Below, one piece after another: positions 1-64,000 of a DNA stretch of 64,000 nt. Within the stretch, counting starts at the first letter, position 1, and each line of letters starts with the position of its first letter. A model generated the notes under the pieces. It saw only the letters and a program-made list of their open reading frames with translations, was not told where the DNA came from and did not search any database. Source of the DNA: Mobula hypostoma (Eukaryota); assembly GCF_963921235.1 (NCBI RefSeq), contig NC_086097.1, forward strand, positions 116,190,001-116,254,000, in the 5' to 3' direction. Made by a program: the position numbers and the translations under genes.

Positions 1-1255
1 AAGTGCAACACCTGGCACTTCACAGTTTTAAATTCCATCTATTGTTCTCAATGCACCTTTCCAGCAAGCCCAAATCCAACTACAAGTTTTGATCGTCTTT
101 CTTACTGTCCACTTCACGCCTAATCTTGGTGTCAGCTACAAATTTGCTGATTCAGTTAACCATATTATCATCCAGATCATTAATATAGATGACAAACAAC
201 AATGGACCCAACACTGATCCCTGCCGCATTCCACTAGTCACAGGCCTCCAGTCAGTGAGGCAACCATCTTCTACCACTCTCTGGCTTCTCCCACAAGGCC
301 AATGTCTAATCCAATTTACTACCTCATCTTCAATGTCAAGCCTCTGAACCATCTTGACCAATCTCCCATGTGGGACCTTGTCAAGTGCCTTGCTAAAGTC
401 TACACAGACAACATCCGCTGCCTTGCCTTCATCAACTTTCCCAGTAACCTCCTCAAAAAACTCTATAAGATTGATTAAGCATGACCTCTATGCACAAAGT
501 TATGCTGACTGTCCTCAATCAATCCATGTCTGTCTATCCAAATATATCCGGTCCCTTAGGATACCTTCCAATAACTATCCCATTACTCGTGTCAATCTCA
601 CCAGCCTATAATTTCATGGTTTATTTTTAGTGCCTTGCTTAAACAGTGAAACAACATTGGCTATCCTACAATCCTCTGGTACATCACCTGTGGCAAAGGA
701 TAATTTAAATATCTTTGCCAGGGCCCCAGCAATTTCTGCCCTTTCTTCTCGTATGACCAGAAGGAACACCTTGTTAGTTCCTGTGGAGGAAGCAAACACT
801 TCCTCTGTTGCAATCTGTATCAAGTCTATGAAATTGATGCTGCTTTGCCTGACTTCTATAGACTGTGTCCATCTCCTGAGCAAATACAGGTGCAAAAAAT
901 GCATTTATCATATCCCCCCGCTCTGTTTTGGCTCCATGTATAGATTACCATTCTGATCTTTCAAAGGACCAATTTTGTCCTTCACTCCTTTTCCTCATAC
1001 TATACCTGTAGAATTGTTTAGGATCCTCCTTCACCTTGTCTGCTAAGGCAACCTTATGCCTTCTTTTAGCCCTCCTGATTTCTTTCTTAAGTGTTCTCTT
1101 GTATTTCTTATACTCCAATAGCATCTCATTTGTTCCAACTTGCCTATACCTGCAGTATATCTCTTTTATTTTCATAACCAGGGCTTTAATACCTCTTGAA
1201 AACCAGGGGTCCCTAAACCTGTTATCTTTACCTTTTATTCTGACAGGCACATATA
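1..1255 (-). mobile_element. CR1 LINE ORF2 (RT) fragment, degraded
   Basis: Minus ORFs 152-361 (VTSGMRQGSVLGPLLFVIYINDLD), 614-904 (VPEDCRIANVVSLFK) and 945-1250 are CR1 ORF2 motifs broken by stops and frameshifts. Confidence 0.93.
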
Positions 1256-1261
1256 ATTAGA

Positions 1262-1665
1262 TTTTTTTTAGATTAGATTCAACTTTATTGTCGTTGTGCC
1301 AAGTATGGATACAAAGCCAATGAAATGCAGTTAACATCTGACCAGAAATGCAAAGAATAGTGTTATTTACAAATTAACCATGAATAAAAAGTAAGTGCTA
1401 CAGCACACAAATATAAAAGTTATAAGACAGTACAATATGGGTGCAATACTGCTTAGGCTGTGATGTGAGGTTCAGTAGGGTCACAGCTTCAGGGAAGAAG
1501 CTCCTCCTGAGCCTGCTGGTGCAGGAGCGGAGGCTCCTGTAGCGCCTACCAAATGGGAGGAGAGTAAAAAATCCATGGGTTAGGGTGAGATGCATCCTTA
1601 ATAATGCTTTTTGCCCTGCCCAGGCAGCGTTTATGGTAGATGTTCTAAATGGTGGGCAATTGGGT
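1262..1665 (-). mobile_element. Rex/Babar-type LINE 3' end
   Basis: ORF 1398-1670 has FTLLPFGRRYRSL...RSFFPEAVTLLN, a typical Rex/Babar C-terminus; the minus strand shows AATAAA followed by a (AATCT)n tail near 1270-1290. Confidence 0.8.
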
Positions 1666-1774
1666 GCCAATATAAGCTTTGTATTCTGAAAATTTCAGTT
1701 TTAAAGGCCTTCCACTTACCAAGTACAACTTTGCCGGAAAACAGCCTATCCAGATCCACACTTATGAGATCCTT

Positions 1775-2125
1775 TCACCTGTACCTAATAAAGTGGCCAC
1801 TGAATGTACGTTTCTGGTCTTCTGCTGCTGTAGTCCATCCACTTCAAAGTTCAACATATTGTGCATTCAGAGATGCTCTTCTGCACATCGCTGTTGTTAT
1901 ATATGGTCACTTGAGTTAGTGTTGCCTTGCTGTCAGCTTGAACTAGTTTGGTCATTCTCCTCCGACCTTTCTCATTAACAAGACATTTTTGCCTGCAGAA
2001 CCGCTGCTCACTGGATGCTTTTTTTTTTGTTTTTCGCACCATTCTCTGTAAACTCTAGAGACTGTTGCGTGTGAAAATCCCAACAGATCATCAGTGTCTG
2101 AGAAACCCAAACATCCCCACCCTAA
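1775..2125 (-). mobile_element. Tc1-type non-autonomous DNA transposon fragment
   Basis: TIR motif GTACCTAATAAAGTGGCCACTGA; transposase HTH remnant SDTDDLLGFSHATVSRVYREWCEK. Confidence 0.85.
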
Positions 2126-2320
2126 CCTAATCACAGGACAACTTACATCAACCAGTCAACCTACCAGGTACATCTTTGGATTGTGGGAGGAAACCGGAGA
2201 AAGACCACACATACCATCGGGAGGATGTACAGTGACTCCTTATAGAACAGTACCAGAATTGAACTCCTAACTCCGGAATGCTCTGAGCTGTAATAACATC
2301 ATACGAACCGCTATGCTACC
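2125..2320 (-). mobile_element. HE1/V-SINE-like fragment
   Basis: TGTGGGAGGAAACCGGAG is the reverse complement of the V-SINE core. Confidence 0.7.
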
Positions 2321-2659
2321 TTTCAGTGCACTTTTAATGATGCTGAGTATTGGGTTGATGAGTTAATGGTCATCTTTAGTGTTGCATCCTAACCCTGGCA
2401 GTGATACATAAATCAGAACTTCACAGGCCATGCCCCAGTCATTTTTTGATCCACAATCAATGGTAGATACAATATCACTGGCGAGTGCTCACGGCCTCTG
2501 CACATAAAGAATGAAATAATTGCATTTTTTTCACCAATTATGCCCTCAACATTTCACAAAACATCTTCCAGACACAAACAGTAAGGAAATCAAAGATGCC
2601 TGTGTGTAAAATGAGCCTAATGTAGTTGGATGTCTGTGGATCTTGGCAGATTAATAGCT

Positions 2660-2780
2660 GTAGAGAGTCTCTGTACGTTTCCCTCATGGAATGAGTGAGT
2701 TTTCCCCGGGTCCTTCGGTTTCCTCCCACAATCTAAAGACAGACCAGGTAGGTTAATTGTTCATTGTAAATTGTCCCAAA
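2660..2780 (+). mobile_element. HE1/V-SINE-like fragment
   Basis: GGTTTCCTCCCACA...GGTTAATTGTTCATTGTAAATTG. Confidence 0.7.
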
Positions 2781-3015
2781 AAATCCAGTGATCAGAAGTT
2801 CTGTGGGCAAAAATGCCTTGTTAATGAGAGAGGTCAAAGGAGAATGGACAAACTGGTTCAAGCCGACAGGAAAGCAACACTACCTCAGATAATCATGTTA
2901 TAACAGTGGTGTGCAGAAGAGCATCTCTGTCTGCACAATGTGTCGAAATTAGAAGGGCTACAGCAGCAGAAGACCACAGACATACAATCAGTGGCCACTT
3001 TATTAGGTACAGGAG
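2780..3015 (+). mobile_element. Tc1-type fragment
   Basis: Reverse-orientation match to the 1775-2125 family, including CAGTGGCCACTTTATTAGGTACA. Confidence 0.8.
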
Positions 3016-3199
3016 AAATGTTGTGAGCAATGTACCCACTGAATATGGAGGTTTCTATGTGAGCTCTCTTCAGGTGTGCTGTAGGTGGCAGCATACAAAT
3101 GGAGCTCACTGGTTTATTGTGCGCCAGCATGGCAAGCAAGTGTTTAATTCATTACAGATCAACCCAGAGTAGAGTTATCTACAGATAAGCCACATTTCT

Positions 3200-3952
3200 A
3201 CATTCATGGACTACTTTATTCAGTAGCTTCTGCTGTTATAGCCCATCCACTTCAAGATTTGACATACCATGTGTTCAGAGATGGTCTTCTGCACACCACT
3301 GTTGTAATGCATGGTTATTTGAGTTACTGTCACCTTCCCATCAGCTTGATCCAGTCTGCCAGTTCTTCACTGACCTCTCTCATTAACAAAGTGCTTTTCC
3401 CCACAGAACTGCTGCTCACTGGAAGTTGTGAAAATCCCAGGAGATCAGCAGTTTCTGAGATATTCAAACCACCCCATTTGGCACCAATGATCATTTCACG
3501 GTCTAAGTCACTTAGATCTCATTTCTTTCTTATTCTTAAGTTGTGTCTGAACACCAACTGAACACCTTCTTTTTCCTCTGACTATTTATTGCAGTTCGCT
3601 GTTCAACATAAAGGTGAATTACCACTACCCACTGGTCTGGAGTGTGGTGTAGAACCTTTACTACTTCCATTTCAAACGAAAGCTAAATTACCCCCAAAAA
3701 GCCTTATACTTTGTAAGCAATGGAAGACAATACTGCAAATTAAATTAAAGTAATTCCCATAACTTAATAAAGTTTTTAAATGAAAACTATCAACCCCCAA
3801 AGATTGTAATGAGCCCTGCATTTGATTTCTTAACAGAGCCTCTGAACCACGGCTGCATGCTTTTATGCTTTGCTGCCACTTGATTGGCTGACTAGGTATT
3901 TGCATCAATGAGCTGGTGTACAGGTGTAACTAATCAAGTGGCCATCGAGTGA
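3200..3952 (-). mobile_element. Tc1-type non-autonomous element, interrupted at about 3565-3840
   Basis: Same family; degenerate TIR motifs near 3200 and at 3925-3952. Confidence 0.75.
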
Positions 3953-4027
3953 ATCAATGTAAGAGATGATTTCTCTGAAACACAGGTTAGAAGATGCTGA
4001 GGAGAAGGAAACTTTCTACTACTTTGC

Positions 4028-4400
4028 AACTCACACAAGTTGCTGGAGGAACTCAGCAAGTCAGGCAGCACCTATGGAGAACAATGCGCAGTTGACAGTT
4101 CATCAGGACTGGAAAGGAAGAGAGAAGAAGCCCGAATAAGAAGGTGGGGGGAAAGAGAAGAAGTATGACCTGGCAGATCATAGGTGAAACCAGGTGAGGC
4201 TAAAGGTGAGTGGGTGAGGCGGTGGGGGGGGGGGGCGGTGCGTTGTTGAAGTGAAAAGCTGGGAGTTGACAGGTTGAACAGGTAAAGGACCTAAGAAGGG
4301 ATCTGATAGGAAGGGGAAGAGTACCATGGGAGCAAGAGAAGGAGAAGGGGCATCAGTGGGAGGTGATGGGCAGAAGAGGAGAAGAGGCAAGAGGGGAGCC
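4028..4400 (-). mobile_element. Penelope 3'-end-derived non-autonomous repeat
   Basis: GCTGGAGGAACTCAGCAAGTCAGGCAGCA plus CATCAGGACT (reverse complement of the AGTCCTGATG hammerhead start) and a purine-rich tract resembling the reverse complement of 42900-43255. Confidence 0.7.
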
Positions 4401-5074
4401 AGAATTCAAGATGTGTTATGGATGTCACCAATAGTGGAGTCTGGCTGGATGTTGAATACTTGCAGACAGACCAAGTCAACTTGTGTTAGATCAAAACCAT
4501 TCTTTGCCTTGTTTACAGAACTCAATGAAAAGATATTTTCCCAGCCTTTCTTATTACTTCATGGGAAGCCAAAACAAGTTATTGATTCTTTTACACTCAG
4601 TGACCTGTCTGTTCATTACCCCAGGACTCATTATCCCAAAGCATAGCTGCCTAGCCTGCAGAGTATCCTTTGCGATCCTCGCTCTCGTACACTAGATCCT
4701 GGTTTTGAACTATTTAATCATTGACAGATTTAACTGATTTGCCTTTGGCAATTATGCTTTAAGCTCCTAAGTCCCTAAGTATAGAATTCCTTCCTTAAGC
4801 CTTTCTATTCTTTTTCAAAGTCAAAGTAAATTTATAACGCACAAGTATTTTCTTATGTAGCTTGGCTTCAGTTTTTGTTTTATTACAGCTCTGGAGCAGT
4901 TTTTACCACATACATTGGTAAACTGGTTTATTATTGTTACATGTACTCAGAAACAATGTAAAACTTGTCTTGCATATCGTTCATGCAGATCATTTCAGAA
5001 CAACAATGCATTGAGGTAATGCAAGGGAAACAATACCAGTAAACAGAATGAAGTGTTATATCTGCAGCAAAAGT

Positions 5075-5740
5075 GGAGGCGAGGTGAAGTTCTGATGGCG
5101 CTAAACGGCGACTCCTTAGCTTGCATCTTTGGAAACAGCTCTATTTCCATCTTTAATATCTTTATTTTTCCCTTTCAGGGTTCTTTTCAAGACACTGACC
5201 TGGAGTTACATGCTGACTTTGGTTCTTTGCGGGAATGGGACCCGCTCTCAGGTTTCCATAACTGGCCGCTGTTCGGCACGCCAAGGGTTCGGCCTGAGAG
5301 TCCGGCTGAAATTCAGAAGTCTAAGATCTCGGGGTTCTGGAGACGGGCAGATCGAGGGTTGTTGTCATGGCAGGAGACCCATGTGTCGTCGGGGGAGTCA
5401 GGATATCTGCTGTGGGCCCAAAGACCTGAGATCCTTGCAATCTACGGGCACAGAGCTTGGAAAAAGTGATGTAACTGACATTTAACATCGTAAGCCAGTG
5501 ATTTTGGTGGAAAAATGGAGACACCTTTTACTCCCTTATTCAGGGAGAGAGAAAATCTGCAGTATGTCATATGCTGGACGAAACACGAAGTCTTTGGGGT
5601 AACTGCAAGTCTGTGTCTTTGCTGTAGCTTTGCTCACACTGAATGCTCGGTGGTGATACCGATGCTAGCTTTTTTTTTTGCCGGTGGTGGGGAGGAGGGA
5701 TTGTTGCTTGCTGCCGCTGGAGAGGGAGAACACAAAGCAC
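5075..5740 (+). mobile_element. Unclassified non-coding interspersed element
   Basis: GC/CpG-richer block starting with GATGGCGC, inserted into an AT-rich LINE tail; similar 5' architecture to the 17001-18009 and 21457-22193 elements. Confidence 0.4.
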
Positions 5741-6819
5741 ATGTATAGACAACAGATCAATACGTAGTGCTGGGGAAGGGCAGCGGCGGTCATTGCACTA
5801 AAAGAAATAGAACCATACGTTACAGGAAGGGCAGAAGAAAGGATGTCTGAGTGGTTGGGGTGTTTGATTGTGCTGGCTGCTTTATTGAGGCAAAATGATA
5901 AATGCTAACTGTTACTGTAAATAGATACATCCTGCATTATTTCATTTTCCTGTCAGGTTAAATTGGAGGGTCACTTAATCTGTGTGGAAAGTACATTCTT
6001 CAAAATGTGTTGATTTAATTAATAATTAGTGTTGGTATAACCCTGAAGTTGTTGTCAGCCTAACATCAGCACGACATATTTAACTAATAAGCATTAACTA
6101 TTTTTTTCACTGTGTGCAATATGGCTGAGTTCCATGTTGTTTAATTTAGTTGTGGGATCATGTTTATATATGCTAATAATGCTTGTATGATTGGAGTCAA
6201 ATGAGCTTTTTGTGGGTGAAAGCTGTCATCTTTGATGTGAATAAATGAGATCAGAATCAGTATATATTATGAATGGTTACTAGAATGCGATGTCTATCTA
6301 TGTATCAAGTTGGAGAAGAATTAGAATTGCTCTTCTACCTGCAGTAATTTTTTTTGAATACCCTGCTAGAGAAGAGATGATTTTTAATGGTGTAATCAAA
6401 GCCAGGGTGAATAAGCTCACCGTTAGAAAACTACGTTAGAAACATGTTCTCAGGCGCAACTCTCTGTAAAGGCAGTTTACAAAGGAACACACATTCTGTG
6501 CAACCCTTTGAACATGAACAGTTACGTGCCATTTTCAGGATCTGAGCATACCTTTTTGCCCTCTGGTGCTCTGTTCATGCCTACTACTTAAGTAAGGATT
6601 GCCATAGTTAAGAAACTAAATTCTTTTCTTTAGGCAATTTAAAAATAGAAATTATGATTGCTGGCATGCATATGCTAAAGTCTATCTGCTCCTCCCAAAT
6701 TTTATTCCAGCCTCTAACTAATACATAAAGCTGGATTTTGTATCAATAATAATTCCTGTTTTAAAGTCTGCAGCTGATTCAATTGCCAGGACACTAACTT
6801 CACTGCTGGTGGTACAGCC

Positions 6820-7226
6820 TTAAATGGGTGGTGGGGTGGTGGAGATACGTCTCGACCAAAGGAAGTGTAAGGCATTCCTTCCCTCTGTTAGCATGCTACT
6901 TATTCTTGGCCAAAGTGTATCACCTGCCGAGTGCCCCCCCCAAAAAAAACAGGGTCACGTGAAGCCATGGGAGCACGAGGCACGAGGTGGATGGCTGTAT
7001 GGGCAGCTGGTGCGTATCACTGGTCCTGGTTATGCAACCACTGACACCAGGCAGACAATCTCTGAAGAGTATAGAAAATGGCTGGGGTCACCTGTCTTAT
7101 AAAGATACTGCCTGGAAGAAGGCAATGGCAAACCACTTCTGTAGAAAAATTTACCAAGAGCAATTATGGTTATGGAAAGACCATGATCATCCACATCATG
7201 TGACACGGTGCATAACGACGATGACA
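6820..7226 (+). mobile_element. RTE-related SINE-like element
   Basis: GAAGAAGGCAATGGCAAACCACTTCTGTA resembles the RTE/BovA motif; ends in a short ACG/ATG triplet tail. Confidence 0.55.
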
Positions 7227-8402
7227 GAGTGTTAAATTCAAGCTTGTATCTTATATTGAGCAAGGTTGTGCAGTACAATAGTGTAGCAGTTAGTGCAATG
7301 ATTTGCAGTGCCAGTGTTCACCGATTGGAGTTCAGTTTCCACACTATGTACTTTCTCCCCACACTGCAATGCTTCCGGCTGCCCTCAGCCTATCCTCAGA
7401 CTGTATTGCAAATGACACATTTCACTGCGTGTTTCGATGTACATGTGACAAATAAAACTAATCAAAATTTTCTTTTTAATTCACAATCACGATGACTTGG
7501 AACTTTTTCTGTATATGCAGCCAAAAAAACATGCATAATATTGCGAAATATGTTACACATGTGCACCACATAAACCGTGTTTGCAATGTGAACTGCTCGG
7601 AAAATGTATTGCATCATCCTGGCAAGTCTTCAGCAGAAACTTCATGAATCCAAATCCACAATCTCAAAGACATGGAATACTAAGGGCTTTGGGAACTTGG
7701 AAACACCATGACTTACATGTCAATCTGGCAAGACGATGATGCTAAGGACCCAAGTGCTGATGTATCCAAGATTAGACTCAAGACACAATTTCAAGACTGA
7801 GACAAGAACAGGATTCTTGACTTGATGGTAGACTGGAATCCAAACGAGACTGAAATCCAAAAAGCAATCACAGACTGAAGTAAATTTGAGCTGACAATTG
7901 ATTATTAAATACATGGCTGTCAACTAGTGGAATGGGCACTACGCCAGCTAGCCATACTCTGGAAAATCAGAGCATCTAAACCCCGGAATCTGGCATGGTC
8001 AGATGCGTACTCCCAAGACACATGCCAACTTTCTTCTTCCTGTGTCCATTGCCATTCGTCGATTCTTCTGCTGCAGGGTGTGGTGGTCCTTGTTTATTTG
8101 GTGGATGATGACAGGGAATCCACAATCAGAGAGACTCCCAGCACCATGCCATTAGTGCCCAGCAGCTGGTCCTTACATTAGACTGACTTGGATCTGTACA
8201 ACCACTTGTTCACTGCTATTGTGTCTAAGTGTAGCAATTCCAAATCTAACAGTACTATTGGGGAACCATCACCAAAGAAGTTGTTACATTTCAAGAAAGT
8301 AGCTCACAATCACCAAAGACCTAATAGAAATGAGCAATACATGCAGGAAACACCAAACACACAGTTAGATCCCTCAAAGTTGCCGTGAAAGTTGATAGAG
8401 TG

Positions 8403-8915
8403 TGTAACTCTGGCTTCGGCTAGTGGCTTAATATAGGGGGTGATAGCCCCCGGCCCAGCCAAAGTTAAGAAATCTCGTTTGGGTGGATGCTGTGTGATGT
8501 GTTTCCTGTTACAAATCAGTACCCAGAAATAACAAACAGCATAAAATATGCAATTAAACGATTAAGCTTTATAATTCTTACTTTGACCATATGGTTAGTA
8601 AAGAAAACAAACAAAAAAAAGGGCCCATTCTTATAAAGCAGTCTATTCTGCAATGTTGGAGCTCACTGATAAGTCGATCATCCACCATCGACTGCCTCCG
8701 ATCGTCACTGCTCTTCGGACCCTCGCTCCAAGTCCACTCCATCCAGTGGTCTACCAACTCTCTCCATTCGCATTTTCTTTCCTCATCCCTCCCCGGCAAA
8801 AGACCGTGAAAATCTCTCTTCCAGACTCAAAAGAAAGATCAACAGCATTCCAAACCCCGTTATCTCTAGTCATAACCCAAACATTACTGCTACATAGAAA
8901 CCATTACATGTTACA
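8403..8915. mobile_element. Solo LTR
   Basis: TGTAAC...GTTACA termini with exact 4-bp TSD AGTG (8399-8402, 8916-8919). Confidence 0.85.
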
Positions 8916-9261
8916 AGTGGTTAAGAAGGCGTAAAGAGTGTTGGCCTTTATTAGTAAGGAAGTTGAGTTCAAGAGCCGTGAAGTAATGTTGCAGCTCTCT
9001 AAAACATTGGTAGGACCACACTTGGAATATGGTGTTCAGTTCCGGTAACCTCATTATAAGATGTGGAAGGTTTAGAGAGGGTGCAGAGGAGATTTACCAG
9101 GATGTTGCCTGGATTAGCGAGTATGTATTAAGAAAATTGGTTGAGCAAGCTAGGGTTTTTCTCTTTGGAGTGAAGGAAGATGAGAGATGACTTGATAGAG
9201 CTGTACAATATGATAACAGGCGTAGATTGTGTGGACAGCCAGAGACATTTTCCCAGGGCAG

Positions 9262-10556
9262 ATGATAAAAAAAGAGGAAGTACTGGTGCTTTGAAGGAAT
9301 GTAAAAGTGGATAAGTCTCTGGGTCCTGACAGGATATTCCCTAGGACCTTGAGGGAAGTTAGTGTGGAAATAGCAGGGGCTCTGACTGAAATGTTTCAAA
9401 AGTCATTAGAAACGGGGATGGTGCCAGAGGATTGGCATATTGCTCATGTTGTTCCATTGTTTACAAAGGGTTCTAAAAGTAAACCTAGCAATTATTGGCC
9501 TGTGAATTTCACGTCAGTGGTGGGTAAATTGATTGAAAGCATTCTTAGAGATTGTATATATAATTATCTGGATAGACAGGGTCTGATTAGGAACAGTCAA
9601 CATGTATTTGTGTGTGGAAAGTCATGTTTGACAAATCTTATTGAATTTTCGAAGCGGTTACTAGGAAAGTTGACGAGGGTAAAGCAGTGGATGTTGTCTA
9701 TATGGACTTCAGTAAGACCTTTGACAAGGTTCCACACGGAAGGTTGGTTAGGATGGTTCAATCGTTAGGTATTAATATTGAAGTAGTAGAATGGATTCAG
9801 CAGTGGCCGGATGGGAGACGCCAGAGAGTAGTGGTAGATAACTGTTTGTCAGATTGGAGGCCAGTGACTAGTGGTGTGCCTCAGGGATTTGTACTGGGTC
9901 CAATGTTGTTTGTCATATACATTAATGATCTGGATGATGGGGTGGTAAATTGGATGAGTAAGTATGCAGATGATACTAAGATAGGTGGAGTTGTGGATAA
10001 TGAAATAGGTTTTCAAAGCTTGCAGAGAGATTTAGGCCAGTTAGGCTGAAAGATGGCAGATGGAATTTAATGCTGATAAATGTGAGGTGCTACATTTTGG
10101 TAGGACTAATCAAAATAGGACATACGTGGTAAATGGTAGAGCATTGAAGAATGCAGTAGAACAGAAGGATCTAGGAATAATGGTGCATAGTTGCCTGAAG
10201 GTGGAATCTCACGTGGATAGGGTGGTGAAGAAAGCTTTTGGTATGCTGCCCTTTATAAATCAGAGCATTGAGTATAGGAGTTGGGATGTTATGTTGAAAT
10301 TGTACAAGGCATTGGTGAGGCCAGATTTGGAGTATTCTGTACAGTTTTGGTCACCGAATTATCGGAAAGATGTCAACAAAATAGAGAGACTACAGAGAAG
10401 ATTTAATAGAATTGGACAGCTATATGGACAGGAAAGGAATAGAGGGTTATGGGCTGAGTGCGGGTCAGTGGGACCAGGTGAGAGTAAGAGTTCGGCACGG
10501 ACTAGAAGGGCCGAGATGGCCTGTTTCCGTGCTGTAATTGTTATATGGTTATATGG
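9262..10556 (+). mobile_element. CR1 LINE RT fragment with 3' tail
   Basis: ORFs 9307-9768, 9687-10049 (SGVPQG...KYADDTKIGG) and 10060 onward; internal deletion near 10405; (TATATGGT)n tail. Confidence 0.95.
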
Positions 10557-10984
10557 TTCAATGGATAATAAGAGTAGGCATAATTGTAGGGTAATTGGAG
10601 AAATGTGTATCTGGGAGGCATGTTCTTCACACAGGGAGAGGTGAGTGCATGGAATACCTGCATGGTGGTGGAGCAAGATACATTGGGAACATTAAAGAAA
10701 CTCTAAGATAGGCACCTGGATGATAGGAAAATGGGGGGCTATGTAGGAAGGAAGGGTTAGGTTGATCTTAGAGTAGGCTAAAAGGTCAGCACCACATTGT
10801 AGGCTGAAGGGCCTGTAATGTGCACCAGTGTTCTATATCTATATTTTGTTCTTAACTTGCAAATTATTAAACTGTAAGCATGCTGGGAATATCTTGTACT
10901 GAGGGTGATACCTCTGTCTGATGCTGACGATTGATGGGTGGGCAACACTGACTCATCCTCCTTGACAACTACAACTGAGATTAT

Positions 10985-11092
10985 ACATTCAGTGGCCACG
11001 TGATTAGGTAGACATATACATATATATGTTAATCCAAATATCTGTTCAGCCAACCATGTGGCAGCAACTCAATGCATAAAAGCATGCAGATA
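10985..11092 (+). mobile_element. Tc1-type 5' terminus fragment
   Basis: TA-CATTCAGTGGCCAC...ATTAGGTA followed by the family 5' sequence. Confidence 0.7.
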
Positions 11093-11364
11093 GCACGCCA
11101 AAAAATTCCCATTAAAGCACATTTCTCATCCCCGACCTGCCTGTGGCCTCCTTTGTCGACTTAACTGTAACTGCTCCCCCTCCCCTGAAAAAAGCCGAAA
11201 TCTCACGACAGCTTTTTTAAAATCACTCGCTTCTGGAGCTGTGGGAAGCCTCCTGTGCTGATACAACTGCAATTGTGCCTCTGAAAAAAATATACGGTAA
11301 GAAATATATTTTTAAATGTTTAATTAAATTAGTAGTCTAAAAAGACAGCAAAAAAGAAAAAAAA

Positions 11365-13130
11365 AGAAATAGTGAGGTAGTGTGTTCATGGATAGGTTCA
11401 TTGTCCATTTAGAAATCTGAGGGCAGAAGGGAAGAAGCTGTCCCTAAAATATTGAGTGGGTGTCTTGAGGCTTCTGTATCTCCTCCTTGATGGTAGTAAT
11501 GAGAAGAGGGTGATGGGCTCCTTAATTCAAAGTTCAAATTTATTATCAAATTCACTTAGAGCAAGTATAAGACAGTTGCATGTTCAATTTCCAAAAGAGT
11601 TCAAATTGCAGACATAGCTTTTTTTGAAAAGTAACCAACAACATGTGGAACATGAACTGCAGAGTCTCTGAGTCATCAGTAAGTTTTAGATGGTGTTTGA
11701 GCTGTGCCTAGCCACACAGTCGTAGGTGCAGAGAGAGTAGAGCAGTGGGCTAAGCACATATCCTTGAGGAGTGTCAGTGTTGATTGTCAGCAAGGAGGTG
11801 ATGTTATTGACAATTCACACTGACTGTGTTCTCCCGATGAGTATGTCAAGGATCCAATTGCAGAGGGAGCTACTGAAGCTCAGGTATTAAAGCTTTTCTG
11901 ATTAGTACGGAGGATATAATGGTGTTGGATGCTGAACTGTAATCAATAAACAGTAGTCTAATGTAGGTGGTGTTGTTCAGGTGATCCAAGGCTGAACAGA
12001 GAGTCAGGGAGATTGCATCTACTGTAGACCTACTATGGTGATAGGCAAATTGTAGCAGGTTTGGGTCCTTGTTGAGGCCTTGATCAACCTCTCAAAGCAC
12101 TTCATTACAGTAGCTGTGAGTGCAACTGGTGATCGATATTGAGGCAGCTCACCCTGTTCTTCTTGGCCACTGGTACAATTGTCGCTCTTTTGAAGCAGGT
12201 GGGAACCTCTGACTGCAGCAGTCAGAGATTGAAGACATCCTTGAGCGCTCCTGCACGTTGGTTGGTGCATGTTATCACTGCCCTGCAGGGTACATCATCA
12301 GGGCCTGACACCTTGTGAAGGTTCACCCTGTCAAAACATGTCTCATGTCCGTCTCCGAGAAAGACATCACAGGGTCACCAGATGCTGCAGGTGTGGTTTT
12401 ATTCTCCCTTTCAAGTTGTGCATAAAAGGCATTGAGCTCATCTGGAAATAGAGCATCACAGCCATTCATGATGTTAGGTTTTGTCCTGTAGGAAGCTATA
12501 CCTGCAAACCCTGCTAGAACTGACATGCATCTGATTATCTGATTCCATCTCTAACATCAATTGGAATTTTTCTTCACTCTTAAAATAGCCTTCTATAGGT
12601 TGTACCTGGACTGATTGTATAGTTCTGGATCACCAGCTGTGAATGCCATGAACCTAGCCCTCAGCAGACTATGAATTTCCTAGTTCATCCACAGCGTTTA
12701 GGTTGGGCATGCCCTGTATCCACACAGGTCTTGATGAAGTCGGCGACAACTGGAGCATATTAATTCACATTCAAAGACGAATCCCCGAAGATTGTTCAGT
12801 CCACCAATTCAAACCTGTCCTGTAAGTGTTCCTCTGTCTCCCTTGAACATATCTTCATGGTCTTCACCACTGTTGCTGTGGTCTTTAGTCTCTGCCTGTA
12901 CGCTGGAAGTAGAGGTACAGTCAGGAGATCGGACTTTCCAAAGTGCAAGTGTGGGATGGCATGGAAGCTCTTCTGATGGTGAGCTAACAATGGTCAAGTG
13001 TGTTGGCTCCTCTGGTCCCACAGATGATATGTTGGGGCTAGTTGTTCAGGGACTTCTTCCAGCTGGCCTGGGAGAATTCACCTGCAATTACAGGGAAAGC
13101 ATGGGGGGGCGCTGTTTTGTGAATACTGGT
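11365..13130 (-). mobile_element. Rex/Babar-type LINE, degraded EN-RT
   Basis: Remnants HFGKSDLLTVPLLPAYRQRLK, LFPDELNAFYAQLE and PVALTATVMKCFERL. Confidence 0.85.
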
Positions 13131-13725
13131 TATGGTGCTCAGCTCCTCCTGTGGCTGTCTGACATTGAAAGGTCAACAACAGTTGATATTACAGTATAGG
13201 AATGATTAATAAGTATCTTGCACAGTAAATGATTAATAATCCAGAACCATTCCACTGTCCATTATGTTAATAGGATTATTGCAGTGCGCCAGTTGCAGTC
13301 TTTTTTTGAATGTTCATCTTCAACGTGCTTTGAGGTGTTGCTGCTGAACAGAAATATTTATTAATCAGATCGCCCATTCATTTCAGTCCAAAGGACCTTG
13401 TGTTATCTGACAGCAAGAATTCCTCTGATGATTCAGTGAGTAAATGTATCACTAAAAAGGCTGTCTTTCATCGGGTTAGCTGACTTCATTCATGTCAGTC
13501 ACGCAAACTAACTTTGTTGACTTTAAATTATCTGAATGAATGAATGAAAGTGAAATATTCTGTTCTGAACCGTTTTTTCTCTGAAAGTATAATGTTGTGG
13601 CCATTGGATGAAGTATAGTTTGGGTTTTATTGGCATATTAACACAATAAAACATCACGGCAGTAATCCAGTTACTGGATCATGTACCAATTGTTGAAGAG
13701 AGGTAGGGTGGAAACAGGAAAAATA

Positions 13726-14284
13726 TACTCCCTAGCCACTTTATTAGGTATCTCCTGTACCTAATAAAATGACCACTGAGCATATATTTGCTGCTGTACC
13801 CCATATCCACTTCAAGGTTCGACTTGTTGTGCATTCAGAGATGCTCTTCTATACACTATTGTAATCCATGGTTACTTGAGTCACTGTCGCCCTCCTGTCA
13901 GCTTGACCCTGTCTGCCAATATCCTGGGACCTCTTTCCATATCAAAACGTTTTCACCCACAGAACTGCAATTCAATGGATTTTTTTTTTGTTTCTCGCAC
14001 CATTCTCTATAAACTATAAAAACTGTTGTGCGTGAAAATCCAAGGAGATCAGCAGTTTCTGAGATACTCAAACCACCCCATCTGGCACCAACAATCATTC
14101 CACTCTCAAAGTCACTGAGATCACGTTTCTTCACTATTCTGATGCTTGGTCTGAACAACAACTGGACCTCTTGACCTTGTGTGCATGCTTTTATGCATTG
14201 AGTTGCTGCCACATGATTGGCTAATTAGATATTTGCATTAACATGCAGCTTGTCAGATGTACTAAATAAAGTGGCCATTCAGTG
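13726..14284 (-). mobile_element. Tc1-type non-autonomous element with both termini
   Basis: ORF 13898-14212 DLSDFESGMIVGARWGGLSISETADLLGFSRTTV is a Tc1 HTH; TIR motifs at both ends. Confidence 0.88.
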
Positions 14285-14519
14285 CAGAAACTTGATTATA
14301 GGGAGAGATGGAATGAAAAGATATGCTATAATTTCCCACTGATTAGTAATAGAACACCTCCACCTCTTTTACATCCCTCACTATCATATTGAAACATCCA
14401 AATCATGGACTATGGCGATGCCAGTCCTGTCCTTCTCACAACCAAATTTCTGTAAGGACTTTAAATTATTTTGCCTTTCCTTAAAATAAATATACTTCAA
14501 ATCATCAGCACCACTATGT

Positions 14520-15228
14520 TCAATAACCTGACCAATAACCTGCCCTAACTGTTCTTCCTATTAGATTTACTCCACTTGACTTCTATCATCTCCTCAATCC
14601 ACTGATTTATGTACTGGATCCAATTGCCCTGTCATACTAGTTTAAACCCACCCCCCTGAGTAGGACTAGCAAATCTCCCTGCATGGATATTGGTGCTCCT
14701 TCAGTTCAGGTGTAACCTTTACCTCATGTGCAGGTCCCACCTGTACGGGGAGTGAAACCAATGTTTCGTCATACCTGAAGCCCTCTCTCCGACAACAAGT
14801 CTTGAGCCATACATTCAACTGTATTATTTGCTAGTTTCTTCCTTTGCTAGCATGTGACACAGGGAGTAATCATGAGATTGTAACCCTAATTTGTAACTTT
14901 CTCCCTAAATCCCCTTTACAGGATCACTTTCCCTCCTCCTGCCTATGTAGTTAGTACAATTATGGGCCATAGCCTCAGTCTACTCATCCTGCTATTTCAC
15001 AATATCATGTGCCCACTCAGAGACATCTTTGACTCTGGTACTCAGGAGGCAACACTCCATTCAAGAGGCTTATTTGTGACAACAAAAAACCCAACGGTGC
15101 CCTGACAATGGAGTCTCTTGTCAATACAGCTTGCATGCACTTGAGACGTCCCCACTGTTCAACAGAGGCGGTCATGCTCCTACTGAATTGGTTCCTGCTG
15201 TTGCTTTTGCCTGAGTGGCCGTTCCCCA
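14520..15228 (-). mobile_element. CR1 ORF1 (esterase-like) region, degraded
   Basis: AVLTRDSIVR resembles the SGNH-type GDSIVR block of CR1 ORF1; adjacent sequence fits the CR1 ORF1-ORF2 region. Confidence 0.65.
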
Positions 15229-15536
15229 TTATGTTTTTTAACTCCCAAAACTAATTGAAAGGAAAACACGGACTGGCCATAAATATATCTACATCGTTTT
15301 TACTTTTAGTGAGGCATACACTTGTGATGTGGTGGCATAATTGCATATGCTATTCATAATTTGTACATACGTTGTGTAATAAATTATATAAATGAACAAA
15401 GACTACTGAATCAAACAATACATTTACAATAGTATTCAAGTACTACTGAAATATTAAATACACAACACCCCACCCTGCTTACCTAAAAACGCCAACTCAA
15501 TACAGAATGCATCTCAACTCAAATAGATAACTTATT

Positions 15537-15539
<3 letters not shown>

Positions 15540-15605
<66 letters not shown>
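15540..15605. repeat. (CA)n microsatellite
   Basis: Seen directly; one GA interruption. Confidence 0.97.
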
Positions 15606-15608
<3 letters not shown>

Positions 15609-17000
15609 TATATAATACAACTACTTTATAATCACAGCATAGTAAATTTTAAATTGCCCCATTCAGACCAAAATACAAACATTTGTATTTAATCGCTATA
15701 GATAATTTGTTATTCTTGTGGGAGAACACCTTTCCTGACAAGGGAAGGCAGGTGAGATTGTTCCACAGCCACAAATCTCAGGTTCTGGGGCCTCCTCCAT
15801 GGTGGTTGTAGAATTTGACTCTGGGACTGCAGGAAGTGGTTCTGACAGCTCTGGACACCTTTCTTCCGGACATGATGTCATCCCAAACAATGCATGGCAA
15901 GCAGCTCGATCTGCTGATCTGTCCCCAAGCCAATGCTTTCAATTTGACCACAGCTAGACGACTGGCATATACAGCTTCTTCAACAATATAGCTGCAGCTT
16001 GGATGGTACAGCTCTCAACCCTCACATAAGGCAACCTCCATTAAGGGCAAATTCATCCCAGTGCTGGTGAAAATGGTGGAAATTGAGCTTCTGCTGAACA
16101 TTCCATCCATTAGGGTGGCCATGTAGACCTGAGACAGTGTGGGGTCTTTTTTTGGTTTCCTTTTGGATCATCTCTGCCGTGATAGGGAGATTTTTGATTT
16201 GAATTTGGGAGAATATATCCAGAGGAGTGTCCTCTTTTGTAAATTTTTCAGTTATTTCCATTTCCAGAGTTAAACGGAACAATCCACCAACATTTCCAAG
16301 ATTAGTCGTCCTCTTGAATTTGATCTTGTAAATGCGTCCTCCAAGAAACAGAGCTCATCTCTGCATTTGTGCTGTTGCTGTTAGTGGAATATCTTTCTGC
16401 GAATTGAAATTGGACACCAGTGGTTCATGATCAGTATTGAGGATAAACTCTCTCCCATACAATTACTAATTGAAACATTTTACAGCCTAAAACAGACTTA
16501 AGGCCTCTCTGTCCATCTGTGTGTAATTTTTCTTGGCAGCGGTAAGGGAATGTGATGCAAAGTCAATGGAGTGTTCACTTCCATCACTCATACATTTGAC
16601 ATGACTGCACCTATATCATAAGGTGTCACAGTTAGGCTTCACTGGATGATGTGGGTCATAATGTGGAGTACAGTGTCTGATGCCACCATGTGCTTTGCCT
16701 TTTGGAAAGCCAGGTCACAGAGTTTTGTCCATTGTCATTCTTTCCTGATCTCTAGTAATGAGTTTAAGGGGTGGAGAACAGTAGTCAAGTTTGGCAGGAA
16801 CCGGTTATCGTAACTGACAAATCCTAAAAAGGACCACTACTGTGACCTTCAGCCTTAGGGCATCCACCACTGCTTAAATATTCTCAGTGCGCATTTCTAA
16901 AACTTGTGCATCAATGGTGTGACCACAGTAAGTGATTATTGATCCAAAGAATTCATACTTGTTGAGTCATGCTCTGAATCCATAACCTTCTAATCTTTTT

Positions 17001-18009
17001 CAAAGTTTCCAGTTTCTAAGTGCAATTATTGTCAAAGGATGTATAAATTATACAACCTTGAGATTTGTTTGCTTCCAGATCCCCGCAAAGCAAGGAACCC
17101 AAAAGAACCCAATGAAAAAAATAAGACTAACCCCCAGTGCTCACAGAGAAAGAGAGAAAAAACATAAAACAAATCATATAAACAATAGAAGCAAACAACA
17201 ACAACAACAACAACATTCCAAGTGGAATTGAGTCCTTGGATCTAACACCCTCGGGTAACCCAGAGTAGACTCAAAGCCTTGGTATTCAATTTCTCACATT
17301 AGTGGGGCAAATTGCCAGAAAGTTCACAGACACAAAGCATAGAAGCTGATTGTAGTCTCACAGCCTCAGCTTTGTGGAGAGAGAAGCTCCCGGACTATCT
17401 TGGCTGGTGTTTAAATTGTCTGAACCTTGCACTAGGACCTGGCGCTGCCACCAGCAAATCGCCCTGGCCCTAGATTTTGCTGCCAAAGGAGCCATTCTCA
17501 ACTTCTCCAACTCGGCACAGCACCCACAGCAATCCAACCTTGCCTGACTCTTGACATCCTGCTTTTCCAGTCTATATGGGCTGGCACTTAAATAGTCCAA
17601 ACAGCTGATTGAACCTCATATTTGGACCCAACGATTCACTTCAGACCTGGATTTCGCTGCCAGATAAACCATTTTCAACCTCTCCGATTCAGGTTGGTAC
17701 TTGGAGTGATCCATCCATCTACTCGGGTTAGTTGGACGAGCATCGGAACTCCTCTGTCCTGTCTTCTCCACTCCGAGTTATTCACTCTAAGCACGGCTCC
17801 AAATCCAAATGTGTCAGTTTTGCAGCGCAGCAGCTGAGCACAGCCCATGATTTTGCTTTGCTTTAACTCACTTCTTCGTTGTTTGTGATGATAGTTTACC
17901 ATAATTTACTTCAAAAGCAGAGTCATTAATAATGGTTTTAATCAAATGCCTTTGCTTTTGAGCTACCAGTAAGCTGTCACTGCTTCGGTAGCGCCATCTT
18001 AAACTGGAA
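17001..18009 (-). mobile_element. Non-autonomous LINE-tailed element inserted in Gypsy RT
   Basis: Interrupts the Gypsy RT; minus-strand 5' end TTCCAGTTTAAGATGGCGCT; its 3' part resembles 45900-46100; contains (AAC)n at about 17195-17215. Confidence 0.6.
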
Positions 18010-18039
18010 ATTGTATCCACTTTTGAACATCGATCCACT

Positions 18040-18754
18040 TGTAACACCCTGGTTCACATTTTTACTGCTATGCTGTAGGTATTTAATTTTAGCAGTTCTG
18101 TAAGCAGTCTGTTCAGCATTCAGCTTGTTTGGGTTATCACGAAAGACAAGGCATGCTGAAGAATGTGTGTCATCCAGTTAGGATGGAGGAACTGGGCAAA
18201 GGTTCTAGAGAATGCTGGGGAAAGTGGTCTTGAGAGGAACACTAAGGTTGGTCTTGATCTTTGTTCGGCGGGAGATGAAGAGAGAAGATGCTAGAGGGAA
18301 CCCACTGTCGGATTCACTCCGGTGGGAAAACACGATTCAAAGGAGCCAAGGGATGGAATTCTGCTGAGGATCGGTGAATATGGCTTTAGAAAGATTTGGG
18401 ATCCAACCTGTGCACATTTGACTGCTTAATTATAACGGGCCCTTTTGACTTTTTCTTTCTTTATTAACTTTTTGGTTAAGATAACGTTGGCAGATATACT
18501 TCTTTATTCAATATGCAATCTGTTATTTCATGGTGGAGGGCTATTGCAGGGCAGTAAGTCACACAGCATTCACATGAACTGGCGTTTGGTGGGTGAGACA
18601 TCCCAACCCTATGGATTTAGCAGGACGAAAGTGATATACTCCCTAGACATACGAAGCCAGAGAAAGGTGTGTTCTCGCCGCGGACTCCAGTCACTGTTAG
18701 CGAGGGACTAACGAGACGCATTTCAGGAAACGCCAAGTCAAGGAGGGTTTCACA
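18040..18754. mobile_element. Probable solo LTR
   Basis: TGTAACACCCT...AGGGTTTCACA imperfect inverted termini; no clean TSD. Confidence 0.6.
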
Positions 18755-19047
18755 CTTTCTAACAGGATCTTGAGATTTTGGAGATGTTCCTTGTCATCCT
18801 CACTGGTAACAATGATGTCATCCAGGTAACACTGAGTGCCTGGGCAGCCTTGCAGTACCTTGTCCATAGCTTTCTGCCTGAGTGCAGGTGCAGGTGCAGA
18901 TGCTACTCCAAAAATAAGCCTATTATAGTGATAAAGCCCTTTGGGAGTGTTTATGTTGAGAAAAACTTTGGACTCTTCTTCCAACTCCATCTGTAGGTAG
19001 GCCTCAGCTGCTGTCTATCCACTTTGCCTCCAGAATGGTTTGCAAAG

Positions 19048-20518
19048 TGTTACATAACTGGCAACAATGAATATCAATGGAGACAGGTTACATAAAAACA
19101 ACCAAACATTTATTAAACAATAAAAAAAACAAACAAAAGTCTTAACTGGAAGTTAACCGCTATGCAGCCGTTCAACAAATCAACACTCGGCACTGGTTCT
19201 TAAAGCATTAAATGTGAAAACAGTTCTTAAAGCGGTAAAGTCAAATACAGTTCTTAAAATGGTAAATTCGAAAGTCCAACAGATTTATACGTTCAATTGG
19301 AAGAGACTTCTCTGGAGAAGGATTTCTTCACTGACGCGACTTTCCTGTTGCTTCTGTCCAAAGGATTCACGATGCAGGAAATAAACAGTTTAGATCAACT
19401 GACCTTAATTTCTTTTAGAGAAAGCAAATCCCGCATGAACTTCCTTTTCCTTTTGGCAAGAGTTATCTACGATGCAGATCGCTACTTCTTCAACGAAGAC
19501 TCAATAAGGTCGATCCTTTATTAAATTACCGAACATTCCTGACTTCTCTCAATCCTTCATCTCCTGTACTTCGATAAAGTCTTCACTCTCCAATGCTACT
19601 GGAAAAATGTATATCGACATATCTAGCAAAAGCTGCCAGTCCAGCACTATTGTACCTTGCCACAGAACGTAACACTCCATAGAACCATAGAACCATAGAA
19701 ACTACAGCACAGAAACAGGCCCTTTGGCCCTTCTTGGCTGTGCCGAACCATTTTCTGCCTAGTCCCACTGACCTGCACACGGACCATATCCCTCCATACA
19801 CCTCCCATCCATGTATCTGTCCAATTTATTCTTAAATGTTAAAAAAGAACCCGCATTTACCACCTCGTCTGGCAGCTCATTCCATACTCCCACCAATCTC
19901 TGTGTGAAGAAGCCCCTCCTAATGTTCCCTTTAAACTTTTCCCCCCTCACCCTTAACCCATGTCCTCTGGGTTTTTTCTCCCCTTGTCTCAGTGGAAAAA
20001 GCCTGCTTGCATTCACTCTATCTATACCCATCATAATTTTATATACCTCTATCAAATCTCCCCCCATTCTTCTACGCTCCAGGGAATAAAGTCCTAACGT
20101 ATTCAACATTTCTCTATAACTGATTTTCTCAAGTCCCGGCAACATCCTTGTAAACCTTCCCTGCACTCTTTCAACCTTATTTATATCCTTCCTGTCATTT
20201 GGTGACCAAAACTGAACACGATACTCCAGATTCGGCCTCACCAATGCTTTATATTCCATTTTAACTCCATTTTAAAAATGAAACTGCATCGTAAAAACAG
20301 TTACACAACAGAAACTGAGACAGACTAACGTTCTAGCTGGAAAACTAAAAACTAAACACTAACTGCGTCATCTGAGGTCTTCCCCTTGTATACTCGTGGT
20401 GAACATGTCCTCACGTGACCTCATATTAGCGGGAAAATTACATCAGGTGACCTCCAAAAGACCATTACTTCATTCTCACACAAAAAAAAAATCACAGATC
20501 TCCTTGAGGTATGTAACA
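19048..20518. mobile_element. Solo LTR in Gypsy RT, itself containing a CR1
   Basis: TGTTACATA...TATGTAACA termini with exact TSD AAAG; removing it restores RT PLPTVEDIFAN on the minus strand. Confidence 0.88.
19679..20192 (-). mobile_element. Young 5'-truncated CR1
   Basis: Open frame YKALVRPNLEY...KLDRYMDG; (ATAGAACC)n tail on the + strand. Confidence 0.95.
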
Positions 20519-21456
20519 AAAGATATCCTCTACTGTGGGAAGAGGGTATTGATCTACTGTCAGTACCTGGTTGATGGTGACTTAAAATCACCACAGATCC
20601 TAACAGACACTTTTTTCTTCAATACTGGGACCACTGGCTTTGCCCATGGGCTCTACTCCACCTTTGAAAGGAGTCCTTCAGCCTCAATGTAATCTAGATT
20701 ACTGGCTACCTTATGGATGATATGAGGAACCAGATGGCTTTGTAAAACTTGGCTGTGGCATCTTCACTTAGCACTATTTTACCATTGATATGTTTGAGTT
20801 TTCCAACGCCATCCTTGAACACTGCTGTGACATCACCCAGTATTTCAATCAAGTGGTAGTTGTCTCAGTAAATCATAGGCCCACAAACTCGACCCTCTTG
20901 TTTTTATCACATGGAGCTTGTTGGTAGTTGTAATTCACTGTTACACATATCATTCCCACAGGAGTTATCACCAGTCCAAGTTCTTGGATAGATCTCTGCA
21001 GTATCCTTGAAATACCATTCAAACGCATGTTTTTGGAATAAACCTGAACTAGCATCCGATTCCATTTTAATTTATTTTCCGGTCACTTCTGGTGTAAGCC
21101 ACATTGCTTGTCTCTTGTTAGTATTCACATTGTAAATATCAGGGCTGCTCAGTCCTGTATCGTTGACATTCTTCAGATTTTTCATCAACGACATGCAGGT
21201 TAGTGCTCTTTTTGAAACTGCGACTTGAATTTTCATCTTTTTTCTTCCCTGTGCATCCATTTATTTTTGTCTGTCCATCATGCTCTTTGTATATGCCCAA
21301 ATTTGTTTCATTTTCTGCGAGTTTCATCTTTGAATCTGCATTGGTCTGTTATATGTGAGCCAGTGCCACAACAGTAACAGAATTTGTTTGGCTGGGCAGG
21401 TTTCTGTTCAGGCATTACAGTTCCGTTCCTGCTCACTTTCATTGCTGACTGCAACC

Positions 21457-22193
21457 CCATGGATTTGACAGGACCAAAGTGATATACTCCCTAGACATAC
21501 GGAGGAGGAGAATATGGTGACACAAGGGCAGCGCGTGCAGCCTCTCCGGTGAATGATATCTGTAATCTGTCAAGTAGGGGACCATGCAGAATTCTGATTT
21601 GATGGAGATAGACATGAGAGTACGGAGGAACATCTGGAGAAACTTCTGAAATGCCCGCTTCGCTGCTGCTGCTACCGTGTGGTAACCGGAATCTGCGGTC
21701 CAGAAGGCCCCGAATCCTCTGCTTTGCTTGTTTCAGCGGCCGGGGTGAGGTCAAAGGCGCTTGGCAGAGGATGGCACTCGGGAGGCTGTATCGGAGGGGC
21801 TGGTTGGAGGCTCGAAGTTTTTGGATGGACGGACTCAATGTCGGCTGTGTCAGCTGCTTCCAAGGCTTCGGCAAATTGACAGTGCCTGGAGGTTTAAGGC
21901 AAGGAGTTTCTCTCTTTTGCCGCCTGCTATTGGGGACTCAGGAGTCGATCGACTCGGGGACTTTGAGATTTTTTTTACCACGCCCATGGTTTGTTCTTCA
22001 TCAAATTACACTATTGCTTTGCACTGCTATAACTATATGTTATAATTATGTGTTTCTGTCAGTGTTAGTCTTCGGTTTGTCCTGTTTTTCTGTGATATCA
22101 CTCTGGAGAAACATTGTATCATTTCTTAATGCATGTATGCATTTCTAAATGACAATAAAAGAGGACTGAGTGTTCTCATAATCTAAATCTAAA
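21457..22193 (+). mobile_element. CpG-rich non-autonomous retroposon inserted in Gypsy gag
   Basis: Host sequence resumes near 22195; 3' AATAAA followed by (AATCTA)n tail; no credible ORF. Confidence 0.7.
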
Positions 22194-22391
22194 AACTTGT
22201 TTGCATCTTTGTCTGCCGTTTCTATTGATACAGTGATTTAAACTGCTCTTTTAAATGTGAATTGTGCTTCAAATAAGAGCCATTTTTTGAAAGTTTTTTT
22301 GTAAGAATGGACAAAATTAAATGATCTCTCAGAGCATTGAACTGAATTAACAATGTTGAGACAATTTCTTCAATTCAGCCACGTACGCTGA

Positions 22392-23228
22392 AATAGAATG
22401 TAGAACATAGACCAGTACAGGCCCTTCAGCCCAAGATGTTGTGTCGACCCGTAAACCCTGCCTCCCATATAACCCTCCACCTTAAATTCCTCCATATATC
22501 TGTCCAGTAGTCTCTTAAATTTCACTAGTGTATCTGCCTCTGGCACTGACTCAGGCAGTGCATTCCATGCATCAACCACTCTCTGAGTTAAAACAACCTT
22601 CCTCTAATATCCCCCTTGAACTTCCCACCCCTTACCTTAAAGCCATGTCCTCTTGTATTGAGCAGTGATGCCCTGGGGAAGACGCACTGGCTGTCCACTC
22701 TATCTATTCCTCTTAATATCCTGTATACCTCTATTATGTCTCCTCTCATTCTCCTTCTCTTCAGAGAGTAAAACCCTAGCTCCCTTAATCTCTGATCCAT
22801 AATGCCTACTCTCTAAACCAGGCAGCATCCTGGTAAATCTCCTCTGTACCCTTTCCAATGCTTCAACCTCCTTCCTATAGTGAGGTGACCAGAACTGGAC
22901 ACAGTACTCCAGGTGTGGCCTAACCAGAGTTTTATAGAGCTGCATCATTACCCTGCGACTCTTAAACTCTATCCCTTGACTTATGAAAGCTAACACTCCA
23001 TAAGCTTTCTTAACTACCCTATCTACCTGTGAGGAAACTTTCAGGGATCTGTGGACATGTACCCCCAGATCCCTCTGCTCCTCCACACTTCCAAGTATCC
23101 TGCCATTTACTTTGTACTCTGCCTTGGAGTTTGTCCTTCCAAAGTGTACCACCTCACACTTCTCCGGGTTGAACTCCATCTGCCACTTCTCAGCCCACTT
23201 CTGCATCCTATCAATTTCTCTCTGCACT
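22392..23228 (-). mobile_element. CR1 3' fragment inserted in Gypsy gag
   Basis: ORFs 22700-23227 (WQMEFNPEKCEVVHFG...LVRPHLEYCVQFWSP), 22588-22800 and 22370-22579. Confidence 0.95.
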
Positions 23229-25184
23229 ATAAACTCCCCTTCCTTTTGATTCTACTAATGAAACCTAAATCATTCTACATTCAGCAATGGTTTCGGTTCT
23301 AAATATTCCTATGTTACTTTCACAATATCAGCAAAGCTCATTTTAGCTTGTTTGCTTGGAGTGGTCAAACTTCTAAGCAAACTGCATGCTTTTCCACCTA
23401 TCACACTCAGCAAAACTGGCACTCGTTTCTCATAGGCTCTTTCATTGGCTTTAAAATGCTGCTGAATTCATTCAGTCTAGATCAGCCATTTACCTTGTGT
23501 GCATATCAGATGTATCTATGTTTCTAATGTTGCCAGCTACTTCTGCTCTTTTCTAAAAATGTATTATTATCACCCAGTATTCATTCTTTCTGAATCCATG
23601 AATATCAACTGCTATTGGCTTTTTCAAACTGGAATGTTTTGCTGTGCTTCCACACTTACTTTTCTCCACTCTTGTCTTTTGTAACTTCAAAAACTAATTG
23701 AAAGAAAATCGCTGGACAAGGGCTATACATGTCTACTTTGTTTTAAATTTTTGTGAGGTGCATACTTATATGATGTAACGATGTATGCTATTCACATACT
23801 TTTACAGATAACCTGTAATGAATTACTTAAACAAACAAAGAATGTTTAATCAAACAATATTTTAAATATTACTCAATTATGGAAATAATTAAAACATAAC
23901 ATCTTTAATATTATCCAAAGGGATATATTCATTTTAAGATGAGATCAGCCACGCAAAACATCTTCACTACGTGGGTGCCCCTCCGAATGGCCACCCATCT
24001 ATATGGCTGAATCTTTAGTATGACCACATCTCTGAAATTCCTATTGTAATTGGACATACTTTCTGCATCTCAATTTTCAGGGACATCTGATTATTCCTGA
24101 CTTCCCTCAACACACAGAGATGAGTACTACTCTACTAACTGTTATTATTGTTCCTCTACTAACAATTGGATTGAAAGTAAAAGAAAGATCTTATCTTGCT
24201 TAGTAATGCTTGTCCTTCTCCCTGAAGTCCAGTATTCATCAAAACCTTCACCTTGGCCTGAACAGCATGTCCTCAGGCTCAATGCAGTCCTTCTCAAAAT
24301 AATTGCTCCTTCCAGGGCTTGCATTCATTTAATAAGCTGCCAGAAGGGAAAATTAATCTGTCTCATCAGCAACCCACCTTTTAAAACAGTTGCTGATGCT
24401 CATTCAACTTTGTTGCTCAACCAGCAGGCTGAAAGCAATTGCTTAACTGGCCCCTCCCTAGCTTTGTAATGATCAAAGTAGCCACCATCACTTTGGTGCC
24501 AAGAGGGAAACAGTAACCTGCCTTAATGGTTACCACCCAGTGGCCTTGACCTCAACAATAACTAAGCTCTTTGAATGGCTGGATATGGACCATATTAAAT
24601 GGTCCATTGGACCCTTTCCAATTTCCTTATTACTAAAATTGGACCACTGAAGGTACCATAGCCTCTGCACTCCACTCCGTCCTGTTCCATTTAGAAAAAC
24701 ATTAAAGATTGTCAAGGCGTTAGCAATGATCTTCCAAAAATCATTGGACTCTGGCATGGTGCCAGAGGACTGGAAAATAGCAAATGTCACTCCATTCTTT
24801 AAGAAAGGAGGAAGGCAGCAGAAAGGAAATTATAATCCAGTTAATCTGACCTCGGTGGTTGAGAAGATGTTGGAGTCAATTGTTAATGATGAGGTTATGG
24901 AGTACTTGTGACACAGGACAAGATAGAACTAAGTCAGCATGTTTTCCTCATGGAAAAAAAACTTACCTCACAAACCTGCTGGAATTCTCTGAGGAGATTA
25001 CAAGTAGGATAAATAAAGGGAATGCAGTGGATATTGTATATTTGGACTTTCAGAAGGCCTATGACAAGGTGCCACATACGAGGCTGCTTACCAAGTTAAG
25101 ATCCCATGGTATAACAGGAAAGTTACTGGCATGGTTAGAGCATTGGCTGACTGGTAGGAGACAGCAAGTGGGAATAAAAAGATC

Positions 25185-25413
25185 AAGCAACACACACCAA
25201 AGTTGCTGGTGAACGCAGCAGGCCAGGCAGCATCTGTAGGAAGAGGTGCAGTCGATGTTTCAGGCCGAGGCCCTTCGTTGAGTCCTGACAAAGGGTCTCG
25301 GCCTGAAACGTCGACTGCACCTCTTCCTACAGATGCTGCCTGGCCTGCTGCGTTCACCAGCAACTTTGATGTATGTTGCTTGAATTTCCAGCATCTGCAG
25401 AATTCCTGTTGTT
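25185..25413. mobile_element. Palindromic Penelope-end mini-element
   Basis: Inverted arms of about 90 nt matching the Penelope 3' end at 43157-43255; 16-bp TSD TGGGAATAAAA(A/G)GATC at 25169-25184 and 25414-25429. Confidence 0.9.
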
Positions 25414-25514
25414 TGGGAATAAAAGGATCCTTGTTTGGTTGGCTGCCAGCGACTAGTGGTGTTCTGCAGTGGTTAGTGTTGGGACCACTTCTTTTTATGC
25501 TGCATATCAATGAT

Positions 25515-26717
25515 TCACCTCTTTTGCATTGTGGACTGGTTTATTATTGACAATATTCTTGCGGACAGGCCGACCAGGGTCTGGGGGGGAGTAGGGTTGT
25601 CAACGGACAAGAGTAGCAGTCAAATACGTTGTGTTTACCCAGAGAAAGACTACAATGACCATGAAGCCTTGTGCGGGCACCAGTGCGCATGCGTGACCTG
25701 CCGGTTTTTTTCTACAAATTGTTTTTGGTGATTCTGTTTGGGGGTGGGGGGTGTTAATCACGACCGGAACATAGGTGATAAGGGGCTAATACACTCAATT
25801 TTGTTTCTAAAAGGGTTTATCTAACGAATTTAATATTAAACACACAGCGCATATTTTCCTCTCATGAATATAGTGATAAGTCAATTATCAGGGGACAACA
25901 GGGGAGCGTGAAGTAAGTACTGAACAAACTTCCAGCAGAAGTGGTAGAGGCAGGTTCGATACTATCATTTAAAGAAAATTTGTATAGATAAATGGACAGG
26001 AAAGGAATGGAGGGTTATAGGCTGAGTGCAGGTCGGTGGGACTAGGTGAGAGTAGCGTTCGGCATAGACTAGAAGGGCAGAGATGGCCTGTTTCCGTGCT
26101 GTAACTGTTATATGGTTATGTGGTTATATAAGTCACTTATAAGTCAATAGCATTATAACATTTTAAGTACCGTTTGGATATTAAACACACAGCACATATT
26201 TTCCCCATATGAACGTATAAAATCATTGCAACACACTAATATCACTGAATTGGTGGGAGCCTTTGGCTTGTTTCCCTGCAACAAAATTATGCTGTCAAAG
26301 GGTGATGGGAGACAGCGATACTCGAAGGGGGTTCGTTATGTCCAGTCTATTCCGCAATTTAGTTTTTGTTGCATTCATTGCAGAGATATGTTGGAAATGG
26401 AAGCAACGTTTTCAGTGCTTTCTTGGCTACCTCAGGATATTTAGCCTTGACTTTGATCCAGAATGCCGGCAGAGATGTTATGTCAAACATACTTTTCAGC
26501 CCGCCATCATTTGCAAGCTCGAGAAGTTGATCTCCTTCCCGCGCTGACATGGATGACACGCGGGTAATGATCTTGCGTGCGTTCAAGCTCAAAGTGACAG
26601 GGAATGAGGAAAGGTGCAGCTGACTCATATCACCAAATTACATTGTTTCCTCGCGGCCTGGTAGCACATGCTTTGCGGCCCGGTACCAGTCCGCGGCCAT
26701 GTTGTTGGGGACTGCTG
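25515..26717 (-). mobile_element. hAT Charlie-type transposon remnant
   Basis: ORF 26359-26628 SLPAFWIKVKAKYPEVAKKALKTLLPFPTYLC is hAT C-terminal-domain-like; terminus GTTGGGGACTGCTG; contains a CR1 3' tail at about 25935-26130. Confidence 0.85.
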
Positions 26718-27899
26718 ATTTAGATGATGGAATAGATGGCTTTGTTGCCAAGTTTACAGATGGTATGAAGATTTGTGGAGGGCAGGTAGTGTTGCAAAAA
26801 CAGGTAGGCTGCAGAAGGACTTGGACAGATTAGGAAAATAGGCAAGATAATGGCAAATGAAATACAATGTTGGAAAGTGCATGGTCATGACCTTTGGTAG
26901 TAGAAATAAATGTGCAGACTATTTTCTAAATGGGGAGAAAATCCAGAAATCTAAGATGCACGGGGACTTGGGAGTCCTTGTGCAAAACACCCTAAAGTTT
27001 AACTTGCAGGTTGAGTTGGTGGTGAGGAAGGCAAATGTATTGTTAGCATTCATTTCAAGAGGACTTAAATACAAGAGCAGGGATGTGAAACTGAAGCTTT
27101 ATAAGGCACTGGTGAGGCCTCAACTAGGGTATTGTGAACAGTTTTGGGATCCTCAAATAAGAAAGTTGTGCTGGCATTGGAGAGGGTCCAGAGGTGGTTC
27201 ACAAGGAATTGTGACTCCAGGAATGAAAGAGTTATCATACGAGGAATGTTTGATAGCTCTGGGTCTGTACTCAGTGGAATTTAGGAGGATTAGGGGGGAT
27301 CTCATTGAAACCTTTCGAATGTTAAAAGGCCTAGACAGAGTAGATGTGGAAAGGATGTTTACCATGGTGGAGGAGCCTAGGACAAGAGGACACAGCCTCA
27401 GGATAGAGGGGCGTCCATTTAAAACAAAGATATGAAGAAATTTCTTTGGCTAGAGGGTGTTGGATTTGTGGAATTTATTACCATTTGCAGCTGCTGAGGT
27501 CAGGGAATTGGGTGTATTTATGGCAAAGATTGATAGGTTCTTGATTGGACATGGCATCAAAGGTTATGGGGAGAATGCCGGGAAATGGGGTTGAGGAGCG
27601 GCAAAAAGGATCAGCCATGATGGAATAGCTGTGTGGACTCAATTGGCCAAGTGGCCTAATTCTGCTTCAGTGTCTTATAGTCTAACATTGTGCTTCCTAC
27701 ACCAGGATGCTGCTCAGCATTTACTATGATCATCCCATAGAAGCTGGTGGGTAAACTGTCCTTGTTTGGTCTCAAGATCACTCTCTGAAATTAGATCTTG
27801 TCTCTGTCCATGTGACAGAAACATCTCTAGCTCGGTAGCAGTGACCAGCAAAGCTCCCCAGGCGTCATGTTCAGAGTGCTGCTGATGCATGTGTGCACC

Positions 27900-28805
27900 A
27901 CTAGATGCGGTTCAAACTGAACCACCTAGTTTTCTGATGACACAATAGCGGTTGGCCTCACCAACAATGACAATGAGACGGCATACGGTAGAGTGGCTGG
28001 GAGAATGGTGCGAGCAGGCTGGAGTGTCAATGTGGACAAGACCAAAGAGATAATTATGGACTTGTGCAAGGTGCAGGCTGGCCACTCCTCACTGCACATA
28101 AACTGCTCTTCCATGGAGTGAATTAGGACACCAAGTTTCTGGGAGTGCACATGATGGACGATCTCACCACGTCCCTCAACAACACTGCTTTATTCAGGAA
28201 AGCACAGCAATGTATTTACTTCCTCAGGAGATTGAGTCAAGAAAGGCTCCCTGCCTCCATTTTAATGAATATTTACTGGAGCGCTATTGAGAGTGTCTTG
28301 ACTAGCTGCTTCTGTCTGGTATAGGAAGTGCGAGGCATCTGACTGCAAGTACTTACAAGGAATTGTGAGGACTGCTCAGAAGATAATTGGGGTCTCACTT
28401 CAACCCATCTGAGCTATTTATTATGTTGACTGCATATGCAGGGCCCTTAGCATTGTCAATGATCCCTCCCTTCCATCCAACAATCTTTTTTTCCTCCTAC
28501 CATCGGGCAGGAGGTAGCAGAGCATTCTAACAAAAACTCTTAGGATGGGGATCAGCTTCTTCCGCCAGGCCATGAGACTACTGAACTCCCTGCTGCCACC
28601 CAGGTCTCATCACATATGAAGCACCAGTAGTCATATGCAGTTTACTTTTCAACTTTGGTTGGAAGTGTAAACTTATTATTTGCTGATTTATTTGAGGTAA
28701 TATTGCCACGTACCATGTTGTGCACCTTGGTCCGGAGAAACATTATTTCATTTTACAGATAGCATGCATTCAGTTGAATGACAATAAGCTTGCACTTAAA
28801 CTTGT
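27900..28805 (+). mobile_element. Rex/Babar-type LINE 3' fragment
   Basis: FSDDTIAVGLTNNDNETAY RT motif, PSGRR C-terminal motif and short-repeat tail. Confidence 0.8.
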
Positions 28806-29754
28806 TTTATGGGGTTAAAATAATCTAAAACACCAACAGTTCAACTTATTTATCACTTCACTTGGTGTATACATTAAAAAGAAAATGTGTCTGCTTTTGG
28901 TTGTCACTATTCCATTCTGTCACCATATTGATAACAAATTGGATGTTTTTGTCATGACTGCAAGTAGTATTATTATATCTAAATGTCTGTAAAAAGATCT
29001 ATTTGAAAGCATTACCAACACCCAAGTAAGTCATCTTCAAATGTTTGTTACATTATTTATGAATCCCTCAGAGAAACAGTGATATGATTTTATGATGTGG
29101 TATGTTTTTCTCAATTCTCATCAAATGCTATCTTGAAAGTTAATGCTTTATGTACAACTACACTTTTACAGTAACTTCAAACAGACTATAGATTTCAGAC
29201 AAAAATAGTTCTTCAAATAATGCTTTGAAGGTAATAATTCTGTATATAAAGGCTTGCCATTTTAGCTCCCTTTTCACTTCAAAGTGTTTAGCAATGGATT
29301 AAAGTGCCAGTAATCATAGGGAGGAACAAAATGGAACTATGATTATACATAGTTGATGATTATGCACAGTTATTATGCTTACTATAGAAAGGAGCTCTTC
29401 AGATAGAATAAGAAAAAGGGACAATTTTTCTAACCCTGATTGTTGGGAAAGTAAAAGGATCAAGTATAATGCTGTTTTCACACTTACTCAATTTTACTCT
29501 CAATGTAACTGAAGAATAATATTACAAATGTATAAATCTAGTGTGCTATACCAATCCTTTTGGTATTCTGCTTAACAGGTTTGAGTTAAAATTACTTCCA
29601 TGTGGAAATGACTGAGAGCTCCTAACTCAGCTGACCAGCTTCTTCTATAAAGGGCTTTACGTGACTCAGAGGATCAATTGCGTGCTCTGTTTGGAACAAT
29701 CAACTTCTCAACCTATGGGAACTAATAGGATAAAATTCATGCCTGTTCAGTTAA

Positions 29755-29875
29755 GAATACGGGGAGAAGGCAGGAGACTGGGGCTGAGAGGGAAATGGAT
29801 AAGCTATGATGAAATGGCAGAGCAGACTCGATGGGCCAAATGGCCTAATTCTGCTACTATATCTTAGGGTCTTGT
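29755..29875 (+). mobile_element. CR1 3' tail
   Basis: GGGGAGAAGGCAGGAGACTGG...TGGCCTAATTCTGCT. Confidence 0.85.
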
Positions 29876-30919
29876 ATTTGATTCACCTCACCAGATTACT
29901 CCCACAACTTCTACAACTTCTGCCTGCAAATGCCTACAGTGCCCTATAATAGGTTCAACTCTATTAGCATTATTGCCAGAGGGCAAGTTCTGAAAGCATT
30001 TCTTACAGATCCCCAGGTGGGTAATCAAGATTCTATGCTCCATCTATATCTTTGCTCTATTATTCCAACCTGGTAGTTTCATTCTATAGATGACACATTG
30101 GTGATCGTAGCACTGTGAGAATTGCTAAGCTCTATTCAATTAACTCAATGTTTTTCTTTTTCCGCTCATATCAGTTTATATTGTCTTAATAAACCTCATC
30201 AAGTAGTCACCCTGCATTTCCCTTCCCATTCCCACACACATCAGGCACGCTTATTTTTCTGTCAAATTCTTTGATGCACAAGCCTATTGAGCTAGACTCC
30301 ATGTCAGAAGAGATGACACTAAACCTTGCTCTAATGCTCCAAATGTGATGCTAATAATGAGATTTTAGTACTTCATCTTGTAATTGGATTTCTGGTTTTG
30401 CTGTTCATTATTTTCTGAATGAATGCTCATTATTTAACTGTGTTCTATTGATCATTGCTTGCTGATGTTGTTTATAATTCAAGCTCTCCAGCTGCTCTCC
30501 TCCTCACTTCGTCCCTTCAAATCTACCTCATCCTCAATCATTTTGATGTTCCAAAGTTCTGTAAATTTTGAACACTTTTTCACTCCAAGGTGCCTTCACA
30601 AATTGTCCCTTATCAAAGTTAGAAATTGCATCCCCTTTTTGATTGTGATCATGGTAAACATCCCATTACATCAGTGCCGCCCGTTTATATTTTCAACTAC
30701 ATGATTCCCCCTTTTGCAAAAACACATACTGTTCCAGACTACATGAAGCCACCCTGAAGTCTCATTCCCATCTTTAACATTGATTTGTTAAATTGTTTGT
30801 CCAGTGTCAATTTTTGATTGAGAAGAAGTTTAGGGAGATTGATGACTTGCCATTTTGCTCACTATATCATTCCTTCCACTGTATCTGAGTGCACAGACAA
30901 AACTTTGGTGAGCAAATCA

Positions 30920-31325
30920 TAAACACGATAAAGTCTACAGATGCTGGAAATCCAAAGCTACACACACAAGATGATGGAGGAACTCAGTAGGTCAGGCAGC
31001 ATTTATTCCATGCTCTGCCCTTTTACCTCTTCTCATCTGCCTATTACTGCCCCTGGGACCCCTGTTCCTTTCCTTTCTCCTATGGTCCACTCTCCTCTCC
31101 TATTAGAGTTCATCTTCTCTAGCCCTTGACATTTCCCACCAATCTGGCTTCACCCACCACCTTCTATCTAGCATCCTTCCCTTCACCGTACTATTTTATT
31201 CTGGTGTATTCCCCCTTCCTTCTCAGTTCTGAAGCAGAGTCTCAACCAGAAATGTCAAATTTGTATTAATTTCCATAGATGCTGCCTGACCTGCTGAGTT
31301 CCTCTAGTATTTTGTGTGTGTTCCT
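30920..31325 (+). mobile_element. Penelope-derived non-autonomous element with inverted ends
   Basis: GGAGGAACTCAGTAGGTCAGGCAGCAT (about 30977) is inverted against ATGCTGCCTGACCTGCTGAGTTCCTC (about 31280); degenerate hammerhead at about 31225-31260. Confidence 0.75.
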
Positions 31326-31329
31326 TTAG

Positions 31330-31895
31330 TGAGTTGACATTTGGAATATTGCATCCAATTCAGGTCACCCAGCGATAGGAAAGATGCTATTATATGGAAA
31401 GAGATATTGCCAGGATTTGAGGGACTATGTTATGGTAAGAGGTTAAGCAGGTGAGGAGTTCTTCCATTGGAGTGTAGAAGAATAAGGTGTGATTATATGA
31501 AAGGATCATATGGTGAAATTGTGAGGTGCATAGGTCGGGTGAATGAACACATTCTTTTCTGCATCCTCACAAACTAAATGGCATAGGTTTAGGGTCAGAA
31601 AGGAGAGATCTAATAGGAAGGTGAGGGGCAACATTGTTTACACAGAGAGCAGTCAGTATAAGAATAATAATAATAATAATAAGAAGAATATCTTTATTGT
31701 CATTGTTCTGGAGCAATGAAACACAGTTTATAGAATGGTCTGAGGCAGGTATGTTAGCAACATTCAAAAGGTGCTTGGTCAGGGCACAGAGATTGAAAAG
31801 ATTTAGAGGGTCAAAGGTGGACTAACTTAGACGGGAATCCTGGTTGAGATGAACCCAGTTAAGCTGAAGGGCCTGTTTCGGTATTGTATGACTCC
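31330..31895 (+). mobile_element. Old CR1 3' fragment containing an (AAT)n tract
   Basis: Degenerate HLEY..QF motif and GCTGAAGGGCCTGTT tail; (AAT)n at about 31663-31682. Confidence 0.75.
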
Positions 31896-33189
31896 ATTAC
31901 GTCTTCCCTCTGTCCTGAATATTAAAGATCCAGAATCCTCTAAGACTTAGTTTCTGATTCAACGGTGAGCTGAGAGTGCAACTTTATATCTGCTCCACGT
32001 CCAAGACTACAAATATCCATTTCTGTAATACTGATTCTCTCCATCCCACTAGCTCAAGGGCTGATGAAATATTTATGCATTCCTATGTCTTTACTATTCC
32101 CATGTACAGCAGGCCAATGACCCAGCTTGCATCTTACTTAAGCTGTGTGTTTTGGGTGACCTCAGCTTAACTAAAAGCAACTCCAGGTGTACCAGTATTT
32201 GTTGGTTGTGTTGTGGTGTGTTAAACTTTGGTGAAATATTGGATGAATGTCTGAATAGCTCCATGACACTTAACTCTTTGTGAGCTCACAGCATGCAAAG
32301 TGTCAAGGTAAACATTATTAAACACTGTTAAACATTGTTAACGTCTAATATTTTCTGATAGCAGTTGGAGTCTTCCTTGGCCTCAAGGCACACATGGCAT
32401 GAGGATGTCTGCTAATGAACATGAGTTGTTTGAATGAAACAAACCATGCGGAGTTAGCGGCATGAGAACAAGTGACCACAGAGCTTATTTGTCTCTGTGT
32501 CTTTCAATGCTTGTGGGTTGAACCCTCACTTATTGAGGCACCTTTCCCTCTATTCTTGGGACTTCACCTATACTGAAGAATCATGATCAATAGGTGCCTA
32601 AAATGGACAAAGACTGATTTCACGAGTTGGATTTTGGCTTTTCCCCAATAGCAGTGACAATTAAGTGGCAGTTGAAAATCATGAGCCCTGAAATCTTTGT
32701 GGAAATCTTTGTAAGTTACTACATAGCATTTAGTGCTGGTTTATTTATGGTTTCTGTTTTATGATAAGAATTAGACTTAAGTTACTTTGTTGTGCTTATA
32801 TGCTTATTACCACATTTTCTGGACACTCAAATTGGTTTGGGTCTTTTTGGTCCGATCAACCCAGCCCAATACCTTGAATTAAGTACCTCCTGAATTGCCT
32901 TTATTTCGGAAAACCTTCCCCTATTTCAAATCACTTTGTGGCCTCACTCCTCTCCACTGAATAATAATCCACTCTTCCAATCTACATTTCTTGCATGTTC
33001 CCAACTCTTTTCACTCTTCCAGTAACAGCTACACATCCCACGACTTTGAATCTGGTCCATACTGCCAATTTCATTTGCTCTTTCATGACAACCTTTTCAA
33101 ATGACTCCTTGTATGGCTGAGTGCAAAAATTGCTTCTGAAACACCATTGCATATTTTCTGACATTAACACTTTAACTAAACTGATAAGA

Positions 33190-33760
33190 ATCTAAGAACA
33201 TAAAATTAATGAATAACAGTGAGCCACATTGTTCCACAAGTCTGCTCTGCAAAGTAATTAAGATCTAAGCTGCTCTGATAAAATCATGCAGCCATAGAGC
33301 TTTACAGCACAGAAACAGATAATCTATTCCATGCCAAACCATTATTCTGCCTAGTCCCATCGTCCTTCATAATCATCCCAGCCAAGCATTTTATTATTTA
33401 TTTATTTAGACATACAGTTAGAACAGGGCTTCCAACCCAGCAAGCTGCACCATTCATCAACCCACCTATTGGACACTAGTCTAATCACAGGACAGTTTAC
33501 AATGACCAATTAATCTAGTTGGACTTATCCAACCATCTCTTAAATGTTCAAATCATACCCACTTTCACCACTCTGCTGGCAGCTCATTTCAAACTCTCAC
33601 TGCCCTCAAAGTGAAGACCTTCTCCATCATTTTCATCTAAATATTTTACCTTTCACAGTTTACACACGACACATTAATGTTGATCCGATCCCACCTTCTG
33701 ACCTCTTCCACAACTTGATGCCGCTTCAGTTCAAAAGTCTACCTCAGTCTTGAATACATT
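33190..33760 (-). mobile_element. Mixed CR1 3' and SINE fragments
   Basis: ACAGCACAGAAACAG...CTGCCTAGTCCCA matches the CR1 tail near 19700. Confidence 0.6.
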
Positions 33761-34070
33761 TAAAAGTTCAACCTATGTCCCTAGTTCTTCACTATGTCTG
33801 AGACTCAATTAGTTACAAAATGATAAAACGGACTTTTAAAACTGCTGCAACTGGCAATCAGTGACAGTAACTACTTGGATTCTCACAGCAGCTTAGCATT
33901 AAAACATGGTGTTTCACAGAGGCAGAGTATCAAAAGAAATGTTGACTCAAAACAGTTCAACAATTATTACAAACGTAGAAAGATGAAGAAAGTATGCAAC
34001 AAGGTCAGGCAACGTCCAAAGAGAATAAGAGTTATGACATTTCATCAAAGGAGGAAGTATTAGGATAAAC

Positions 34071-34384
34071 CAGTGGTCCCCAACCTCTGGGCTGCGGACC
34101 GATACATTGCCGCAAAGAATGCAGGGGTGCAGCGGTGGCCGGGACGCACCCGGCACATCTTTAAGAAAAAAGAAAAGAAAACATTAGGTGCTGCCCGGCA
34201 TGACTGCCGATTGCATTGCCTCTGATCTGGACCGACATTTACGTGCTGGGCGGCACCTAATTAATTAGTTTGTTTATTTTGGCTTTTTTCTTAAAGATGT
34301 GCTGGGTGCGTCTCGGCCACCACTGCACCCCAGCATGCTTCGCGGCAATGTATCGGTCCACGGCCCGGAGGTTGGGAACCACTG
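34071..34384. mobile_element. Palindromic hAT MITE
   Basis: CAGTGGTCCCCAACC...GGTTGGGAACCACTG termini, long internal inverted arms, 8-bp TSD GGATAA(A/G)C. Confidence 0.9.
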
Positions 34385-37300
34385 GGATAAGCAAAAGAGA
34401 ATGTTTGCAATTATAGGTGGAGAGAGAGAGAGAGAGAATGAAAGAGAGAAACAATAGGGAGGAAATTCCAGTGAAGGCACAGACATCATTGGTGGAATGA
34501 TTAAAAATCATATAAATATGCACATCAAGGCGTAGACAGTATGAAGCCTCTGTGGCTTCTGCTTCAGAAACCAACTGCCTCTCATTCTTACTGTAGTAGA
34601 AGAAGTTATAGTTTATTATGCTTAAATATATGGAGCACTTAAAAGAAAACTCAATAGTTAGGTGGAAGGTGATAACCCTCATGAATTTATTGAATTTATA
34701 CGATGAGTTTCATTACAATGAAGTCATGACCACATTGCCACAGCTAAGGAAGGTTGAAAGCTATATATATCAATCCATTTCATTCAGTCAACTTCTGAAA
34801 GCTTTGGGTGCAAAATGTTTATTTTTAGATCCATGGAAAACTCTTCGTCTCATTTTCAATCTCATTTTTTCTGATTCTATCTCTCTGTCTCTTGCTCTTG
34901 TTCTGATATTTATTTTTGGACCATGTGATATAGGAGTAGAAGTAAGCCATTCGGCCCAGCGAGTTTGCTCCGCCATTTTATCATGGCTGATGCATTTCAC
35001 GCTCAGCCCCAATCTCCTGCCTTTTCACCACAACCCTTTATGCCCTGGCTAATCAAGAATCTATTGACCTCTGCCTTAAATAGACTCAATGACTTGGTCT
35101 CCACAGCCTCCTGTGGCAACAAATTCCACAGAGTCACCATTCTCTGGCTATAAAGATTCCTCCTCAATTCCATTCTAAATGGATGTCCGTCTATTCTGAG
35201 GTTGTGCCTTCTGGTTCTAGACTCCCCAAACATAGAATCATACTGTTCACATCCACTCTATTGAGACCTTTCAATATTCCATAGGTTTCAATAAGGTCAC
35301 CTCTCATTCTTCTGAATTGCAGTGAGTACAGGACAAAAGCCAACAAACATTCATGTTACAATAACCCTTTAATTCCCCGAATCATTCTTGTGAATCTTCA
35401 GTAAACCGTCTCTAACATCAGCACATCTTTTCTGAGATAGGGGCCACAAACTACTCACAATACTCCAAGTGAAGCCTTACCAGTGCCTTGTAAAGCCTCG
35501 ACATTATATCCTTGTTTTTATATTCTAGTTGTCACATACCCGGTGACGGGTTAAAGAACCAGCAGAAATGGAAAACAATTTGGAGTCTGGTATTGCTAAT
35601 CACTAATACTATTTATTAGTAACTTCGCAATACATTAACATAAAATCAGATAAATCAAACAGGTTAGCTGTTATTATATATAAGTGTGGAAATAGAAAAA
35701 CCAAGCTTCTTCAAGTCTAGGGGTAAATAGATATAGCCTTACAGTGATGAGTGAAGTTCAGTTCAGTTTGTGGTATTGAGTTGAGTAGTGATGGAGAGAG
35801 AGAGAGGTGTTTAGTTCTTCAGGTGAGCTGATGCTGTCATCTCCCGTTGTCCTCGGAAACTTCCAAGTTAGCCAAACTTGACCAACTTAAGAGCACCGTC
35901 TTCGAGTGGTAGTCTACCAACCCACGCAAGGGTTAGATATACTAGTAGGCTCCACAGGTTTGCTCTCTCACGCACTAACAATCACAGATTGATACCTCGT
36001 AATCGATCCACAGTCCCACACTCGTGGGCACCTAAACAGGATAGTGGTAACTTCACCACTCCCTAGTGCGTCTGCGTGTCCTGTGAAACAAGCAATTACG
36101 CTGGTTCAAATACTGTTATGCGGAACACCAGCTGTCCATCAAGTAGCTCCTCTCTTCTCTCTCTGTAGGAACTTAGAAGCTGCCAGTGTCCTTGCAGAAA
36201 TTCCAAACAAGCTGTGAGTAGTCTTCGCTTCTTTCTCTCTTAATAACAAGGTGCTTGTGTTGAACAACAATTCCTCTTTTTAAAAGCACAGTTCATAGGG
36301 ATAATTCACGATCCCGCCACACCCCTTCCTTTTAGGAAAAATTTTGATGTATCAAAATTTTTAGGTTAACTGTAAATCACGAAGTTTGAAGCAATACATG
36401 TATAATTATCAGATAACAGAGCAGAAACGTGTACAATTTCTAACTTAACACCTAGATAAACAATCAGCTAGAATGTTGTCAGTACCTTTCACATGTTTTA
36501 TTTTCAGGTAATATTCTTGCAAGATCAGACCCCACCTTCTATTCTTAACCTTTATCTTAGTTAGAAACACTAGCAGATTGTGATCCGTGTAAACCAGAAG
36601 TGTTTTCTGGGCAAGACAGGCATAGACTTCAAAATGTTGTAAAGCCAGAATAAGTGATAGCAACTCCTCTCCAACAGTGGAATAGTTTTTCTGATGCATG
36701 TTAAGTTTCTTTGAGAAATAAGCTACTGGGTGTTCAATGTCATCCACACCCTTCTCTAACAGTACTACCCCAGCAGCTTCGTCACTAGCGTTTGTCGCTA
36801 TAGAAAATGGCTTGGAAAAATCAGGTGCTTTGAGCACAGGATGGTTTTCTGACATTCAAATGCCTCCTGGCAAAGGTCATCCCATACAAATCTTTCACTC
36901 TTTCCTAGGAGCTTTGTTAGGGGGAGAGCGATATCTGCAAAGTTCTTAGAAAACTTTCAGTAATACCCCACCATTCCTAAAAACCTTCTTAAAGCTTTCT
37001 TGTCATTTAGAACAGGAACCTCAGCAATAGCTTGAACCTTGGCCTGTACAGGAGCCAGTTGGCCCTGGCCTACTACATAGCCCAGATATGCAACTGTGGC
37101 ATGGCCAAACTCACGTTTAGTGAGGTTCACAGTAAGATTGGCCTTGTACAGCTTTTCAAACAGTTTTTTTACAGCCGCAATATGCTCTTCCCACGTGTCA
37201 TTCCATACAACCAGATCACCAATATAAGCCCCTGTGTTTTCTAAACCTCCAATCACAGAATTGATCATTCTTTGAAATGTCCCTGGAGCATTTTTCATCC

Positions 37301-40300
37301 TGAAGGGTAAAACATTATATTTGTATAGCCCAGAAGGTGTGACAAATGCTAAGATTTCTCTAGCCCTTTCAGTCAAAGGAACACACCAATATCCTTTCAG
37401 CAAGTGGATTTTTGTAAGGTACTTAGCCTTTCCCACTTTATCAATACAGTCATCCACTCTCAGGATAGGATAATCATCTGTCTTGGTTATTGCACTGATT
37501 TTCCTGTAGTCAGTTCAGAATCTCATGCCACCGTGCAGTTTAGGCACAAGAACGCAGGGCGCCACCTAGTCTGAGGTAGATTGTCTAATGATACCAGTTA
37601 ATAGCATGTAGCCAATTTCTTTTTCAACCATTTTCCTTTCCTCTAAGTTCATTCTGTAAGGATGCTATTTGATGGGCTGGGCTAAATTTAGAATTATGTC
37701 ATGCATTGCAGCTGTGCACCATCTTGGAACATCAGGAAATAAATCTTTATGCCTGCAAATTAATTCTTACAATTGTTTTCTCTGCGCAGGCTCCAGATGA
37801 CAGACTTTATCAGTAAGGCCTGTCAAAATAATGGAAGTCTCAAGTCCTGTTGATATGATATTCAGCTTGTTAAAATGATTTTGCAGCTCATTACCAGATT
37901 CCACAACCCCATTTGTTTTCATAACAGTACTTACTGGTACCATCTCAGAATCTTAATAAGGCTTCAGCATATTTTGTGCACTTATTGGGTAGCCCTCCTT
38001 CTGTCAGGAGTTTTAATAACATAATTCAAAGAATAAATTTTCTTAATTATTTCATGTGGTCCATGAAATTGTGCTTGCAGGGGGTTGGTCACAAGAGGGA
38101 ACAGAACCAGAACCTTATCTCCAACCTCAAACACCTGTACCCTCGCTCTTCTATCATACTAGAGTTTCATTTTAATTTGAGAGTTTTGCAAATTCTGTTT
38201 TGCAAGGTCACAAGCCTTGTTAAGTCTTTTCTCGAAATTTCAAAACATATTCTAACACACTGACACGCACTCTTGGGTTAGACCACTGCTCTCTGAGTGA
38301 GGTCAAATGTCCTTTGAGCCTGTGGCCGATAATTAGCTCAAATGGACTAAACCCCAGGGATTCTTGAGTTATGGCTCTCACGGCAAAAAGTAATAAATGT
38401 TCCCCTTCTTCCCAGTCCCTGTCATTCTCATGACAGTAGGTTTTAATCATGGTCTTTAAAGTGGAATGGAACTGTTCCCAGGTTCCCTCGGACCCTGTGT
38501 GATATGCAGATGACTCAATGTGCTTAGCTCCCAGTTCTCCAACTATCTCCTAGAATGTTCTCAAAGTAAAGTTACTACCCTGGTCAGATTGAATTTCTTT
38601 GGGCAGACATACCAGTGTGAAAAACTTACTGAGTGCTCTTACCATAGTCTTGGCCTGGTTGTTTCTGAGAGGCACGGCTTCAGGGAACCTAGATGCAGCA
38701 CACATAACAGTTAGTACATACTGATGACCATCTGCAGTCTTTGGCAATGGGCCTACACAATCCACTATGACTCGGGAAAATGGTTCACCAAAAGCAGGTA
38801 TTGGTCGAAGTGGTGCTTTTGGGATGGCCTGATTAGGTTTTCCCACCACCTTGCACATATGACAACCTCTGCAATAATTTACAATATCCTTCCTCACATT
38901 AGGCCAATAAAATTCCCTCATAATCCTGTGCACTGTCTTCTTTACTCCAAAATATCCACCTAAAGGCATCTTGTGGGCCAGGTTTAAAATTTCAGCCCTG
39001 TAAACCTTTGGTACCACTACCTGGTGCACAATAGGTCAATCCTCACTGGCAGGCACCATAGTCTCCACTTCCTCATCAACAGCCCATCTTTAAGGTAATA
39101 TCCCATTGACTCATTCTGAAGTTCATCCTCCGAGAGAGCTGTCTCTTTTAAACCTACAATTTCATGATCTTTATTCTGTTCCTCTATAAATTCCTTTCTG
39201 GATAAGGACAAACCTTTCTCATACAACTTACTCTCCAAGTTGTAACATGGAAAGTAGAGAAGTTTGTGACAAATCATCATGATTTAAACCCCTGGTTTTG
39301 CTATCATGAGCCTCAGAACCCCCTGCCCCAAACTATCTGCATCAGCAGACTTTTTGAACATGCTTCGGGTCACTACGCAGGCAGGGTACACATCAATCTC
39401 TCTGTGTGGATCATTAGCAGCAGCTTTGCTCCTTAGCGGAAATGCTGAACAAACCTTGAATAGGTGTCAACCTCCCCCTAGTGTTTACTAAACTCAGCAC
39501 TATCAGCAGACTTACAAAAAACACGTGTACGTTGTGAAAAATGTCAAACAATCCATTTATTTTATTCCTGCAACCTTTATCCCAATTTGTCTCCATAGTA
39601 ACTTCTTTAGACAGCCTCTCAAAACCAAAAAAAATCTTCTTCTCCATATCGCAATCATGAACAACATCATAACCTTGAAAGTGTTTACATCCAAATGTTA
39701 AAACAATATTCAACAGAGTGGCATATACTTCTTCAGTAGGCCCTTGTCCTGCAAGCAGGGCAAAGGTCGCAAAACTAATCCAAACTTCACAAGTACTTTA
39801 TTCAAAAGACCAGAAACAACACTTCCCTCAATAGCTTCAGTAACATTTACTTCACCAGATTTCATCTCATCACTAACTTTTAGAACACTGTCTAATACAA
39901 GTGACTGAGAATCCTCAATTTCCACTAGTACCAAGGTTAACCCCTTATTCACTGAACCAAGACCATCTGACACAAAAGAACTGCATTCCTTTCTGATTGA
40001 GTCAGACACCTCAGACATTAACTGAGCTTCAACACAAGGTTCAGTACCCTGTGAATCCACTGGTACTTCAAGAACCTGAACCCCGGCAATCGGGACAGCT
40101 GCCTCTTCTAGGCTGTTATCACTTGTCCCAGTTTCAAATTCTAGATTACCCTGAACCTCCCAGCTACTCTCTGGCAAACTCTCATCCGGGGTAAACTCAA
40201 CCTCGTGGGTCAAAACAAACTTGACTGCTGTCTTAGCAGACCCCCACAGTGTGGCGGCATCATCTTCATCTGGGTATGCCCTTACATCATTGGGAACACA

Positions 40301-40849
40301 ATTTATAAATTTTTTCAATCAAAACCAGCTCTTCCGAGCTCTAAAAATCAATAAGGTCCAACACTAGACCTCCCAGCTGCCACATCTCCCTCTCAAACTC
40401 TCTCTGTCTTTCTGCCTCTTCTCTCAGTTTTTTTGCCTCTCTAGCCTCATGAACCCTCTGATTTTCTGCTTCATCAGCCTCGAGCTGTTTTAATTGCAAT
40501 TCATGCTCCATCTTTAATTTTGCCAACTGAAGCTGAACCTCAGCCTCAGTAAGTACCTTACCTTCAGCAAATAAATCTAACCCTCCTCTCCAATCTTTCC
40601 CTCAGCTATATCATGCTGGGCTATTACCATCTGTATCTGAGCTCTCCTCATTTTAGTGGTCACCTTTAGTCTTAACTTTTGAGCAATTCCCAACAGCACA
40701 TCCCCTCTTAGCATCATCCAGTGCTTCAGGGGTTGGTTCCAACAGAAACCTTTCAACACTAACATCCATTTCTGCTATTTTTCCACACAAACAAATCAAA
40801 AAGGATTTTCCACAATCAATTCAAACAAACACCCAAACAATTTATTCAA

Positions 40850-40867
40850 ATCCCGAACGAGCCCCCA
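40850..40867 (-). promoter_or_regulatory. Primer binding site, tRNA-Pro-like
   Basis: Minus strand TGGGGGCTCGTTCGGGAT just inside the LTR, one mismatch from the tRNA-Pro PBS TGGGGGCTCGTCCGGGAT. Confidence 0.85.
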
Positions 40868-41545
40868 ATTCTGTCACGTACCCCGTGACGGGTTAAAGAA
40901 CCAGCAGAAATGGAAAACACTTTGGAGTCTGGTATTGCTATTCACTAATACTATTTATTAGTAACTACGCAATACATTAATATAAAATCAGATAAATCAA
41001 ACAGGTTAGCAGTTATTATACAGGTTTCCCCCGCCATCCGAAGGTACAGCGTTCCTATGAAATGGTTCGTAAGCCGAAATGTCATAAAGCGAAGAAGCTA
41101 TTACCATTTATTTATATGAGAAAATTTTGTGAGCATTCGCAGACCCAAAAATAACCTACCAAATCATGCCAAATAACACATAAAACCTAAAATAACAGTA
41201 ATATATAGTAAAAGCAGGAATGATATGATAAATACACAGTCTATATAAAGTAGAAATACTTTTCCACAATCATTACTACACTGTTCTCCGTAGCGAAAAT
41301 CTCACGCAAGCGCCGTCGGCAGAAAATCCCACGCAAGCGCTGTTGGCAAAGACACGGCGCAAGCGCTCTCCAGTAACCTTTAAGCTATGAAGCTGCCAAA
41401 TCATACCAAATAACACATAAAAATACACAACCTATATAAAGTAGAAATAATGTATGTACAGTGTAGTATCACTTACTGGAATCAGAACAGCGCCAAGCAC
41501 ACTGATGATGGTGTGTTAGGCTGAGTCATCACAGGTTGGGTGGTG

Positions 41546-41893
41546 CAGTGGCCCCCACCGTCCGGGCTAACGACCGATACATTGCCGCGAAGCATACAGG
41601 GGTGCAGAGGTAGCCAGGAGGCACACAGTACATCTTTAAGAAAAAAGCCAAAACAAACATGCTAATTAATTAGGTGCCACCCGACACGTAATTGTCGGCC
41701 CAGATCAGTGCCGATTTACGATTGCATCGTCTCTAATCTGGGTTGACAATTACGTGTCGGGCGGCACGTAATTAATTAGCATGTTTATTTTGGCTTTTTT
41801 CTTAAAGATGTGCTGTGTGCCGCCCGGCTACCGCTGCATTCTCCGCGAATCGGTATCTGTCCGTGGCCTGGGGGTTGGGGTGGTGGGACACTG
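41546..41893. mobile_element. Palindromic hAT MITE, same family as 34071-34384
   Basis: Shares ACCGATACATTGCCGC and CATCTTTAAGAAAAAAG with the first copy; long inverted arms; CAGTG...CACTG ends; TSD only partly matching. Confidence 0.85.
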
Positions 41894-42276
41894 GGGTGCC
41901 ATCTCGTCATCGTCTGTTTTCATTAGAGCAGGCAGGTCATCTTCTATCTCTGCCCGCCTCGATGTCGAAGGTCGAGGTTCATCGTTTGCTGTGGCTGATG
42001 TGGAAGGCTTGCTTGACTGCTGAGCCTCGCGCATTTTTCTATCACACAGTTCTTTGTAAGGACTCAAACCATCTTGCAAATATCCCCTAAACCTACGTAC
42101 CCTTTCAAAATTAAAGTCGTACTTTATCATTGCAGTGAAAATCTCATGCAGTTGCTTCACATTCATTTTGCTACTGCATTCGATTTCGATTGTTATCCTT
42201 TCCTCTTCCAATTGCATCAGCTCTTCATCTATCAGATCTTGGTCATGGGATGCCAAAACCTCTTCAACATCATGTT

Positions 42277-43255
42277 AGCCTCCGGGTCCAACATATTATT
42301 CTCCGTAACTTCCGCCACCTCCAACGGGATCCCACCACTAAGCACATCTTTCCCTCCCCCCTCTCTCTGCATTCCGCAGGGATCGCTCCCTACACAACTC
42401 CCTTGTCCATTCGTCCCCCCCATCCCTCCCCACTGATCTCCCTCCTGGCACTTATCCGTGTAAGCGGAACAAGTGCTACACATGCCCTTACACTTCCTCC
42501 CTTACCACCATTCAGGGCCCCAAACAGTCCTTCCAGGTGAGGCATCACTTCACCTGTGAGTCGACTGGGGTGATATACTGCGTCCGGTGCTCCCGATGTG
42601 GCCTTTTATATATTGGTGAGACCCGACGCAGACTGGGAGACCGCTTTGCTGAACATCTACGCTCTGTCCGCCAGAGAAAGCAGGATCTCCCAGTGGCCAC
42701 ACATTTTAATTCCACATCCCATTCCCATTCTGACATGTCTATCCACGGCCTCCTCTACTGTAAAGATGAAGCCACACTCAGGTTGGAGGAACAACACCTT
42801 ATATTCCGTCTGGGTAGCCTCCAACCTGATGGCATGAACATTGACTTCTCTAACTTCCGCTAGGCCCCACCTCCCCCTCGTACCCCAGCTGTTACTCATT
42901 TTTATGCACACATTCTTTCTCTCACTCTCCTTTTTCTCCCTCTGTCCCTCTGAATATACCTCTTGCCCATCCTCTGGGTCACCCCCCCCCCGTCTTTCTT
43001 CCCGGACCTCCTGTCCCATGATCCTCTCGTATCCCCTTTTGCCTATCACCTGTCCAGCTCTCGGCTCTATCCCTCCCCCTCCTGTCTTCTCCTATCATTT
43101 TGCATCTCCCCCTCCCCCTCCAGCTTTCAAATCCCTTACTCACTCTTCCTTCAGTTAGTCCTGACGAAGGGTCTCGGCCTGAAACGTCGACTGCGCCTCT
43201 TCCTATAGATGTTGCTTGGCCTGCTGCGTTCACCAGCAACTTTGATGTATGTTGC
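42277..43255 (+). mobile_element. Penelope-like element (Neptune-type), 5'-truncated
   Basis: Cys-rich linker CKRNKCYTC then GIY-YIG VIYCVRCSRCGLLYIGET...RFAEH...LQPDGMN (stop at 42863); exact 13-bp TSD TCAACATCATGTT at 42264-42276 and 43256-43268. Confidence 0.95.
43157..43192 (+). ncRNA. Minimal type I hammerhead ribozyme
   Basis: AGTC-CTGACGA-AGG(GTCTCGG)CCT-GAAAC-GTC-GACT: stem I, CUGANGA core, stem II, GAAA, GUC cleavage triplet. Confidence 0.85.
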
Positions 43256-46200
43256 TCAACATCATGTTCGTCAGCTTCCACAAGCCAAACGCACGTTGTC
43301 CTTACTTTGTTCACCACGGTCGAAACACTTAATTATGTCTAGTTTTATGCTGTGTAACACCCTTACAAGCTCTTTTAGGCTTTTCCGATACCATAGAACT
43401 CATCTTGCAAATGACTGCTCACAGGCATGTGTTTAAGCAATGCCGGCAAGAATGCCATCCCGAATCTGGGGGAGAGCGGCTGCTCGGGGCGCGTGCTGCC
43501 TTTTATCGCGCGCTGCTTTTTATTCGTAACAGTGAAAACACCTTCTGAAAGTGAAAACAGGGTACTAATGTAGGTCTTTCAGAACAGTGAGGTTTCGTAA
43601 AGTGAATGTTGGAAAAGCGGGGGACACCTGTATACAAGTGTGGAAATAGAAAATCCAAGTTTCTTCAAGTATAGGGGTAAATGGATATAGTCTTACGGTT
43701 ATGTGTGAAGTTCAGTTCAGTTCATTGTATTGAGTTGAATAGTGATGGAGAGAGAGAGGTGTTTAGTTGTTCAGGTGAGCTGATGCCATCAATCTTCCTG
43801 TTGTCCTCCAAAACTTCCAAGTTAGTCAAACTTGACCAACTTAATAGCACCATCTTCAAGTGATAGTCTACCAACCCAGGCGAGGGTTAGACACAGTAGA
43901 CTCCACAGGGTTGCTCTTTCACGCACTAACAATCACAGATCGATTCCTCACGATCGATCCTCAGTCCCACACTCGTGGGCACATAAACAGGATAGTGGTA
44001 ACTTCACCACAGCCTAGTGTGTCTGCGTGTCCTGTGAAACAAGCAATTACGCTGGTTCAAATACTGTTATGCTGAACACCAGTTGTCCATCAAGTAGCTC
44101 CTCCCTTCTCTCTCTGTAGGAACTTAGAAGCTACCAGTGTCCTTGCAGAAATTCCAAACAAGCTGTGAGCAGTATTCGCCCCTCTCTCTCTCTTAATAAC
44201 AAGGTGCTTGTGTTGAACAACTCTCTCTCTCTCTTTTTAAAAGCACAGTTTATAGGGGTAATTCAGGATCGCGTCACATAATCCTCTTGAAGTGAATGCT
44301 AACACTGCAGTTGCCTTCCTCACTACGGATTCAGCCTGAAAATTAACTTCTGGAGAATATTTCAGAAGGACTCTTAGCCCTTTTGTGTCTCAGATTTTTG
44401 AATTTTATAAAATAGTCTGTGCTTTTATTCCTTCTACCAAAGGGCATAACCATACATTTTATGACACTGTATTCCATTTGTCATTTCTTTGCTCATTCTC
44501 TAAGTCTGACTAAGCTCTTCTGTAGCCTTTCTGCTTCCTCAACGCTACCTGCCCATCCACTTATCTTGGTATCATATGAAAAATTTTCCACAAGCCATCA
44601 GTTCCATCATCCAAGTCATTGACATATAACGTAAAAAGAAGCTGTCCTAACACAGACCCCTGTGGAACACCACTATTCACTGGCAGCCAATCATAAAATG
44701 TTCACTTTGTTCCCAATCTTTGCCACCTGACAATTATCCAATGCTCTATTCATGCTAGTATCTTTCCTGCAATACCATGGGCTGTAAACTTGTTAAACTG
44801 CCTCATTGTCAAAAGCCACATCCACTGATTCTCCTTTGTCTTTCCTGTTTGTTTTTCCCTTCAAAGAATTCCAAAAAATTTGTCTGTCAAGATTCTCCCT
44901 TCCAGAAACCTTGCTGACTTCAGTCTATTTTATCATGTGCCTCCAAGCACTCTGAAACCTAAGTACCAACATCTTCCCAACCACTGAAGTCAAACTGAAT
45001 GGCCTATTATTTTCCTTCTTCTGCCTCTCTCCCTTCTTGAAGAATGGAGTGACATTTGCAATATTCCATTCCTCTGGAATCATACCAGAATCTATTGATT
45101 ATTGGAAGATCATTACTAATGCCTCCACAATCTCTTTAGCCACCTCTTTCAGAACACTGGGGTGTAGACCATCTTGTCCAGGTGATTTATCTATCTTTCA
45201 GTTTCCCAAACACCTTCTCTGTAGTAATGGCAACTTCACTCACTTCTGCCCCTTGACAGTCTCAAACTACTGTCATACTGCTAGTATCTTCCACAGTAAA
45301 GAATGATGTAAAACACTTATTCAGTTTGTTTGCCATTTCCTTGTCTCCCATTAATATCCCTCCAGCATCATTTTCCAGTGGTTCAATATTCACTTTCGTC
45401 TCTCTTTTAGACTTTGTATATCTGAAGAAACTTCTGGTATCCACTTTAATATCATTGACTAGCTTACCTTCGTATTCCATCTTTTCCCTCTTAATTACTT
45501 TTTTAGTTGGCTTCTGTTGGTTTTTAAAAGCTTCCCAATCCTCTAACTTCCCAATAATTTTTGCTCTATTATATGCCCTCCGTTTGGCTTTTATGTTGGC
45601 TTTGACTTCTCTTGTCAGCTACAGTTGCATCATCCTACCTTCAGAATACTGCTTTTTCTTTGGGATGTATCAATTCTGCACCTTCTGAATTGCTCCCAGA
45701 AATTATCCACCTCACTCCTTTAGGGCATGTAATTGTTACTCTTGTGAATGTTGGCAAAGGTAGACTAGATACAGTGGTCTGACACACAAAAAAATCAGCA
45801 AATCTCATTCCAACTGTTTCTGTAATTTGCCTTGATATCATTTTTTAGCTCTATGATTTCCAAATAATTTCTATTCTATTATTTCCCTTCAAATCTGGAA
45901 GCAAATTTCAAAGTGTATTTATTATTAAAGTATGTAAACCATATACAACCCTGTGATTCATCTACTTGCAGGCAGCCACAAAACAAAGAAACACACTAGA
46001 ATCTATAAATAACCCCCCAGAACAAAGCCCAACAAATATTCAATGTGCGAAGAAAGATCAAATCACTCAAGCAATTAAAAAAAGTGAACAAATAATACTC
46101 AGAACATGAAAGTGAGTTCCTGAAGGTGGGTCCACCACTACGGAACCAGTTTATTGTTGAGTCAAGTGCAGAAGCTCGATGGCTACAGGCCACAGCTATG

Positions 46201-46599
46201 GAGTCCATTTGTGTATTATTTAGATCCTTGTTTACTCATTCCCCAGAACAACGCTGTTCAAAGTACTGCTTTGTTTCCAATATCTCTGAAGAGATGACGG
46301 GTGCATACAGCTTAACATGAGACAAACCAGAGCTTCTGCTAGACTTCTGCTGCTTGACAGTAGCACTTTCCTTGGGCAAGTTCAACATAAGAATTTTTTT
46401 TCAAGAGCTGACCATAACAGGAATGACTTCAGACATAAGTAGACTTTAGACATAAATGGGGTTAGACTTGAAACTTAATCATAACTGCATATTAAATTAT
46501 GACTACACTAGGAGGGTTAGCAGTTAAAAAGAATGAACCAATTATTTACTCCCTTGGTCTTTCCACCATCTATAAGGAAAAAAAAGAGGAAAATAAGTT

Positions 46600-46732
46600 T
46601 GGATTGGTGCATGGATGGAAGAGGTATGGAGGCTATGGTCCCAGTGCAAGTTGATGGGCGTTTGAATGGTTCAGCACAGACTAGATAGGCCGAAGGGCCT
46701 ATTTCTGTGCTGTACTTTTCTATGACTCTATA
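46600..46732 (+). mobile_element. CR1 3' tail
   Basis: GGCCGAAGGGCCTATTTCTGTGCTGTAC. Confidence 0.8.
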
Positions 46733-46734
46733 AA

Positions 46735-47165
46735 GGAGTACGCTCCACTTTTTTGGATGAGTACAACTTCAACAAAACTTAAGGAGCATCCCATCAGGAC
46801 AAAGTAGCCCATTTATTTGACAACCCTTCTAGCACCTTACACACTTAATCTGCTCACCACTAACGAATACTTTGAACACAAGGTGAAACGTCAACAAAAC
46901 ACAGTGCAGTGACTCATCTAGGTTCTTTTGACAGCTCACTCCCAAAATCTGACACCTCTGTCACCAGTAAGGACAAAGGTAGCAAGAATATAGACACACC
47001 GCCAACTGTACGTTCCACTCTGAATCATGCATATCCTCCCTTGGATATATATTGCTTTATCACTTTTCTTTTACCTGAAGGACTGCGGAGCTTTAAATAA
47101 AATCAGCAGTGCGGCATATTTAGAGTACCACGGAATTCTCAGCCTACATTAACTAATGATGCTGT
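46735..47165 (+). mobile_element. Old LINE 3' fragment, clade uncertain
   Basis: CCATCAGGACAAAGTAGCCC...AAGGACAAAGGTAGCAAG recalls an elasmobranch LINE 3' region; assignment is from memory of the family only. Confidence 0.4.
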
Positions 47166-48170
47166 GAACTGGGACTGGAACTGTACAGCTGCAAGAATGC
47201 TACCACTAGCCACGTCGACACATTCATCATGTAGGTAAAACAATTCTACACAACATTGAATTCCCTCAAGATTCATCTCAGTTTTTCATTATTTTTCTAA
47301 TACCAGCTTTGCATTGAGTATTGAACACATTTGTCTTTTCTGTTTATATCATTTCTGATGAATGACCTTTCACAGTGATTCCCATTCTTCTGTTCCTGTG
47401 TGCATTAGATTATCTTTTTCCCACATTATACTTCCTACCAATCTATTAGCCTTTACATTTCATTACTCTTCTGAACGATATACTAATATTTATTACTATG
47501 TCATATGGACGTAGACACAGCCAATCTATTAAAACGTCTGGACCATCTCTCTCTACACGGGACTCAGGAGGAGCTAATTTGCTTGCTGAATAGTTTGCTC
47601 CTTTACATTCAGACAGGCTGAAGACAAAAACAGAAAATGACAGAAACACTCAGCATCTGTGGAAAGAGTCATATAGGTAATACTTCAAGGTAAAGACTCT
47701 ACTGATGACCTGAAGCGTCAACTCAGATTGTTGAGTTTTTCCAGAATTTTATGGTTCTCTTCCAGGTTTCCATCATGTCTGTGTTTCTTCTGATGTCACT
47801 TACTGAGAACAATTCTGTACATGATCTCAACTACACATCTACATAACCTCAGCAAGGACATTGCCGTGGCTTATTGCCATATCAGAAACGGATGAAAGAC
47901 AAGAACTGTCTCCTCTTACTTACTTATTTGTCCTTGTGAAACTGCTGCTACTGCAGATCTTGTATATTTAACAACATAGAAGCAGACAAGAAAAATCATT
48001 GCGGACACCTCCCACCCAGAAAAACAGCCTTTTCCTAACGCTCACTTTTGGAAAGCGCTGTAGGGTTATTAAAACCAAAACTTCATGCAATCTTAAAATT
48101 TTCTTCACCCAGCGGTTAATCTGAGCAATTATTCTAGTTAGCCCCCCACCCACTCCTTTCTATTTATTAA

Positions 48171-49892
48171 ACAGTACAACAAAGATTTTGTTTCCTGAAT
48201 ATCTTTCGATGTACCTTGCAATTTTGGGCTACTGATCATGAAAATCACATGCACCATTTTTTAAATTGCCTCTATTTATTATTTCAATTTATAATTCAAG
48301 TCAGAATAACTAATGCAAAGATTAAGGAAATATTTTTGTTGGTCCATCAGCGATAGGTAACTCAATGAACTTCTGGTGAGACCTGAGAAAATTCCATAGC
48401 TGAGGAATTTGTTGAAAATTTTCCTGGCAACTACAGAGTACCAAGCTACATGCAGCTGGTTGGTTGACAATATGCTTCAAGCATACAAAACTATGAAGTG
48501 CAACATGTCACCCAGGATTCATTTTCTGCATTCCCATTTAGACTTCCCTGCAAATCCTGGCACTGTCAGTGATAAGCATGGTGAAAGATTTCACCAGGAC
48601 ACTAAGGTCATGGAGAAACAATATCAGGGCAACTGGAATACATCAATGCTGGCTGATTATTGTTGAACACTTGGACAAGAAGCCTCAGACACTGAGTACA
48701 AATGAAAATTATCAACAAAACATTTTTGACTTAGTCATAGTCATAGTCATAGTCATACTTTATTGATCCCGGGGGAAATTGGTTTTCATTGCAGTTGCAC
48801 CATAAATAATTAAATAGTGATAAAACCATAAATAGTAATATGTAAATTATGCCAGGAAATAAGTCCAGGACCAGCCTATCAGCTCAGCGTGTCTGACCCT
48901 CCAAGGGATGAGTTGTAAAGTTTGATGGCCACAGGCAGGAATGACCTCCTATGATGCTCTGTGCTGCATCTCGGTGGAATGAGTCTCTGGCTGAATGTAC
49001 TCCTGTGCCCACCCAGTACATTACGTAGTGGATGGGAGACATTGTCCAAGATGGCATGCAACTTGGGCAGCATCCTCTTTTCAGACACCACCGTCAGAGA
49101 GTCCAGTTCCATCCCCACAACATCACTGGCCATACGAATGAGTTTGTTGATTCTGTTGGTGTCTGCTACCCTCAACCTGCTACCCCAGCACACAACAGCA
49201 AACATGGTCGCACTGGCCACCACAGACTGGTAGAACATCCTCAGCATCGTCCGGCAGATGTTAAAGGACCTCAGTCTCCTCAGGAAATAGAGAAGGCTCT
49301 GATTCTTCTTGTAGACAGCCTCAGTGTTCTTTGACCAGTCCAGTTTATTGTCAATTCGTATCCCCAGGTATTTGTAATCCTCCACCATGTCCACACTGAC
49401 CCCCTGGATGGAAACAGGGGTCACCGGTACCTTAGCTCTCCTCAGGTCTACCACCAGCTCCTTAGTCTTTTTCACATTAAGCTGCAGATAATTCTGCTCA
49501 CACCATGTGACAAAGTTTCCTACCGTAGCCCTGTACTCAGCCTCATCTCCCTTGCTGATGCATCCAACTATGGCAGAGTCAGCAGAAAACTTCTGAAGAT
49601 GACAAGACTCTGTGCAGTAGTTGAAGTCTGAGGTGTAAATGGTGAAGAGAAAGGGAGACAAGACAGTCCCCTGTGGAGCCCTGTGGACTTATTTGAACCA
49701 TTGCAAAGCATGAGCACCATTATGCAGTTACACGCATTAAATGCAATAAAAGTTAATTTCTAGTTTCTCTTAATTTCTACATGATGCAAGTAGTCCAAAA
49801 TTATATGTATGTTTAGCTTGACGCTCTCTGTCATAACCACAATAAAATTCTGAGAAAGCAATATGATTGGAAATTTTTTTTTGTCTAACATT
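48171..49892 (+). mobile_element. DNA transposon remnant, tentatively Sola3-like
   Basis: ORF 48409-48666 IHFLHSHLDF...VSDKHGERFHQD...YQGNW...MLADYC is a transposase C-terminal motif; ends are degenerate. Confidence 0.6.
48734..49685 (-). mobile_element. Young Rex/Babar LINE, 5'-truncated
   Basis: Uninterrupted 260-aa RT C-terminal frame 48879-49661; (TAGTCA)n tail; possible TSD GACTTA. Confidence 0.93.
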
Positions 49893-50324
49893 ACCGTTGT
49901 CACTACATTATAAAATGGGTTACAGTGCTTACAGTCCAGTGTTTAAACCATTTTATAATGCTGTTTACATTGTATATACATACTGACATTTATGTATTTA
50001 TGCACATTTTATTCCATATCTGTACTTTAAATATATATTTATATAGTTCTTAATTCTTTATAATAATTGAATGTTGTTTTCTGTTGCATGTCACGCCAAC
50101 ACACCATAGCAAATTTCTGATAAATGTCAATGTATATGGTGAAAATAGTTGATACTTGATCATTGATCATTGATCCTTGAAACTAAAAGCAGAATACAGA
50201 ATACATTTTGTTTTTACCACGGCAACAAATTAAAGGGTGTTCTGAAAGGTCATTCAGTAAAGCAGTGTGTCATGCAATAACGTATGTACACATTTGAAAC
50301 TGAAGTTAACGGATCTCAGTGTAT

Positions 50325-50620
50325 GGGGCGCCATAGCATGACACTATTACAGTTTAGGGCTCCAGAGTTTGGGGTTCAATTCTGGTGCTGTACTGTAAAG
50401 AGTTTGTACATTCTCCCTGTGGAATGCACGAGCTTTCCCTGGGTAATCCAGTTTCCTCTCACAGTCCAAAGACGTACTGGGTATTAGGTTAATTGGCCAT
50501 TGTAAATTGTTCCGTGATTAGGCTAGGACTAATCAGGTCTGTCGGGAGTTGCTGGGGTGGCGTGACTCAGGGGACTAGAAGGGCCTACTTCGCCTTGCCC
50601 TGTTAAATAAATACATAAAT
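50325..50620 (+). mobile_element. HE1/V-SINE-like element
   Basis: B-box-like GGTTCAATTC, V core, CR1-like GAAGGGCCT tail, (TAAA)n end. Confidence 0.8.
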
Positions 50621-51104
50621 TTTTACCTGTATTTCTTTGTGAAACAGAGAAATATTGGCCAGCCAAAAATTAAAACTGCTGGAAACAATCAGCTGGTCAG
50701 TTTGAGATCTGAAAATGTAATGAAAATTCTGTGGCAGTACCGAGCATTCTGAAGAAGGATCGTTTTGCAGTGTCTGCACTGCTATTTCTCAGACTCTGAC
50801 ATATGTACTTAGCATAAAACACAGCATCTCTGATGTTAGAATCCCTTGACAGATACCATCTGACCTGTTTGATATATTTCCAGCTGTTCTGCTTTTTCAA
50901 CATCTTCAATATTTTACTTTTGCATCTATTAAATATCTTTGCAAATTAAAATTGCAGCATATTCCTTTAATGATCAGTGTTGGGATTAAGTTTGTTGACA
51001 GTACTATATCAATAGGTCTCATCTGGATAGTCACCCTGATATTGTAATGATCACAAGCCAGGAAAAGGAAATACATTTTCTTATTTCCTCAGAAGGAATT
51101 ATTT

Positions 51105-51445
51105 AGCAGAATCAGAATAAGGTTTAATATCACTGGCATATGTCAAGAAGTTTGTTAACTTTACGGAAGCAGTAAAATGCAATATATGATGAATAAAAAT
51201 GGAGACAAAACTGAATGACTTTAAGTATATATAGTATATGCCTATTAAATAGTTAAGTTCAAATAAGTAATGTAAAACAAAAATTTTAAAAAATGTGGTG
51301 AGGTAGTGTTCATAGATTCAGTGTCCATTCAGAAATCAGACAGCAGAAGGGAAGAAGCTGTTCCTGAATTGCTGAGTGTGTGCTTTCAGGCTTCTGAGCC
51401 TCCTTCCTGATGGTAACAGTGAGAAGAGGGCATGGCCTGGGTTTT
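51105..51445 (-). mobile_element. Rex/Babar 3' end
   Basis: Similar to 11370-11510 and 1480-1570 (AGGGAAGAAGCTGTTCCTG). Confidence 0.7.
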
Positions 51446-51481
51446 GTGGCAGTACCCGCTTCTCTCAAGAAAAAAGAGGCA

Positions 51482-52110
51482 ATTGAGTGTGCATTTGTGC
51501 TCTTCTGCTGTAGCCCACCACTTCAAGTTTCGATGTGTTGTGCTTTCAGAGATGCTCTTCTGCACACTAATTTAATATGTAGTTATTTGAACTATTGTCA
51601 CCTTCCTGTCAGCTTGAGCCTGTCTGGTCTTTCTCTTCAGACCTATCTCATTAACAAGATGTTTTCATGCACAGAACGTTATCACTCCACGATCAAAGTC
51701 ACTTAGATAATTTTTACCCAGATCAAAGAAGCTTGGGTAAAAGAGGTACTGCTGAAGATCACCCTCTGAGGAAATAAGAGATTTGAGCTGCAGTAAGCAA
51801 AAACCAAAGAGATCTCTTGTATGAAATGGTGTCAGGAGTCAAATCCTCAAATTAGTTCTCTGAAGCACTGTTGACAAGTCAATGGTAACTGGTTCTCCTC
51901 TCAAGGTCAAGGCAAAGCAATATTTATAGTATTGCCGTACACTCGGTGGCCACCAATTAGGTGCATCTCTTTATTAATGCAATTATTTAATCAGCCGATC
52001 ATATGACAGCAACACAATGCATAGAATGCTGTGGGCCAGATCTGAGATGTCGCTGACCCTGGCAAACTGGGAAACAACATATCATCCCCATGTCACTTTG
52101 ACATCTACGG
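51482..52110. mobile_element. Tc1-type fragments (51482-51710 minus; 51940-52030 plus)
   Basis: Family sequence plus terminus TA-CACTCGGTGGCCAC. Confidence 0.7.
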
Positions 52111-52129
52111 AACCTCCTCCTGCACCTCA

Positions 52130-52900
52130 AACTATAGAATCCCCTATCACTACTACACTGCTCTTCTCCCCATTCCCTTCTGCGCCATGGAGCCAGACTC
52201 AGGGCCAGAGACCTGGTTGCTGTAGCTACCCTGCCCCCCCCCACCCACCCCCCCCGTCCCGGTAGAATGTTCCCCCAACTGTATTACTTATTATTGAGAG
52301 GAAACGGTATAGGGTTACTCCACACTGAGGATTTGACTCCTGACACCATTTCATACAAGAGTACCTATTCCTTTTCTCTCTCCTGACAGTCACCCAGGGT
52401 CCTGCCTCCTGCAACATAGGGGTGACTATCTCCTTGTGGCTCCTTTCTATCACCTTTTCATTCTCTACTGGAGCCAAAGGTCATCGTGCTGCAGCTTCAG
52501 TTCCCTATCATGGTTTGTAAGGAGTTGCAGCTATCTACACTTCATGTAGATGTAGTTATCAGGGTGACTGGAGGTCTTCCTGTATTCTCACATCTCACAC
52601 GAAGAACACGCCTCCAACCTTGGACCCATTCTCACTGCATTACGTATGTATTAATAGACAAAGGAAGAAGGTAACTTACTTGAAAACTACTACTAAGAGC
52701 TTTCACCCCTTCTTACCTATGCCTCTTGAGCCAATGCTTGATAATAAACCACTCTAACACTGCCTGCTCACACAATAGCCATTCCCGCAATGATCACTCT
52801 TCTGAAATTAACTTATTTTTGTTTGCCTTCACCAATTTCCCAATAAATCATGATTAATTAAGCCCGCCAAAAAGTCCTGAAAACTCCTGAGCTCTTTTTA
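52130..52900 (-). mobile_element. CR1 5' region/ORF1 fragment
   Basis: IVTPMLQEAGPWVTVRR is CR1 ORF1-like. Confidence 0.7.
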
Positions 52901-54449
52901 AATCTTGCACTGGGCTTCACCAAAACAAGAGACTGGTTGATTTCCAAGTTGCCATAAAACCATACTTGTGACAATTAGATTGACTTTTTGATTGTACCAT
53001 CTTTATTTTGTTTGCTATCCTACAAGACCATGGATGATATAATGCATGATTTGATGTTGGACCTCTCATGACACAAAAACACATTGGGAGGGAGAGTCTA
53101 AGCTTATCAGCATTCTGAAGTGTTGGTGAATGAGTTTTACTCCAATGGCAATTCTGATGTTTACTATTTTTAAAAGTCTAGGAAACTCAGGGAGCTGTTA
53201 TCCCACCTGAACATCAGTTAGTAATGTAGTTCAATACTTCTGTACACACACAAGGAAATCTCTTATCTGCTCTGACAAGAACTGCCATACTAAGGACCAT
53301 TTAGGCAGAGGCTTTTGAGATGACCAAGGTGTAGATGTTTTATGTACTGTGTTTCTTCTGGAATGGAATTGAAGATACTTAGCCTTCCATGCATCGGAAA
53401 TCAGAGCAAAGAGTCACTTAAATTTGAATGGGAAATAGCGGCTCTACAATAGCATGAGATTCGTACTTGCACATTAAAAAGGAACTTCCTTTCTGAAAAT
53501 ATTTCCTTCATTTAGGTCAGGTGACTGAGTATCCAGGTGACAGTCTATGTTTTCCTGCAATTTTCATCACCTGGTTGTCCAACTTTCACAAGGACAAATA
53601 CACAGCTGGTACTGATCACCCCGGAGTTTTCATTTGGTCTTGCAGACTGCGTGTCACTTTTCTGGATGAAGTCACTAGCCCCAGCTCAACTGATTCTAAT
53701 CCTAATCCTCTTTAATCAGAATAACCATAACATTTGAGAGTATCAAAGCATAATACCACTTCATTCTGAGTAACAGTTAGCTTTTAAGCTGCATAATTGG
53801 ATTGTAGTGCAAATCATTTTAATCTGACTGTTTTCATAATCCTAAATTTCTGAAAACTCAAGTAAAGTATCAAGTGGTCAATACGAAGAAGTATTCAGTA
53901 CAGGGCAATGATTTTCTGTATAATTCTTTGAGTGCCAACTACATTTTGGACTGTAGCCGTTACCCTGGTGCGAGTTTCTAAACTGCAATTGGAATGTTAC
54001 ATTCAGTGAGGAGGGAAATAAAAATTAAATCTTCACAATGGATTATTGAAATTATCCACAGAGTATTGTTGATTTTACATATTTAAGCAGTTGTCATACT
54101 GTCACTTTAATGTAAAAACTATAAAGTCAACGTTGATTATCTCTAAGCAAATTATTGTTTATCTTCTTATAATTTAATTTAGTTTAAATTTTCTGATATG
54201 GCAGATATATCCACATATTTATTCCTCTTCCACACACCCCATCTCCTTCCAAACTCATGTTCTCTTCTGATTTATAGATTGCAGGAATGTAAATATACAC
54301 ATTAGTTTTCACCCTTTTATCACCAAAACCTTGCATGGCCTGTAAACTGTAACATGCTATTTTTATTCTGAAATTCCTAATCTGATAAGAATGTGCAGAT
54401 GGACAAAGACCACAAAGATGAAGACATATTATCAAGAGAGGTAGAAGAA

Positions 54450-54760
54450 AGGAAAGATTAGTTTTACTTGTCATGAGTTACATTGAAACATCGAAAAAAA
54501 AACTGTGAAATGTGTCACTTGCATTGACAACCAACACAGTTTGAAGATTGTGTGGGGGCAGCCCCCAAGGGTCACCATGCTTCCAGCCCCAGTATAGTAT
54601 TCCCACAACTCACTAACCCTAACCATATGTCTTTAGAATGTAGGAGGAAATGTGCACCTGGAGAAAACTCATAGAGTCTCTGGGAGAAAGAACAAAACCT
54701 TTACAGACAGTGGTGGGAATTGAACCCTGTTCGGTTATCATTGGTGTGCACAACAAGTGC
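54450..54760 (-). mobile_element. SINE with V core and LINE-like tail
   Basis: GAATGTAGGAGGAAA core and GGGAATTGAACCC (reverse-complement B box). Confidence 0.65.
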
Positions 54761-54994
54761 CATTCACCTCATTTAAGTTCACACTTAGTGTGCATTGCAG
54801 AGAGTGGACAAATTTTATTTGAGAATGCTGGACAGAATATACTTATGGTGAGATGCTGGGCAAGGTCCTAGAGACATATCAATCTTAGAGTTCATGACTA
54901 CAGAAATAGGCCCCATGCCCAGTGAATCCAACATCTGGAAAAAAAAACAAAATTAATAAACTCTCTTTATAGGTGGATGTATAACATGTAACCT

Positions 54995-55703
54995 ACAGTC
55001 GGTGGCTAATTTATTAGGTGCACTTGCACACCTGCTCATTAATGCAAATATCAAATCAGCCAATTATGTGGCAGCAACTCAATGCACAAATGCAAGCCGA
55101 CATGGTCAAGAGTTTCAATTGTTGTTTAGACCAAACAGCAGAATGGGGAAGAACTTTGACTTGAGTGATTTTGACCGTGGAATGATATTTGGTGCCAGTT
55201 GGGGTGCTTTGAGTGTCTCAGGAACTACTTATCTGCTGGGATTTCCATGTGCAATTGTCTCTAGAGGTTACAGAGAATGGCAGTGGAAACAAACAAAAAG
55301 TCCTGTGGTGAAAATGATTTGTTGATGAGAGAGGCCAGAAGAGAATGGCCAGACTGGTTCAAGCTGACAGGAGGGTGACAGTAGCTTAAGTAACCACACA
55401 TTGTAAAAACAGAAGAGCATATCTGAATGCACAATGCATTGAAACTTGAAATGGTTCCCATTTCCATTTCAGTTCTGAAGAAGAGTTTCGGCCCAAAACT
55501 TCAACTTTTATTCTTTTTCATAGATGCTGCCTGACCCGCTGAGTTTCTCCAGTTTTTTTGTGTGTGTTGTTTTGGTTTCCCAGCATCTGCAGACTTCCTC
55601 GTGTTTATGAATCTTGAGGTGGATGTGCTACAGAAGCAGAAGACCACACTGGGTTCCACATCTGTGGCAAGACTCCTGTACCTAGTAAAAAGGCCACTAA
55701 GTG
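54995..55703 (+). mobile_element. Tc1-type non-autonomous element containing a Penelope-end insertion (about 55450-55610)
   Basis: TA-flanked degenerate TIRs; MGKNFDLSDFDRGMIFGA HTH remnant; insert carries ATAGATGCTGCCTGACCCGCTGAG. Confidence 0.85.
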
Positions 55704-56224
55704 TATATCTAATCTATAATTCTGGGATGAACTTTTCATTCCCCTTGGGTGATGAAGAATGAATCAAAGGTTCATCCTCCTACTGTATAACAGCATACAC
55801 TGTTCTGACACTAATTAAACATCTCTTTCCAAAAAGATGTCTGAAGTATGATGTCAACTTCTCCTAATGATGCAGTTAGTATTCCCGTATATGAATGTGA
55901 TTGTGGAGTTCATGCAAACTGCTAGGCAATCCACAATTTACTCCAGCCATTGTCATACATGGTCAATAGATAAAATGTTACCAAAGACTGGAATTGTTTC
56001 ACTTGTCAGCACTCCCATCCATTTGATGGCAGTCCAAAAATAAACCAGGGTAAAAACATGATTGGAATCAACAAAATATAAGTAATACTAAAAAGATAGT
56101 TGTCCTTTGAGGAGGTTAGTAAACTCACAGGTTTATTAAGGTGAAGGAATTTGACTGACAGTTAATTGATTAGTGTTATTAAGGCTTACAAACTTAAGAC
56201 TAAAATATAACCGACTTTTAATAA

Positions 56225-58812
56225 CACAAGATGAATCATGGCTGAAAGAAGATTAGAGCTGGGAGCTTAATGTCCAAGGATACACATTGTATTGAAAGGA
56301 TAGGTGGGAAGGCAGCATTGCTCTGCTGGTAAAAAATGAAATCAAATCATTAGAAAGAGGTGACATTAGGGCAGAAGGTGTTGAATCATTGTATATAGAA
56401 CTAAGGAACTTCAAGGGTAAAAAGACCCTGGTGGGAGTTGTATACAGACTTCCAAACAGTAGTAAGGATGTGGCCTAAAAGTTACAATGGGAGATAGAAA
56501 ATGCAAAAAGGGCAATTTTACAATAGTCCTGGGGAGCTTCAATATGCAGGTTGATTGAAAAAAATCAGGTTGGTGTGGTTTCCAAAAGTGGGAATTTCTA
56601 GGATGCCTACAACATGGCTTTTTAGAGCAGCACGTGGTTGAGCCCACGAGGGGTTCAGCTATTCTGGATTGGGTGTTGTACAATGAACCAGGATTGATTA
56701 GAGAGATTACCATAAAGGAACCCTGATCGGAAAGTGATCATAATATGATCAAATTCATCCTGAGCTTTGAGAAGAAGCTAAAGGCAGGTGTATAAGTATT
56801 ACATGAGTAAAGGGAATTACAGAGGCATGAGAGCGGAGTTGGCCAGAATTGATTGCAAAAGAACACTGGCAGGGATGATGGCAGAGCAGCAACAGCTGGA
56901 ATTTCTGGAAGCAATTCAGAAGGCACAGGATATATATATCCCCAAGAGGAAAAAGTATTCTAAAAAAAAAGACTTAACAGTGGCTAACAAGAAAAGACAA
57001 AACCAGCATAAAAGCCAAAGAGTGCAAATAATACAGCAAAATATTAGTGGCAAGTTAGAGGATTTGAAAGCTTTTAAAAACCAACAGAAGGCATCTAAAA
57101 AGTCATTAAGAAGGTAAGGATGGAATACAAATTAAGCTAGCCCATAATATTATTGAGGATACCAAACGTTTCTTCAGATACTTAAATGTGAAAGAGAGGC
57201 GAAAATGGATATTGGACCACTGGAAAACAATGCTGGAGAGGTAGTAATAGGAGGCAACAAAATAGTGGATGAACTGAAGAAGTATTTTACATCAGTCTTC
57301 ACTGTGGAAGGAAGTCACTAGCAGTAAGGTGGAAATTCCAGATGTCATGGTCATGAAGTGTGTGAAGTTACTAAAATTATAGAGAATATTCTTGGGAAAC
57401 TGAAAGGTCTGAAGGTAGATAAGTCAGCTGGACCAGATGGTGTACACCCCAGGATTCTGAAAGAGGTGGCTGACGAGATTATGGAGGCATTAGTAATGAT
57501 CTTTCAAGAATCACTGGATAATGGAATGGTTTGGAAGACTGAAAAATTGCAAATGTCACTCCACTCTTCAAGAAGGAAGAGAGGGAGAAGAAGTAGCAAG
57601 CAGGATAGACAAAGGAGAATCGGTTGATATTGTGTACTTGAATTTTCATAAAGCCTTTGACTAGCTGCCACGTATTGGTGCTTAACAACCTATGAACCTA
57701 TGGTATTACAGGAAAGATTCTAGCAAAAAGCGGTGGCTGATTGGCAGGAGGCAAGGAGTGAGAATAAAGTGAGCCTGTTTTGGTTGGCTGACCGTGACTG
57801 CAGGTGTTCCAAAGAGGTTGTGTTGGGACTGATTGTTTTACAATATATGTCAATGATTTGGATGAGGGAATTGATTGCTTTGTGGCAAAGTATACAGAAG
57901 ATAAGAAGATAAGTGGAGGGACAGGTAGTTTTGAGGAAGAAGAGAGGCAACAGAGGGACTTAGATTAGGAGAATGGGCAAAGAAATAGCAGATGGAAACT
58001 CAGTGTCGGGAAGCGTACGGTCATGTACTTCATTAGAAGAAATGAATAGGTTGACAGTTTTCTAAATGGAAAGAAAATACAAAAAAAAAGAGGTGAGAAG
58101 GGACTTTGGAGTCTTTGTGCAGGATTCCCTAAATGTTAATATGCAGGTTGAGTCTGTGGTGAAGAAGGCAAATGCATTGTTATCGTTAATTTCCCGAAGA
58201 CTGGAATACAAAAGCAAGGATGTAATGTTGAGACTTTATAAAGTACTGGTGAGGCTTCACTTGGAGTTTTTTGAACAGTTTTTGGCCCTGTATCTTAGAA
58301 AGGATGTGCTGAAACTGGAGAGGGTTCAAAGGAGATTCATGAAAATGATTCCAAGATTGAACGGTTTGTTATACGAAGAGTGTTTAATAGGGCCTGTATT
58401 CAGTAGAATTCAGATGAATGAGGAGTGATCCAATCATAACCTATGGAATGGTGAAAGGCCTTGATTGAGTGAATGTGGAGAGGATGTTTCCTTTGGTGTG
58501 AGAGTCTAAGACCAGAGGACACAGCCTCAGAATAGGGGGTCATCCTTTTAGAACAGAGATGAGGAGGAATTTCTTTAGGCAGAGAGTGGTGAATCTGTAG
58601 AATTATTTGCTGAAGGCAGCTGTGGAGGCCAAGCCTTTATGTATATTTAAGGTCGAGGATGATAGATTCTTGATTGATCAGGGCATGAAGGGATATGGGA
58701 AGAAGGCAGGAGATTGGGGCTGAGAGGGAAATGGATCTACTGATGGAATGGCAGAGCAGGTTCGAAAGGCCAAATGACCTAATTCTGCTCCTATATCTTA
58801 TGGTCTTATGGT
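56225..58812 (+). mobile_element. CR1 ORF2 (EN-RT), degraded and internally deleted
   Basis: SDHN endonuclease motif near 56735, KSAGPDGVHPRILKE, LYKVLVRLHLE, 3' tail (TCTTATGG)n. Confidence 0.93.
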
Positions 58813-59489
58813 CAACTTAAGAATCATGAACAATCTGATCTATTACAAGAACTTTTTATCCTGTAAGGGCACCAAATGTTTAATTGCTGATGAAACAGGA
58901 TACTTCATTGCTGAGAAAATGAGTTGAGAACCAATTATTCCTTTATCTTTATGCAAGTAGTATTCTTAAATTCTGATTTCTGCTTTAGTCTCCAATATTC
59001 AAATTACATAGCAATGTTGACACAGTAGTTTGCTTCATTTCAAGCTTATTATGCAGCTTTCATCAGTCAGAGAACATAGTAAGCATTATATCTGGCCTAG
59101 TCTTTGCCGTAAAATAATTAATAAGCAGAAAATAAATTCAGAAACTTCCATTAGTCCTTTATTATTTCATTATTTATTTGCTTAGAAAGTGCCAATGTTG
59201 CTAGAGTGTCTCAACAAGCTTTTGTTATTTACACTTACAATACAGAACACTTTTTTGCTTCTTTTTTAAGCACGTTTCAACTTTAGCACTGCTCTATTGA
59301 CCCTATCTGCCTTTAGTATTTTTTTTGTCATTTGATTCAACATTTGAGAATCAAGATTTTCTATTATTATTCTTCAATACACAGGTGTAAAGGAAAATAA
59401 AATTATTTTACTGTGGGTCTGATGCAGCATAGGAAATCAAAATAAGCATAAAGAACATAAGAAAAAACATAGTAAATATAAATAGAAAG

Positions 59490-61340
59490 TTAAAAATTCC
59501 TAACTTGAAAAGGATGCACATGACAGCTATAGACAGCTGGCATTTAGCAAATCCTGCAAGGAGTATAAGAGATTTAGAAGTGAATTTAAGAGGGAAATCA
59601 GGAGGACAAGAAGAGAACTTGAGATATCTCTGGCAGGTAAGGTAAAAGAGATTCTACAAGTATATTAAGAGCAAAAGATTACTAGGGAGAGTGTGGGTCC
59701 CTTAATGATCGTTGTAGTCATCTGTGCATGGAGCCACAAGGGATCTTAAATGAATATTTACCACGAAGGTCATGTAAGCTAACAATGAAGAATATAGAGA
59801 ATGCTGTCTTAGATGCTATCCACATTACAAAAGAAAAAGTGCTGGCGGGCATGAAGTATATTAAAGTGGACCAATCCCCCAAGCCTGAGCAAGTATAACC
59901 CTGGGAATTGTGAGAAGCTAGAGAAGAATTTTTGGGGACTCCAGCAGAGATATTTGCACTTCCTTGGTGAGGCCCCAGAAGACTGGAGGGTGCTTACACT
60001 GTGCCTTTATTTATGAAGGACTGCAAGAATAGGCCATGCAGTTACAGTTTAACATCAAACATGGGAAAGCTCCTGGATTCTGATGGACAGGATCTGATAA
60101 CATTTAGAAAGGCAAGGACTAATCAGGGAATGTCAGCATTGCATTGCCAATAGGAAATGACATTTAATGAATTCGATAGAACTGTTTGAAGTGGTGATCC
60201 AGAAGACTGGTGAGGATAGGAAGATAGGGAAATCCTTTGATAATGTCTCACACGATAAGCTGGTCTGGAAGGTTAAATCACATGGACTCTTTGACGAGCT
60301 TTCCAATTGGATACAAAATTGGCTTGGTGGAAAGAGGAAAAGGGTGCTATTGGATGCTTATTTCTCATACTGCAAGCCTACAACCAGTGGTATGCCACAG
60401 TGATGAGTAATGATTCCAATGGTGTTTATAAAAATTTGGATGACAGTGTTTGTAGGATTGCAGATGACACCATTGAAGAGGTGGACAGTGAAGAGAGTTA
60501 CCAAAGTTTACAAATAGATGTAGACCACTTCGGAAAACAAGCTAGAGATAGGCTAATGGAACTTAACTTGAACAAGTACCAGGTGTTGTAAAATGGTAAG
60601 TTAAACCAAGGTGGGACTTATGCAGTAATTGGTAATGACATGGAGCTTGTTTTGAATGGACAGACCCAGAGGATAAGAATATAGTTGCCTGAAATTGGCT
60701 ACCCGAGTAGACAAAGTGGCTGATGTCATGCATGCCTTTATTGCTCAATGCATTGGGTATAGGAGTTAGGGTGTCATGTTACAGTTTACAATATATTGGT
60801 GAGAGACCATGTTTGAAATACTATGTGCATTTCTGGTCATTTGGGTGTAGGAAAAATACAATTAAGCTAGAGAGGGGAGAGGAAAGATTCACATGAGTGT
60901 TACTGACTAGAGGGCTTGAGGCTTACGAAGAGATTGGATAGGCGGATTGTTTCTTTTTCCTGGAAGACAGGAGGCTTGGGGCTCATCTTGTAGAAAATTC
61001 TAAAACCATTAGAGACATAGATTGGGTAGACCATCACCATCTATTCTCTATTCTAAACCTAGAGGGCATAGGTTTACGGTGAGAAAGAAGGCTTTGGAAA
61101 GGATGGGGGGGGGCTACTGTTTGATATAGAGTGTGGTAAGTACACAGAATGAGCTGCCAGGAGAAATAGTCGCGGCTTATGTAATTACAATGCTTAAAAG
61201 ACATTTGGACAGAATACGGATAAGAAGGGTTCAGAGGGATTTGGGCCAAATGTGGGGAAATCAGACCAGTTCAAGTAGATCCACATGGTTGCCAATGGAT
61301 CAGCTGGGGTCAAAGGGTCTGTGTCCAAGCTGCATAGCTA
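59490..61340 (+). mobile_element. Old CR1 ORF2 fragment
   Basis: KSFDNVSHDKLV, WIQNWL and IADDT remnants with many stops. Confidence 0.85.
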
Positions 61341-61344
61341 TGCA

Positions 61345-61577
61345 GTTACTCCTGCCGCTGCCTGTAGGAGTTTGTACGCTCTCCCTGTGACCGCATGGGT
61401 TTCCTCCAGGTGCAACAGTTTCCTCCCACAGTCCAAAACTATGCCGGTTGGTAGGTTAGATGGTGATTGTAAATTGTCCAGTGATTAGGTTAGGGTTAAA
61501 TCAGGGGTTGCTGGGCATCTTGGCTTGAAGGGCTGGAAGGGCCTGTTCTGTGCTGTATCTCAGTAAATAAATAAATT
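61345..61577 (+). mobile_element. HE1/V-SINE-like element
   Basis: GTTTCCTCCCACAGTCCAAA core, CR1-like tail, (TAAA)n. Confidence 0.85.
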
Positions 61578-63379
61578 ATGGCTAATCACAACCTTTCAGC
61601 TAAAAAAAGAGTTGCTTATTCCAGCTACAGTATCTCCTACATAACACTAATCTTCAGTCCCTTCTAACATACATCCCTTTACACCATGAGCTTATATCCT
61701 GTGCACACTACGATCTGAATTGCCTAAACTGTAGGCAAGATTATTTTTTTCACCAGAAACATGGAACCTTTTATATAACAGCACACTCTCAACGTTACAC
61801 GGAAGTGTTAATCTGGAAGCCATGGAATGGATAATTTATTAAAGTTCACACTGATGCTCTTTCATTTAAAACTTTAATATCTATACATTATCCTTCATGA
61901 TACCAGAGTATGGCAGGTCATTCAAATTCAGGGTAATCATATAAGCCTTTGCTAAGATTTTATATTTAACTTTGTTACACCAATTTAGTCCAATCAGTTG
62001 CCTCTATTTGCATTTATTAAACGAAACCCAAATTCTCCAAATGTGCTGGCTTCATATTTTATTTTTAACCCGAAGAATAGTCAAGTAATTGATGTTTGAT
62101 TAATAATTACAACAAAGTATCAAGTAAGGAAGTGATCTAAATTGCAGGAGACTTACTGAGTATTTAGAATCCATACACTTCATGTCTATTTTGATTACAG
62201 TGTTCCTATTTACCAAATACAATGATATTCATAAACAAAATCTGTCTAGCATTACCTCATATACTTAATACTTTTTCTTTCATTTTGAATGAAGCCATGA
62301 ATGAAATTTTGTCTTACCTATTATTACATTAATCTTGTTGATTTAAAGCATCTGTGCTTGGTGCCTCTGCTCCTTAAAATATCAAATAAAACCTTTATGA
62401 GACTACACCTGTTTTCATTTTAAAGTCTTTGCAAACATCAGAAAATTCATATTGCTCTCATTTACTATGCATTGAACAAGGCTTTATTAACAACCTCTCC
62501 GGATGCAGGATTTCATCCTTTAGCACACCTGCTATTCATTCAGGAAACAAATTCCTGTCCCAATCTGTGTAAGAATCGATTTGCCCTGTCACTGAAGGGT
62601 GATTACAGGAAGGATGGAGTGATGAATCAGCCTCTAAAAATAGTTGCCATAGGCTTTCATTGTGTTTGCTGATACCTACTCCAGGGGCTTCACCCATCCC
62701 TGCTGCAGAATCCACTGGCAGCAACATTACAGGGCTAGCTTTCCATGAGGAAAAAAAGTCTTCAAAATTTGCTTAATTTAATCACTGTCAGCATTAACCT
62801 TAATGAAAGCTGAAAGCTTACTTTGTAATATGAAATATCCACTAATTTCAACAAGAAACCGATGAATTATTGCCTTAATAGGCCACATATTGTTTAAATG
62901 ATCTATCTTGGCAGATGAAGTTGATGTCGAAAAGAAACTGTATTTTATTTATATGATGCTAATGAAAATCCTATGCTTCCACCAGTGTTACTTGACTGAT
63001 TTTCTTTTGCTGCACTTTGGTAATTATCATTTCATCTCTTGCAGGGCTTCTGACTATATTAAACAAAGTGCCTACTTAGGTCTGAATTACAATGGACAAC
63101 TGGTCCATTGAAGTGTTGATGCATCACCATCTGATCTAAATGATTTAGTTTAGACATATTAGGGTTGCTCTAATTTAGAACAGGATGAACGTGTCAGGGG
63201 CAAGGAAGCAGGTGGCACTCAAATGAGGAGAGATTGGAGTGGAGCGCGGCCAATTTGTATGCTCAAGCCTCATTACTACCTAACAATGCAGACTGCCACT
63301 GAATCTGCCAGGACTGATGAAGTAATTGGCAGATATAATTAGGATTTAAGGACCCCAGGGAATAGATATTGCTATATAA

Positions 63380-63952
63380 TAGGACTATAAGATATAGGAG
63401 CAGAACTAGGCCATTTGGCCCCTCAGGTCTCTTCCACCATTCCATCTTGGCTGGTTCATTATCCCTCTCAACGTTATTCTCCCGCCTTCTCCCTGCAACT
63501 CTTGATACCCTTACTAATCAAGAACCTATCAAACTCTGCTTTAAATATGTCCGTTGACTTAGCCTCCACAGCCGTCTGTAGCAATGAATTCCACAGAGTG
63601 ACCACCCTCAGGATAAAGACGTTCTTCCTCATCTCTGTTTTAAATGGACATCCCTTGTATTCTGAGGTTGTGCCCTCTGGTCCCAGGCTCCCCCACTACA
63701 GGAAACAAACTCTCCAAGTCCATTGTACAAAAGACTTCCCATGATCGCTAGGTTTCAATGAGATCACCCTTCATTCTCCTAAACTCCAACGAGTATAGGC
63801 CCAGAACCAACAAATGTTCCTCATATATTAACCCCTTCATTCCCATGGACTGCCTCTAGGCCCTCTGTAATGTCAACGTATCCTTTCTTAAGTAAGAGAC
63901 TAAATCCGCTCATAATTCTCAAAGTGCAGTCTGACCAATGCTTTATGAAGCC
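63380..63952 (-). mobile_element. CR1 3' fragment
   Basis: Similar to 34915-35500 in the same orientation. Confidence 0.9.
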
Positions 63953-64000
63953 TGATAAAACAGAGCATAACTGCAGAATGGAGTGACAATCTAATTTATT

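Follow-up and report, generated by a model that had tools for sequence, protein, structure and literature searches.

A minimal hammerhead motif of Penelope-like type in a truncated element copy of a devil ray, probably inactive in place

The window, by which we mean the whole 64-kb stretch of Mobula hypostoma DNA that was analysed, carries at 43157-43192 a minimal type I hammerhead, its core intact, of the kind found in Penelope-like elements (PLEs). We consider it highly probable that this is the standard hammerhead of a PLE pseudo-LTR, stranded in a dead, young copy that would most likely cut nothing: it has no partner, its core is buried in the predicted folds and it has no known sense transcript. 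The motif would be the usual minimal type I hammerhead of an endonuclease-bearing PLE with a Neptune/Nematis-type linker, and its family appears to be very abundant in a ray-like cartilaginous fish. At the level of the family, the literature suggests that two motifs in a tandem-copy RNA would pair through their ACGU palindromes and their stems I, that the cut after GUC would be slow and probably made only with the help of the element's own protein, and that its likely use would be the trimming of long tandem precursors, cutting being presumably unnecessary for insertion. In the copy at hand, reverse transcription started some 67 nt beyond the cut site on its downstream side, crossed the site and ended within the ORF, and the outcome is a dead copy of 979 bp with a 13-bp duplication, lodged in a DNA transposon that itself lies inside a Gypsy LTR. 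The intact core presumably reflects the fairly young age of the copy and not selection. A 5′-truncated copy with a 3′ motif only belongs to a class described in the text and Table S1 of an earlier survey (Cervera and De la Pena, 2014, PMC4209133). The features discussed below are collected in Table 1.

Table 1. Coordinates, strand and basis of the features described in the window.
Feature	Coordinates	Strand	Basis
Decayed Gypsy-type LTR retrotransposon	35530..44278	-	domain matches, LTR comparison
Remnant of a non-autonomous DNA transposon that has terminal inverted repeats, host of the insertion	41021..43630	.	repeat comparison
5′-truncated Penelope-like element copy, 979 bp	42277..43255	+	contigs diverging at 42277 and at 43256, joint of the empty site, protein matches
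Target-site duplication, left, 13 bp	42264..42276	+	sequence comparison; joint
Target-site duplication, right, 13 bp, identical to left	43256..43268	+	sequence comparison
Remnant ORF, no start, no RT core	42277..42863	+	Pfam, relatives' proteins
3′-splice-site-like run	43137..43158	+	pattern search, folding, contig variants
Minimal type I hammerhead motif	43157..43192	+	letters, folding, descriptor search, consensus in PMC4209133
Sister insertion made of two head-to-head 3′ ends of this family	25186..25414	.	anchor, repeat comparison

The motif and the element copy that carries it

Hammerhead positions (C3, A9, 10.1, 11.1, G12 and so on) follow what we take to be the conventional numbering. 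Read letter by letter, stem I pairs 43157-43160 with 43189-43192 (AGTC/GACT), the core CUGACGA (C3-A9) occupies 43161-43167, G12-A14 fall at 43181-43183 within a GAAA at 43181-43184, stem III consists of the self-complementary palindrome ACGU at 43184-43187 without a loop, and the cut triplet GUC at 43186-43188 places the predicted cut after C43188. The initial annotation had named the same stem I, the CUGACGA, the GAAAC-GUC, the loopless stem III and the cut site, and had put the motif about 290 nt behind the GIY-YIG stop, all of which we recovered (the ORF stop is at 42861-42863 and the hammerhead begins 293 nt further on). Its AGG/CCU drawing of stem II had to be replaced, as the first pair of that drawing, A43168-U43180, had a probability of 0.02 in the 36-mer ensemble versus 0.94 for G43169-U43180. 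In the favoured register 43169-43172 pair with 43177-43180 as G-U, G-C, G-C and U-G around a loop at 43173-43176 (pair probability 0.86-0.96), leaving A43168 bulged between A9 and 10.1. The published consensus of minimal PLE hammerheads likewise has one base between 9 and 10.1, and it has a G10.1-C11.1 pair (>80%) where the ray motif has a G-U wobble (PMC4209133). Fig. S3 of that study has 56 rows, of which by our hand count 8 show G-U at 10.1-11.1 and 54 show the bulge; given those eight rows, the wobble does not disqualify the motif.

A descriptor of minimal hammerheads found this site and no other on both strands of the 64 kb, and Rfam, whose families do not model the motif, gave no match at the gathering score in the whole window or at E<=10 in 42900-43400. 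The letters fit the CUGANGA ... GAAA N N′ U H core of PLE hammerheads and lie in a PLE terminal repeat on its sense strand. Both consensus and position agree with the earlier assignment to the PLE minimal hammerheads, a kind proposed to act as dimers.

The copy contains the end of the RT thumb and linker, the endonuclease, a pyrimidine-rich 3′ region, the hammerhead and a short 3′ end lacking the optional tail. In three runs there are contigs that pass directly from 42263 to 43256, 13 letters at the joint fitting either side, and they represent further copies of the host repeat in which the site is empty. Upstream of 42277, 176 contigs of run X1 continue into further element sequence. The remnant ORF has one frameshift near 42350-42365, and its frame 42342-42863 (173 aa) matches the GIY-YIG family PF01541 of Pfam (E 6.3e-5, 23.6 bits versus a cut-off of 22.6). 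In an alignment of relatives the endonuclease residues C83, C86 and H127 are invariant and H105 and H121 nearly so. The closest protein is a Mobula hypostoma (devil ray) model at 91% identity, 157 of 172 ORF residues are identical to P0001, and further relatives occur in Hypanus, whale shark and zebra shark. The longer ones carry an RVT_1/PLE-type RT upstream of the endonuclease (21 hits among 584 candidates). As in endonuclease-bearing PLEs, a C-terminal GIY-YIG domain with CCHH residues stands behind an RT, which is missing from this copy and seen in its relatives; target duplication, 5′ truncation, an optional tail of 30-40 nt and an inverted 5′ partner, which also belong to these elements, were all found in the family. 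Being 5′-truncated, frameshifted and without an RT core, the copy is dead. A CX2-5CxxC linker between RT and endonuclease defines the Neptune or Nematis clade (PMC8557442), and a CX4CxxC linker lies at 42459-42485 (C40-X4-C45-X2-C48 of the frame); as judged by this linker, the clade is Neptune/Nematis-type and not Penelope/Poseidon.

Two further observations concern the coding capacity of the family. One plus-strand frame without an ATG is open from 43022 to 43255, through the hammerhead to the element end; it may be the element's N-terminal frame, since the ORF of the lizard element PAc starts inside its hammerhead. Three ray gene models, P0003, P0004 and P0014, named as mucin-2, divergent protein kinase domain 1C and a chitinase-domain protein, consist mostly of PLE ORF, and these names are likely annotation artefacts.

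Nested repeats and other copies of the family

The DNA transposon that received the insertion, which we take to be Tigger/pogo-like, is multi-copy by flank depth and by the empty-site joint in contigs, and gave no Pfam match. It splits the 5′ LTR (40872-44278) of the Gypsy element, whose other LTR lies at 35530-36321 (89% identity over 653 nt, 95% over 149 nt). The resulting three-level nesting at 35530-44278, with the PLE copy inside the DNA transposon inside the Gypsy 5′ LTR, gives the order in which the elements were active. The nearest promoter-type element would be the Gypsy LTR, which is oriented opposite to the hammerhead, and a transcript from it would bear the hammerhead's complement. 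The 284 stop-free frames of at least 62 aa, a length that short exons would escape, yielded no recognisable host exon, and the matches of these frames at or near the cut-off were all to domains of mobile-element type, except for a weak DUF5106 below it. Long internal palindromes with 113-nt arms 10 nt apart lie at 41603-41838 and 34070-34385 in related repeats, one of them inside the host DNA transposon.

Using an anchor downstream of the motif, we identified seven family copies in the window versus 0.00 expected. None of the other six passes the hammerhead descriptor, their cores being changed or missing. The sister insertion at 25.2 kb consists of a minus arm at 25186-25278 and a plus arm at about 25281-25414 with a tail of ~34 nt, flanked by a 16-bp target duplication with one mismatch. 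G8 is changed in the plus arm and C3-G5 are missing in the minus arm, and the two meet on the 5′ side of the ribozyme, at a point where flank and core of the element are complementary to each other. An optional tail and an inverted 5′ partner are described as PLE hallmarks (PMC8557442, PMC3846280). The pair (25169-25429) forms a near-perfect hairpin of ~96 bp at -190.8 kcal/mol within a LINE RT remnant and, if transcribed, would yield long double-stranded RNA. We rejected this pair as a dimer partner on account of its changed core, its arms on opposite strands and its folding into that single hairpin.

The tail recurs in the contigs that cross 43256, which continue into it in 344 cases in X1, 77 in X5 and 47 in X14. 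A strand-switch joint from 43158 to 43200 in X14 suggests further head-to-head pairs, and an older pair of the same superfamily lies at 30920-31006 (-) and about 31003-31330 (+), with a minus arm that carries the tail and whose start lies some 18 nt past the cut site in the downstream direction. Two older, decayed copies complete the picture: one at 55455-55606 (+) has U-A at stem I pair 1, C at 11.1 and a changed G12, and one at 4025-4125 (-) has lost stem II.

Among five window copies, 10.1-11.1 reads G-U in three, G-C in one and is unpaired in one. Stem covariation in these few copies amounts to one stem I pair that is U-A for C-G in two of the five, a level reached by 134 of 500 shuffles. 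No family difference falls in 43142-43193 among the 40 of 67 listed. We rejected a private CpG decay of this copy as the source of U11.1, since both 25.2 kb arms share the U and most other CpGs are kept; because both arms share it and the 55.5 kb copy has C, an inherited subfamily variant is likelier. On the sequences of these two events U11.1 is probably such a variant. The zebra-shark model P0008, a spurious translation of the motif, reads P at the 11.1 codon, which in this single case fits C; none of the 13 candidates for such translations could be scored at 11.1.

Half or more of the words of the element sequence are present in 17 runs of four organism labels. The lower share of 5-7% in X18-X20, and the placement of none of about 10 million raw reads from X21, carry no evidential weight. 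Summed contig depth in X1, which may be the source sample, is 1.9-8.9 million over the element and 0.15-0.7 million over the flanks, which shows a multi-copy family, although a depth sum is not a copy number; the same sums in X1 show no step-up at 43188. A sister subfamily diverges at the end of the ORF, at 42857, with a donor-like GT overlapping the stop region (460 contigs in X1). Outside these runs, a protein search of viral contigs returned eight stretches that fit the pattern, none of them confirmed as a relative, and there was no match in prokaryote genomes searched by motif, in viral contigs searched by the downstream anchor or in plasmids. The sole metagenome match to the anchor, L001, had neither hammerhead nor element sequence around it and was judged to be chance.

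Predicted activity and competing readings

Folding argues against activity in place. In the 36-mer monomer G5-G8 pair with 43185-43188 (p 0.96-0.98) and bury the core, and with the native 5′ flank a hairpin at 43142-43172 covers it, so that stem II has a probability of about 0 in RNAs that begin at 43145 or further upstream, and of 0.1-0.4 without the flank. The active double-hammerhead dimer was computed at -9.5 kcal/mol versus -28.3 for the best dimer fold, some 19 kcal/mol better, and -20.0 for two monomers; nearest-neighbour energies ignore the tertiary contacts of the core and under-score any hammerhead. Published behaviour points the same way: cleavage was absent in a lone minimal motif and weak in dimers and trimers (PMC4209133), and the PAc motif of the lizard needed its protein for cleavage, was dispensable for insertion and left no RNA-seq ends at the site (PMC11167929). 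On these models cutting by this copy appears unlikely, because the window holds no intact partner, the core is buried, the flank hairpin blocks stem II, the dimer is disfavoured and the copy lies antisense in a Gypsy LTR. Partners in trans may be plentiful, the family being so abundant. Since this copy extends across the cut site, its template, if sense, would have been uncut when copied; antisense RNA has been proposed as the template (PMC3846280), in which case reading through the cut site says nothing about cutting.

An improbable reading, if the best placed of the alternatives, is that the motif persists chiefly for its structure or for binding a protein close to where the RT starts, or simply as a passenger, with no useful cleavage anywhere in the family. 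It would agree with a stem II that is short and has two G-U pairs, with the stable off-fold, with the normal insertion of PAc motif mutants (PMC11167929), with the success of Naiad elements, which have no hammerheads (PMC8557442), and with the other functions left possible in PMC4209133. However, PAc does cleave with its protein, with rescue of C3G by G8C (PMC11167929), and 56 animal motifs have all preserved the catalytic letters (PMC4209133), both of which speak against this reading.

A somewhat less probable reading starts from the run immediately upstream, judged here by general splice-signal consensus. It comprises a branch-point-like heptamer at 43137-43143, eight pyrimidines out of eight, and AGs at 43153-43154 (as CAG) and 43157-43158, the second of which is also the start of stem I. 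We think it rather doubtful that splicing switches the hammerhead in this ray family, with a vertebrate PLE intron that has a TACTAAC-type branch point and ends at stem I. Were it so, the pyrimidine stretch after the ORF would be an intron or part of one, with its acceptor AG abutting stem I, a proposal to which we give little credence. Just as tentatively, the tract would pair with the core in unspliced RNA, which would be off and copied uncut; and, in a step that we hold equally doubtful, splicing or factors on the tract would lift the block, an exon ending in AG rebuilding stem I. As the unspliced RNA would be the copied form, intron retention and uncut templates would both be explained, and, if true, retained introns, weak ribozymes and uncut templates of PLEs would be joined in one testable mechanism.

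Several observations are in keeping with such a switch. The substitution 43141 C>A, which gives TACTAAC, makes up 38% of summed contig depth in X1, 55% in X5 and 42% in X14, and a pyrimidine run followed by AG two bases before C3 occurs in all four copies that retain upstream sequence. The same bases make the blocking hairpin at 43142-43172 (-10.2 kcal/mol), which is matched in stability by 2.2% of 5000 shuffles and by 5 of 260 other UTR 17-mers. An intron ends at helix I in Drosophila virilis, and splicing factors are named as possible helpers (PMC4209133). One X14 contig joins 42850 to 43157. Nevertheless, that joint has TA..TT ends with unknown letters between, is absent from X5 and is also found in the DNA run X1, and of the 15 contig joints listed out of 736 none enters 43155 or 43159 with GT-AG ends. 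The strict heptamer pattern, chosen after the site had been seen, occurs only here on both strands of the window, but relaxing the branch pattern gives 37 occurrences in it, and the branch A is only 12 nt from the first AG. Older copies form the hairpin weakly (-3.4, -1.4 and -3.8 kcal/mol), and removal of the flank raises stem II only to the values given above. The signs are not independent either, because the AG doubles as part of stem I on its 5′ side and pyrimidines make up 79% of the whole 3′ region. The literature that we could search, which held few subscription journals and no Repbase, contained no splice-gated PLE hammerhead and no branch-point idea of this kind.

Less probable still, and in our view quite unlikely, is the proposal of the initial annotation that this very copy self-cleaves after 43188 by means of a second copy and cuts host read-through transcripts of the plus strand. 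All core positions are intact, stems I and II can form, stem III is palindromic, published dimers cleave somewhat (PMC4209133), and the family sequence is present in X5 and X14. However, those two sets are contigs guessed to be RNA and show the family, not this locus; the copy is a lone 3′ end, its partners in the window are defective and the predicted folds bury its core, which speaks against self-cleavage, and with no host exon recognised and the Gypsy LTR on the minus strand, the cutting of read-through transcripts is not supported. A chance look-alike has practically no standing and is ruled out, since, although the bare core pattern with one mismatch was found three times versus 1.58 expected and Rfam is silent, the full descriptor matches anything in only 1 of 1000 dinucleotide shuffles, the motif sits at the expected PLE position, and seven copies stand against 0.00 expected.

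Relation to known elements and ribozymes

The find is a real motif of a known kind in a dead copy, probably inactive in place. The motif class has been in print since 2014, and what is added here is one more copy, from a host group absent from the alignment in PMC4209133. A ray family of such very high copy number is good material for testing the role of the motif in vivo, to which this dead copy adds no special handle. Our literature search, which left most subscription journals uncovered, returned no relevant paper on Penelope ribozymes in sharks or on Penelope elements in Mobula.

The closest likeness is to the minimal hammerheads of metazoan PLEs (Cervera and De la Pena, 2014, PMC4209133), with which the ray motif shares type I topology, CUGANGA followed by a bulged base, a stem II starting with G, GAAA, a loopless palindromic 15.2-16.2, a short stem I, a pyrimidine- or U-rich 5′ flank and the occurrence of a lone 3′ motif in a 5′-truncated copy. 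It differs in its host, the 56 rows of that alignment being without cartilaginous fish, in a stem II at the short end of the range (four pairs, two of them G-U) and in the branch-point-like heptamer just upstream. In the Drosophila virilis Penelope motif a splice-acceptor AG lies where helix I begins on its 5′ side, an arrangement that in the ray is a prediction only, but unlike the ray motif the fly motif has a small looped helix III, a helix I of 2 bp and a known intron (PMC4209133).

With the hammerhead of PAc, the Poseidon element of Anolis, the ray motif has in common its place in a pseudo-LTR, two alternative 3′ ends (the optional tail) and copies made from uncut RNA. PAc belongs to Penelope/Poseidon, whereas the ray element has the CX2-5CxxC linker of Neptune/Nematis, and protein-assisted cleavage is a feature of PAc, whereas the ray motif is known from sequence and folding (PMC11167929). 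Finally, the animal non-LTR retrozymes also carry type I hammerheads from PLE pseudo-LTRs, and one chondrichthyan genome is reported among them (bioRxiv 10.64898/2026.07.22.740005). Retrozymes are non-coding tandem units with a hammerhead in each, in contrast to the ray sequence, which has no tandem unit and is a single copy with an ORF remnant. The chondrichthyan family may already be listed in the supplements of that study.
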